A stretch of DNA of 64,000 bases. It comes from Paecilomyces variotii. Taxonomy: Eukaryota. The position numbers were made by a program, and so were the translations under genes. Below, piece by piece: positions 1 to 64,000 of this stretch; the stretch's first letter is position 1, and each line of letters starts with the position of its first letter. Location: NCBI GenBank assembly GCA_004022145.1, contig RCNU01000003.1; one strand, written 5' to 3'. The notes under the pieces are model-generated. The model searched no databases. It had not been told where the DNA came from and worked only from the letters and a program-made list of their open reading frames with translations.

Positions 1-98
1 AGGTGTCGCGCGAATTGCGTGAACAGGTAAAATGACGTAGCAGCTCCCGCGAAGGTCAGCGCATCCGTTACTGAAGAAGGGACCTTGATCGTTGTCAT
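1..98 (-). CDS. 5' end of a gene running off the window; N-terminal hydrophobic anchor, possibly a membrane-anchored short-chain dehydrogenase
   Basis: ATG at 98 opens MTTIKVPSSVTDALTFAGAATSFYLFTQFARH with no stop to the window edge; TATAAT about 50 nt upstream. Too short to assign a family. Confidence 0.35.
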   Translation of the reverse strand, partial: MTTIKVPSSVTDALTFAGAATSFYLFTQFARH

Positions 99-743
99 TA
101 TGTCGTTCCTTTTTGGAAGTGACTATATCAATTTCCTCCGCAACAAAATTATACCAGTCAATTTTGTCGAGCAGTCGGGTTAATTTGAAGCGTACGATTC
201 AGTCCTTGGTTGAATCTTCTGTTCGGAGGAACGAGACATCGTTTGGCCGATCACAACATTCTCCAGCATACTTATGCCGAGCCGCACCACAATGACGCTT
301 CCACTAACAAGAAGTCTTCTGGTAGAGGGTTTAGGAGGATGCGAAGGCTCGAATCACAGGCTGGCATGCTCTGTTTCTTCCCTTCATTAGGTAAATGCAG
401 GACACTACGAGCCTGTGCGTTCTTGTCATCGCGGAGTGTATCACAGGTGAAACCGCCAGCCGCGTGTTCGCGACATCAACCATCGGATTTTCTTTGATCG
501 ACTTGGCGGCATTTAACCAAATAATGAAGAGCTCGAACATCGTTTCATCTCTGCCAAGTTTCTAAAGTTATCCTAGCCGAGTTTCGCAGCTGTTAAGCAA
601 ATTTGACCCGAATGCGAGAATTGCCTGTCGATTTGAAGTCTATCACATGAGATCCAATGACCTAGAATATACTATATAATGGCATCAACATGGCATCAAC
701 ACAGCAGATTTCCTTTGGTAGATCTACCTAATAGTCGCCGCCC

Positions 744-2102
744 TCAAAGCTCGGCTTCCACGACACCCTCAGACACCCCGTCGTCAGGATAGTAGACACC
801 GGAGACCTTAAGACCAGCTTCCACAAGGAGCTCCCGCCATTGTGCTTCAGTTCTCTCTCTGGTGCCGCAGAGGGTCATCATGTTGAAGTCCTGGGTCACC
901 ATCCAAGTGCCAGCGTGACGCTGCGGCACAATCAGCTCATGGATAAAGAGTCTGGAGTACCCCGGCTTCATCGCCTTAGCAAGTTGGGAAAGAATGGTAA
1001 CGCATTTCTCATGAGGCCAGTTGTGCAGACACTGGCGTATATAATATGCGCGAGCCCCCTTAATTGGTTGCTCGGTCAAGAAATCATGGGCCTGGTATTC
1101 GATGTCTTCGACTTTGGGCGCGTGCTCAATTGTATCAGGGAGGTCTTGGACGATAAAGCGTCCAGGCAAATCCGGCACTGCTCGTTTAAGCGCAATGGCT
1201 TTCTGACCGTAGCCGCCACCGACATCGACAAACATAACTGTCTCTGGGTCGAAGTTTTGGGCCAATTTCTCCTTAACAGGGTATAAATCCTGGATGAGAG
1301 AGTTATCCTCACCCCACGTATTCATCATGACCCCGAAGCCACGAGCAATTTCCGGACGAGCCATCAATATTTCTAGAATGCCTTGACCCTGGGCTTCAAA
1401 TGCTTGCTGCACAGCGGTATTGTTAGGATCAGTCGGGTCTGCAAATTTGATTGAAGACAGGAAATCTGGAAGGGCCTGGTATGTGAGATTCAAGAATGTG
1501 GCACTAGATTCCTATCTCAGTATCTTCTTTCCTGAACATTCAGGTATCCCTTACCAGTGGTCCAAACTATCCGCAAAAGTCTGGTTAGCAAACAGCTCAT
1601 AAGACGGTGCAAAGGCATATCCGTCTTCGTTGACTTCTAGAATGGCGCCAAATGCCGCCAAGGCACGCAAGACCCGAGCTAGATTTATGTTAGTTATCGC
1701 AGAAAGATTTCATCGATGGATTGTCATAGTCTCACCGAGCAGAACTTCATCTGCACCAGTTGCTGCCGCCAGTTCTTTCAGGGTCTTAGGCCCGTTACTT
1801 TCCTTGAGAACTCGAAAGAGCCCCAGACGAGATGCAACGCGTACTGTAAGTTGTTCAATAGGCTAGGTATGGATTGTCAGTTTGGATACATGCAGTTACA
1901 CAAGCATCAATGTGGATGGGCATACTTGAGAAAGAAATAGACGAGCGACAACATCTGCAGGTTTTTCCAGTGACAGTACCACTTTATTTGCTGCGTGCGA
2001 GATTCTCGCTGCTTGGCCTGGTTCCTTTTCCAACTCCGCAGGAGGGCTCTCAGCGAAGGCTTCAAGCTCCTCAAGCAGCTCTTGCGGAGTAAGCCTGGGC
2101 AT
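744..2102 (-). CDS. SAM-dependent O-methyltransferase (Methyltransf_2 type), 4 exons
   Basis: Motifs VDVGGGYG, VQDLP, HDF, YYIRQCLHNW and RERTEAQW. N-terminal exons MPRLTPQELL... joined through GT-AG introns at about 1925-1863, 1735-1679 and 1554-1504. Confidence 0.92.
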
Positions 2103-3445
2103 AATGTCACGCTATTGATATTCAGGGCGTTTTATTGCAGAAGAAGGCAATGGAGAGTAGAAGCCACGAACTGTGTCTTCACTGGATTAATATATACAAG
2201 AAGCGGCCTTGTTAATATTCAGTCGTTTAAAAGAGGGCAAGTGCTCTGGAAAGATAATTTACCCCTCCAACAACTGAATGGCATCACAACAGTCCTCCCG
2301 GCTCATAAGCACTAGCGTAAGGCGACCACCGGGCGGCCCATACGAACCTTTGCGCACAGATATCCTCGAATTCGAATCGAATCAGGGTCGATTCATGTCA
2401 TCACTGGTTGTCATCGAACATCTCAGAAGGGCGCCCAACCATGCACTCGACGACTACTCTAAACGCTGAGCATCGCTTGGTGCTTTTACCTATATCATTA
2501 TTATTGTCTCTAGAGTTCCTCATTCGACATGAGAAGCCACCGCGGCCTTGATCACTGATTTATTCTCTGTGGGGTTTCCCAGTTCAGCCTGGTTGTTGGG
2601 ATGGAATTCGTACTTGTATGAGTGTTTGTTTTTGGGAGCTGAAAGAAAGAAATTCACGGTTAGAGCCATGTATCTTGTAGAAACCTCAGGAAAGGGAAAA
2701 GAGAGATGATGTACGAAACAAGATATCAAAAAGTCTGCTAGACTGCTCGCTATTTTGAGAGCCATCGGGGTTTCTTGGTTTAAGTATGCTTCGGACCCCA
2801 TGAAGGTGGGTCAATATGACCATTACAGACACTTAGTAACAAGAAAGCTTTGATTCAACGTTTCAACTATAGGGTCGAGGTGTCTACTTTGAGCAATGGG
2901 TGATTTGGGACATTCAATAGTTAAATGGTAGGACTAAGTCTGCGAAGGGAGGTGCTGATGTATGTACCACACGACCCAATGTCCGGATGCCGATGTTAAA
3001 ATCCCAGTCATTTCGACAAATCAGTTCCGGTGGACATAAGGCTCTGGATGTTACCGACCACTGATCGCATTGCTGACTCTCCACAGCTAGCAAGATACCT
3101 AAGCTTTTTCATTGTAAGCTGCGAACTGGGATTGTAACAGATCTCCTACCACTATCAACACTATGGTGTAGCTACTGGCACCCTCTTACTATGACGTTGT
3201 TGAGTATGCATCTTTCATTATTTCTTTACGTACCTTTCTTCAAATCTTTCTACTTATATATAGTGTCACACATGGGACCTCTCCGCGATAGGATGTATCA
3301 TCGGCGACGGAGCGGCCGATGCATATCAAGACGCGATAAGAGCAACATGTCAGATAAGCCATTACCTATTTATCACTGAACCTCAATGCGCAGGGCATTA
3401 ATGTCTTTGAAATATTCCTCATCTGAGCGCTGGTAAAGAGTAGAA

Positions 3446-5067
3446 ATGATTTCTTTAATCGGGCATGTTATACTCTCGATCCTTTACATTGCGCTTGGGG
3501 CACAAAGCGAGTCGACGCTCAATGTTGGTCCACATTTTAAGTACAAGATTGAAGGTACATGTTCATATAATCATTGAATTGGCTCACCGTTGTTGACAGT
3601 CATCATTGGATCTTCACAGATTTGTCCGTAGACCTTCCATTTTCCCAACCAGTAACGTTTGCGCATTTGGAATGGCAGAGATGTCTTGCGCACTCTCATA
3701 ACGAGGTATATGGGATTTGCAACGGATCCACAAATGCGTTCAGAGACTAAGAGATTGAAAGCCTCTTGACATAGCTATATTGGGTTTCCCATACGACACG
3801 TCGACATCTTACCGTCCTGGTGCGAGATTTGGACCTCGCGGTATCCGTGCAGCTTCGTCGCGAGAAAAAAAGGGTCGAAGCTATAATTCACCATGGGGTG
3901 TCGATCCTTTCGAGCAAGGGCTTACCATTGTGAGTTTCCTACAGACCTTCAGAGGGCACTTTGCTAATTCCTGGAATAGATTGATTGTGGCGATATACCT
4001 ATTACACCGTTCGATGCAGAGCATGCGTTCAAGCAGATGGAGCAAGGATATAGACAGATCTTGTATCACAAGACTAGTGATATCTCTGGTCAGTCCCTTC
4101 CACTAATTTTCATAAAAACTCTTGACATTAATCACTCCATTCTAGATGGTTGGAAGCATCCCCGGATTCTTTCTCTCGGCGGTGACCATTCTATTGTGCT
4201 TCCAATTCTCCGTAGTTTGAAGACTGTATATGGCCCAATATCTGTCATCCATTTGGATTCTCATCTCGATACGTAGGTCCCCAGGGCTGACCCCAACATG
4301 GCGTTTCCTCTATATCGTGATTGACAACAGGTCCTTTTCAGTGGCTAATGTGGATATGCAGGTGGGATCCCTATGAGGGCTACATTGGAATCGCCTCGAA
4401 TCAGTCTGCCATAACACATGGGACATTCTTCTGGCATGCTAGCCGTGAAGGATGTATCAGCAAAGGCACAAGCGTCCATGGTGGTTTACGGACAAAGCTT
4501 TTCGTGAGTAGCTAGCTGAGTATAGTATCATTGAAGCGTTTCATTGCTGATATTGGCGCTATTCAAGTCATCCAAGGACTACGAGATCGATCAGGACGTG
4601 GGTTTCACGTTGATCGAGGCTCAAGAGATCGATGACATTGGTGTGAAGGGCATTGTAAACAAAGTCCGTACTACTGTGGGAGACACGCCAACGTACCTCA
4701 GTATTGATATCGACGGTAAGCAAGCTTGTCTTTTGGTCCATGTCGCTCCATCAAATCGTCTACCGTTCATCTTTTGGGACCATCGTGCTGAGAGATAATG
4801 GCAGTTTTGGATCCTTCCATTGCGCCAGCTACTGGTACTCCCGAATCAGGAGGCTGGACAACGCGCGAATTGAAACGCTTCATCAAGGGTCTTGAAGGTG
4901 TTCATCTAGTAGGCGCCGACGTGGTCGAGGTCTCTCCGCCGTACGACACTGTAGCGGAAACAACTAGCATTGCCGCTGCTGATCTTCTGGTGGATATTTT
5001 GGCATTGATGGCAAATGATAAGGACTTTGGGGGAGACGTGAGGGGTACCATGAAAGATGAGTTGTAG
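3446..5067 (+). CDS. Ureohydrolase (agmatinase/guanidinobutyrase-like, arginase family) with signal peptide and C-terminal KDEL; about 8 exons
   Basis: Motifs [48 protein letters not shown] and [12 protein letters not shown] lie on successive exons. ATG 3446 gives [21 protein letters not shown]; the protein ends MKDEL-stop. Confidence 0.92.
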
Positions 5068-7231
5068 GAGCAACGGTAACTATGTCTGGCATGCGAGAGG
5101 TCCTTGCCAACAGTTTCCCTATCAAGAACATCATGAAAATTTCAGACGGGCCCTCTTATGCGGCATACAGAGCAATAATAGCAATCGAAACTTAAGACAT
5201 GCTGCTTATTTAGGGCAACCAGTTCTGGTTGAGTAAGAATTTGACATACGTCATCGGCGACCCGAGTGCCTCGCAGATATACTCTACCTAATATATAGGC
5301 GTTTATTGCCAGAAGTACCATTTCCAGAAGCCATATTCCCGGACAATGCAATTAAAACTGGTCAAAAATATTCTCTGATCTCGCATGATAGATAGAAATA
5401 CTATCAAAGAATAAGTTAGCTCGCAGGGCGTTTTCTTTGTCCAACTGATTCCCCTTTCACAGACAATCTTACTGTGTAACACTTCTGACCGCTCTTGAAA
5501 TTTGAACGCCAGAATTAGGCTACTGATCTAGTACAACGTCGCTCAGACCTAGAGGAGAAAAGCCCTCTAGGTATGTCGGCACAGCATTGGTGATTCGGGC
5601 AAGGGTGTAGTCTGCTCCAGCGAAGTCGAGTTATGCCATAGCGAAAGAGCTTTAATCGCGGAACAGAGAAAGATCCACGGCTGGGGCCTCTTTGGGCCCA
5701 AATGACCCTGTGAATCGATCCTGAATCCCTACGTCTGTATACAATTCCGATACAAGAGCAGACCTGGATGTTGTGCGGAATCGGGAAAGTGGGGACAGCT
5801 GCCGCTTCTGCCAAGCCCGTCGGCAGCCAATTGAAGCACCACCACGTTTAATCGTATCACGACGTCTCGGCCTGTTGCAAACTGCCGGCTTCTTAGTGAC
5901 GGCTTCTCTGGTTCAATTCTTTTTACTGACCTCAATATTCCTGTCTAACCCATTCCTGTAGTGGTTGGACTGCTGCACCTTTAGAAATCCTCAGGCTCAG
6001 CAAACAGAATCTCCACCGGTGAAGGCATTTAATACCCGCCGCCTTGTCCGTGTCACCCGCTTTCCAGCTCTGTGGATGATATGCAGGGATATCCTTGAGA
6101 TAGTCTGTATGATCATTCTAGTAGGCTTCTCTGGCTGTTCCATACACGTGTATCTTGGAAGCTCCTGTCTTTCGGCCATGAGTGGACATACCTGAGCAGC
6201 TGTGTTTTGCTTTTTGCGTACATCTCACCAATCACGTACACTGATCGTCTCGGCGACATCGTCGTCCACACAACAAGCCTGATTCTTCAAAGACGGCTGG
6301 GGAATTTGCCGCCGTGATTTGCTCTAAGCTTTCTTCACCTTCCCAGGCACAGGACGTTCTTGGAAGAAGACACAGCCTTGGACCATCCAGCTTCCCTTCT
6401 CCACACCTGCTTCACGCACTCAAAATCCTTCCGGCCAACAGCATCATCTAGCGGTATGTCTATCTCTGGTTCCGCCACGTATTGGATCTTCTGTCCTTGA
6501 TATAGCTCCTTGATGGGCCTTGCTGATATGATCCGCATGAGAAAGCTCTCGACAGGTCGTCTTGACTGGCGTTTGGACTCGCGAGCACGAGACAGATAGC
6601 ATAATGGAGGTAAGCGATCATGTTCAAACCCGTCTCTTGGTTTCTGTTATCTGTTTTATTCCTTTTTTTCGAGCCTCCATCGAACCTTTTATTATTGGTG
6701 CCTGGGTTGCTGTCCTGTACCCGCGCGTACCGCCAGCGGATCCACGTTGATTGATGGGGTATTCCTATCTCTGATAAGCCTGTGATTCCCTTTACGGACT
6801 TTTGTCTTTGCATCTGTGGTACTTTCCTCTAAGGCTTGACCTCGCGAGGAGCGTTGACGAGTCTTCCCATGGGCTGGCGCGTGTTCTCCTGATCTCCTTG
6901 TTTCTTCGTTTGCGTTTGTGCCTCGAGAGCCTTCTTCATCCAGTTGCTAGAAGCGAGACCTTTGCGTTGTGAGAAAACTCTCATGTCGCCGTCAAGTGCA
7001 AAGGTCATGATGTTAAGTGCTCCTTTGAGGCTACAGCCATTTGACATCTTGTCACGGCAACCCGGAGTTGCCAGCACGTGATGCGTATGGGAGTATTCAC
7101 GACAAAGATCCTCAGTCTTGCTAGTGTTATAACTGTCTGAAAGCAAGCTACACTCTTCTTTCCACTGTCCATACCCTTATCTACAATCACACCCCCCTCC
7201 TGAGTGGCTGTTCGCTGGTCTGTTCGCTGGT

Positions 7232-8614
7232 ATGTGGCCATCCAGGATGCCAATACCCCCGGCGCATCTAAACCGCAGGAAGGTGTTGCCGGGTCCAGAA
7301 CGTCACATCTACTCAGATACTTCCCTCTTGCATGGAGAGCCCCCAGAAGTCAAGACAGGTGCACAGCTAAGCCTTGAGGAAACCTTACAGGGATCGAGCT
7401 CCAATCAAGCCCTAGCGCAGCCAGGGCAAGCCAAACCTGGCCAGCTCGCTGGACACCCGAAGCTACGTGATACGAAACCGCGTCTTCTGTTGATGGGACT
7501 TCGCAGGTAAGACCAAGGGTGTGGATATGTTCTGAGTATGGCAAGGGCTGATCCCCACCAGGAGCGGCAAGTCGTCTATATCCAGCGTGGTCTTCCATAA
7601 GATGCCGCCTACTGAAACTCTGTTCCTGGAATCGACTACTCGTATTCAGAAAGACTCTATCCAGTAAGTATGTATGATCCTTATGTGCACTCCCATGCTA
7701 ACTGGTATAGCTCTTTCATGGACTTCCAGGTCTGGGACTTTCCGGGACAGCTGGAGTATCTCGAGCCCTCTTTCGATCTTGAAGACATCTTTGGCTCACT
7801 GGGAGCTCTGGTCTGGGTCATCGATGCTCAGGACGACTACTTGGACTCGGTCGCACGTTTGAACCGCACCATCTTGACTGTCCAGCAGTACTACCCTAAC
7901 ATCAACATCGAAGTCTTCATTCACAAGGTCGACGGCCTTTCTGACGAATACCGCACCGATACTTTCCAGGATATCGTTCAGCGTATCTCAGACGAACTTA
8001 GCGATGCTGGCTATGAGAACGCCCCAGTCCATTACTACCTCACTTCCATCTATGACTACTCGGTTTTCGAAGCGTTCAGCAAGGTCATCCAGAAACTGAT
8101 CCCTCAGCTCTCAACTTTGGAGAACCTGATCAACATCCTTGTCAATAACTGCGGATTCGAAAAAACCTACCTTTTCGACGTTCTCAGCAAAATCTACATT
8201 GCATCAGACACTCGTCCGGTCGACATGGCATGCTACGAGATGTGCTCCGACTACATCGATGTCATTGTTGACATCTCGGAGCTCTACTCCTGGGACCACC
8301 CGGACCGCAAGCCAAAGGGCGACCAGATGCGCGAGGCAGAGAGTCACGTGATGCTCCATGACGGGAGCATGATTCATCTCATGGAGATGAACAAGTAGGT
8401 CTCCCTTCTGTATTCCTATTTCCTCTTCAAGATCATGTTCGTACTGACTCTGTCCAGGTACCTCTGCCTCGTCTCCGTCATCCGCAACCCGGAGGCGGGC
8501 GACAAGAAGGGTCTGATCGACATGAACTGTCGGACCTTCCAGAATGCCCTCAATGAGGTCTTCTCCCGGAGCTGGGAGCAAGACGGAGAGGGAGAAGCAG
8601 TTCAGCAGGAGTGA
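7232..8614 (+). CDS. GTR2: Rag C/D small GTPase (TORC1 regulator), 4 exons; start codon uncertain
   Basis: [15 protein letters not shown]-loop, FLESTT, WDFPGQ, FIHKVDG and LTSIYD; roadblock C-terminal domain ending ...EAVQQE-TGA at 8612-8614. Confidence 0.95.
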
Positions 8615-9635
8615 ACGGGCCCCCGAAATGGGGAAGAAACCGGCCGGTGGTGTAGTTTGGTACGGCACGGAGACGTCGCTGTCAGAAAGGACACGCGATG
8701 AATGTCGGGTCTCGTACCTGGCGCTCGTCGCGTGTCCTTTCTGGCAATGTTTCCTCCGTGCCGTACCTTAACACCGTTTTGGATGGCCCCCCGTGGCCTG
8801 GTTTAAATGTATTATTTGAAACGACAATACCAATTTGCTTTTTTTTACTCAGGCATTGTAGTGCTATAATTTCAGATGGTAGTCTTGCACAGTCCTTCGA
8901 AGCGTGCCCCTACGATATCGGAAGATAGGAATGCTGCCCCGACTGCGACAGGAGCTGGCAACCAAAATCAACCTAAGGCCTTGAGTGCTCTCTACTAAGC
9001 TTCCGCCTACGTCTCTCCCTGAAGGAACACAAGGCGTAAGAAGGCAGACTCTCGAGATAGCAACTAGAGATAAGAACACAGATTCTTGAACCCCAACATG
9101 TAATACCAGTCATCATATACCATACGAGCAACCAGGCAGGTCAAGTCATCCATCACCCCCATTATCTAGTCATCTCAATACCAGGAAGAGTTAACTAACT
9201 ATACTTAAATATCTCTATTCCTCTTTCCCCCCTTTTCAAGTTCCTTTTCAAGTATTATTTCCCCTCCCCTATTCAGGCCATAAAGACTATATCAATAACG
9301 TAAAAGAAACCACTTCCCCCTTTCAAACCAACCTCATAACACATACAAAGAATGTCTGTGCACAGAATATTCTAATTCAGTTACGTACAATAGATAGATA
9401 GATCTAATACCTCATTGTCCTACAAACCACCTAACGAACCAACGAATCAATAATCATCTATCAGTTCGCATTTTTGCAGATTGATCCTCTCCTCTCTTCT
9501 CCTATTATTCCAGTTAATCAAAAAAACACACCTACTATCCTAAAACAATCACTAGACTATTATTATTATTAACTTAGGTAGTGTACTTCTCTCCCTACGC
9601 GGGGTAATTTTTCCTCTTAGTACAAGTCTACAAGA

Positions 9636-10000
9636 TACCTAGGTAGTTAGTAAATAATCTTAAACTAATAACTACCACAGGAGGTTACAGTACTAGGTAT
9701 TTACCCCGCTAACCAACCCTCAACTGTGGACATCGCCAAGAAAAGGGAAGAAACAGAAAAAGAGTTGGAGCTTGGAGCTTGGAGCTAGCTTTGCCGATTA
9801 TTGAAAGTTGTTGGGCACTCCGCACCGGGGTGGGTTTTTCTTCTTTTCCCCTCTCTTGTTGCTTGCTGCGGCTAGTTAGCTTACCTTACTTTTACTCCTC
9901 CCCCGCGTTTTTGGGGGGTTGCGCACAGCGCACTAGGTCGGGTAGGCTGGGGTATTTCCGTAGTTAGTTAGCGAACTATTATTTACTGCATACCTAGGTA
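9636..10000. repeat. Imperfect inverted repeat with (TTGGAGC)x3 between the arms
   Basis: 9636-9658 TACCTAGGTAgttAGTAAATAAT versus the reverse complement of 9978-10000 TACCTAGGTAtgcAGTAAATAAT (20/23). TTGGAGC tandem at 9765-9785. Confidence 0.55.
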
Positions 10001-10310
10001 GGTAATAGGTTTTTGGACGGGATTTGGGATTTTTTTTTGGAGGTCGTGATGGGATTTGGATAAGGTTAGTTAGTTTGTTTATTGTATAGTAAGTAGTCAA
10101 GTACGTACAGGGTGAGGATGGTGATATCCTTCGGGGATTTACCTACGCTTGGGAAACGACGATGAGATTAACTCGATAGAAGTATTTGAGTATTCCCAAT
10201 CTGCTGATTTAAGATATCCTACGCATTGTAATGCTATTGATTTTACCGTTGAGCGCTATCGAAACTATATAATATTCTACATACGTTTCAGATACGGCAA
10301 ATGGGGTAAG

Positions 10311-10354
10311 ATATATATATATATATACATATATATATATGTGTGTGTGTGTGT
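10311..10354. repeat. Compound (AT)n(GT)n microsatellite
   Basis: atatatatatatatatacatatatatatatgtgtgtgtgtgtgt read directly. Confidence 0.9.
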
Positions 10355-10832
10355 AACTAAAATTCCACACGACGCGAATACTCTGCAGTATGCCGCAATC
10401 AAATAGCGCATGATATACATACATGTGTATGTATGTTTGGTTATAAACTGCAGAAATAAACCTGGCACCCTGCATTAATGGGAATTCCATGTCCCTGTAC
10501 ACTACATGTTGCTCACGTGCTTCAAAGCGATATGGCAGGCGAGGTTGGTAGCTTACTAAGGGTGGATCCAGGGTGACAAACCAACTAGGGAATGGCTGTG
10601 GAGAAATCAATAATAACGATAGTGGAGACTACATAGGAAAAACAGAATTTTTAAAGATTATTTGATCTGTTCAATTTCTATATGTATATATATAATAATA
10701 ATAGTTCATGAATCAGTGGGCCCCCTTCGATCTCTACTATCGAGTGCTCAGGATGAAATTCCCAAAGTCCAGTCCAGTGGAAGGTCGTTAACGGGTCATG
10801 ATATATTTAGAAAGAGGTCACGCTCAGGGCAT

Positions 10833-12291
10833 TTAAGCCTTGTTGCGCTGACCGTAGGCCCTGGTGACGTAGTCACCCTTGTGGACGATCAGGTCCTGGG
10901 GGCGGTAGTCCTCACGGCCGGAGAAGTAGCTGTCCAGGATAGCCTTGGTACCCTCCGCGTAGCGGATCTGGGCATCGATCGAGGTACCGGACATGTGGGG
11001 AGTCATGGCGTTGCCGCCGCCCCACGGGCCCTGGACGTAGCGCAGAGGGTGGTCCTTGGGAGCGGGCTGGGGGAACCAGACGTCACCACCGTATCCGCGG
11101 AGGTGGCCGGACTTGATGGCCTCAGCAACGTCCTCCTTGACGACGATGGCGCCACGGGCGGTGTTGACGAGCCAGGAGCCCTTCTTCATCTTGGAAATGA
11201 GGTCCTTGTTGAAGAGACCGCGAGTCTTCTCGTGGAGAGGGCAGTTGATGGTGACGACGTCGCACTGGGCGAGCATCTCCTCGAGGTTCTCGACACGGCG
11301 GCAGCCGATCTCCTTCTCGACCTCGGGGCTAAGGGGCTGGTAGTCGTAGTAGAGGAGCTCCTTGCAGTCGAAGGGCTTCAGACGGCGCAGGACACGCTCA
11401 CCGATACGGCCGACAGCGACGGTACCGACGACCTTGCCCTCGAGGTCGAACTCGTTCTTGGCGACAGCGGCAACATCCCACTCGCCCTTGACGATCTGCT
11501 CGTGGGCGGGGACGAAGTTGCGGACGAGAGTCAGGATGGTCATGACAACGTGCTCAGCGACGGAGACGACGTTGCAGCCAGTGACCTCAGCGACGGTGAT
11601 GCCGCCGTTGGTCTTGTTGGCGGCATTGAGGTCGACGTGGTCGGAACCGACACCAGCGGTGACGGCAATCTTGAGCTTCTTGGCCTTGGCCAGACGCTCA
11701 GCGGTCAGGTAACCGGGGTGGAAGCTGTTGTAAAAAGCAATTAGATGAGTTGATGTTCCAGTTTGAGAGAAAGGGGTCGACAGGAGAGAACACTTACGGA
11801 GTGGTGATGATGACCTCGGCGTCAACGAGCTCCTTGTCGAAGGTGGAGTTCTCACCATCCTTGTCGGAGGTGGTGACGAGGGTGTGGCCCTGGTCCTCGA
11901 GCCACTTGCGGATACCAAGCTCGTTCTCGGTGGTACCGAGCAGACCGGGCTGGTCTTTGGCGTGGACGCCACCCTGTTTGGCATTATTGTCAGCAATTGG
12001 GTTTGGGGAGAAGGTTGATGGTCAACCGCATTCGACACGAAAACTCGATGTTTTTCTCGCCGTCGACGTTCGGAATGACCGGTTGGCCATATAGATAGCG
12101 GTGGTTGGAGGTGATGGGTGACTTACGTCATAGAGGACCATAAGAATCTTGGCCTGTTGCGAGGCAGTAGCTGTTAGTGTGCGTACAGCAGAGAAAGGAG
12201 ACGCTGTCGGGCGCGCAAAGGCTGCCTTGGAGGACAGCAGCTGGGCAGCAGGACGCCGCAGCTGGCGGGAGAGAGAGTGGATAAATACCAT
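10833..12291 (-). CDS. fdh: NAD-dependent formate dehydrogenase (aciA/fdh)
   Basis: [61 protein letters not shown] and PHMSGT. Introns at 12288-12154 (optional, in frame), 12126-11974 and about 11796-11725. Confidence 0.97.
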
Positions 12292-14949
12292 TTTGAAGGA
12301 TGATGAGATTCCACTGAACTGTAGTAGTAGAGAAGAAGGAGGTAGTTAGGATCTGAGACTACAAACGACCTCTTCCGACGGGAGGACGAACCCTTTAAAT
12401 AATATCTGTACGGGGAAGCACGTCGTCAGCAAGTGAGTTCAAGGGGCAGTTAAGCTTTCCCTGAACATTCGATACGGAAGCCCGGATGGGAGAAGAAGCA
12501 TCATGGCAGAGGAAGAGCGGGGCAGCGGGGATCAGAGAACAAGCTGAGGATCAGCCCAGCAGGAAGAACAAGCTGGAAATGAGATCAAGGACCAGGCCGG
12601 AAGCGGGCAGAAACAAAGTAGCGATCTGACGACAATGTCCAGGTAGGTATGTACAATACTGTACAAGGGGGGCTTTTCCCCCGACGGTAGATGCCGTGGA
12701 AAGTAGCAGAATGGGGCGGCAAGAAACAAACTAGTGTCACATTCTTCCCCCAATAATGATAAAGTACATACCAATGAAGATGGGCGATCAGATCGCGGAC
12801 TGAGATCTCAGAAAGATCAGGAGATAGAAGAGGGTTGTTGTTGTTGTTTGGAGAGACTGGAAACTGGGAAACCGGCCGTCCAACCGGGCATATATATACT
12901 CAAAATTCCCACCGGGTCCTGAGCTGGAGACTTGTCCCTCCGGTCCTGGTCTACACCACCATAAGGATAATTCGCTGTTGGAAGAGCCAGTTGGGATACG
13001 TTGGCATTCGATTAACCCCTCTGGCCAGCCCCTCCATGGTGGAAAGAGCCCCTCTACGATACCCCTCTGGGAAGCACTAGGTAGAAGACCCCTCCCAATG
13101 ATGCTACCAAGCTGCCAATGTCTGTGCTGAGGGCGGCCCCCCCACCGTTGAGATGGAAACCATCGTAGACGTCAGGAAAGTTGTCGTGGACGTGGATACT
13201 CTCGTGGATACTCTACAGATGGACTTGGACTGGACTGGACTCTAAACTAGAGTGGGTTGGGTTGGGGAATCTCCGATCCACGGCCTGTAGAATTGGTACA
13301 CCGGCAAAAAAAGAGGGGAGAGAGAATAATGATAATCGCCAGTGTATGATACTCAACCGCCTACTACCATACTAGAGTACCATACGGAGTTGGTGCAACC
13401 CGGATGGGCAGCTACAATCGCGCGCTTGAGGCTCCACCGAAGCTCTCTCCGCACGAGGCACGTCAACGGGGCGTCAGTATAGTTGGTTCTAATTACCCAG
13501 TCCGGAGGAGGAACCCTCAAAGTCGCGTATTCAAGACACCTCGTGGACGTCGAAGAGCGAAATTGAGCCAGAGGTCGGTCTTGTCTACACAGTAGCCTGC
13601 AATAACCGGGAAATCTAGACCAGATGCCGGGTTGCAGTATCATTTCATATTGTAACGAATGGTGGTGGTAGTGGGAAATGCTTGTTCGCATGCGGGGTTG
13701 CTCCAATTACTTGGCATTTAACCACGTAGATATCGCAGGAGGGGCTCACACGGGGCTCACGACGATTGAGCAGCAGGCCACCAGACCAGAGGAAAGACCG
13801 AGCCCGTCTGTAGCGTTCGCAGCCACTCGTCTGGAATCCGCAGCAGGAACTGCGTGGGGATGCTGTCTCGATTTCCGACTATCAACTCTTGGTGTCTGGA
13901 GAAGATAGCCCAAACGGGCAATGATATCACGTGATTATATTCGCCTCGTCCACCTTACGTACTCCTCGCGCTAGTCTGTATAGGGCCTAGTTCCTTACAT
14001 GAGGGGTGCTGACATAATGAGGGGTCGGGGTCACCTGGTCCTGTGTCATCACAGCGACAGAAAACTCCGGTTTCAGCATCTTAGCTCGCACCGTTCTACT
14101 CCGTAATATTGGCCCTGCTGGAGACTGCAATCGGCAGTGCGAATGATGGTTCGTCCTCCCTGCAATAATTGTCGCATCCCTGCATCTGCAATCTACTCGC
14201 CCGCGTTCCTGACGGCCCGCTACTATGCCGAGTATCTCCCATCGTTTCCCCGAATCGGAGCCAATCCTCCGATATCAGGCACGACGTCAGGCCATCTTAG
14301 CTCACTGAGGGGAAGCTCTCTCGTCCCCAAGGTGAACTTGTGTAGTCTATCTAGTGGCTTCACCGGTGAGGGGACAATTGGGTAACAGGAACGCCAAAAT
14401 GAAACTGATAATATACGACGCCAGGAAGTCAGAACGTTCTCAGATCACCACGGCGCAAGCAGTCCCGGACGGACTCGGTTTGATCCTGAAATGCCGTAGC
14501 GGATCCGATCTCTCAAAAACAAAGCGCGACACCCCATGTCTGTGAACGATGGAGATTTCTCGCAACCGGTTGCCGCAGAAAATAGTCGGTTAAGATGGCT
14601 ACTGGCCGTTCACGTCCATGTTCCAATGCGATTGTTGAGATCGTGATGTCATTTTTTGGCTTGCGATAACCGCCAGACCGGAGTCGCGCGGATGTCGAAG
14701 CGAACAGGCTGGCCCTGCTTGTTGTATTGCTACCATCATCGATTTCGGGAGCGATAAGGTGACCTGGCCGTCTTCAGCAGGTCGATTTTCATTGGACTGG
14801 AGAGCAAAATGCTAGCGAATCTACAGTGCAGAAGGGTTGCTATCCTATCTGAGCCAGCTTGCCGACTAACACATTTCAGTGCACATCAAACGTTTCTTCG
14901 CTTCGAATCGTCCACGCCGCGCACTTCGATCTCACTACTCAATCTGAAT

Positions 14950-17255
14950 GTCGAAGAATACGTTGCATATAATCTCTGTGGACGCTGAAAATATCGACGA
15001 TCAACGCACATACCAGGTTTTCTTTCGACGAAATAGTGTAGGATACGTAATTAAGGCCGATCTCACCAATTCCTACCCAAAAAGAGAAATCAGCTCTATC
15101 TCGCCTTCTACATCTATTCAAAAGTCCATAGTATCACTTTTACTATAGCTCAACTCATTATCTTACCGCCATCATCTCCATGTTCTCAGATCTTAACTCT
15201 CGTTATCTCTTTTGAGCGTCACGGTAGCTCCTGTACCATGACGTCATATCTTTAACTTTAAAAGCAGAAGGCCCAGATCCATCTATAAAAAGGGAATAAC
15301 AAGGGCCAAGTGGCGCATACCTAAGGACGTGGGGGTGCGCTAAAAGAAGAAGGCTTAAGCACCGATCTCTAGATTAGATCGGGCCTTGAGGCATCGGAAG
15401 CCGAAAATATTTGTCCCATCCGGGACCTCCGGAGCCCAGCGGCTTGCGAGGTATTCTTCCGGGACCGGAGTTGGGGCCGAGTATGGAGTCTTGGTCGGCC
15501 GAGTATGTGCAGGAGATAGTGCGCAAAGGACCAGGGCACAGCTATATAGCATGTACTCTAGGATCACAACAACTTGGAGGTGCAGTATAAATGAGGGTGT
15601 AAACCTGGTCATGGTTGCCATGACTCGAACACCAAAAGAGTTGATAATGTGCAAATACCGCCGGGTTTCTTAACGTGGCAGCGAGTATTTCTGCTTGCCA
15701 TGGCTACGTACTCGCCACTATTATCACTGCTGTGGGTAATATAATACTCAAATTGGCTAAATAAAGGTCCAATACTCTTAATGTCATCTCTCCTCGAGGG
15801 GAAGAGCTCAAAAAGCGTTTAACGACGAGGACACATCTTGGCAGATAGTGCAATCGCGTTTGAACCACCACTGGGCGAATTTATTCTAGCATTCATCGTA
15901 ATCACCCTGGCTTATAGCACAATTCAACCTCCCTGTCTGGGGTAGAACCCCGGCGGCTAATCGAATAGGCCCGTCTGTGTGCCCCATGATTATGGTATTC
16001 GTCTCTTTCTTGAGCGGTAGCGTCATGTCTACATTTCCCTCCGGATTCTCAGCATCGATGTAATAAAAGAAGAATGCCCTCTCTCCCATAACAACAAATC
16101 TCCTGCCTTGACTTCTTTTGTCGTGAAAAGACCGGGCCCCCGAGAGCCGGAAGACCTAACTGCTACAGGGCCCAGGGTCACTGTAGGTTGCGTGATCTAG
16201 CTTTGGTAGCCGCCTACCTGCTTCACTGTACCTACAGCTCTTTGAAACTGGTATTTGCCATACTTTTGTTCATCCAGATACTAGATAGTTCTCTTAAATA
16301 TGACCTTGGCTGCAGTGTCGTCTGGGCACTGTAGGTGAAGGAGCTTGAGGACTTTGCCGCATTCTTCGTACCTCCCGGATTGTATAATGTCTGGGATTTT
16401 ACAGAAGAGCGCCTTCTCCTGTCGTGCTGGAATTTTTGGAAAATTGGGTCAAGATGACTTGAGAGGGTAATCGTACCGCTCCATCTTCAGTAATTCGCGA
16501 GAGAGGTCGAGCTTGATCGCTCGAACCTGATCATTCGGCCATTCACAGTTGACAAATCTCGTGCAGCTCTAACATTATGAGTGCTGCACTTTGCAGAAAG
16601 TAGAAATGAAGCTATCTACCATTCAATAGAACTAATATACTTGCTCTCACTGAAGAGTATATTGCTCTTTTCTTTCCAGCAGAGCTAAACTGTCCCGTTG
16701 GATCCCGTTGGGTCCCGCTGGTCATACGTATGGATACACAATCTCAGAAAGACGGTCCGCGCGGAGCAATTTCCATCAGACGTCGGTTGCAGATATGGCT
16801 CTTTGGCTATCAGAATTATCTCTTCTTGTAGCAGCTCTTCCACAGTGCGCTTATCTTGGTTATAGAACTGTAAGTAGACCATGCCCTTGTTCTCGTCCTC
16901 TATGAACGCTGTAAGCAGTCATTATATTGGTCTTTGTAATTTCCTTCGTGAGAACATAGATTCCACGATGGTGAGTCTCGAGCCGGAGGTCGCTGAACAT
17001 TACATTTTTCAAATCTTGCAGCGGGGTGATGCATGGTGGATAAGCTGGGGAGATGAAGACGGAATGGATATTGGGTCTTTTGGTAAGGTTTGTCATTCTC
17101 TGGTGACAGAATTACATAATCATCTCATCTCGAGGCTTGTCCCCCCCTCTTTTTCTTTCCTCCGGATGTCCCCGTCTTGAATTCGCTTTTAGTCTTGGAG
17201 GAGCTCCGTGTACCATGCGCCAATACAGCTACCGTTTGATCCTTGATTCTGACAT
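14950..17255 (-). pseudogene. Degraded TPR/SET-domain protein gene
   Basis: Fragments AYPPCITPLQDLKNVMFSDLRLETHHRG, LQFYNQ...KEPY and LDHATY/GPVAVRSSGSRGPGLFTTKEVKAGDLLL (SET N-terminus) recognised from a fungal TPR-SET family. They lie in different frames with stops; boundaries are approximate. Confidence 0.7.
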
Positions 17256-20035
17256 AGGAGTCAATTCAGATAATTTATCTCATGCAGTGGGTCTGGAAAC
17301 TAGAACAAATGTGAGGGAGAGCTTTCGTAGTCTCTAGATCTCATGATATCCCATAAGGATCGTAGCGCCACGAACTACAGCATTTTATATTTCTGAGCAA
17401 CTGAAAGTCGCCGGTCCTCGAGAATTATGAGTCGAAATGATGGATGCGGAAAGGAACATAATAATAGCGCACTTTTTTTTTTTGCAATCTGGCTGCTTGC
17501 TTCTGTAACACATTTTGACAAATATATTTCCTTTATAGTAGACCGATAGACGTTATAGGTATCTATATGCACCACAAAAGGGCCATCACGTACTTTATAT
17601 GCCCCTGCTGAAGCACAGTAAGGGCCCCTGGCTGCATGAATGTATGCTACTGGACGAACAGAGCGCTCACCGCTGCAAGTCTCTGTCACATTTCCCTTTC
17701 CGTTCAGCATGGAGACCGGGAACTACTCCATCCGGATTAAAGGATGGTTCGAACACCACGCGAGCCACGGAGATCATCTTTTCTGGTAGGAGTAATATTA
17801 CCTACCTGGGATATCTTGTTGCATTAGAGTTGCATGATCTGAGAAGCTTTAACTAGATTTGTTGATGTATATTGCCTAATTCAGGCGGATGAAAGGAAGA
17901 AAATGAACTGGGAATCCAATTACCAATGATCAACTGTGAAGGCCTGGACTGCGTCGAATACATCCCAGGGGTATCCTAGGTAGAATTGCATTTTAGCATG
18001 AGGCAGATCTGATCATGTCACTTTGCAGTAGTTAGGAACAGATCCAGGTCTCTTTCAGTACCTTATTATTGTACTCTATCACACTATCACATTATGGAAG
18101 CGGTTCCTAGCGCCTGTATAGACGCAGATGTAGGAACTGACCATACCCATTTCTCAAGCATGCAGTGACGTAGAACAAAGGGGATTCCCCATCTGTGCGG
18201 TGTAGGAGTCACTGACGCACCATTTCAAGAAAGGAAGGCTGGAGAATGTTCCCTGGTAAGCTGTGAGACACATTGTCTCATGAGGATAGGCTCAGTGATC
18301 CCACTACGGGACATAATCTTCCGGGTCATAGTAGTGCACAGTCTACATCAATTTTTTTTTTCTTTCTTTGAGGTAATTACCTTTTTGATCGAATTTTGAT
18401 AATATAAATGCCTCCATGGGTCAGAGTAGAGAGCATTCTATGCGCGGATGCAGGGCGTAGATTATAATTGCTGAGCGTCTTCTTGACACGGAAAACTGAG
18501 ACCAAGGTTAGTGATCTCCGTGCGTTGAAACTACACCCCACTGATATTTGATCCTGGAATGCCACGTTTTTCTATTATTCTCATTTCGCTACTCCTGCGC
18601 TACTACCATCTACGAACTGTACCCGATCATAGTGTTCATGTCTTCATGATCGGACGGCTGGTCCAAGCTTTCTCTGCAGCGGGCGAGTCTTTCCTGGTCC
18701 ATCTGTAAGTAGCCGAAACGAGACTTACCCGCCGACTCTGAGAGCAACAAGACCTAATGATCGCCAGACGACCTCGCGAATTGCTATGTTGGGATGAGCC
18801 AAACATTTATGAAACCGATCGAGTAACCAGCGCCTGCGGTTATGGTCCATACTCATGGGGATGAACCGCGGCACAGTGGCTTCTCGGCGTGTTTAGTGTG
18901 AGCCACTCCAGACCCGGCCGGTTTCATCCCAGAGATCCCACGACTGTTGTGTCAGCCCCCTACCGCTGCTGTGTTTATTATTTCCCTCTTCGATGATAAC
19001 AAAAGGATCACCACCGGAGAGGAAGTATGCGAGCTTCCTATCAGTGGTTCAACGTCCCAAGAGAGTCTCCACTGGCCCCTAAGCTCAGCCATGTGCTGAT
19101 GACGGGCCGCTACTCGTCGATCTTCCCGTGCTCTGGATTGGACTCGACTGTTCATTGTTGCTTCCTCCATGTTTCTGGAAAGATCAGTCGCTCTGATGGG
19201 GGACTGTGATCACTTCATGTCGCTTGTGAAGCACAATTGCGGACTAGTCACTGCACCTGACTCTCAGTCCTTTTTCACCTGGAACACTCAGGGATACTCG
19301 CGTGAAGCCTGCATATGGTCAATTGTGCAAAACCAGATGCTATTTCAAATCCTCATTCACTGTCTCCGTGCTCAGACCCACTTGTACGTTCGTGTCTGTT
19401 CCCTGCTATCGGACAGGTTCTGTTGAAACGGCTGGCTCTTGACCGGATATCTCGTTTGGATTCCGCGAGGATGATGGACGATCGTAGTGCTTGCGGGATC
19501 ATAATACTCCTCCTAAAGTATGAAACAGTTATATTCCTGGAAGTGCCAAGCTCCTAGTCGTCCCTCCACTTCTTTTTCGAGGACAGACTTGGTGTCGATT
19601 ACGACGCTGTGACTGTTTGGGCGCTGGTCCCGTCTGTCTGGGGTGGACATGGCCATGGACTCCACGGACCTCTTCTGCTCAAGTACCCTGTGCCACCTTC
19701 TTTCGCTTTTCTTGATGTTTCTTAATTCTTCGTTTACCTTTCTTTACGACTTTCAGCCTCTCTGAAGGTTTTTTTTATTCTTTTTATTCTTTCTATTTTT
19801 CTGCACGGCGATTCAGCTGGCCTGGAACCTCTCGTTGTGTCGAGACTCCGGCAGTCTTCGGTATAGCAGAGCCACTGTCGTTGCATTCAATTCTTGACTG
19901 TCGACCAGTCATCGTTCTTTTTCTTTCTTCTTTTCTTTTACGAGCATAAATACTGAGTTCGACTCGGCCGAATGCCATCGCAACGCTCACTTTAATCCTG
20001 TCCGGGATAATCTTGTTCCCCTCTTTAACCGGTAC

Positions 20036-22159
20036 ATGATGGATCATTCATTATTTGCCCCAGTTGCACGGTCCTTCGGTCAGATGGACGAAAGCGATGT
20101 TTTCAACAAGAGCAGCAAGGCGTTGCAAAAGACGCAGAATTTTATATTCAAATTAATCCTGCAGGAGAGTATATCAGAACGAACATCGACAATGCTCCTC
20201 GTTGCATTCGATGCTGCTGCTGCTGCACTGGTGATTGGTATTATTATGTACGATGCGTGGAGAGTATACGAGCTGAGCCCTATGCTTAAGTCTGAGTACG
20301 TGCCTCTGATGGCCGGTATTGTCGGATGTCGAGGCAGTCAATAGCTAACCAACTGCAGAAAGAAATACCGATTCCTACGCATGCTACATCCCGCAGACCT
20401 AGTACCCTTGGTTCTTGCTTCGGCAATTATTGTGCAATCCTTGATATTTCTTGGTGTCCAAGGTACTGGGCTCAAAAGTATCTTTGTGGGCAATTGTCAG
20501 CATATCGCTCAAGCGGTCTTTCCAGGTACACATTCAATCAACCATAGCGAAAGGAGCCGAAGCTAATTCCCTATAGCTGTATGGATTGTGGCCTTCACAA
20601 TATTGACGTTTGGAGCGGAGACAGCATATAGAGGACTGCAAAGGGACCGCTTTGCGCCTCGAGGGAAGTGGAATATACCGATTTGCTGTGCCGTAGCGTC
20701 GTTCCTAGTTATCCTCACATTGATACCGACAGCAACAAAGCCAGTCAAGTTCCATGAATGTTTCGACACCCTGATATTTTTCAGTGCGTTCTGGGCAGAT
20801 GTCGCCTTTGCCATAGGGTTGACGCTCATCATCCTTTATATCGGCATCGGTGCTGTTGTAACTGTGCAGCTGCTCCGAACTGTTAAACTCGATAGAGACG
20901 AGAGGGTTGCCGCTAGCAGAGTGGTGTACTATCTTGCAGCTGGCGCACTACTTTTAGTAAGTTTCATCTCGTGACATACCATTCATTCAGTCTAACATTT
21001 CTCGTAGGTCTTCATTCTGCCTTTCTGGGCACTATTCACATTCGCTCACCGCGTTGGAGTAACAGCAATGATGGCCGTTGTCACTTTGAATCTGTCTGGC
21101 TTCGTATTCTTCTTTATGCACCTAGTTCTTCGTTCAAATGCGGATAACCTAGCTATCCGTCCTGTCAATGCCCCGTGGCGGAGAAACCAAGGCTGGAAGT
21201 TATTCGGTTCAATGCCACTCGATATCGGACAACATATAACGACACCTTTGGAAAGGAAAAACAGCCTTGCTTCGAGGTTCGGTTACGGAAATGAGAAATC
21301 GTACTATGGCGATCACGATGTGTCTGTTGTATCAGGTGCGTCAGGAAACATGGAATCTGCCACGAGGCCAGGCACCGCTACAAGACCAGGTACAGCCACA
21401 AGACCGGCTTCAGCAAACAACGTCGATACGCAGAAATCCTTGCCGCCGCCTCCACCGCCACAATATCAGGATACGATTGTTTCGGGCCATTCCAGGAAAG
21501 TGTCAAATAACTATTCAATTTTCCCAGCTGCAGAAAGTACTCCATCGGTTCTGCCGGCACAGACCACGTCCAGCATGTACAGCATGGGCAATGGTAGCTT
21601 TTTGGTTCCACCACAACCCCCTTTCGCCAGGTCACACCAGCTGTACTCATCTGGTGTTAGCAGTGCCACTGTTCAGATTGGTCTGCGACTGAGTAATGTC
21701 GGCAGTACACCACAGACAATGAACCTGTCCAGCCCGTACCAGTCCCCAGCACAACAGTCGTTTAGTACGCAGCAAAACGACCGAGGATTCTCAAGGCAGT
21801 CCTACGACGTCCCTTTCACGATGGATACCATGAAGGAAATTGAAGACTACTTGTCAGGACCCGAAAGTCAACGCAGAAGCGAGTCGCCAGGCCCATACTA
21901 CTCGGACAGCGATGTAGGGAATCACAACTCCTCCTCGTCCGGAAACACCATAGACCGAGCAGCGATCATGAAGGTTCTCCCGCCACCACCTCCGCTCTCC
22001 CTCGCTCCTCGACAGTCTGTTCCTCCAGGTTCCGGTCTCTATCGCCTATCCGAAGCCCGCTCCCAGGAAATATCACCCCGGGAGGACGCTTGGCCCTCGG
22101 AGCCTTCGCTCGCGACATTACCCCAAAAATCTTACCAGCCTCAGAATGACTGGTTGTGA
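20036..22159 (+). CDS. Seven-transmembrane (GPCR-like) membrane protein with long Ser/Pro-rich cytoplasmic tail, 4 exons
   Basis: Introns at about 20296-20358, 20527-20576 and 20957-21007 join seven hydrophobic segments. The tail has poly-Pro motifs and a TRPGTA tandem repeat. Confidence 0.8.
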
Positions 22160-23231
22160 TTCTTTCTGTTCATGTCCTGGAGGTGGTATCCGTGGCTGCC
22201 ATATAAGCACATGTTCGCTTAGCGAACTATTACTCTTCTTCTGTACAAAATTAAGCATGTATATTCTCTTCTTTCGCAGTACGGTGACATGCCAACCTAT
22301 GACGTCTTGCTCGAAGGCTCCCTAGTTAGTACCTTGCAGCGTCCATGGCTGTCCTTGTGGTCACTTTCTGTTCTGTCAGATTCGTGATGAGTTGGCCCCT
22401 CAGATAAAAGCTGGCACTCCTTTAGCGTTGGACTGCTTTGAGGGTTGCTAGTCAAACAGGCAAGGATAGAAGCAGTCATCCTGCTCACTGAATGGGTATC
22501 GTGACTAGACGAAGCGAGCCTTGTCCGCTCCTTTACAAGTTGTCTTCCGGATCACCACTATGTCTCAAAGCTACTCTCGTTTCTCTCTTCCATTTTCATT
22601 ATATAACTCCGATGCGATATACTCAGGAAATCCTTTAGGTCCTTAGTTGGTGTTCCAAGCCGCCAGGTGTTGGCAGATCACGCATCTTGTTTCTGTATAC
22701 TACTCTCTAACTACACAGAGCGACGGGAATATAGCGGAAATGATGAAAAAGAGAACCATCGAGGAGGAACTTGATTCCCACAACCAGTGAAACTTCCTCT
22801 GCGCATGATGTCCCTCGAAGCAGTTCATGTTAGTTTTATTAATAGTATGTTTCTGCTCAACTCTTCAACCAGTAACGCGGCGACTAGATGACCAGTTGCA
22901 GAATCCCATACGTAAGACCCGCCAACAATCCCAGAAAATAGAATAGAATAACAAAAGAAAAATATAGATTTCACTTTCATGTTCTCATCGTACGCTTGTA
23001 TTACTGGCGATATCTCCGTTGTTCTTGGCACTAAAACTTGGCGATCTGCGGAGCGACAGCCGGAATGACCTCAACAAAGATTTGGTTCTCCGCCGGCCAC
23101 AGAGACACGCGAAACGCTCTCTGGTGGACACGCACTCTGAATTCAATTGACTTCGCCCTGCCTCACTGTCAATGGCAATGGTACAGAGCGCATATTGCTT
23201 TTTGCTGTGACATGATGCTACACAAGCCACA

Positions 23232-26200
23232 ATGCTTCCCATCTCTCGTTTGCGATCACACGCGGTGACCCTCACACGAGGGCACTGGCGCTGCATCAAT
23301 GCCAGCTATGGAGGAAGAAGTGCCAACACCCTACGTTTCCTAAAATTAGATACATATTCATTCGCACGACTTGCGTCGACCTCATCAACCTCGCTTTCGC
23401 GAAAACTGGACCTTCTCGCCATCGATAAAAAGTGGCAGGAAAGATGGCAATCGGAATCAAAGGCAGAACCCACAGCGACGTCGGGCAAAGAAGAGAAGCC
23501 GAAATCATACATTCTCTCGATGTTTCCCTACCCGTCCGGTACTCTACACATGGGCCATCTGCGCGTCTACACGATCTCGGATGTCTTGTCGCGATTCTAC
23601 CGCATGCGCGGCCGGGATGTTCTGCATCCCATGGGTTGGGATGCTTTCGGGCTACCTGCGGAGAATGCAGCTATCGAGCGAGGAATCGACCCCGCGGAAT
23701 GGACGAAGGACAATATTGCGAAGATGAAGGAGCAATTGATGAGTATTTCGGCGAATTTCGATTGGGATAGGGTAAGTTATTTGCCCTCTGTTGATGTTTG
23801 TATGAGCTTGGGGCCGCCTTTGATTGAGGAGACAGACGAAATGGCATGCAATGCTAACAGGGGTTATTGGTCTATAGGAGCTCATGACATGCTCTCCGGA
23901 GTTTTACAAACATACCCAGCGGATATTCCTGATGCTCTACGAAAAGGGACTTGCATATCAAGCGGAGGCATTGGTCAACTACGATCCCATCGACAAGACA
24001 GTCCTTGCAAATGAACAGGTGCGGGACATCAGGAAGTGGAACGCTTGGATGAAGCTGCTGATAAGGGAAATAGGTCGATGCAAATGGTTACTCATGGCGC
24101 TCGGGCGCAAAGGTGGAGCAGCTGATGTTGAAGCAATGGTTCTTCCGCATCACTGCCTTCAAAGAAGCATTGCTGAAAGACCTGGATACACTCGCAGGTG
24201 GTTGGCCGGAACGTGTGCTATCAATGCAGAGACATTGGATCGGACGGTCGACAGGGGCTAAAATTAAATTTCCGCTTACCCTTGATGCGTCGAACAAAGT
24301 CGATGTAGAAGTCTTCACCACTCGCCCGGACACGCTGTACGGTGTCGAGTATCTTGCGCTATCCCTGGACCACCCAATTGTCGTGAAGGCTGCCGAGAGA
24401 GATCCTGGCCTGCGCAAGTTCTTAGACGAAGCGGCCGACCTGCCATCAGATTCAAAGGCAGGCTATAAGTTGCGTGATGTCAATGCCAATAACCCGTTGC
24501 ATATTATCGACAAGGAGAGTCCAGAGATTTCGAGACCGCTCCCTGTCTTCGTCGCACCCTACGTGCTTAGCGGTTATGGCGAAGGCGCTGTTATGGGGGT
24601 ACCGGCTCACGACACAAGGGACATGGCTTTCTTCAAAGAGAACGTGAAACCAGAGTTCATCTCGGTAGTCGTTGAGCCAGAGTCCACTATTGGGACTGGT
24701 GAAGAGACTAGTACCAACACCGTCCCTGCGGAAGGCGCTAAAGCTTTTACGCAGGAGGGGTTCCTTACTGCGAAGTGCTGGAAGTATAAAGGTCTACATT
24801 CCAAGGAGGCAGCCAAACAAATCGTTACTGATCTCAAGCAAATCGGCCGGGGCGATTTTTCTGAGACATGGAGACTGCGCGACTGGTTGATCAGTAGGCA
24901 GCGGCATTGGGGAACACCGATCCCTATAATCCACTGCGGTGATTGCGGTCCTGTCCCAGTCCCAGTCGAGCAATTACCAGTCGAATTGCCTCGTATTGAA
25001 GGAGATTGGTTGAAAGGCAAGAAGGGCAATCCCCTAGAATCAGCAGAGGAATGGCTCCATACCGAGTGCCCAAGCTGTGGAAAACCAGCGAAGCGAGATA
25101 CTGATACCATGGACACTTTTGTCGATTCTTCTTGGTACTACTTGAGATACCTTGATTCCAAGAATGAAGAGCTGCCCTTCTCGCCTACTGTAGCTCGTCC
25201 GGTTGATATCTATATCGGCGGTGTCGAGCATGCTATCCTCCATCTCCTGTACGCTCGATTCATCTACAAATTCTTGGCCCAGTCAGAGCTATTCCCTGAG
25301 ATTGCCAAATTGGGCACCATCGCAGAACAACCAGCAGAGCCTTTCCGGACACTACTCTCACAGGGTATGGTTCACGGGAAGACTTATACGGAACCCTCGA
25401 CGGGCCGATTCCTTCACCCATCGGAGGTAGACCTGACGAAGCCAGACAAGCCCGTCATCAAGGGCACCGATATTACCCCTAATGTTTCTTTCGAGAAAAT
25501 GTCCAAGAGCAAGCATAATGGCGTGGACCCCACTGTTTGCACAGGCAGGTATGGCGCAGATGCGACCCGTGCCCATGTCCTCTTCTCCGCTCCTGTGAGT
25601 GAGGTCCTCGAGTGGGACGAGACCAAAATTGTTGGTATCGAGCGCTGGTTCGTTAGGCTGTGGAAATTTGTGCTCGACGCTCGTGAGAACCTTGCCAGAG
25701 CTTCGTTTACTGTGTCTGAGAACGACCTCACCTCAGGCCATGCGGTTTCTCTGCCGCTCCCTCTTCAGCTGTCAGACAGCGATGCGGACGCCATTCTTTC
25801 TACCCACAACACCATCTCTTCTGTCACGAATTGCATCGAAAATAACCCCTACGGCCTTAATACTGTCATCTCAGACCTTACAAAACTCACAAACGCCTTG
25901 TCCTCATCCCCACCGGCTTCCTCATCAGTCCTCTATCTGACCGTCTCTTCCCTCCTCCGGCTCCTCGCTCCTGTTGCTCCGGGGCTGTCTTCCGAGTCAT
26001 GGGAAGCTCTCCATGCTCCTCTCCTGCAAGAAGCAGACGCTGTCGTGCCTTCAATCTTCTCCGCATCTTGGCCCACGCAGCTCCTTACCTCCGCCGACGC
26101 GGCTACACTCGCTGCTCGCGGCGGCCAGACAGTTGCTGTCCAAATCAACGGAAAGCTGCGCTTCACCGCAACCATCCCTAGAATGCTGTCACCGAGCAGC

Positions 26201-26407
26201 GCACCCACGCCTGAGCCGGCTACTACTGGCGACTCCACCGTACACGGCGCGGAGCAGGACCCCGCGGCGGAAGAACAGAACTGGATTATCTCCCACATCC
26301 TGGAAACAGACGAAGGCAAGCTGTGGCTGACAGAGAAGAACGACTGGGAGAAGAGGAGAAGGGTGATTGTCGTCAAGGGTGGAAAAGTGGTAAACATTGT
26401 ATTCTAG
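23232..26407 (+). CDS. NAM2: Mitochondrial leucyl-tRNA synthetase, 3 exons
   Basis: Basic presequence; [13 protein letters not shown] (HIGH-type), [19 protein letters not shown] editing domain, DWLISRQR and KMSKS. Introns at about 23772-23877 and 24019-24073. Confidence 0.97.
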
Positions 26408-26762
26408 AGTAGAAATGGGATTCCGTCGAAATGTCGGCTGATGGTTTCCCTTGTATCATATCATGTAGATGAAGCCTGCATCATGTATGTAGCTGATGTA
26501 TTATATAGAAGACCACGTTGGATATCCCCGCTTATAATGCAGTCATGGAATAGAATTTGAAATATTAGCAATTTGCTTCTTCATACATCAACCGTACATG
26601 AAAGCGAAGCGGCGACGTCTTCTTATTCTTCTGATGCCAACCATCGTATCTATTCATCAATCTAGATGTTTATAATGTGTATAATAAGAGTACATTTCAT
26701 AAATATAACATAACCCTTTGAATGCTTTCTTTTACCGCCCTTCCCCAGGGAATGATAACAAC

Positions 26763-27966
26763 CTATAACCTCAAAACCTCCCCATCATGCCCGATTGCAC
26801 CACGGAAATGATCTTTTACAACTCTCCCCTTCAACAGAGTCTCATCTACAATACCTTCGACATGTTTCGGCTCGATTCTTCCATACCAGATCCCCTTACC
26901 AGCCAAGGGACTCACTTCACCCCCCTCGACCTTCAATCCCGGTGGAATATAGATGATGACATTCCCTGCGTACTTATGTCCGCCAATATGGCTGATCAGA
27001 CCGACGTTCGCGTGTCCGGGCCCATCCACTTTGTTTCCATCTAGTTCCGTCGATGGGTATCCCTTTGTATGCAGCACGCGCTGGAACTCGGCCTGGAGAA
27101 CAGGACCTAGGACACCGCAGCGCATGTCGCGGCCGCCGTGGCCGCAGATGAGGATCGTAGGAGAGTGTACGAGCGAAGTCGCTGGGAAGTGGGAAGCTAG
27201 GTCCGGAGAGCGAGTGAGCTGTTCTCGCTGCGGGGAGGGCATGGAGCCATGCATTGAGTGGAGGGTTTTAGGGAGGAGAAAGGCGCGGACGAATGTCGTG
27301 AGAGAGGTAGGAGAGGCGACGTCTAAAGTCTCTGAGGGGAGGTTGGTAGGTATTGAGCGGAAGTATTTGAAGCTGGGAAAGAGAAAAGCGGACGTGGTAG
27401 ATGAGGATGACGAGGATGGTGATGAGGGGAAGGAAGAGTTCGTCACGAGGATATTGTTATAGGGCTATATGATAAAGATGTCTTTAGTTCTTTCTTCGAT
27501 GATGCATAAAGCTTGCAATGGAGCTCAGAGGGGGGAGTAAATAGTGAGTTTGGTCGCATACATCTGCGTATTTTCCTCCCCTCCCTAATAACTTTTTCAA
27601 TCCTCGCGCCAATTCTCCCCACCCTTCTCCTTGGCCATCCTCTTCAATGCGACTTGTCCAGTCCGGACGGCCAGTTGCTATGATGAGCTGCTGCGCATAA
27701 GCTGCCATTGTGCCATTGAGTGGATGTTCATGGTCAATGGGCAACCCCTCGGGCATGGGCGGAGTCGGTGCACATGCGCAGGTTGGTTCGGGACATGTCT
27801 GCGTGACCGGAAACGGGGGAGGAATTTCAATGCGCTGGCGAGAGCGACATGAGGATGTTAATGATAGATATCGAACAGTCTGGTGCCATGGTACGCGAGC
27901 TATTGTACTTGAGCCGTTGAAGAAGCAGGCCCAGCATGGAGCCCGCGGACGGATACGGATACCCAT
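26763..27966 (-). CDS. AIM32: Sucrase/ferredoxin-like (thioredoxin-like [2Fe-2S], Aim32/Apd1 family) protein, 2 exons
   Basis: ICGHGGRDMRCG, SHIGGHKYAGN and WYGR; Arg-rich N-terminus from ATG 27966; intron at about 27561-27464. Confidence 0.85.
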
Positions 27967-28997
27967 TACAGTGGAACAAACTGAAACACTTAAAGACGGA
28001 GACAGGAAAGTCCAGCGACAAGGTGCAATATGGGTAAATAATACAATCAAAGAGAAAAAGAAGAGGATGCGAGACTGTCCAAATGCGCCTGTTCCTAGCT
28101 TCGCCAAGGTTGAAGCTCCGAGATGTCGGGGTTCGGGAATTCGGAGATAAGGCCCAGCTTAATCAATCAACTATTTTGGGCGTCTCCGATTGGTTCTCCT
28201 CCGCATATTATTCGAGGAGATTACTATGTATGTACTATGCAGTATGTATTTGTGTCTGTAATAATATCACGTCGAATAACAAGGCTAGTCGATTGAACTG
28301 TCACCAGAGACCTTGATATGACCTCGCCTATGTTCTCTACCTGTATCATACAGCTAAAGCTGGATATGTGTAGTAAAAGCTGCATTGCATGGAACGAACG
28401 TTATTATGGCTTGAAAACTTGCCATTGGCGTTGTATAGGGTAGACTTCTGGCGTCTGGGTCTGACAGGCTACGAAGACGGACTGTTCCTGAAAGACAGGA
28501 TTGGGATGTATTATCCATACAGATTCGAAGAGAATGACTACGTATGGTGCATGGCCCTGAGAACAAATCATGATTCTACAATGGTATATAGAATAATTCT
28601 ACTGAACAATACAACGTCAATGGATGCTGTCGGGATCAATAGTCAGTGCATGACCCAGTTTCTTATTGTTACCGGTCATTTTTTTATATGTACATGGAGA
28701 TCGAGGAGTTATAGAGTGATATTACGATTTATAGGATGAGATTCGAAATTATATTCTTTTCCCCGAAATACTTCATCAACTGGTCTGCACACTCGCAGCC
28801 CTCTTGTTGCGATGTCTAAAATCCCAGAGGCATATATTGAGCAAGATATAAGAAAAAGAAATGATGTCCAGCGGCCAGGATAGAAGAAAAACATGGATAC
28901 CACTTATTATTCGATACGGTCAAGGGACCTTGAATCCTGCCTGAGCGCCAACGCCGTAATGAGAGACCCAGTGCGCAAGAATTGCGCCTTAATAAGG

Positions 28998-29516
28998 TCA
29001 TCGACGTGTACGTGATGTGCTCATACTCTCTTCGTCTTCCTCGTCGCTCTCGTCCATGAACCCTTCCTCCAGATCGCGACTAAGACGAGGTTGATCATCA
29101 CTCGTTGTACTCCGCCGCCTCTCCAGAGCCTCCCGCCTGGACGGGTCGAACCCCACCATATTCTCCCCTTCCTCATCAAAGATACTACCGGAATCGTTCT
29201 GTCCCTCAATGAGGCGTGCCTCTCTCCTCCAGGTAGATGGCAGAAACAGATGCATCAATGCATCAGCCAGACGATCTCGGAGCGAAGACGTGTGCACGGA
29301 GATAGTCTGTAGTGGCAGATACTGGGAGTATCGTTGATGATACCGTCGAAAGAATGGAATGATCAAGAATGAGAGAAGTAAATATAGAGCAAGGGAGATA
29401 AGGGCGGGGACCACAAGGGTCTAGAGCAGCTTTGGTCAGTATGGAAGAACCACGTAGCATTCCGGAGCAAGAGGAGACAACTTATTTACCTTGAGCAGAC
29501 CCGCGGGAGCTCCCAT
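28998..29516 (-). CDS. Small hypothetical single-pass membrane protein, 2 exons
   Basis: MGAPAGLLK|TLVVPALISLALYLLLSFLIIPFFRRY... with intron 29489-29421; acidic tail RLSRDLEEGFMDESDEE; divergent from the formin. Confidence 0.8.
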
Positions 29517-30353
29517 TGTAATGGAAATAATATAACCGGGCCCGTGGTCTCTCTGTCTGGGGGTTCTCAGCAACAGACAGACGAACTGCTATCCGGAACA
29601 GCGCGAGCACCGGGGCTGGCGGAGACGGAGTTCAGGAGACAAGATACGGGACCGGGAGCTCGAACCAGCCTGGATCACCGGCCACCCCTCATGATATCGA
29701 CATCAGCACAGATTCGAGGGTCCAGAGCGAAGATCCCACGAGCCGTTAGGGCCAGCATCGAATCCGCGTTGGTGCTCGCCCAGCTGTCAACTTGTCAAGG
29801 CTGAAGCAGGCGGCATCACGTGCCGCCATGCGACCCGGGCGGTACGCGCATCACGTGGCGCCCCCATACCCGATGTGGCCTACGCGGCCTGAGGCTAGCG
29901 ACTTAGTCAGCCTTAGCGCCAACCGCGGGCGAACCAGCGACGTCGAAGCCCGCGGGCCAGACGCTGAACCCCTTAGAGTAGACAGACCCTCTACGGTCGA
30001 GAATGGTGAACGCTTCCCAAAGGACAACAAACCGCGCGCATCTGGTGAACGCCACTTGAGCGGAAGTTTTCAACGGTCGACCTTTGCTCCCGTCTTCTGT
30101 GGTGAAGAGGGAGCATTTCTGGACGACTTTGGACGGCTCTCGATCGCTCCGCAGCGGGTACCGATCGTCAGGAGCGAAGATCGGCCCTGAATGACATTGA
30201 TTCCCTAGAAGCGCTAGATACATCGCAACTGCTGCTGGGGACGTGAGAACGTGAGCAGCTGAAATTTGGTCGCAGAAGAAGCTCGATTTGGGACAGATAA
30301 ACAAAAGTGACGCTGATGCTACACCCTGCGCCTAACCAACGACACCCGCCAGG

Positions 30354-33300
30354 ATGCCCACCTCCTCGTCCGCAAGCGACAAATCCAGACAGACGTCGGC
30401 TGGTAAATCGTTCTTCGGACGGAAACTGCACAAGGATCGGACTGAGGACCATCGACATGAAGGAAACGGAGGTCTAGAGGCTCCCATTTCCATGGCGAGC
30501 TCGCCCGGATCGCGGACCTCACGCCATACGAAGAGGGGATCGGTACAGTCTATCGACTTGGGCAACGAGCCGGATGCTACCGGTCTTTCAATGACTGCAG
30601 GCGTTATCACATCGATCCCCTTTGAGAGTTTGCCAGCAGATCACAGATCTCCTATCCCCATTGAGACCGTGTCCAGGCCAGAATCGTCGCCGCGGAAGGA
30701 GCCTACGCCGAGCCATCTGGCAAAGGAAACATCGGACTTCCACCAATACCCCGTATGGAACCCTCCGGCACAACAAAATGTGTATTCGCATCCGACAGGG
30801 CCCCGTCCTCCACCTCATGTGTCAAATACAACAATGGCTGCAAGCTCCACTGGAGACAGAGGCACACGTTACCAACAATGGGGTCGACCGGGCAGTTCTG
30901 CGGCGAATGCGGGCTTCAGCCATCACTCTACTTCCACGGCGGATTCGTCATCAAATTCTCGAATATCTCTCGATCAAATGAGCATTCACTCGTCAGTTTC
31001 CTCCAACACGCGGGGCTCCAGCTATTTCTCGGATAATAATTCTTCTCGCACCCTTACCACATCCCATTCCGCCGACCGAAACACCCAATATAGCACCGCT
31101 AGCAATAGATACTCGAATCTACAAGGTTCTTGGTTACCAGGACAGCCCCTAGAGCCTCCGGTCCCACCGGTTCCACCGGAACAGTATTTGACTCGACCCA
31201 GAGACGACCGGGTGATCGACCAACTCTTCCTGGACCTCATGCAGAAGAGAGGCTGGCAGAATCTCCCAGAGCAGGCAAAGAGGCAGATGCTAGCATATCC
31301 CGCGTCGAAGAAATGGACCCTTGTCCACCAGGATCGATTGACCGAACTACAAGGTGAGCAGAGAAGAAAGAATAATGCCAGACAAACTTATGGTTCAGAG
31401 GCCCCAAGCGGGCTTCTGAGCCGATCAGAGGAGGAGGGAAGCCCTGAATGGTATGTGAGGAAGGTGATGGACGATACTATCACGTCGAAACAGCTTGGAA
31501 GCTTGAGTGTCAGTCTTCGGACGCAACCGATAAGTTGGGTAAAGGCATTTGTAGAGGCTCAAGGTCAAATCGCTTTGACGAATGTCCTCATGAAGATTAA
31601 CAGAAGGAAAGCTTCTGGACCTGTGCCTGTGGCTCCAACTTCAGGAGACAAAGATTTGGACCGTGAATATGACATAGCAAAGTGCCTCAAAGCATTGATG
31701 AACAACAAATATGGTGCCGATGATGCCCTTGCTCACCAGCAAGTCATTGTGGCACTCGCCTGCTCGCTGTTATCTCCACGCCTCAACACCAGAAAGCTGG
31801 TCAGTGAAGTATTGACTTTCCTCTGCCACTGGGCCGAAGGTCAGGGGCACCAGAAGGTCCTCCAGGCTATGGATCACGTCAAGAATCTCCAGGGAGAAAC
31901 TGGTCGTTTTGATGCATGGATGCGTATCGTCGAAGTCACCATCGATGGCCGTGGAAAGATGGGCAGTCTGGTTGGTGCCAGTGATGAATACCGAAGCGGG
32001 GGAATTGGTATGGAAAATCTCCTCATGGAATATGCGGTGGCTACAATGCTACTGATCAATATGTTGGTCGATGCGCCGGAAAATGACTTGCAGCTCCGGT
32101 GCCATATCCGGGCGCAGTTTACCTCCTGCGGTATCAAGCGGCTCCTGACGAAGATGGAGGGTTTCCAGTATGAAGTAATTGACAAGCAGGTCGAGCGGTT
32201 CAGAGAGAATGAAGCGATTGACTACGAGGATCTGCTGCAGCGGGAGAACAGCAGCATGAAGGACAGCATCGAGGGCGAGGTCAAGGATATGAATGATCCG
32301 ATGCAAATCACGGATGCGATTCAGTCCAGGATCCAGGGCACTCGATCACACGATTACTTCCTCTCTGCGATGCAGCATCTGCTGCTTATCCGAGAGAACT
32401 CAGGAGAGGACGGACTTCGCATGTTCCAGCTGGTGGATGCCATGCTCAGCTACGTGGCCATGGATAGGAGGCTTCCGGATCTGGATTTGCGCCAGGGATT
32501 GTCATTTACCGTTCAGAGTCTCCTGGACCGCTTGCATACGGACGCAGAAGCCCGACGAGCTTACGATGAATCGTTGGAAGCTCGCCAGGTGGCCGAGGCG
32601 GCTATCGCTGAGCGTGATGAGATGAGGGCGCAGGTGGAGATGGGCGCGGATGGCTTGGTCAAGAAGCTCCAAAAGCAGATTGAAGAGCAAACCGGCATCA
32701 TTGCGCTTCAACAGAGGCAGAACGAGTCACTGAAAGCCGAGCTCGCCGATGTCCAGAGGCTGCGCGGTCAGGAACTCCAGCGTAATGAACTGGAGACAAG
32801 AGAGCTGTATCTGATGCTCCGAGATGCCCAAGATATAGCTGCATCAAATGCCAAGAAGTCCGCTGACAACGACAAAGGAGAAGTTGACCCAGCACAGATG
32901 CGGGGTATCCTGGACCGCGAGAAACTCATGGAGAGACTGGAACGCCAGCTTGAGCGCACAAAGACACAGTTCAAGCTGGAAGGCAAGGTATGGGGTACAC
33001 ATGGACCTTCAGATCGTTTGCGCGAGTTGCGGGAGCAGATGGACGGAGATAATGACTTCAACGATGACTTTCAAAATAAAGCACGCAACCTCGACACAGG
33101 TACTCTGGGGGCCGTTCACCGGAAGAGGAGCCACGTACCTCAAGCAAAGGAAGATGCGGCTGAGAGTGCCGATGACCTTGGCGACGAAGATGTCGTATAT
33201 GAGAAGCCTCGCCTTATTGAACTACAACGCCCTCGCTTGGATCCAGAGAAGGCGAACGGTCTACTTGGCGAAATCGCGTCCAAAGTTCCCAAATATGATG

Positions 33301-35792
33301 CTGATGAGAAAGAGGCTGAGGGCACTTCTGAAGATGCTAAGGCCTCAGCAGAAGACCACGAGCCCAGTGTTGAGAACTCCGATGAGACCAAAGATGAGGC
33401 CAAGGCCGTCCCTGCACCACCACCACCACCACCTCCTCCTCCTCCTCCTCCCCCTCCCCCTCCAGGCAGCGTACAGGGTGTGCCGCCGCCTCCTCCTCCT
33501 CCTCCGCCGCCTCCACCACCTCCAGGTTCTGTTGCTGGAATTCCTCCTCCCCCTCCACCTCCTCCACCTCCGCCTCCTGGTGCCGGTATCCCTGGACCAC
33601 CACCGCCTCCTCCTCCACCACCAGGGCCTGGAGCTCCCCCTCCGCCGCCTCCCCCAGGTGGCCCAGTCGGCAGTTGGAGAACAAATTATTTGGTTGCAGA
33701 ACACACTGGGCCTACCGTTTATATGCCATCTATTCGACCTAAGAAGAAGCTCAAGGCGCTTCACTGGGAGAAGGTTGACACTCCTCAAGTAACTGTATGG
33801 GCTACTCACACGCCTACTCATGAAGACAAGGAGCGGAAGTACACCGAGCTAGCTAAGAAGGGTGTCCTGGACGAGGTTGAACGCTTGTTCATGGCCAAGG
33901 AGACAAAGATCCTTAAGGGCAGTGCAGCCGCCAAACAGCGAAAGGATAAGAAACAAATCATTTCCAATGATCTTTCGAAAACTTTCCAGATCGCCATGGC
34001 GAAATTCTCTCAGGTGCCTGTGGATGAACTGGTCCGCATGATCATCCACTGCGACACTGAGATTCTGGATAATAATGTTGTCATGGATTTCTTGCAGAGG
34101 GATGAACTTTGCACTATTCCTGACAACGTGGCGAAGATGATGGCACCCTACAGCAAGGATTGGACCGGTCCTGACGCTTTGAACTCGGAACGCGAACAAG
34201 ATATCAATGAGCTCACCCGTGAGGATCAAATCTATTTACAGACAGCCTTTGAACTCAACCACTACTGGAAGGCCCGTATGCGTGCTTTGGCTTTGACGCG
34301 GTCGTTTGAGCCTGACTATGATCATATTTCTGCTAAACTGAAGGATGTCGTTACAGTCAGTGAGTCCTTGCGCGACTCAGTATCACTGATGAACGTTCTC
34401 GGTTTGATCCTGGATATCGGTAACTTTATGAATGACTCGAACAAACAAGCCCAAGGTTTCAAGCTTAGCTCCCTGGCTCGTCTCGGTATGGTGAAAGATG
34501 ACAAGAATGAGTCCACTTTCGCCGACCTGGTGGAACGTATTGTCCGCAACCAATACCCCGAATGGCAGGGCTTTACAGACGAGATTGGAGGTGTTATCTC
34601 GGTTCAGAAATTAAACGTCGACCAGCTCAGGACGGACGCCAAGAAATATATCGACACCATCAAGAACGTACAGATGAGCTTAGATGCGGGTAACTTGAGC
34701 GATCCGAAGAAGTTTCATCCTCAAGATCGCGTCAGCCAGGTAGTCCAGCGCAGTATGAAAGAAGCTCGGCGGAAAGCAGAGCAGATGCAGCTGTATCTGG
34801 ACGATATGGTTAAGAGCTTCGACGATATTATGACTTTCTACGGCGAAGACAACACAGATGATAATGCCAGGCGAGACTTCTTCGCCAAGCTAGCTTCGTT
34901 CTTGCAAGAGTGGAAGGTAGGCCACCATTATTTTACTTTCCTCACGATTGCGCCTGTTCAGGATTGATACGCTAACGCATCTCACATATAGAAATCGAGA
35001 GAGAAGAATATCTCCTGGGAAGAAGCGAGGAAACGTACAGAAGCCTCGCTGGCGAGAAAACGCATCAATCCTGCCCTTGCGAATGGCGGTGGTCACGGTA
35101 CAGATAGTCCGAATTCACCATCAACCAGTGGAGCAATGGACTCTCTACTTGAGAAACTGCGAGCTGCAGCACCACAGGCTAGAGATCAACGTGATCGTCG
35201 TCGGCGCGCTAGGCTGAAGGAGCGCCACCAAGTCCGTGTTGCGTCTGGCCAAAAGATTCCAGAACTCGGTATAGAGGGTGAGGTCAATGCTGAAGGTGGT
35301 GACAAGGCAGATAGTGCTATGGGCACTGACGGTGGCCTGTTGACACCAAAATCACCTGGTGAAGACGGCAACGCTAGCGGTCAAGAGATCTCGGAGGGCG
35401 AAGACATCGCAGACCGCGCTGCAAGCATGTTGCAAGGTCTAAGAGGCAACAACGACACGGAGTCCCAGCGAGCAAGGAGGAAAGGAAGTGCCGAAGATGA
35501 GAGACGGCAACGCAGAATGAGAAGAAGAAATGGTGCAACTAGCGGCAGCAAGGATAGTGCAGACGGGTCAGCTTTGAACCCAGTGCAAGAGCCACCATCA
35601 CCAGCTAAAACCGACATGGCCGAGACAGACGATTCCGCCTTGTTGAGCCCGAGCAAGGATCAGCATTCTTCTCAACCACCATTGACGCCATCCATCATCG
35701 TGTCGCCCACGTTTGACCCTCCCCCCGCAGATGAATCTGCTGAATCCGCCGAGCACCCTTCCCCCACCCAACCCGCCGAACCCCAAGAGTGA
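30354..35792 (+). CDS. sepA: Formin (GBD/FH3, poly-Pro FH1, FH2, DAD), 2 exons
   Basis: 1537-aa ORF with SLRTQPISWV, polyproline FH1, KKKLKALHWEK and GNFMN/GFKLSSL. Intron 34917-34991 leads to the DAD motif MDSLLEKLR. Confidence 0.98.
33412..33657 (+). repeat. CCN-rich low-complexity repeat encoding the FH1 polyproline tracts
   Basis: Runs of CCT/CCA/CCG codons giving several poly-Pro blocks. Confidence 0.9.
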
Positions 35793-35994
35793 TCCCATGG
35801 GTTTTGGAGTCTCTTAATTCTAATGTCTGATAGGATTACTGATGTTCATGTGGAAATTCTTTGTATGGCGTATGTGTATAATGTTCTACTTCTGTCTGTC
35901 CATCGTGTCTGTCTCTGCCACTAGTTCCCAGAGCTATTGCTCAACATGTGCAGCGTGTGATGGATAGTATCTTGTTCCATATTTTACTGCCTCC

Positions 35995-36122
35995 CTTTCT
36001 TTTTTTTTTTTTTCTTTTTCTTTATTCTTTTTTTGACTGCAGATCGTTGCGGTATATTTTTGAGGATATTTCGCGCTTTTCTTCTTCCCTTTCCTTTCTT
36101 TTTTTTTTTTTTTTTTTCTTTT
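35995..36122 (+). repeat. Poly-T/pyrimidine tracts in the formin 3' region
   Basis: Long T homopolymers near 36000 and 36100. Confidence 0.8.
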
Positions 36123-37574
36123 CTCATCATCTTATGTCGAGCTTTGGCTCCACTGTGGCTTCTCTTCTTCCTACTTCCCTTTGTTGTGTTTGTGTCTATG
36201 GACACTTTGCAATTGATCTATATTCCCTGTCAATCAGACCTTCTCCTACTTTCCCGTTTCATTTCTTATATGACTTGGTTGGTTGCGCTCTTGTGGCACC
36301 TTATGTAACCGCGATTTCTCCCATTTCAAGCATGATTATATTGACCGGGCAGTCAGAGCGGGTCTCGGGCATGCCTCGGTAGGGCTTTTTCAGCATCGAG
36401 TGATTGTTAGCGTGTTGTTATCAGTCTCGCTGTTCGAGCGTAGAATGTTCATGCCCATTCAATTGCACACCCGAAGTCTTGGGGGGTGGTATCATCGCAC
36501 CTCACCTATTTACTTTCAGACTAGATACCTTATCTCCATACTTAACATAACGCATGCGACCATAATATAATACAGGGCTCCTTAGTCGGACTCAACCCAC
36601 ATGCGGTGCGGTCGAAGTAAGACAAGTGCGATTTACCTGGGATATGTGTAGGATTGTGTCGAATACGCCTGAGGAGAGATCAATCCTGACATCCTTATAT
36701 AGAAAGAAGTCTTGATATTCCCAAGCTGTTTCTTTGTCTGAGCTGATGGTATCTTAAACCCCCAAGAATGGGCTAGTATCCTTAAGTAATAAAAGTCGAG
36801 TCACGGTATTAGACACATACAAACCTTTTGCTTCTCCGTGTATTATATTATCATTAAATTGCAGTGCTTCAAAGATATGTTAGGCCAGCGTAAGCAAAAG
36901 CCGACGGGCCACTCCGCCGGAGGGTTCACCTAAATACTTCCTTGGCCGGTTTAAGCACTAAGTAAGTAGCCGCGCCTGAAAGTTAATCGGATGCGATTTC
37001 GTTCCAAGAGAAATAAAGTAGTCAACCTTCCTTACTGACGTCTCCATTCAGTTGGCATAAGCTCTTCACATCATTACTTTTGATGCTGTACCTCCTGCTC
37101 GTTTTAAGATTTGGCGACAAAGACTATTTCGAACGCTTGCGGGAAGTAATTGATCTTTTTTCTGCCGAGGAACGCGGAAGCTTCCTGCATAATTGACGTC
37201 ACACTCGGTTCTTACGTTTCCAGTAATCTTTGTAGATCGGGCGACATATTTTTGCCATGTCGTCGGTCTTCCCGGTTCTTCTCTTGATCGTCCTCTCTGT
37301 TGCGATGTCCGGATTGCTGTGACTCTGCGGATCGCTCGAGGAACGACACTGTGACTGAGTTATGATCGCAGAACTTGGACTTGCAAAGCCATGCTTAGGG
37401 TCAAGCGAGACAGGAATGAAATACTTTCACTATATTCTGGAAGCCCTGAAACAATTGCAGCTCTAAGAGATCTTCCGTCTCGCTAGTGAGCATGATCTTG
37501 GCTCAACACTGCTGCGAAGAGCGTATAAAACCAGGGTGACGTCTCTACGGCAATAGACAGGGTTACCATACACC

Positions 37575-40500
37575 ATGACAGAAGAAGACAATCCCTTGGA
37601 CCAGCCCAGCTCTAGGCCTTCAATGAGTGACGGGTCTACGACTACATCAGAGTCGAACCTGAGAGATGGTGTCTATGTAACGGGTATGTCACCCCGGATT
37701 GGAAGACATCCCCAGTACTGATCGGTTATCATGGACAAACAGACGATGGGAGGCTGGGTATAAAATTCGGGAAACAAAAGCCATGGATCTCATCATTAGC
37801 CAAGTATATGCAACCAAGGGCAGATCGTGACACGGCAAAGCCTAGGCCAGAGACACCGGTTCCAGAAGGAGACCAATTTCCTCTACGTTTGAACATCGTG
37901 ATTCAGGTTGTAGGGTCGCGCGGGGATATCCAGCCATTTGTGGCGCTGGGTAAGGAGCTTCGAAAGCATGGCCATCGAGTTAGGCTAGCTACGCACTTGA
38001 CATTCCGTGACGATATCAAAAAAGAAGGACTGGAGTTCTTCAACGTTGGAGGAGACCCAGAGCAGTTGATGGCCTTTATGGTCCAGAATCCGGGGTTGAT
38101 TCCGGGTATGCGCACAATCAGTAGTGGTGGGCTCCTAAAACGCCGGCGGGATATGAAGACCATCTTCACAGGATGCTGGCGGTCTTGTTTCGAACCTGGC
38201 GATGGGACCGCCTTGAATTCCAGCGCTCGGAACTCAAACACTGATACAACAGATCAGTCCGTGCAACCGTTTGTGGCCGATGTGATTATCGCTAATCCCC
38301 CGGTCTTTGTGCACTTGAGCTGTGCCGAAAGAATGGGCGTTCCATTGAATATTATGTTTACGTGAGTCGAGAAATGCCTACACCATATACTAGGGATGTA
38401 TCAGGATTTAATGGAAGTAGGATGCCGTGGTCACCAACGCAATATTTCCCCCACCCACTAGCAAATATTCGTCCGCATAGCACCAAACCATCTGTGGCAA
38501 ACCTCGCATCATATGGTATTGTGGAGGTGATGATGTGGGAAGGGTTGGGAGATCTGATCAATCGCTTTCGCAGGAAGGAGCTAGGACTAGACCCATTGGA
38601 TGCTATACGAGCTCCCACCATGAACCATCGGTTGCAAATCCCATACGCATATCTCTGGTACGTGGAATTTCTTAGGATCTACGGCCAGAGGGGCTGATAA
38701 GCATAGGTCGCCATCCCTCCTGCCTAAGCCACAAGATTGGCCGGATAACATTGATGTTTGCGGTTTTCAAGTTTTGCCGGGCAATTCTCACTACAATCCT
38801 CCTGAAGATCTTGTTGCCTTCCTCAAAGCGGGCGATACCCCTATCTATGTTGGCTTTGGGTCGATTGTGGTGGCGGACCCGGGAAAACTGACAAAGGTCA
38901 TACTCGACGCTGTTCGCCAGACTGGTCAAAGAGCACTCATATCTAAAGGATGGAGCAATCTTGGTTCCGAAGAGACTGAGTTACCTGACAATGTGTTCTT
39001 TTTGGACAAGTGTCCTCATGACTGGCTCTTCCAGCATGTCTCATGCGTTGTACATCATGGCGGTGCTGGAACCACAGCTGCAGGTTTACTCTTGGGAAGG
39101 CCTACCGTGATTATCCCCTTCTTTGGTGACCAGCCATTCTGGGGCTCTATTGTGGAAAAGGCCGGCGCAGGACCACCGCCAGTCCCATACAGGCGACTGA
39201 CTTCAGAAAGATTAGCCGCAGCCATCATGAAGGCTCTTGAATTGCCTGTGCGGAAATCCGCCGAGGAAATTGGACAGAAAATGAGGCTTGAAAATGGGAC
39301 AGCAGAAGCTGTACGCAGCTTCCATCGACATTTAGACGTCGACGCATTACGGTGCTCTATCTGCCCCAATAGGCCCGCTGTGTGGTGGCATCGGCACTTG
39401 CATATCGGACTGAGTGCATTTGCATTCTCGATTCTAATGCATAGGGGACATATTTCGCCAGGTGATGTGAACTTGTAGGTAGAGCAAGCAAGAATTATAT
39501 CTAGCCTCCTTGTCCTAACAATGGAACCTCTAGATACCGAGCCCGCGAATATGACACAACCCGCGATCCAAAGGGGCCTATTTCGGCAACTGCGGCGGTT
39601 CTTTACGGCATAATAACGGACTTCATCATTGGACTTGTGCGAGTCCCAGAGCAAATCGTCGATATTCTACCCGTGGCCGATTCCAAGGGTACAACCCGCG
39701 ATTACCGGATAAGAGAATGGGCAATGGAGCACTTTGCGGATTGTATGTCAAATCAGCAACCCAAAGATGGCCGTCGACCTGTGGCTCAGTATGAGGCTTC
39801 TCATAACAATGTAGAGGATGGAAACGCGAATGTCAATAATCCGTGCCAACCAAGTACGAAGAATCAAAACGGTAATGTTGGAGGAGATGGTCACGGAGAT
39901 ATGCCCACTTCAGGCGCCGGCGATACCGATAATGAAATTAATGCAGACCAAGAGATCCAAAAGCCTCCAAAAGTGCACAGCCGGAAAAGGAGGAAGCTTG
40001 TATATACGCGCGACAAAACAGCCAGATTAGCCAAGCACTCGCTAAACTTTGTACTGGTTATACCAACGGATGTGACTCTCAGCATGGCCAAGGGATTCCA
40101 TAACTTGCCCAAGTTGTACCATGACACCACGGTCCAAAAAATTCCGACTGTGAGAGGGATTGGGAGCGGACTCGGTGCGGCTCAAAAGGTAAGCAGGCAA
40201 ATTATGCCCAGGCATGCACTATTGGTTCAGAATCACTCACCTGTTGTAGGAGCTTGTGCAGGGATTTTATCACGGTGTGACTGGACTCGTCACTCAGCCT
40301 GCTCAAGGTTTTCAGCAGTCAGGTGGCAAAGGGTTAGTCAAAGGAATTGGAAAGGGCCTAGGTGGTGTCATTTTCAAACCAGCTGCAGGTACGTCCGTTT
40401 ACTCTTCTTTTTTGGAGGGACACGAATTCTGAGCCATCTCCCATGATATAGGTATTTGGGGATTAGCTGGGTTTCCCTTGGATGGACTCCACAAAACTCT

Positions 40501-40642
40501 TCGCAAATCACTTGCTAGAGACAAGTCCAAAGAAATTGTACGATCACGTATCACGCAAGGCATTCAGGAAATGTGCGCTGCATCACATGGAGAGCAAGCA
40601 GAGGTGATTCGTAGATGGCGTGAACTGCGAGAGCGCTCTTGA
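37575..40642 (+). CDS. GT1 glycosyltransferase (sterol 3-beta-glucosyltransferase-like), about 7 exons
   Basis: IQVVGSRGDIQPF, RVRLATH, MPWSPT, PIYVGFGSIV, PHDWLF, HHGGAGTTAAG and PFFGDQPFWG. C-terminal KGFHNLPKLY and KGIGKG region; ends ...RELRERS-TGA. Confidence 0.92.
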
Positions 40643-41086
40643 AGATTTACTACCTCGGGATCCGTTGTTAGGCACAATGCTGGGCTGGATGAAATAAATA
40701 TAATTCTAATCAGGCGGGCCTCATACAATGATAGAATTGGAAGTCTCCAAGTCTAACTATTAGACAGTGTCGAAGTCGGGCACCAACTTGCCTAAACTTA
40801 TAGACACTGGAAACACCACACGTTAGAGGACATGGTGACGAAAGTTAGTCGTTTCGCCTCGGATACATTAGGCCTGCCTGTCTAGACTTTTGACCATTGT
40901 ACAGCTACAAGATAAATAACCAGTCTTCTTTGGCAGTACTCATACTGCATATTAGAAGAAGTAGACTCGAACGACTTCCATATATCTTCTATGTGTATTG
41001 TGCAAGTGTCCGTGTCCTCGGGCTCGACATCGCAGTGATTCTGCAAGATACTCCCGTGATCCTATAAATCCCATGAATAATCGCCA

Positions 41087-41768
41087 TTACTGCTTAACCG
41101 CCTGAAGGTAATCCACAACTTCCTTGCTGAAGACACCGTCCTCGACGAGCTGGGCGGCTGACTCCACGATCCACGTCTGACAATCACGTTGCTTAATTTT
41201 CTTCCCAACATTCCTTATTCTTGTATCCTGTGATTTATTCAGTCAGTCCATACATATCCTAGAACCAACAAATTTAATTAACTAGGAATCTCACATTATC
41301 ATCAATCGCATTAAGGCTCTTCGCAGGTGCCTTGACTTTATAAACACTAGCCTCAAAACCACAAGTAGGAAGATCATCAACCTTGTACACTCCATTATTA
41401 AACATCCCCTCTTTATCGAAATACTTCTCGTCAACCCACTGGAGCGGGGTCCTCTTAGTAGGAACGTCCTCGCTGGTACGAAGGTTCTCGCTGCGTTTCA
41501 CCTCGAATTTGAACCCATTCCTCACATCCCCCGTGGCATGAATCTTCACGCCAATGTCCAGCTCGTCGTGCGAGCCTACGTAGTACGCCCAGTGATCTTT
41601 GAAGGGTGCGCCATTGTATATCAACAGTTCGACTAGAAATGCACCAGTGGGGCCTGTTGGTGGTACAAGTGGCTGTTCTGGAATAGATGATGGGGTCGCG
41701 GTCTTCTTGGTTATTACTCCTTGAGGCGGCGGTGGTGGGGGCGGGGCTGTATTGGATGTAGATGCCAT
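41087..41768 (-). CDS. Hypothetical protein, DUF6540-like, 2 exons
   Basis: DHWAYYV...IHATGDVRNGFKFEVKR, then a second exon with RDCQTWIVES...QAVKQ-stop; the H-W, H-x-x-G and C-Q-x-W pattern fits this family from memory. Confidence 0.75.
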
Positions 41769-42113
41769 TGTTATGTATGAGGAGTTATTAATTGTTTTGT
41801 TTCGATAAGAGATGCCTGGAAGCTGATGCACTGAGTAAGTGATCTCGGCGCCTAAGTTTATAGTTAACTACGTAGCGCCAACGAAAAGGCTTCTGCCTAG
41901 CTGTATAAACTATACATGAGGACAAAGGAACACGAACCTATTCACATCATTATACAAGGACTCTACATGGCGTGAAATACCACATTGTACTTGATTTGCT
42001 TGCGGAGCATATTCTTAAAACAGTTAAAGAACCACTTGCCTCTGTCACAGCGCTATCTTGGACATTGGATACTTCGAAGCTGTATGCAGTTCCGATATTA
42101 TCTTCAGCGATAA

Positions 42114-43017
42114 ATGAAGAGTTTCCCAGCCTCTCCCTCCTACAGCAGTGGGCGAGAACCTACGCTACCCACGCCAGCCGAGATCAGGGCTATCAACAGG
42201 GAGTCTGGCCATGTCCGTAGCAAAATATTTGGTCGCCCGCCACCCGTGATAATCCCATCGCAAGGGCTACTTGTTAAATATGGATCCAACGTCACTACTG
42301 TCGAAGCTCAAACGCAAATGATGTTGTATGAGAGCTTGCGGGGGCAAGTACCCATTCCCAAGGTCTTTGACTGGACTGAGGATGGCGGTCAGGGATTTAT
42401 CTACATGTCTTTGATCGAAGGCGAGACCTTGCAAGAGAGATGGGCCAGTATGAGTGAAACAGAGAGACGAGCTGTTTGCGAGGAGCTCAGGCGCATGGTT
42501 AAAGCATGGAGGGCTTTGAAACAGGAGGGGCACTATATCGGTAACGATGTCTTCTCCAATTTCGATATAACTGGAAGCTAACATGTCTTTTTTTATTCAT
42601 ATAGGCAGCTTGGGTAAGAAGCCATTGAATGAGATATTTCTTCAGAGCCATCCAGATACCGCTGGTCCTTGTGAGGGAGATGATGCTGTCCAACGGTTCC
42701 AGCATGCTTGTGGAATAGATATCACTGACGAGACACCTATTGTGTTCACGCATGATGATATCTCACCACCCAACATTCTCCTCTCACGGGGCCCGAATCC
42801 GAAGGTTGCAGCGATCATCGACTGGGGTCAGGCTGGGTGGTATCCATCTTACTGGGAGTACTGTAAGGCACGACAGGTGGGTATCAATCCGAAATATTTC
42901 GATGATGTTATGCAGGAGGAATGGTACACCAAATATCTGCCAATGATCCTGGATCCTGTGGACGAGGAGAGAATCTACCATCCTTTTGTTTATTTTGTCC
43001 TGTCGAAGGGTATCTAG
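42114..43017 (+). CDS. Phosphotransferase (APH/kinase-like) family protein, 2 exons
   Basis: LPTPAEIR, VKYG, VPIPKV, FTHDDISPPNILL and IIDWGQAGWYPSYWEY; intron at about 42542-42604. Confidence 0.88.
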
Positions 43018-43569
43018 AGCTGTCTTTGCTGTTCACGGTATATATATTTCCAAGCGAGCGTTCTATTGATAGATATGTTTGGTTTTGTAAGTAGCCTTTC
43101 TCAGACCAGTCGTTTCTGGTGTTGTGGCAGTTCCTTCGGTTGCTCTTTCAGTATTTGGAATTATCCACAACCGAGGCATACTGGAACCTATTTATCAGAG
43201 AGGAATATGACTCTATCCAGGAAGTTACACGATAACAATAGATTCGGGGAGTTGCCTCAGATCCGAGCATTGAACAATACCGATGCTCGTGAGTGTTCCC
43301 TTCCGTCGATCTCTTTAGTACAAAGGTGCTAGAAAGAATATATATTCCCTACAACCACAATCGAAAATTCGCGATGTCCTGCTGTTCCGCTTACATATCT
43401 TCTCTGATTACTTTCATGGAGTAGGTATAACATGAATAAACAGTCAAAGTGTGCATTACTATTGGTCCTCGCTACACGGCCCCAGAGCAATAAAAATAAT
43501 AGCGCATCATGACACTATCTAGAAACATTTTCAAGATAGACAAAAAGAACAAAAAAGAGCAAAAAGTAA

Positions 43570-43660
43570 TGGGGTGAACCGGGATCGAACCGGTGACCTT
43601 CAGATTTGCTTGGCTGAAGTGAACTTCAGTCTGACGCGCTCCCAACTACGCCACCGCCCC
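43570..43660 (-). tRNA. tRNA-Phe(GAA) with 18-nt intron
   Basis: GGGGCGGTGGCGTAGTTGGGAGCGCGTCAGACT-GAA-G[ttcacttcagccaagcaa]ATCTGAAGGTCACCGGTTCGATCCCGGTTCACCCCA folds as a cloverleaf. Intron at 43606-43623 after base 37; T-run Pol III terminator just downstream. Confidence 0.96.
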
Positions 43661-44639
43661 ATCTGATTGTGAAAGAAATTGCTCTCTAATGATTTTTCAT
43701 TGGAACAATAATACCATTACCTGAATCTAGGTTCTTGGAGTCTCTTGTTTTACGGTACATTCCGCCTCACTTCTACTCATCCATGTCGTGGATCTTTTAC
43801 ATCTAGAGAATCCCTGCTAACTACTATGGCCTCGACACGAACTCACATGACGTCAGAAACGGAAAAGGCAGGCTTCTGGAAGACTCAGCTGACAGTTCTA
43901 GCGTGGCTTGGCGAACGCTGCGCCCTGCAGAAGAGTCACGAATTGTAATTACCATATGTATGTTGCTTTCGTGATCATGTGTTTCATCGCGCTCAATAAT
44001 GACTCAAGATTCCTCAGGCCAGACGGGACAAACAGTCACAGAAGGGACGGAACTGCCGTTAGTGGTTTGCGCAGTCGAGGCCTCATGGTCGATCAGCGGC
44101 AAGAACAGAGCCATTTACTAACTAGAATACTAAATAGTAACTTCAAGGCGAGCCTCATTTTCACGGCACTCAGCTCCGGATTTCCCCGGGCGCAGCATCG
44201 TTATCATCTTAGCAATCCCGAGGGTTCAAGAGAGCAAAGTGCAGCTGATCGAATCCCGGATTCAATTTTAAGCCTCAGATACGAGGATGTGAAGTAATAC
44301 CGTTGTATGTACAATGAAGAAAACCAAGAGGACCGTCCCCCTTCCCAGACGAGAAGTCCTACTACCAGTCGAACTGTCGGCCCCCAATCCCACGTGGGAA
44401 ATCCATCGTACCTTGCAGAATAAGGCAGACAAATCCTCGCCTATCATAGATGCAGCGGGCTAATAATAATATAATGCCAAACAGCCCTCTTTTTCCCTTG
44501 CAGGACAGACACATTGTGCATATAGCCCTTGACCCCTGGACCACGCGAGAATAGAAAAAAACAAAAGTGCCAAATTATAATTTTGCTTGCGAAACACAGT
44601 AAGCTGGAGTGATCCTTGAATGCTGATACGCAGATATAA

Positions 44640-45240
44640 CTCGTCGTCAGTCGCCATCTAGTTAAAGACTAATTCTAACGAACTGCTGAAGACTATCAAA
44701 AAAGGGTTAGAAAGAAGGGAAAAGGCGCCCCAGGCGCATGTGAGTGATATCGTTAATTACTGCGCAGATAGTTATTAGATTTGATAGGTTCCATAATAAT
44801 ACCTGCCAGGGCCAAGTATTATAAGGACCACTAAACCGAGTTAGTGGCTGACAGTGTCACGCCTGGTCACTTAATTGCGGAGTTAACCGCGAATTACAGG
44901 ACTGTAATCGATCGATCCTTGCCAATCAGCGACAAGTCCAGTTCTATAATTATTTTTAGTATACCCCAAGACGCGGCAGTTTACAACTATATACCATACA
45001 GTATAAATCATACTATTTGCCAAAGGTGTAGAAGGTTCAGGGTCGCACTTCACGTATTACATATAAAACAAGAAATACAAAGTAACTAAAACCCCTGTAG
45101 TAGAGTAGGACTAGCAAGTATATACCATACTTAGAACTATTAAAGATACTATAACTAATTAGACCAATTAAGATTCTTACTCTTAAACAAAAAAAAAACC
45201 CCTCTTAGCATATTAAGTAAGACCCCTTTTCTAATTTACG
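44640..45240. mobile_element. AT-rich, TpA-rich degenerate segment, possibly a RIP-mutated transposon relic
   Basis: Visibly rich in TAA/TAG/TATA, no recognisable ORF, A-run at about 45188-45198. Compositional evidence only. Confidence 0.3.
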
Positions 45241-48022
45241 TTAGTATTGCGACGAACCATGCGAATATTCTAGGAACCAACCAGGATCATGGAACGCCTT
45301 TTGTCAGCTGATTCTGTTTTCTTGCTTAGTTAACTATACACCATCTGCTTCGAGTAGACATTTCCCTATCCAGTGACAGTTCTAGGAGTCGTAATGCTAC
45401 TTAAAATATACTTCTAATGTAAATTAGTTGCATAGCCCCATCTCATCGGGTCCAACGCTCAAGATAGTCTCTGGGGAAGTTGTTCCGTGCTTCTGCAAGG
45501 ATGAGCATTATTAATGGTCGAATATTGGTAATATGGAGATCGGGATCGGGGGGCCGTATTTTGTGAATAATGCACCGGACCATGTGGCGATTATTGAGTA
45601 AAGCATTAGATTAGATAGTAGTTATTAGTAACTAAACATACTGCTTAGTATGCGCGGTTAGGCCTTTTGGAGGCGTCACTTAAATCAGTTTAAGCATATA
45701 CTTTTTGTCTTTTGAATGGTCCGTGTGTCGTGTTTTTTGACTTTAGGATAGTCTACTGGTGACGGTGTAGTATACACAGGATTAAGATGTTAAGATATCT
45801 CGTCTTCTAAATCGTACACGGGGGGGCATCATACTACTGGAGTAATGAATATACATACATCCACTTCGGATCGATTCGCTCCCCGCTCAGATATGGCAAT
45901 TATAAATATGAACTGACCCGTCGCGGAATTTTTCCACAAGCCCTGCGAGTCTGTGCGACCATAAGCCACGTGGTGAGATTGCCATTTCCCAGATTATGGT
46001 TAATCCCTGTACTAATCTCAGCCTGAAGAGTTTGAGGAATAGTGGAAAAAAAAAGAATAATCATAAGGAAACCTCAGGGATGTGAATCGTGCATACATAC
46101 ATATGCAAGGGGCCACAAATATTACCCATGACGAAGAAAAAAAAAAAAAAAGAAAAAAAAAAAAAGAATAAGAACCATGGGTCGAATAAGTGGCAAGGCA
46201 TAATATTATCTGTGAACTCTTCTCCTCTATGGCAGTGTTCTAGACAAATGTCGATATATCTAACGTCAAACTTGCAGCGGCCCCGATCGGCATTGCAGCG
46301 GTAGTGGCGGGCTGGGGGCCGTTTTGTTTCTTTCTTTTTTCTTCCTTTTTTTTTTGGTGGACGGTACACACGCCTAAGTAATCGCCGTAATTTCCTAGAG
46401 TATGTTCTGGACGGGGATGACTCTTCGTTTCTCTTCTAATGCTGATAGGCTTTCTTATTGGTCTTTCAGTGTACATCGCGCGGGCTGTGCGCGATCGATG
46501 TATACTTGAACAGTTTGACTCGGGATGAGTAAACTCGAGACCGGCCCTAGGCAGCAGACTCTTGTGTAGGAGCAAGTAATTAACTGGCAGAAAACGCTCT
46601 GGACGAAGACAGTTGCCTACGGATCGAACTTGTCCGAACTGTCTCGTGCCTGCGATCGCGACAAATGGCGATGCAATGCGACAAGTAAGGCGCACGAAGA
46701 TTCTGCTTCAACGCGGATGAAGAATGAATCATCACATATTGTCATACTACAAGGCGATCTGATTTGACTGAATGGATACTTAGATCGGACCACTAAGTCA
46801 ATTAGGAGCCAGTGGGCTGTCCAAATAAATCGATCGGACGCCTCTTCAAGTGTTTTTTAGTGTAAAGTAATTTACAGTACCTACAGGGTTGATAATCATC
46901 CTAACAAATTAAGTAACTACTTACTTGTTCGAGACAATCACGGGGAACGCGGAAGGGACAATCCGGGGCAATGCCTCAGGGTCAGCTGTTTGTTTCCTTC
47001 TTTCTTTCCCGCGCTGAAAAATAATAATAATAATAATACCGGAATTACTAGACGATAAACCCGGGGCGCCGTTCAGCTGCTTCAAAACTCGATCCTTAAC
47101 TGTCTGGACAGTTCGCTACATCGCAGATAACTATGATATATCCGAAAAAAAAAAAAAAAAAGAAATTCGATTTGACAGAAAACCGCCTTATCTCCTACAA
47201 GAAATTACATCAGTGCTAGTAATCAGTATCGGTAACATAGTGAGAGTCGACTGTATGTAGGTATTCATATTCTATTCTTGCATAGCGCGGGCGCTTACCC
47301 AGGTAACAGGTAACTGTCTTACCGCTATGGGTCCAGTGAGCCTTGACTACCCGTTCTATCGTCCAACTGATGGGCGAAGATCTACTTCTTGAAGCTTTAT
47401 TGGTCAATGAGAAGCAAGTAATGGTATTGTACTGAGTAACTAGTTGTAATGATGATAACTTAACGGCGCCCGTACGGATAATGCCCGAGTTGAGTGGATG
47501 GGACGGAAATGTATGTATGTATGTATGTACACTTCAAAGTATGTACCTACCTAGGCATACAAGATAAGTAGATACCCTCAAAAAAGACATGGTATTAATA
47601 ATGGACCAGCTTCATGATCTATGTAATTAGTCAGTTAACTGATTACCACTCATCGCCCCCCTTCAGAGATTATCATGTCAGACTCAGACTTGCATTTTCT
47701 CTCTGAAGAATGACAACGACAGAACGTTTGCGTATGTGCGCTCTTCTCATCCTCGTCAGAGTTCAGGTGTCGTTCAGATTCGAGACCCATCGCTAGGGAG
47801 GCTTGGTTCCTTTTCAGGCCCACGGAGGCTGATGGCTCATCGGCGTCGGGCGCTAAGCCAGGGACCCTGGTGAGCACCCTGTTTACCTAGCTAGTGTAGC
47901 CCTTCAGGCGGGTCAGCAATACATAGTAACTATCGGGGTCCGTCGGTGCCTGGAGGGTCAGGTTGAGGATCTATGTCATCATAAAAGAAGAAAATAGTAT
48001 GGAGGCGCGTCTGCTGGAGTAG

Positions 48023-48030
48023 ATATATAA
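48023..48030 (+). promoter_or_regulatory. TATA box of the putative GRGGYN micropeptide transcript
   Basis: ATATATAA followed by a C/A/T-rich, ATG-free leader from about 48040 to 48199. Confidence 0.6.
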
Positions 48031-48199
48031 GCATGGTGGCTTCCTGTGTTTGAAGGATTCGATTCTCATCTATCATACCATACAAACTATACTACACTAC
48101 GCTACATATATACAAGCTCTCTATTATACAAGTCTATAATAGCTTCATCTATATCCTTTGCAAACACTGCCTCAGATCACCATTATATCCACTTCGTTC

Positions 48200-48223
48200 A
48201 TGGGTCGTGGCGGATACAACTAA
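48200..48223 (+). CDS. Putative 7-aa micropeptide MGRGGYN
   Basis: ATG GGT CGT GGC GGA TAC AAC TAA; first ATG of the presumed transcript; the motif recurs twice downstream with synonymous changes only. Confidence 0.6.
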   Translation: MGRGGYN

Positions 48224-48414
48224 AAGAATCTCATATCGCGCATAACCCACCATTGATCGAGTCAAGCAAAAGGCTCCAAGTGCGCAAGTCACCAACACAT
48301 ATCAGGCAGCTTTCAGTCGATAGACCCCAGACAGGCAAAACGCTGCCATCTCCGCTGCACCTACAAGAGCAGAACAGAACCTCTTCTTCCCGCCCTTTTT
48401 TGAAGACTGTGTCA

Positions 48415-48543
48415 ATGGGCCGAGGCGGTTACAACGTCCCCAGCGACAACCCGAACCCCAAGCCACCAGTATCTTCCTTCATCGAGTGTCGCTCCATGCA
48501 AGGTCGTGGCGGATATAACGACGTGCAGGACGAAGACGAGTGA
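48415..48543 (+). CDS. Putative 42-aa peptide with two GRGGYN motifs
   Basis: MGRGGYNVPSDNPNPKPPVSSFIECRSMQGRGGYNDVQDEDE; internal ATG at 48496 precedes the second motif. Confidence 0.6.
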   Translation: MGRGGYNVPSDNPNPKPPVSSFIECRSMQGRGGYNDVQDEDE

Positions 48544-48813
48544 ATCGGTACGAGTGCGCGGAGGGCGACGGACCGGCAGCATTGGAAGAGTTGGACTACG
48601 CGGCTTCGCGATGGGCGCGCGCAACGGAATACGGCATGATCGTATGAAGGCGAGCGGCCACAGTTGCAATGGCAGCTGTGGCCCGCAGGTGGAAAGAGTC
48701 AAGTATCCGCAGTGGAGGGAGGAGCGGATATCGAAGTCGCGGAATTTGGGTCATCGTTTGCCAACTTCTGGTCGATCGTGTTTTTTGGACATTCTGTCAT
48801 TTCGCAACGTGGA

Positions 48814-50778
48814 TCATTTGCCGACACAGAACCTACACGGAGAAACCAAATTGTCAGTATCGCCGTGGATAGTATCTTCATCGATGCGGTCTCGTACTTC
48901 TCGAATACGACACCTAGGACGTCCTCCACGTCGCCGCTCTCGCCTCTGCCGGTGATCCGGGAGAGACTGTCTGCCGCAAACCGCAGGTGTTCCGCCGCTG
49001 TCACGATATCCACGTCTGTTACGATACCCCCGTCTGTCTCGAGCATTGCATCATCTGGAGTTTTGGGTATAGAGGTCTGATTCAAGAAGTCATCAAGATG
49101 TTCAGCGCATTTCTGTAGATTAGAACTTTGTCTGTGTGTTACTCCAAGAGAATCCTCCCAGTAGGAAATGTTGAATTGTTCGTTTCCTTCTTCCATTCCC
49201 ACTGGTGCCGCGATCTTCTCAAAGTTTGTAATAAGCCCATTTAGGAAATTCTGCATCATGCCTGGATCAGGGTCACTAGCAGACTCGTCCTGCGCTTCCT
49301 TGCATGAGATAGCATAGATCCGATCTTGTGGCACGTCGGGAAATAACGTGCTGATGGTATCGGCCAGACTCTGCGGGATCCGACCGGCCTCGTGGCGCTC
49401 AGTCCGGGGTAGCCTGTCAGACTTATTAATAGCAACGATGATGCACTTCCTCAATTCAGAGCAACTCTTAACAGCGTCCAGGACCTCTGGCTCAACTGAC
49501 AATCGATAGGCTTCACCGTTGCGCCCTTCTTCCAACGAAAGGACGACAATGACAACATCAGACTCCATGGCCCGGGCTTTGGCACGTCGAATACCTTCTT
49601 TTTCAACGGCTCCAATGGTTACAGTGCCTTCAGCCGACTCGGAGCGCAGCCCTGCCATGTCCCCGAGCTTACAATACCAACCTCCGAGATCGACACCGAC
49701 GTCCACGATGTCGCGCGTGGTTCCCTCCTCGGTACTGACAATGGCTGCCTCCTTACCAACTATCCTATTGAGCAAGGAGCTTTTCCCGGCATTTGGCGCA
49801 CCCAGTAGCGCGACTTTGATTCCATTGCGCAAAAGCTCGCCCTTTGAGGCGTTTTGTATATGCGCGCGAATCTGTCGTTGCAAAGCACGCACCTGCTTTG
49901 CGACAGACTCGACCAGCTCATCTGACGACTCATCGAAGTGCTGATCTTCTGAAAAATCAATCAGCGCCTCAAGCTCCCCACGTGCGTAGAGAAGTTGTTG
50001 ACGCCAGGCCTCATAACGCTTGGAAAGCGCGTCACTCGCACCTCGCACAGCGAGTCGTCGTTGCTGTTCCGTATCGGCCGAGAGTGTATCGCCCAGCGCT
50101 TCAATCTGCGGCAGGTCAAGCCGGTTATTCATAAAGGCACGTCGTGTGAATTCTCCTGGTTCCGCATAGCGGATCAAGCGTTCGGGTCCGCTACATTTGG
50201 ATATAGCAGTGAGAACAGCCTTGACAATCGCTGGGCCACCATGCAAATGTAGCTCAAGTATATCCTCTCCTGTAACAGTCTTTGGACTTGGAAAGTATAA
50301 GACCAAGGCGCCGGCGTCAAGGACTGTATTCCTGGAGGGTTTCTGGGTCGGGTCGTAGAGCGTGCGGAGAGTTGCAACACGAGGTTTAGGAAGCGGTGAC
50401 CCTGGGCAAAGAGCTTGGTAGATCTGGACAGAGGAAGGCCTGTAAGTTATCTGCGAGATACAACCACAACACAAAAATCTAGTAACAGACCTGTACACAC
50501 GCCGGGCCAGATACCCTCGCGACTGCTATAGCAGCCCTCCCAGAAGCCGTAGAGAGAGCATATATTGTGGAGTCCGCATCTGATACGAACCGCACCGACG
50601 TTGAGGAGGAGAAGTGCCGAATCCTAGTCAGATTCTTACCCCGCAGCAGCGTTGACCCCGAGCTTCTCGGGATGGAGACGGCGTCTAGAGCTCCCAATAG
50701 ACGCTGCGCACCAAACGCGACGCGCGGGCCCTGAAGAGATAAAGCCCGGCGGGCAGTGCTGCTAATAGAGCGTATCAT
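48814..50778 (-). CDS. MSS1: Mitochondrial tRNA-modification GTPase MnmE/TrmE, 3 exons
   Basis: STIYALSTASGRAAIAV, TGEDILELHLHGG, GEFTRRAF, GAPNAGKSS, GTTRD, DMAG and NKSD. The last intron (48897-48833) restores the terminal FCVGK; intron 1 at 50490-50424. Confidence 0.97.
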
Positions 50779-51435
50779 GCGCGGAAATCGTCAAGATGGT
50801 CAATTGGTGGTTTCGATTAAGTACTGTTTGTTTGAAAGATACAAGAGCTTCTGGAGTTAGCTTGACCGACTCCGAACGCTCTCCGCATTCTTTCACGTGA
50901 CTTTTATAGACCGTTGCATTACATAACGCAGCTATGCAGCCTTCCTACAGAGCCAAGGCAATAAAAAGGTAAATAGTTGGTTCTTATTTACTTAGAGCTG
51001 TTATCTCGTCCAAAAACGGCACTTACCATATTATCAACTCGTTGTATTATGTGTAGATTGTTACTATGTTTAGGTTTGGATAGTCTACATCAATTCTACT
51101 CCGAAGTCTCATCGGTCTAGGAAACACACCATGAAGTCATCTCTAATACAGATGCAGAGGAATGTCTCATCTAATCGAACTCCTGCTCTTCTATAAATGG
51201 AATATAATAACAACATGATCATACAGTACAATGCTTTTTTATATCTCTCTCTCTAAACAAACGCCCGCACTGATTTGTACACAAAAATGAACTGAAGCGA
51301 GGCAATACTCAATCGTATATACCAGGTATTCTCTCCTGATATGATTATAGCCAGAGATATTTACCAACAGACTAAGAAAAATGGACTCATGCATGGTGCC
51401 GGGTATCAAGCTGATGCGAACCAGTCGTAAGAAGA

Positions 51436-53852
51436 TTACGCACTAATCGCGTTCTTGACCCATTTCTCCAGACCACCCTTGGCAATGATTTCCTGAACGT
51501 TAGGCGGGAGCTCGCCGACCTTGTGGGTCCACTTTGGTCCATTTTCACCTTCCTGGACCTCGATACGGCTCCTGCGCACATCCCAGGTCAGGGTCCAGCC
51601 AGTGCGACGGGTGAGCAGCTTCTCCTGAGGCTTAGCCTCATTCTTTGCGGAGAAGGTCTCTCGGAGACGGCTAACCAGGCGGGGAACCTCAAGGCCCATA
51701 AGAGCATTGTTGATACTGTTTCGGGAGAAGATGTTGCCAAAGCTACCGGAAACGACAAGCGGAATCTTCTTGGCGAGGATAGCGGTAGCGGCTTGTTCTC
51801 TGGAGCTACCACAGCCGAAGTTGTAGCCAGAGACCAGGATGTCACCCTCCTTTGCGATCGAGGAGAAGTCCGGGTCATAGTTTGACATACACACCTGAGC
51901 CATCGTCTCCACAGGCACATTGTCTTGATAGGTGTATTTACCAGGGTAGATACCATCGGTGTTGATGTTGTCAGCGTCGCAGAAGACGATCTCGCCAGAG
52001 ACGCGCTCAGGGAAGCCAGGGTAGACCTCAGTAAGGGCTCCGTCGTTCTCTTCAGCAGCCTCAGGGGCATCTTGGGGAGCGAAGCGCTTCTCACCGTCAG
52101 CGACCAGTTCATCCAGTTGGCCAATGACCTTCTCCAGCGCTTCTTCAGCAGTAAGCATGCGGTCTTCCTCCCGAATACCGTCACCCTCTCCCCGGACGAC
52201 CTCGGTCCAACCCTCAGGTCGCTGGTACCAGCCAGGTCCGCTAAGCTTTCCGCTCAACGCACTAGCCGCGACGACCTCAGGGCTGCCGAGATAGGCCTTC
52301 GCATCTGTGCTGCCCATACGGCCCTTGAAGTTACGGTTAGACGCACTGATACCGACCTCTCCGGGCTCCAGAAGACCAGTTCCAAGCCCAATGCACGGGC
52401 CGCAGCCAGCAGGAAGAGGGGTTGCACCAGCCTCGAGCAGAGTCTGCCAGTCACCGGCATCCTCAGCGGCAATCTGCTCAGGCAAGGAAGCAGCTGCAAT
52501 GTAGAACTGTACGCCATCAGCAATCTTGGGGATCTTGCCGCCATTCTTGGCAGCAGCATCCTTGAAGACTCTGGCGGCCGCTGCAATGTCAGAAGCGCGG
52601 GAGTTTGTGCACGAAACCAGATACGCCTTGTTCACCTTGATGTTCTGTGCCTCTAGCTCATTAAGAGGGGTTGCCACCTTAACAGAGTTAGGACCAGAAA
52701 CATAGGGAGAAAGCGTGGAAAGGTCCAGGAAGAGTTCCTTGGCGTACTTGGCTCCCTTGTCAGCCGTAAGAGGGTTGGCGAACAGCTGCTCCAACAGAGG
52801 ATGAGTGAAGCGCTGAGCAGCCAACGACTTGTAAGGGCCATTGGCCAGGCCCATGGCTGCGGTGGTAGCCTTGGCCCTGAGCCATCCCTTCAGGACACCA
52901 TCAATCGGGAACAGACCAGACAGGGCACCCCATTCGGTAGTCATGTTAGCGATGGTCAAGCGATCATCCACCGTCAGACTGCGCATCGTCTCCTCAGAAC
53001 CAGTAAATTCGATGGCGTGGTTCAGGACGTCGTCCTTGCTAAAAAGACCGCAGAGAGCAACAATGACATCCTTTCCGGTCACACCGGGGGGCAGAACCCC
53101 CTTGAAGGTGACCTTTGCAACAGGAGGAATTTGCCACCATGTCTTACCAGTTGCCCAGATACTGGCGCCATCTGTTCTGACAATTGGCGTACCCAGACAG
53201 CCTACTCCTCCGTACATGTTGCTGTGACTGTCCGAGGCGACCACCAGACTTCCGGGCCAGGCATATCCTTCTTCGACCATAATCTGATGTCCGATGCCTC
53301 TGCCTGCCGGATAGAATTCGACGCCATGCATCTTTGCGAATTCTTCAATCTGTCTGTACTTCTGGAGGTTCTTGTCACTCTTGTTCTGCACATCGTGGTC
53401 AAGAGTCATCACAATCTGCTCAGGGTTGTGCAGCTTCGACGCGCCGATGGACATGAACTTGAGCGCAACCGGCCACGAGTTGTCATGGGTCATGCACTTG
53501 TAGGGCGCGATCGTCACATAGTCTCCCGACTTGACGAACTTGTCCTTGGGCAGGTCAACGGAGAAATTCTGGACGATCTTTTCCGTCAGAGTCTGAGGCA
53601 CCGCCTTGGACGACTTCATAGAAGTCCAAACAGCGGAGGAAGTCGCATCCTCCAGCTGCGAGTGGAAGACCTCTTGCAAGGACGCTCTCGAGGAGGAAAA
53701 GGTACGTATCCGAACAACAGCCGGCAACGGCAGCCGCTGGAGCATCCAGCGCCTACCGTAACCGCCAAGCTGCATAGACCTCGACTGCGATCGGTCAGTC
53801 AATCAATCGTTTTGTGCAATATGCAAGAAACGCGTCTGATACTTACAGTCAT
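51436..53852 (-). CDS. lysF: Homoaconitase, mitochondrial (alpha-aminoadipate lysine pathway)
   Basis: [41 protein letters not shown] and [10 protein letters not shown]. Probable 2-codon first exon (ATG ACT) with intron 53846-53785. Confidence 0.97.
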
Positions 53853-54397
53853 CCTGCCGGCTTCTCAGGCACGCTGTGACTCCGTCGGATATTTCTTGAG
53901 GCAAGTGAGAGTCCCTGCGGTCTCTCCAGCAAATGAAAGCGCTTGCATTAAATTCTCTGGGGAAACGGAATATCAGGCAAACATAGCAAACACGCCAAGA
54001 CTGCGCCGCGATCGGAGCATGTCACGGGCTTTTCGTCTTTTTTTTAAAATTTCGCGACTTGGAGGGGCAGTCAGAACAAGTGATCGTCATGCGAGTAATA
54101 TAAAACGGGATGGAGCAGATATCTGTCCCTCAGAGATATACTGCGTCCAGTGTCCCTGGATTGCCCGATAAGAACGCGACAGAGGACTCGAAATAATCAC
54201 TGAGTAGGCGCGGCCAGAGGCTCGTCGATGACGCCAGTCTATCACAGGACCCCGCCAATGTAGAAAGATAACCCTGGCTGTGCGACGTCACAGCCATCAC
54301 GGCAAACCACTGATAGAGACAAGAGAGTATACTCGATGTAGGGATCTTCCGGCTTCGAATTCTTAGCTTGTGAACCAGCAATTCATCGCACGGCGTC

Positions 54398-54404
54398 TGA
54401 CTCA
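54398..54404. promoter_or_regulatory. Gcn4/CpcA response element TGACTCA in the lysF-SER1 divergent promoter
   Basis: Perfect TGACTCA at 54398-54404 and a TGACTC core at 53877-53882, between two amino-acid biosynthesis genes. Confidence 0.55.
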
Positions 54405-54673
54405 CCCTGGCCTTGGAATGGTTTCACTATATCTACTCCGGGACGGCCCCATGTCGTAATTAGGACCAGTGTCCCCCGCTACTTTCCCTCTGGAATCCTT
54501 CCATCTCCCCCGTGGTGAAAGCTCCAGTGTACATGTTCGCAGCTTCATCTTCCTAGTTTCTGTCTCAATTCCATTCTTTGTTTGTTCTACTATAGGCACC
54601 AGTTGAACGCTGGTGCTTCTCCCAAGCTTTCCCTGAACAGTCAGTCTTCTGCGCCCCCGAGAAGAAAAAAAAA

Positions 54674-56072
54674 ATGCCCAGCAGAGAGGAAGTCGCCTAC
54701 TTCGGTGCAGGCCCAGCGCCTCTGCCCACCTCTGTCGTCGAGGCCGGAGCGAAGGCATTTGTCAACTACAATGACACCGGTCTTGGTCTCGCTGAGATCT
54801 CCCATCGTTCTCCCACAGCAAATAAAATCCTGGAGGACGCCAAGAACAGCCTGCGCACCCTGTACGACATTCCGGACAACTATGATATCCTGTTCATGCA
54901 GGGCGGTGGCAGCGGCCAGTTCAGCGCCGTGGTGCAGAACTTGGTCTCTATTTATGTTGAGCGAAGAAGGCGTCAAGCAGAGAAGGACACGACCATGACA
55001 AATCCGGATGCAGACAAGCAGACGATCGCAGATTTGGTCAATCTCAAACTCCGCAAGGAGGTCGAGGAAGATCTCAAGGTCGACTATATTGTCACTGGCA
55101 GTTGGTCACTGAAGGCTTCACAGGAGGCTGCCAGACTCCTCGGATCCAAGTATGTCAACATTGCTGTGGATGCCAGAGAGGCCAATGGCGGAAAGTTTGG
55201 CAAGATCCCGCCGGAAGATACCTGGAAGCTCACTCCTACGAGGAAAGAGCAAGGCAAAGGCTCGGCGTTTGTCTACTACTGTGACAATGAGACTGTGGAT
55301 GGGGTCGAATTTCCAGGTTTCCCCAAATGTCTAGAACCCCAGGGAGGTGGCGAGGAGGACGAAAGGATGATCGTGGCAGACTTCAGCTCGAACTTCCTGA
55401 GTCGAAAGGTCGATGTCAGCAAGTACGCCGTGATCTTCGTAAGTGGTGCCCTCATGCCTCGTGCCGTATCATTCGCAGCCTTCTTCCTAACTTGTCTCAT
55501 AGGGCGGTGCTCAGAAAAATGTAGGTATTGCTGGAATAAGCATCGTGATTATTCGCAAGTCTCTGCTGCCTCCTGAGACTGCGTCGCCCCCGCCATCTCT
55601 TCTACACGATTTCCACGTTGGCGGTCTTCCGGTCCCGATCGTGCTTGACTATGGCGTCACCGCCAAGAACAACTCGTTATACAACACACTCCCCATCTTC
55701 AACTTGTGGGTAGCGGCCGAGGTTATGGCCGACCTGGTCAGGAAGCACGGAGACAAGAAGATTGGTGGACAGGAGGAAATCGCCAACCGCAAGGCTGAGT
55801 TGATATATGGAGTCCTGGATAAGTACCCGCAGGTTTACCAGGTGGTGCCCGACAAGAGCGTCAGAAGCAGAATGAATATATGCTTCCGCGTCCATGGGGG
55901 TGACGACCAGAAGGAAAAGGAGTTCCTGGCTGGTGCTGAGAAGCGACTGCTTCAGGGTCTGAAGGGTCACCGCAGCGTCGGTGGCATCAGAGCGAGCAAC
56001 TACAACGCTGTGCCGCTGGAAAACGTTGAGAGACTGGTGAAGTACCTCGAGGAATACGCTTCCGGGCAATAA
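54674..56072 (+). CDS. SER1: Phosphoserine aminotransferase, 2 exons
   Basis: YFGAGPAPLP, EISHRS, QGGGSGQF, TGSWS, CDNETVDGVEF, F|GGAQKNVG (PLP lysine), SLYNT and GHRSVGGIRASNYN; intron 55439-55502. Confidence 0.97.
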
Positions 56073-56249
56073 TTTATCCAAGGGATACGATATATCGTTC
56101 AACCGGCAAGACATTATGTTTCATGAAGCGATGGGGGCGTTGGACCGCCTCTGAACGTATCGAACACGCCGCGAAGAGTCTTCTTTTTATGTCCATTTGA
56201 GGCGATATCTTTTGTACAGTTATTCAACATATTTTACAATTACCCAATG

Positions 56250-57323
56250 TCATAGTTTCCAAACGTTCCATTCTTTGAGATCCAGTTCTTTGATAATTCC
56301 TTGCAGTGGGCCTTGAAGTTCCCTTCCTTCGGCCCACAGCTTCGGACCAGCCATGTAGCTGATGAACCCATCTGGCCCAGAGACAAGGATTAACTTGCCT
56401 CCGTGAGTGCGACCGTCTCTCGATTTCGTGAACCTTGAGATCGATTGCTTGTCAATCATGGATCTCTCTTCATCGACAAAATAGTCGACAGTGACCTGAC
56501 CCGGAAACTGCGACTTCAGAGTTTCCAGCTCCTTCACAATGAGGCCCTTCGAAGGGTCTTCTGGTGCAGTAGCTGGTGTAGAACGAAAGAGCTTCCGCCA
56601 CCACGGTTCTTCGGTCGTGTTTGGATGACTATCATTAGAACCACCCAGACAGTCTTCTCTCTTCCTGCTTGCCCAGAGGATATGGATCCGTGAATCGGCA
56701 GATCCATTATCACGACGTAGGAGCGTGTATGCTGCTTGCAGGGCCGGAGCGATTCCGGTTCCACCAGCGATGAAAAGGATATCCTTGACATCAGGCGGGA
56801 TCTCGCACTCAATCTGCGGCCCTCGCATCTCGACCGTAGTCCCTAGGTTGAGGCCGTGAAGGTAACGCGAAACCTCCCCATGGGGGTCTCTGCGGATGAG
56901 AAACCGTAAGGGTTCTTGATCGCCCCCAGACGTATTTTCCAGAGCCCCCGACACCTGCTCTATTGGGGGCAACGGTGTATAATCCCTCCCGATCTGCAAC
57001 TGAGGTTGCTTAAACATGACACTCCATACTCCTGTTCGCCATGCTGTCTCATACACCTCTCGATTCTGACCTGGCTTGACTGGTCGTAGCGTAAATAAGC
57101 TGCTTGTGGAGGAGATGGGTTCCCGAGAGACGAGTTCGTACTCAGTGAAGGAGAATGGATTCAGCGTGGAATTCTTGGAGTCTTGCTGCCATCTGATATA
57201 AGCCCCAATTGCTCCTGCTGTGGCTGTTACGACGGCGACTCGGACAAAGATACGCTTTTTCGGCGGGGATGAGGAAACGCTGGAGGAATGGCGGAGCAAC
57301 GCACGAGTCGGGGACGATGGCAT
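56250..57323 (-). CDS. CYC2: Cytochrome b5 reductase-like flavoprotein (Cyc2-type); start 57323 or 57386
   Basis: KQPQLQIGRDYTP, GEVSRYLH, RGP, FIAGGTGIAP and VSGPDGF; presequence plus one transmembrane segment. Confidence 0.85.
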   Translation of the reverse strand: MPSSPTRALLRHSSSVSSSPPKKRIFVRVAVVTATAGAIGAYIRWQQDSKNSTLNPFSFTEYELVSREPISSTSSLFTLRPVKPGQNREVYETAWRTGVWSVMFKQPQLQIGRDYTPLPPIEQVSGALENTSGGDQEPLRFLIRRDPHGEVSRYLHGLNLGTTVEMRGPQIECEIPPDVKDILFIAGGTGIAPALQAAYTLLRRDNGSADSRIHILWASRKREDCLGGSNDSHPNTTEEPWWRKLFRSTPATAPEDPSKGLIVKELETLKSQFPGQVTVDYFVDEERSMIDKQSISRFTKSRDGRTHGGKLILVSGPDGFISYMAGPKLWAEGRELQGPLQGIIKELDLKEWNVWKL

Positions 57324-57798
57324 CACGATTCTAGGCTGGCATGGTGCAGGCCAAGGGAACGCCTGCCCACGGAGTCGAGGCGTCATTGAAAGGATCTGAA
57401 GACCAGACGGAAGGATCTCATGGCGGCATGAAATAGAGTAAGTTAGTTACTATCGGAGACAACAATACCTTAATTAAAAGCTATGGCACTAACTTATCCT
57501 CCGGGGCTGCGGAGGCGCGCGCTAATCTATTTAGTATCGATCCGAGCGATGCAGAAGATCATCGCCAACTCCTGGCAGTGACTTCCTTGCGATCTCTCCG
57601 TTTTTTTCTACGCTCTGTTGTGCATTTTCAGCTCTTCCTTTTTGGCGTAAGACATCGTCGTCTTTCCCCCTTTCCCCGCCAGTGTGCTGGTCGAGTCGTC
57701 GGAATTCACTTCGCATCTCTCCGTGGAATGGCGGCGTTGATCTTGTTTCACTGACAATCGCAAGCCGCCTCCGCCTTTCTTCCTCAGTATCGCGCGTA

Positions 57799-59680
57799 AT
57801 GTCTCATATTGCTTTCTCTGAAGTGAGAACGCAATCCGGAAACCATGATACTCGAGATTCTCTAGAGCTGGCTTCTCTGGCATCCTCAGAGTCTCCTGGC
57901 TCTGTAGGACGTACGTCTCTGTCGTCATCCCCGTCCGGCGCGGCCTCATCGCGCAAGCTGTCCCTTGACGACGACGATCCTCTTGCTGGCACAGCGCCAG
58001 GTGTCAACGACGATCGCCCCAGGCCTGGACGCTCCTACTCGATATCGTCTGCCTTCGACTTTGGAAGCACCCTTTTCCCGCTGTCGCAAACAAATGGCGG
58101 ATATGCCCCCCTCGGCGCCCCGTCACAATTCTCCTTGGACCGTCAGAACGGGATTCTGACTGGCTCGTTGGAGAAGAATAAAACATTGACATACCTGAAT
58201 GGACTATCTCTGATTATCGGCCTCATCATCGGATCGGGAATCTTTTCGTCGCCAAGCCAAGTGAATGCGAATGCAGGGTCCCCGGGTGCTTCGCTCATAG
58301 TGTGGGTGGTGGCAGGTCTGCTGGCATGGACTGGTGCGGCAAGCTATGCAGAACTGGGAGGAGCAATTCCACTCAATGGAGGCGCTCAGGTGTATCTGGC
58401 AAAGATCTTTGGGGAGCTTGCCGGATTCCTCTTCACGTGGTGTGCGGTGTTTGTTCTGAAGCCGGGATCTGCAGCCATTATTTCGATCATATTTGGAGAG
58501 TATGTCGTGCGCGCGTTCGTCGGAGCTGAGGTTGAGCACATCAACCCCTGGATCAACAAGGGCGTTGCCTTGGCGGGACTGTTTGTTGTCACGTTCTTGA
58601 ACTGTCTATCAACAAGGCTTGGGACACGTATCGGGGACCTGTTCATGTTCTTCAAGTTCATTGCCTTGGTGGGAGTGACAGTGACTGGAATCGTGGTTGC
58701 GATCACTGGTTTCTCATCGAAGGGAACGGCGAGTAAAGAATGGAAGACTACCGGCTGGTTTGAGGGCACGAGCACGGATGTCTCAGACTGGGCTGTGGCC
58801 CTATATGCTGGTCTCTGGGCTTTCGATGGATGGGACAATGTATGTATCCTCGAAGTTGCGCATGAATCCTTGCTAACTATTCTAGACGAACTATGTAACC
58901 GGCGAGTTCAAGAACCCAAATCGCGACCTTCCCCGCGTCATCCACACAGCGATGCCGCTGGTCATCGTCTGCTACTTGATGGCGAACATCGCTTATTTTC
59001 TGGTGCTTCCACTATCGACGATTGAGAGCAGCAATACAATTGCTGTCCAGTTTGGAGGACAAGTCTTTGGACCTGTTGGAGCCCTCGTTTTGGCATTGGT
59101 TGTATCAGCTAGTTGCTTCGGAGCGCTCAATGCTACGACGTTCACCAGTGGCAGACTCGTGTATGCTGCCGGGAAGGAAGGCTACTTGCCTTCTTTATTT
59201 GGGAAACTCGGTATCCGCGGCTCTGCTGACACGACCGGCGGCCGATTGCGGCACCGTTCATGGTTTCGTAAGGCGTTATCGCGCTTGTTCGGAGATGATG
59301 TTGGAATTGGCTTCACGCCCATCAATGCGATGATCTTCAATGGAGTACTTACAGCAGCCTATACGATAGTAGGCGAGTTCGCCACATTGGTGACATTTTA
59401 TGGGGTTGCTGGATATACCTTTTACTTCCTCACTGTTCTCGGCCTGATTGTGCTGAGGATTCGTGAGCCTCGCTTGGAGAGACCCTACCGGACTTGGATC
59501 ACTACTCCTATTATTTTCTGCTGTGTCAGTCTGTTTCTGCTCAGCCGTGCCGTTATTGCGGAGCCACTTCAAGCTCTGATAGTTATTGCCTTTATCATGG
59601 TTGGTGTGCCTGTCTACTTCTGGCGAATCTACCAGCGTGATGGGAAACTCAAGTTCCCTGGTTGGAGATTTTGGAAGTAA
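57799..59680 (+). CDS. APC-superfamily L-type amino acid / methionine permease, 2 exons
   Basis: IIGSGIFSSP, SYAELG, GGAQVYL and WAFDGWDN|TNYVTGEFKNP; about 12 hydrophobic segments; intron 58840-58884. Confidence 0.93.
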
Positions 59681-60049
59681 AAGTCCAAAGACAGATGACA
59701 GATTGGAATCGAATTCGCAATTTTTGGGGAGCAAAGACATGATACTTCTATTTTACTGTCCGGTCTGGAGTTGAAACTTGAAGAGCTTACATGATACCCA
59801 TGCATAGTCGGTGAGGAGCTGGGAGAAACGACTTTACATTAGCTGGTCCTATTGGATGTTATATTATGAAAGAGGATTTTAGAGGCTCATGACTGGATCA
59901 CCTGAAGAGATCGCATTGGTGTTATAAGATGCAGAGAGGATAGCGGGTGTGCTCTTCTCTGTACGTACTCATAATCATAATTTTTAGAAGTACTTTGCAT
60001 CCTCTTCTCAGTTACTGATAAAGCCGCATCAGCAGCCTGATGCTTGAAG

Positions 60050-60270
60050 CTAGAAGGATATAATTTGGCATAGGTTTTCTTGCGGATCTCGAACCGAGCA
60101 GCAACTGATTCTGTAACGATAACCCAGACCTGGCCAGTGTGGCAATTCGAGCCCCCAGTAGTAGCGGCAGCGGTACCTTCTAGGTCTGCATCGTCCAGTA
60201 CGATCAAAGAAGCTTTGGCTCCAAGCTCCAGAATAATTGACTTCAGCTCTTTAACAGCCACTGAAGTTAG
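60050..60270 (-). pseudogene. Aldehyde dehydrogenase gene fragment
   Basis: ILELGAKASLIVLDDADLEGTAAATTGGSNCHTGQVW resembles ELGGK...DDADL...GQxC, but the catalytic Cys segment is lost and no flanking ALDH exons are visible. Confidence 0.65.
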
Positions 60271-61070
60271 AGTGCGGCCAAACCGGTCGATCCAGGGAAG
60301 TTGGTCTTCACAGCAGCTGTTGTTTCTAACGTGACATACTTTTTCAACTCGTCAAGACACTCAGCCATCTGATCCGGTGGCTTATTATTCAGAAGACTTC
60401 GACGCTCTAGATAGTTAAGGCCTGGCCAAAGGGGAAATGCTGCTTGCGCGACGGAGGCCGCTTTCTCTGCTTCGCCTGTAGAGGCGCCAACCGCTTTCCA
60501 TGGCTCCTTTCCATAATTGGGATCAAAAACAGAGAATGACTCTCCGGTCTATATCGAAAGACCGTCGATAATAGAGATACAGTATAAGCAGTCATCATAT
60601 ACAGACCTGACGCTTGCCATGGGCATACTTCGTGGAAAAGGCTCGTTCTTTAAAAGCTCTCTGCAGGAGCTCTCGTGTCCAGAGCTCCATATGGAGGAGC
60701 TAGGCAGTGATCGGTGGGACGAACCATTAAGAGACATCACGTCTAATATGAATTGACTATAATGGTTAGGCGGTGGTTCATTTATCAATAAAGGACTTTA
60801 TCGAGGCTAGGGGCAATGATCCTTTCATTTTACAAATAATTACCCCCACCCTTGGACAAAGCTAACTACTACCTTCGTCTCGATAGAGGAAACAGCTATC
60901 GAAAGTTATCTATCACTGACCATCTAGATACTTAGAACCCTTGACGGGTTACTATATTATTTCAAAGATGGCGTCTTTAAACTGCCTTGCTCTAAGCCAT
61001 GCCATCTGCTTTTTGTGTGACGCCTCGTTTTCCATTTCCCCTTTATCACGGTTAAGCAAGCAGAAGCATC

Positions 61071-63022
61071 ATGGAAAACTTCAGCCAACCAGACGACTTT
61101 GCCTCTACTGTATTCGACTATATCGTGGTGGGAGGTGGTACTGCAGGCATTGTTGTAGCTACGCGACTATCTGAGGACAGCAATGTGATTGTAGGACTGA
61201 TCGAAGCTGGGCCACCGGTGTTTGGAGAGCCCACAGTGGATGTACCTGGTAAGATGGGCCAGACAATTGGCACTCAATACGACTGGGCTTTTGAAACGGT
61301 GCCTCAAGTTGGTCTCTCGGGGCAGACATTGCCCTGGCCACGAGGCAAGATGTTAGGCGGCACCGGCGCCATGAATTTCTTAGTCTGGAACCGGGGCTGT
61401 CGCGAGGATTATGATGCATGGGCTGAGCTTGGCAATCAAGGTTGGGGCTGGGAGGATTTGAAGTGAGCACCGGTGAAAACTACTCGTTGTTGTTAACTGA
61501 TCTCATCACCGAAACAGGTATTACTTCAAGAAGACGGAGAGCTTTACGCAACCCTCCGCAGCTCAACAGCGTGAATTCATTACGCCCCATCGGATCAGCG
61601 ATCACGGCGTGGGTGGCCCAGTGCAGACAACTTACCCGTCCTTCGTTTCAGAAACGCATAAGTATTGGCATAGCACGTTGCAGAATCTGAACGTGGAAAC
61701 GAATCCTTCGCATCTCGGAGGCTCCAATGTCGGGGCCTGGACATCCGTGGTCAATGTCGATCCTAAAACTCGCACTCGAAGCTATTCAGCAACTGCTTAT
61801 TTGCGTCCAGTCACTGGCCGTACAAACCTGAAGGTCCTCACTAATGCTAACGTGGACGAGATTTTATTTGAGGCCGACAAGAGAATCGATGGAGATCTGG
61901 TAGCCACTGGCATCAAGTTTACCATCGATGGCCGCACCCTAAAGGCGCACTGCACGCGGGAAGTCATCCTCAGTGCTGGATCTGTCGGTTCTCCGCAAAT
62001 CCTGGAGCTATCTGGGATAGGCAACCCGGACATTCTGAAGAAAGCTGGTATTCAGACGAAAGTGGAGAATACCCATGTTGGGGAGAATCTCCAGGAACAT
62101 ATAAGTGAGTTTCTCTTCTTGTTTTTTCCAGCTTTGGCAAGACGGGTCAAACTTACACGAAGTTCGCGTAGTGTCCATGACGGTCTTTGAGCTCCGGTCC
62201 GATATTGTAACTCCAGATGACTATGCCGATGCTGAGTTTAAACGCAAAGCCGACCATTTGTATGAAACCACCAAGGGAGGACTCCTCACCGCTACCCCGG
62301 CATCAATGGTCTATCTTCCCGCTTCCAAGCTCTTCCCCGACTTGAGTAGTTTAGCTGAGAAGGCCCGAGAATTTACGACACGGCATCCCAAACCATCACG
62401 GGACTATATCTTGAACTCTATCCGGCAGCGACAGTTTTCTTCGGAATCGTCTCTTGGTCAAGTAGAATTCATTCTTGACCATGGCAACTATAGCCCTGTT
62501 TTCAAGAGCGAGTCAGGAAAGAAGTATGCGACCATGATGCAGGTTCTTCAGTATCCCTACAGCAGAGGCTCCATCCACATCGATCCGTCGGCTGCGACAA
62601 GCGGCAAAGTCATAATCGATCCCAAGTATTACCAAGGAGAGGGAGCAATCGATTACGAAGTCATGGTGCAGGCACAAGCCTTCGGAGATCTGATCTGCCG
62701 TACGGCTCCCTTGAGCGACATTGTTGTTAAACGGGTCTATCCTCCAGAGAATCCATCGCTCGACTGGCGACAATGGGTTAGCCATAACACCATTACTGAC
62801 TGGCACCCAATTGGCACTTGTTCAATGCTACCTCGGAAGAGCGGTGGTGTCGTGGACTCTCAGCTTAAGGTCTACGGAACGACTAACGTGAGGGTGGCAG
62901 ACGCGAGTGTATTTCCTCTTCACATCAGTGCTCACATCCAGGCGACTATCTACGCAGTGGCAGAGAAAGCGGCAGACTTGATCAAGCAGAAATGGGACTC
63001 ACCGTTACGGGCGAATCTCTGA
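61071..63022 (+). CDS. GMC oxidoreductase (AA3-like), no signal peptide, C-terminal RANL; 3 exons
   Basis: DYIVVGGGTAG, IEAG, RGKMLGG, EVILSAGSVGSPQILELSGIG, VGENLQEH, WHPIGTC, RVADASVFP and SAHIQAT. Introns at about 61463-61518 and 62105-62171. Confidence 0.95.
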
Positions 63023-64000
63023 CGGCCTGCCTGTCATCAAGCCGTATGTCATATCATGCGGGATAGGAGAGTAGTTGAGAAATCAATGTTCGAGATTCAC
63101 CACCGTATCAATGGCAAATGATCCTGGAAATATGGGTTTCTATATCGAATGAATAAATTGGATAGATAAAATGACCATGCCACTTTATACTAACACTATT
63201 ACTGAATACTCTACGGGGCTCTAGACATATTACGCTGTAAAAGTAAATTCCACCAGGCAAGAATTCAATGACATAGAAACACAAGGACTACCATCGGAGA
63301 TACCGCCGAATAGTATTATACAATCATTCAAGCACTCCATAATATTTGCAAGAGTACGCAAGCATGATAGGTTATGATCCGGTCCATTACCTTGTATAAG
63401 TACTTAAGATGATACATATTAGCAGAACAGCCGTATGCAACACTGACGTTGACAACTTCTATCCATTATCCAGTCAATAGAATTAACTCTAAATAATCAA
63501 ACAAAAAGAAAACTCCCGAGATGGCGAAAGGCTGCTCTACAAACAAGCAAAAGGTATCACAAACAGACGAATATCAGAATAGTAACGAACGCATATTTCT
63601 TCCCCAGGTCCCTAAACTGCCGCATATAGACTGAGATAGACACCCCATATTACGCCACATGCGCTACCGAAGACGACTCGTCTATCGACAGGGACGACGG
63701 TGTACATCAGAATCGACACCACGGGACGGAACTTGGAGCGAGCTACAGTTATAGGCCAGAAGTCCTAATATGGAGTTAGTACCTCTCACGCAGCGACATC
63801 TGTGAGATTTGAGATATGACTAGAGCCTCTAATCTCACGAGAATAGGAATAAAGGAATAAACACGTATACATACCTCGCAAATGAGGTCCCAGATCGTAG
63901 ACAAATTCGCGCCCTTGAGCAGATTAATAAGGAAAATAAAAATGACGATGTTCACAAAACCCGCGATCGTCTGATCCAGCATGAATTTGATAATAAAGTT

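Follow-up and report, generated by a model that had tools for sequence, protein, structure and literature searches.

The plus strand of the window (the whole stretch of Paecilomyces variotii DNA analysed here, 64,000 nucleotides in length) encodes the hexapeptide GRGGYN at 48203, 48418 and 48502, which raises the question of whether these three copies belong to a micropeptide gene, and if so of how many open reading frames, or are nucleotide elements of some other kind. The reading that we favour, with a confidence somewhat above even, is that the locus is a real plus-strand gene of two cistrons in which the hexapeptide is the selected unit and would serve as a ligand-like motif. Coding on the plus strand is the only reading that explains the sequence, because the starts and stops of the ORFs are conserved, the variation is purely synonymous and the product belongs to a family of proteins.

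Three copies of GRGGYN on the plus strand

A six-frame search of the whole 64 kb found GRGGYN nowhere else, and 300 simulated 64-kb sequences with the dinucleotide statistics of the window contained a single match (a mean of 0.003 per window), confirming the three ATG-proximal motifs that a first-pass annotation of this DNA had claimed. Copy 1 reads ATG GGT CGT GGC GGA TAC AAC TAA (48200-48223, plus strand) and gives MGRGGYN followed directly by a stop; copy 2 reads ATG GGC CGA GGC GGT TAC AAC from 48415 and copy 3 reads ATG CAA GGT CGT GGC GGA TAT AAC from 48496 (MQGRGGYN), both again on the plus strand. Four columns vary among these copies and each of them is a synonymous third position, as the same annotation had stated; when the copies of two orthologous loci (L001 and L002, see below) are added, 5 of the 18 columns vary among nine copies and all five are third positions (P = 7e-4 for this placement). 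The flanks had been described as unrelated and are so, apart from the ATG and a T at -3. The residues adjoining the three copies are M, M and Q on the N-terminal side and a stop, V and D on the other.

Organization of the locus

The elements of the locus and of the convergent MSS1 gene are as follows.

48023-48030, plus strand: TATA-like box ATATATAA, read in the sequence, with a putative promoter function
48041-48199, plus strand: presumed 5' leader, ATG-free by the list of ATGs; cDNA contigs from two studies start at 48041 and 48049
48200-48223, plus strand: seven-codon uORF (MGRGGYN-stop) with copy 1 at 48203-48220, kept in L001 and L002
48224-48414, plus strand: spacer of 191 nt from the uORF to the main ORF, ATG-free by the list of ATGs
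48415-48543, plus strand: main ORF of 42 aa with copy 2 at 48418-48435 and copy 3 at 48502-48519, recognized from its translation and its relatives
48496-48498, plus strand: internal in-frame ATG before copy 3 (MQGRGGYN), with T at -3 and kept in L002 (5091)
48041-48813, minus strand: antisense RNA, the 3' untranslated extension of MSS1/MnmE, with a poly(A)-like end at about 48041 (contigs X8 and X12)
48814-48816, minus strand: true stop codon of MSS1, after removal of the intron 48833-48897

Between 48000 and 48650 the plus strand has ATGs at 48033, 48200, 48415, 48496, 48611, 48636 and 48644. The first of these stands 3 nt behind the TATA box and is the sole ATG between the box and 48200, and the first-pass annotation was right that the ATGs next met after the box and the ATG-free leader are 48200, 48415 and 48496. 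A content of at most one ATG in leader plus spacer (48041-48414) was reached by 36 of 2000 shuffles; the depletion in L002 is modest, with 154 of 2000 shuffles reaching at most one ATG in the corresponding parts. All nine ATGs of the three loci (three each in the window, L001 and L002) have T at -3, which is a weak start context at fungal start sites.

The uORF lies in a different frame from the main ORF and is free-standing in the window, L001 and L002 alike, with its single copy ending at the stop and leaving a free C-terminal Asn. The main ORF carries two exact copies and is laid out as MGRGGYN, a Pro/Ser-rich linker of 22 aa, GRGGYN and an acidic tail before the stop. It has no signal peptide (it starts MGRGGYN and lacks a hydrophobic stretch) and no dibasic (KR/RR) site flanks the GRGGYN copies of the locus, so that the claimed absence of both a signal peptide and Kex2 sites is correct for the 42-aa sequence and the residues next to the copies. 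Its sequence contains single RGG units only, with neither a PY element (R-x(2-5)-P-Y) nor an extended RGG array. An AF2 model built from eight sequences was without secondary structure (pLDDT 63.7, pTM 0.12), which fits disorder and is weak evidence of it.

The number of starts is the point at which our analysis departs from the earlier description: three micro-ORF starts had been claimed, whereas the locus consists of two ORFs, the uORF and the 42-aa protein, and the third Met is not universal in relatives. P0008, P0017, P0018, P0001 and P0032 have L, I or R in place of the Met before copy 3, and the Helotiales proteins have F at the matching position. Because relatives carry L, I, R or F there, the site is likelier to be a hydrophobic position of the motif than a start codon, and the ATG at 48496 probably encodes an internal Met.

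Other readings of the same stretch were rejected. An intron joining copy 1 to copy 2 would need a GT after the motif, which is missing, and a cDNA contig that spans 48049-48830 has no such joint. A frame of 170 codons without a stop (48031-48543), open in only 4 of 2000 shuffles, was considered as an N-terminally extended protein or as the product of a non-AUG start; in L001 (97% identical) it is broken by stops and by indels that shift the frame, and in L002 it translates into an unrelated sequence.

Conservation at orthologous loci

A scan of metagenomes yielded five loci (L001-L005), of which L001 is 97-98% identical to the window and L002 to L005 are four identical copies from one other species. 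The convergent gene downstream of L002 is again MnmE/MSS1 (303/427, or 71%, identical to that of the window), and all three copies of the motif are present beside it in this syntenic region. The TATA-like ATATATAA aligns with TATATATA of L002, which lies about 220 nt upstream of the L002 mini-ORF (ATG-GRGGYN-TAA, 4849-4872). This mini-ORF is preceded by a Phe codon, as in the window, and stands in another frame 152 nt upstream of the ATG of the L002 main ORF (5001-5135), whose protein is 57% identical to that of the window. In the stretch between its TATA box and the stop of its main ORF, L002 has ATGs only at 4849, 5001 and 5091, and the spacers of the two species (191 nt in the window, 128 nt in L002) are both ATG-free and cannot be aligned with each other.

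A sensitive blastn comparison of about 1 kb around the locus in the window and in L002 gave only three significant orthologous blocks. One (E = 3e-12) runs from copy 3 over the acidic tail as far as the stop codon, another (E = 2e-7) is the start of the main ORF (GTCAATGGGCCGAGGCGG.TACAAC), and the third (E = 4e-5) comprises the uORF, its context and its stop; all other matches were cross-matches from copy to copy or at chance level. The ATG and TAA of the uORF and its context CGTTCATGG are kept in L002, and at the codon level the uORF differs between the window and L002 by four synonymous and no non-synonymous changes, with 4 of 6 third positions diverged. Relative to L001, the leader is the most variable part (13/159 substitutions and three indels) and the main ORF changes least for its length (2/129), with 10/191 substitutions in the spacer and 1/24, synonymous, in the uORF. 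The conservation of the uORF rests on one independent species, because the DNA of relatives consists of L001, at 97% identity, and L002.

The first-pass annotation had seen in the synonymous differences a sign of selection on the peptide, and not of a DNA/RNA motif or a recent duplication. L002 upholds this, since it keeps the three copies with only synonymous changes amid intervening DNA that is unalignable, and a second support comes from the invariance of GRGGYN in 101 small proteins of three fungal classes (see below). A single base separates window copies 1 and 3, which would suit a decaying, functionless relic of a recent local duplication; such a relic is extremely improbable, as the orthologous copies in L002 have changed at 4 of 6 third positions and nowhere else, in surroundings that can no longer be aligned.

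A family of small fungal proteins

A word-indexed search near the query length found a relative of 65 aa (P0001) with two GRGGYN copies 22 residues apart, the spacing seen in the window. An exhaustive phmmer search of 1.84 billion representatives returned nine proteins at E <= 1e-3, of which seven have 40-75 aa and at least two copies and take the form MGRGGYN.P, linker, (M)QGRGGYND, acidic tail. The 42-aa ORF matched P0003 (E = 7.8e-9) and P0004, P0005, P0007, P0008 and P0009 (2.3e-5 to 5e-4), and the similarity extends beyond the motif, as the acidic tail and P9 align too. In an alignment of eight sequences (A1) the invariant columns are M1-N7, P9 and G30-N35. Two of the phmmer proteins were dropped: P0006 (142 aa) is spurious and without GRGGYN, and P0002 (165 aa) is the window's own frame as called in prokaryote style. 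The 42-aa ORF is absent as such from protein collections and is present there only within P0002.

The deposited relatives are XP_069285479.1 / KAL2007231.1 (Thermoascus crustaceus, 59 aa) and XHF96897.1 (Aspergillus wentii, 75 aa); they and the unnamed metagenome proteins P0005, P0007 and P0009 are related at the orthologue level. The system had been called unannotated, which holds in that it has no name and no Pfam family above threshold (16 family members searched), but not in that relatives are on file as hypothetical proteins (XP_069285479.1, XHF96897.1).

A profile search widened the family to 101 proteins at E <= 1 (from 2667 candidates), each with at least one exact GRGGYN and together holding 285 copies, counts that are biased because the profile itself selects for GRGGYN and many start codons come from automatic callers. 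One, two, three, four, five and six copies occur in 3, 31, 55, 6, 5 and 1 of the proteins, respectively, so that 98/101 have at least two. With at least two exact copies, variable linkers and a length below about 130 aa taken as the definition of the family, the 42-aa ORF belongs to it. GRGGYN-stop forms the exact C-terminus of 70/101 and MGRGGYN the start of 15/101. A point against the proposed gene structure is that some Aspergillus gene models have in-frame upstream ATGs (P0012, P0014, P0015). A copy is mostly preceded by F, D, M, Q or L and followed by R, a stop, G, A or D.

Named sources in the Eurotiomycetes are Aspergillus, Thermoascus and Exophiala; the others are Glarea, Cadophora, Hyphodiscus, Venustampulla, Bisporella, Rutstroemia, Rhexocercosporidium, Aureobasidium (Dothideomycetes) and one Mycena. 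The family spans the Eurotiomycetes, Leotiomycetes and Dothideomycetes, with the orders Eurotiales, Chaetothyriales, Helotiales and Dothideales, and lineages were confirmed for Thermoascus, Glarea (Helotiales), Aureobasidium and Exophiala only. Neither the phmmer nor the profile search returned relatives outside the fungi, the ESM Atlas gave no usable match, and literature text searches for the motif, related strings and locus tags (supplements being outside their scope) retrieved no paper on such fungal peptides. Judged by sequence, this is a family of short, predicted disordered fungal proteins whose sole invariant feature is GRGGYN, repeated two to six times. Since GRGGYN is kept in small proteins of many moulds, it probably acts as a peptide ligand or signal.

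Possible gating or processing, and the genomic neighbourhood

A seven-codon ORF ahead of a longer one may also be a regulatory conserved-peptide uORF that gates the access of ribosomes, through its nascent peptide or through mere translation, so that the uORF product would have no function of its own and the 42-aa protein would be the only effector. The conservation of its amino acids together with the stop and the weak start context fits such a role, as does its position, separated from the main AUG by 191 nt in the window and by 128 nt in L002 without an intervening AUG. We nevertheless consider this rather doubtful. The uORF peptide is the very motif that is present twice in the main ORF and up to six times in single relatives, and 70/101 relatives put it directly before their own stop; a stalling role in the tunnel fails to explain a motif that is repeated in the main ORF and in relatives, and this counts against a purely regulatory uORF. 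Under the two-cistron gene that we favour, the main ORF is seen to end in an acidic tail and not in GRGGYN-stop, and the prevalence of GRGGYN-stop among relatives (70/101) suggests that the C-terminal copy missing from the Eurotiales-type main ORF is provided by the uORF, an arrangement known from the DNA of two species.

Alternatively, the products could be precursors of a released and possibly exported bioactive hexapeptide (pheromone-, hormone- or RiPP-like), with internal copies cut after Asn and before Gly, the uORF making the peptide directly, and export taking a non-classical route. Exactly six invariant residues between variable spacers are the pattern of a multi-copy peptide precursor, and copies occupy the extreme N-terminus (15/101) or C-terminus (70/101). 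Furthermore, four of the 101 proteins (P0055, P0059, P0087 and P0102) combine a signal peptide with Arg or Lys-Arg immediately ahead of every copy, as in Kex2-processed repeat proteins, which argues for the motif acting outside the cytosol in some fungi. Signal peptide and dibasic sites are, however, lacking in the other 97/101 and at the window locus; the residues flanking the family copies show no conservation as a cleavage site; and the acidic linkers are conserved within orders, which fits an intact protein. No tailoring gene came to light either: no clustered peptidase, methyltransferase or transporter was found (among ORFs of at least 200 aa at 24-63 kb, and shorter ones at 41-48 kb), and DUF3328, whose absence from the neighbourhood had been claimed, was not detected by Pfam in 27 stop-to-stop frames at 24-63 kb, a scan that covers frames below 90 aa and spliced genes incompletely. 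On this balance a precursor at the window locus is unlikely.

The neighbours of the locus include MnmE, an aconitase-family gene, an APH-like gene and a glycosyltransferase-like gene. The interval had been labelled sepA-MSS1, a label that needs amending, as the formin (sepA-like) lies at 30336-35800 and other genes intervene, namely glycosyltransferase-like, DUF6540 and APH-like genes, together with about 5 kb of gene-poor DNA.

RNA from the locus and the convergent MSS1 gene

The contigs of RNA runs X8 and X12, cDNA metatranscriptomes of two separate studies, are unstranded. The X8 contig (record 8, 908 nt) covers 48049-48830 and then continues at 48896-49021, leaving out 65 bases whose ends read GT..AG on the minus strand. 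The X12 contig (609 nt) covers 48041-48629 with zero differences, and its loose end before 48041 has 11 untemplated T on the plus strand, equivalent to a poly(A)-like tail of a minus-strand RNA. These are the only strand marks and both indicate the minus-strand MSS1 transcript, which tells against the proposed plus-strand gene. The joint of the minus-strand intron in X8 and the poly(A)-like end in X12 indicate that an RNA of the minus strand runs on from MSS1 through the entire locus and stops next to the TATA box. With the intron 48833-48897 removed, the MSS1 translation ends EKFCVGK-stop, with the canonical MnmE ending FCVGK, MnmE domains are found in it, and the end of the gene, which the first-pass annotation had put at 48699, is corrected to 48814-48816.

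In X12 the coding part of MSS1 is mostly uncovered and 48041-48629 is covered, a difference that is not readable as relative expression. The loose end of the same contig repeats nine bases of the locus. Two further runs, X1 and X2, were rejected as evidence of transcription, as their contigs (14 kb and 3.7 kb) extend over genes and intergenic DNA without distinction; the starts of the cDNA contigs at 48041 and 48049, where the DNA-like X1 and X2 continue, are only a weak hint of a transcript boundary. An ORF of 56 aa on the minus strand (48412-48582) lies antisense to the main ORF in a frame that is open in both the window and L002, and antisense coding was rejected since its peptide differs and is not conserved relative to L002.

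Given this RNA, the locus could be non-coding and the repeats RNA or DNA elements of a long MSS1 3' UTR or of an antisense transcript: in the contigs the locus is joined with the spliced MSS1 mRNA of the minus strand, a poly(A)-like end lies at 48041, and MSS1 is syntenic in L002. This is nonetheless very improbable, because all variation is synonymous in the plus-strand frame, the starts and stops of the plus-strand ORFs are conserved, and GRGGYN recurs as a peptide motif in 101 proteins whose nucleotide contexts are unrelated. Moreover, the minus frame yields no conserved peptide, and an Rfam search of 46500-49500 at E <= 1 returned only a weak mir-297 match on a TGTA microsatellite.

Proposed mode of action and significance

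In the plus-strand gene proposed here, a single mRNA that would begin behind the TATA box at 48023 would carry both cistrons. The first would consist of seven codons, Met and the motif only, and the second of 42 codons, with the motif at the N-terminus, a second copy before the acidic tail and a variable Pro/Ser linker between them. Scanning ribosomes would meet no AUG besides these, and all three AUGs stand in weak context. Leaky scanning and re-initiation may let both cistrons be made, because the contexts are weak, the first ORF is very short and the spacer is AUG-free. The hexapeptide would be a short linear motif that resembles a ligand and matches a conserved partner in the cell, and could work either free, as the uORF product with the free C-terminal Asn found in most relatives, or tethered in several copies. 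Its site of action would most likely be intracellular, because there is no signal peptide. The arginine methylation and the peptide processing that the first-pass annotation had suggested are conjectural.

A bolder and distinctly more tentative proposal is that GRGGYN is a hexapeptide effector, made by ribosomes and shared by the sampled classes of filamentous ascomycetes, a fungal counterpart of tal/pri or a leaderless signal. Each mRNA would then deliver two to six doses, either fused in one microprotein or, in Eurotiales, split into cistrons of 7 and 42 codons, and the free C-terminal Asn might be part of what a receptor or enzyme recognizes.

Animals and plants offer well-documented cases of functional micropeptides and translated uORFs, but few are known from filamentous fungi. 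The gene described here is tiny and uncharacterized and comes from a food-fermentation mould, and its six-residue motif is invariant across three ascomycete classes in proteins whose small size has mostly kept them out of annotation. In at least two Eurotiales species one copy of the motif is a free-standing seven-codon ORF under purifying selection, which makes the locus a concrete candidate for a fungal bicistronic micropeptide mRNA and implies that gene finders should not discard ORFs this small. GRGGYN is short enough to be synthesized and used directly in a search for its partner. The locus also offers a clean example of a convergent mRNA (MSS1) that runs antisense through an entire neighbouring gene.

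Comparison with known systems

The closest counterparts of the 42-aa protein are those of T. crustaceus and A. wentii and P0005, P0007 and P0009, which share with it the N-terminal MGRGGYN.P, the Pro/Ser linker, (M)QGRGGYND and the acidic tail; the Thermoascus protein differs in having three copies in one ORF. For these relatives we found no name, Pfam family or paper.

RGG together with Tyr is typical of disordered RNA-binding regions and of regions bound by transportin. The string GRGGYN itself is contained in the PY-NLS of yeast Hrp1 (PMC8140498). Unlike RGG/GAR boxes and the Hrp1 PY-NLS, the window locus has no PY element, long GAR array or RNA-binding domain, and strict invariance of all six residues separates the GRGGYN family from generic RGG boxes.

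Kex2-processed repeat proteins, precursors of alpha-factor-type pheromones and precursors of dikaritin (ustiloxin-type) RiPPs resemble the window locus in carrying a short Tyr-containing peptide in multiple exact copies, set apart by variable or acidic spacers. The locus lacks the features by which Kex2-repeat and dikaritin precursors are defined, namely a signal peptide, dibasic sites and a neighbouring DUF3328 gene (27 frames scanned), and is thus unlike dikaritin RiPPs, as had been proposed from the first.

The conserved-peptide uORFs, exemplified by the AdoMetDC hexapeptide uORF and the fungal arginine attenuator peptide, share with the seven-codon ORF a very short length, conservation of the encoded peptide, a weak start context and a place ahead of another ORF on what is presumed to be the same mRNA. 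The difference lies in what follows, which here is a 42-aa protein that repeats the uORF peptide and not an enzyme gene.

The arthropod tarsal-less / polished rice / mille-pattes RNAs contain several tiny ORFs with one short conserved motif and no long ORF. The window locus resembles them in its tandem of tiny ORFs that share a motif, have no other ATG between them and would lie on one mRNA, in conservation at the level of the peptide and in the lack of a long ORF; it differs in that there is no sequence similarity, the motif is another and there are only two cistrons, and most fungal lineages fuse all copies in one ORF of 40-120 aa. Although homologous to neither, the arrangement would work like that of the tal/pri RNAs and of the conserved-peptide uORFs.

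Reading frame and flanking DNA of the GRGGYN locus

The frame that contains the 42-codon main ORF of the plus-strand GRGGYN gene runs without a stop for 170 codons (48031-48543), a length over which it stays open in only 4 of 2000 shuffles. In the near-identical metagenome locus L001 this frame is interrupted by stops and by 5- and 10-nt indels, so the open frame in the window is probably due to chance. Approximately 5 kb of DNA upstream of the locus (43300-48000) contains no frame of at least 160 aa and has a G+C content lowered to 0.37-0.47. The following simple-sequence features were located in this region:

near 46100-46170, long A/T runs
47509-47535, (TGTA)n microsatellite, the source of a weak Rfam match to mir-297

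The 3' end of MSS1/MnmE and possibly shared DNA

The convergent minus-strand neighbour, MSS1/MnmE, contains an intron close to its 3' end:

48833-48897, minus strand, 65-nt MSS1/MnmE intron, GT..AG on that strand

The last six codons sit directly past this intron, and the spliced product has the C-terminus FCVGK, with the stop codon at 48816-48814 (minus strand). An MSS1 end at 48699 is an artefact of unspliced reading and was rejected, as removal of the intron places the stop at 48816-48814. At the other end of the gene, a single cDNA contig from metatranscriptome run X8 carries an 'opposite strands' joint at 50317-50430, within the MSS1 5' region, which is probably a library fold-back artefact.

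A cDNA contig from a second metatranscriptome study (X12) has a loose end at 48041 that includes 11 T followed by a 9-base copy of 48045-48053; the end is poly(A)-like, and the repeated nonamer may have been introduced during library preparation or assembly. Close to this end on its upstream side (minus strand), the TA-rich 'leader' at 48060-48135 includes, in minus-strand reading, TGTATATATGTA-like and TATAATAG-like strings, which resemble the efficiency elements of yeast 3'-end signals. The same DNA may have two roles, as 5' leader on the plus strand and as MSS1 terminator.

Possible origin of the mini-ORF, and secreted-looking relatives

A stretch coding for DN.NPNP lies 3' of copy 2 in the window (48444-48464), and its counterpart in the orthologous locus L002 (4824-4844) lies directly 5' of the mini-ORF and in the mini-ORF's frame. 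The two match with a blastn E of 0.03. This arrangement may hint that the uORF was derived from a three-copy gene via permutation or tandem duplication, or it may reflect chance in low-complexity sequence.

Four profile-search matches (P0055, P0059, P0087 and P0102), one of them from the basidiomycete Mycena vulgaris, have an N-terminal signal peptide followed by two to four GR(G/S)GYN copies, each preceded by Arg or Lys-Arg. These secreted-looking relatives resemble Kex2-processed repeat proteins.
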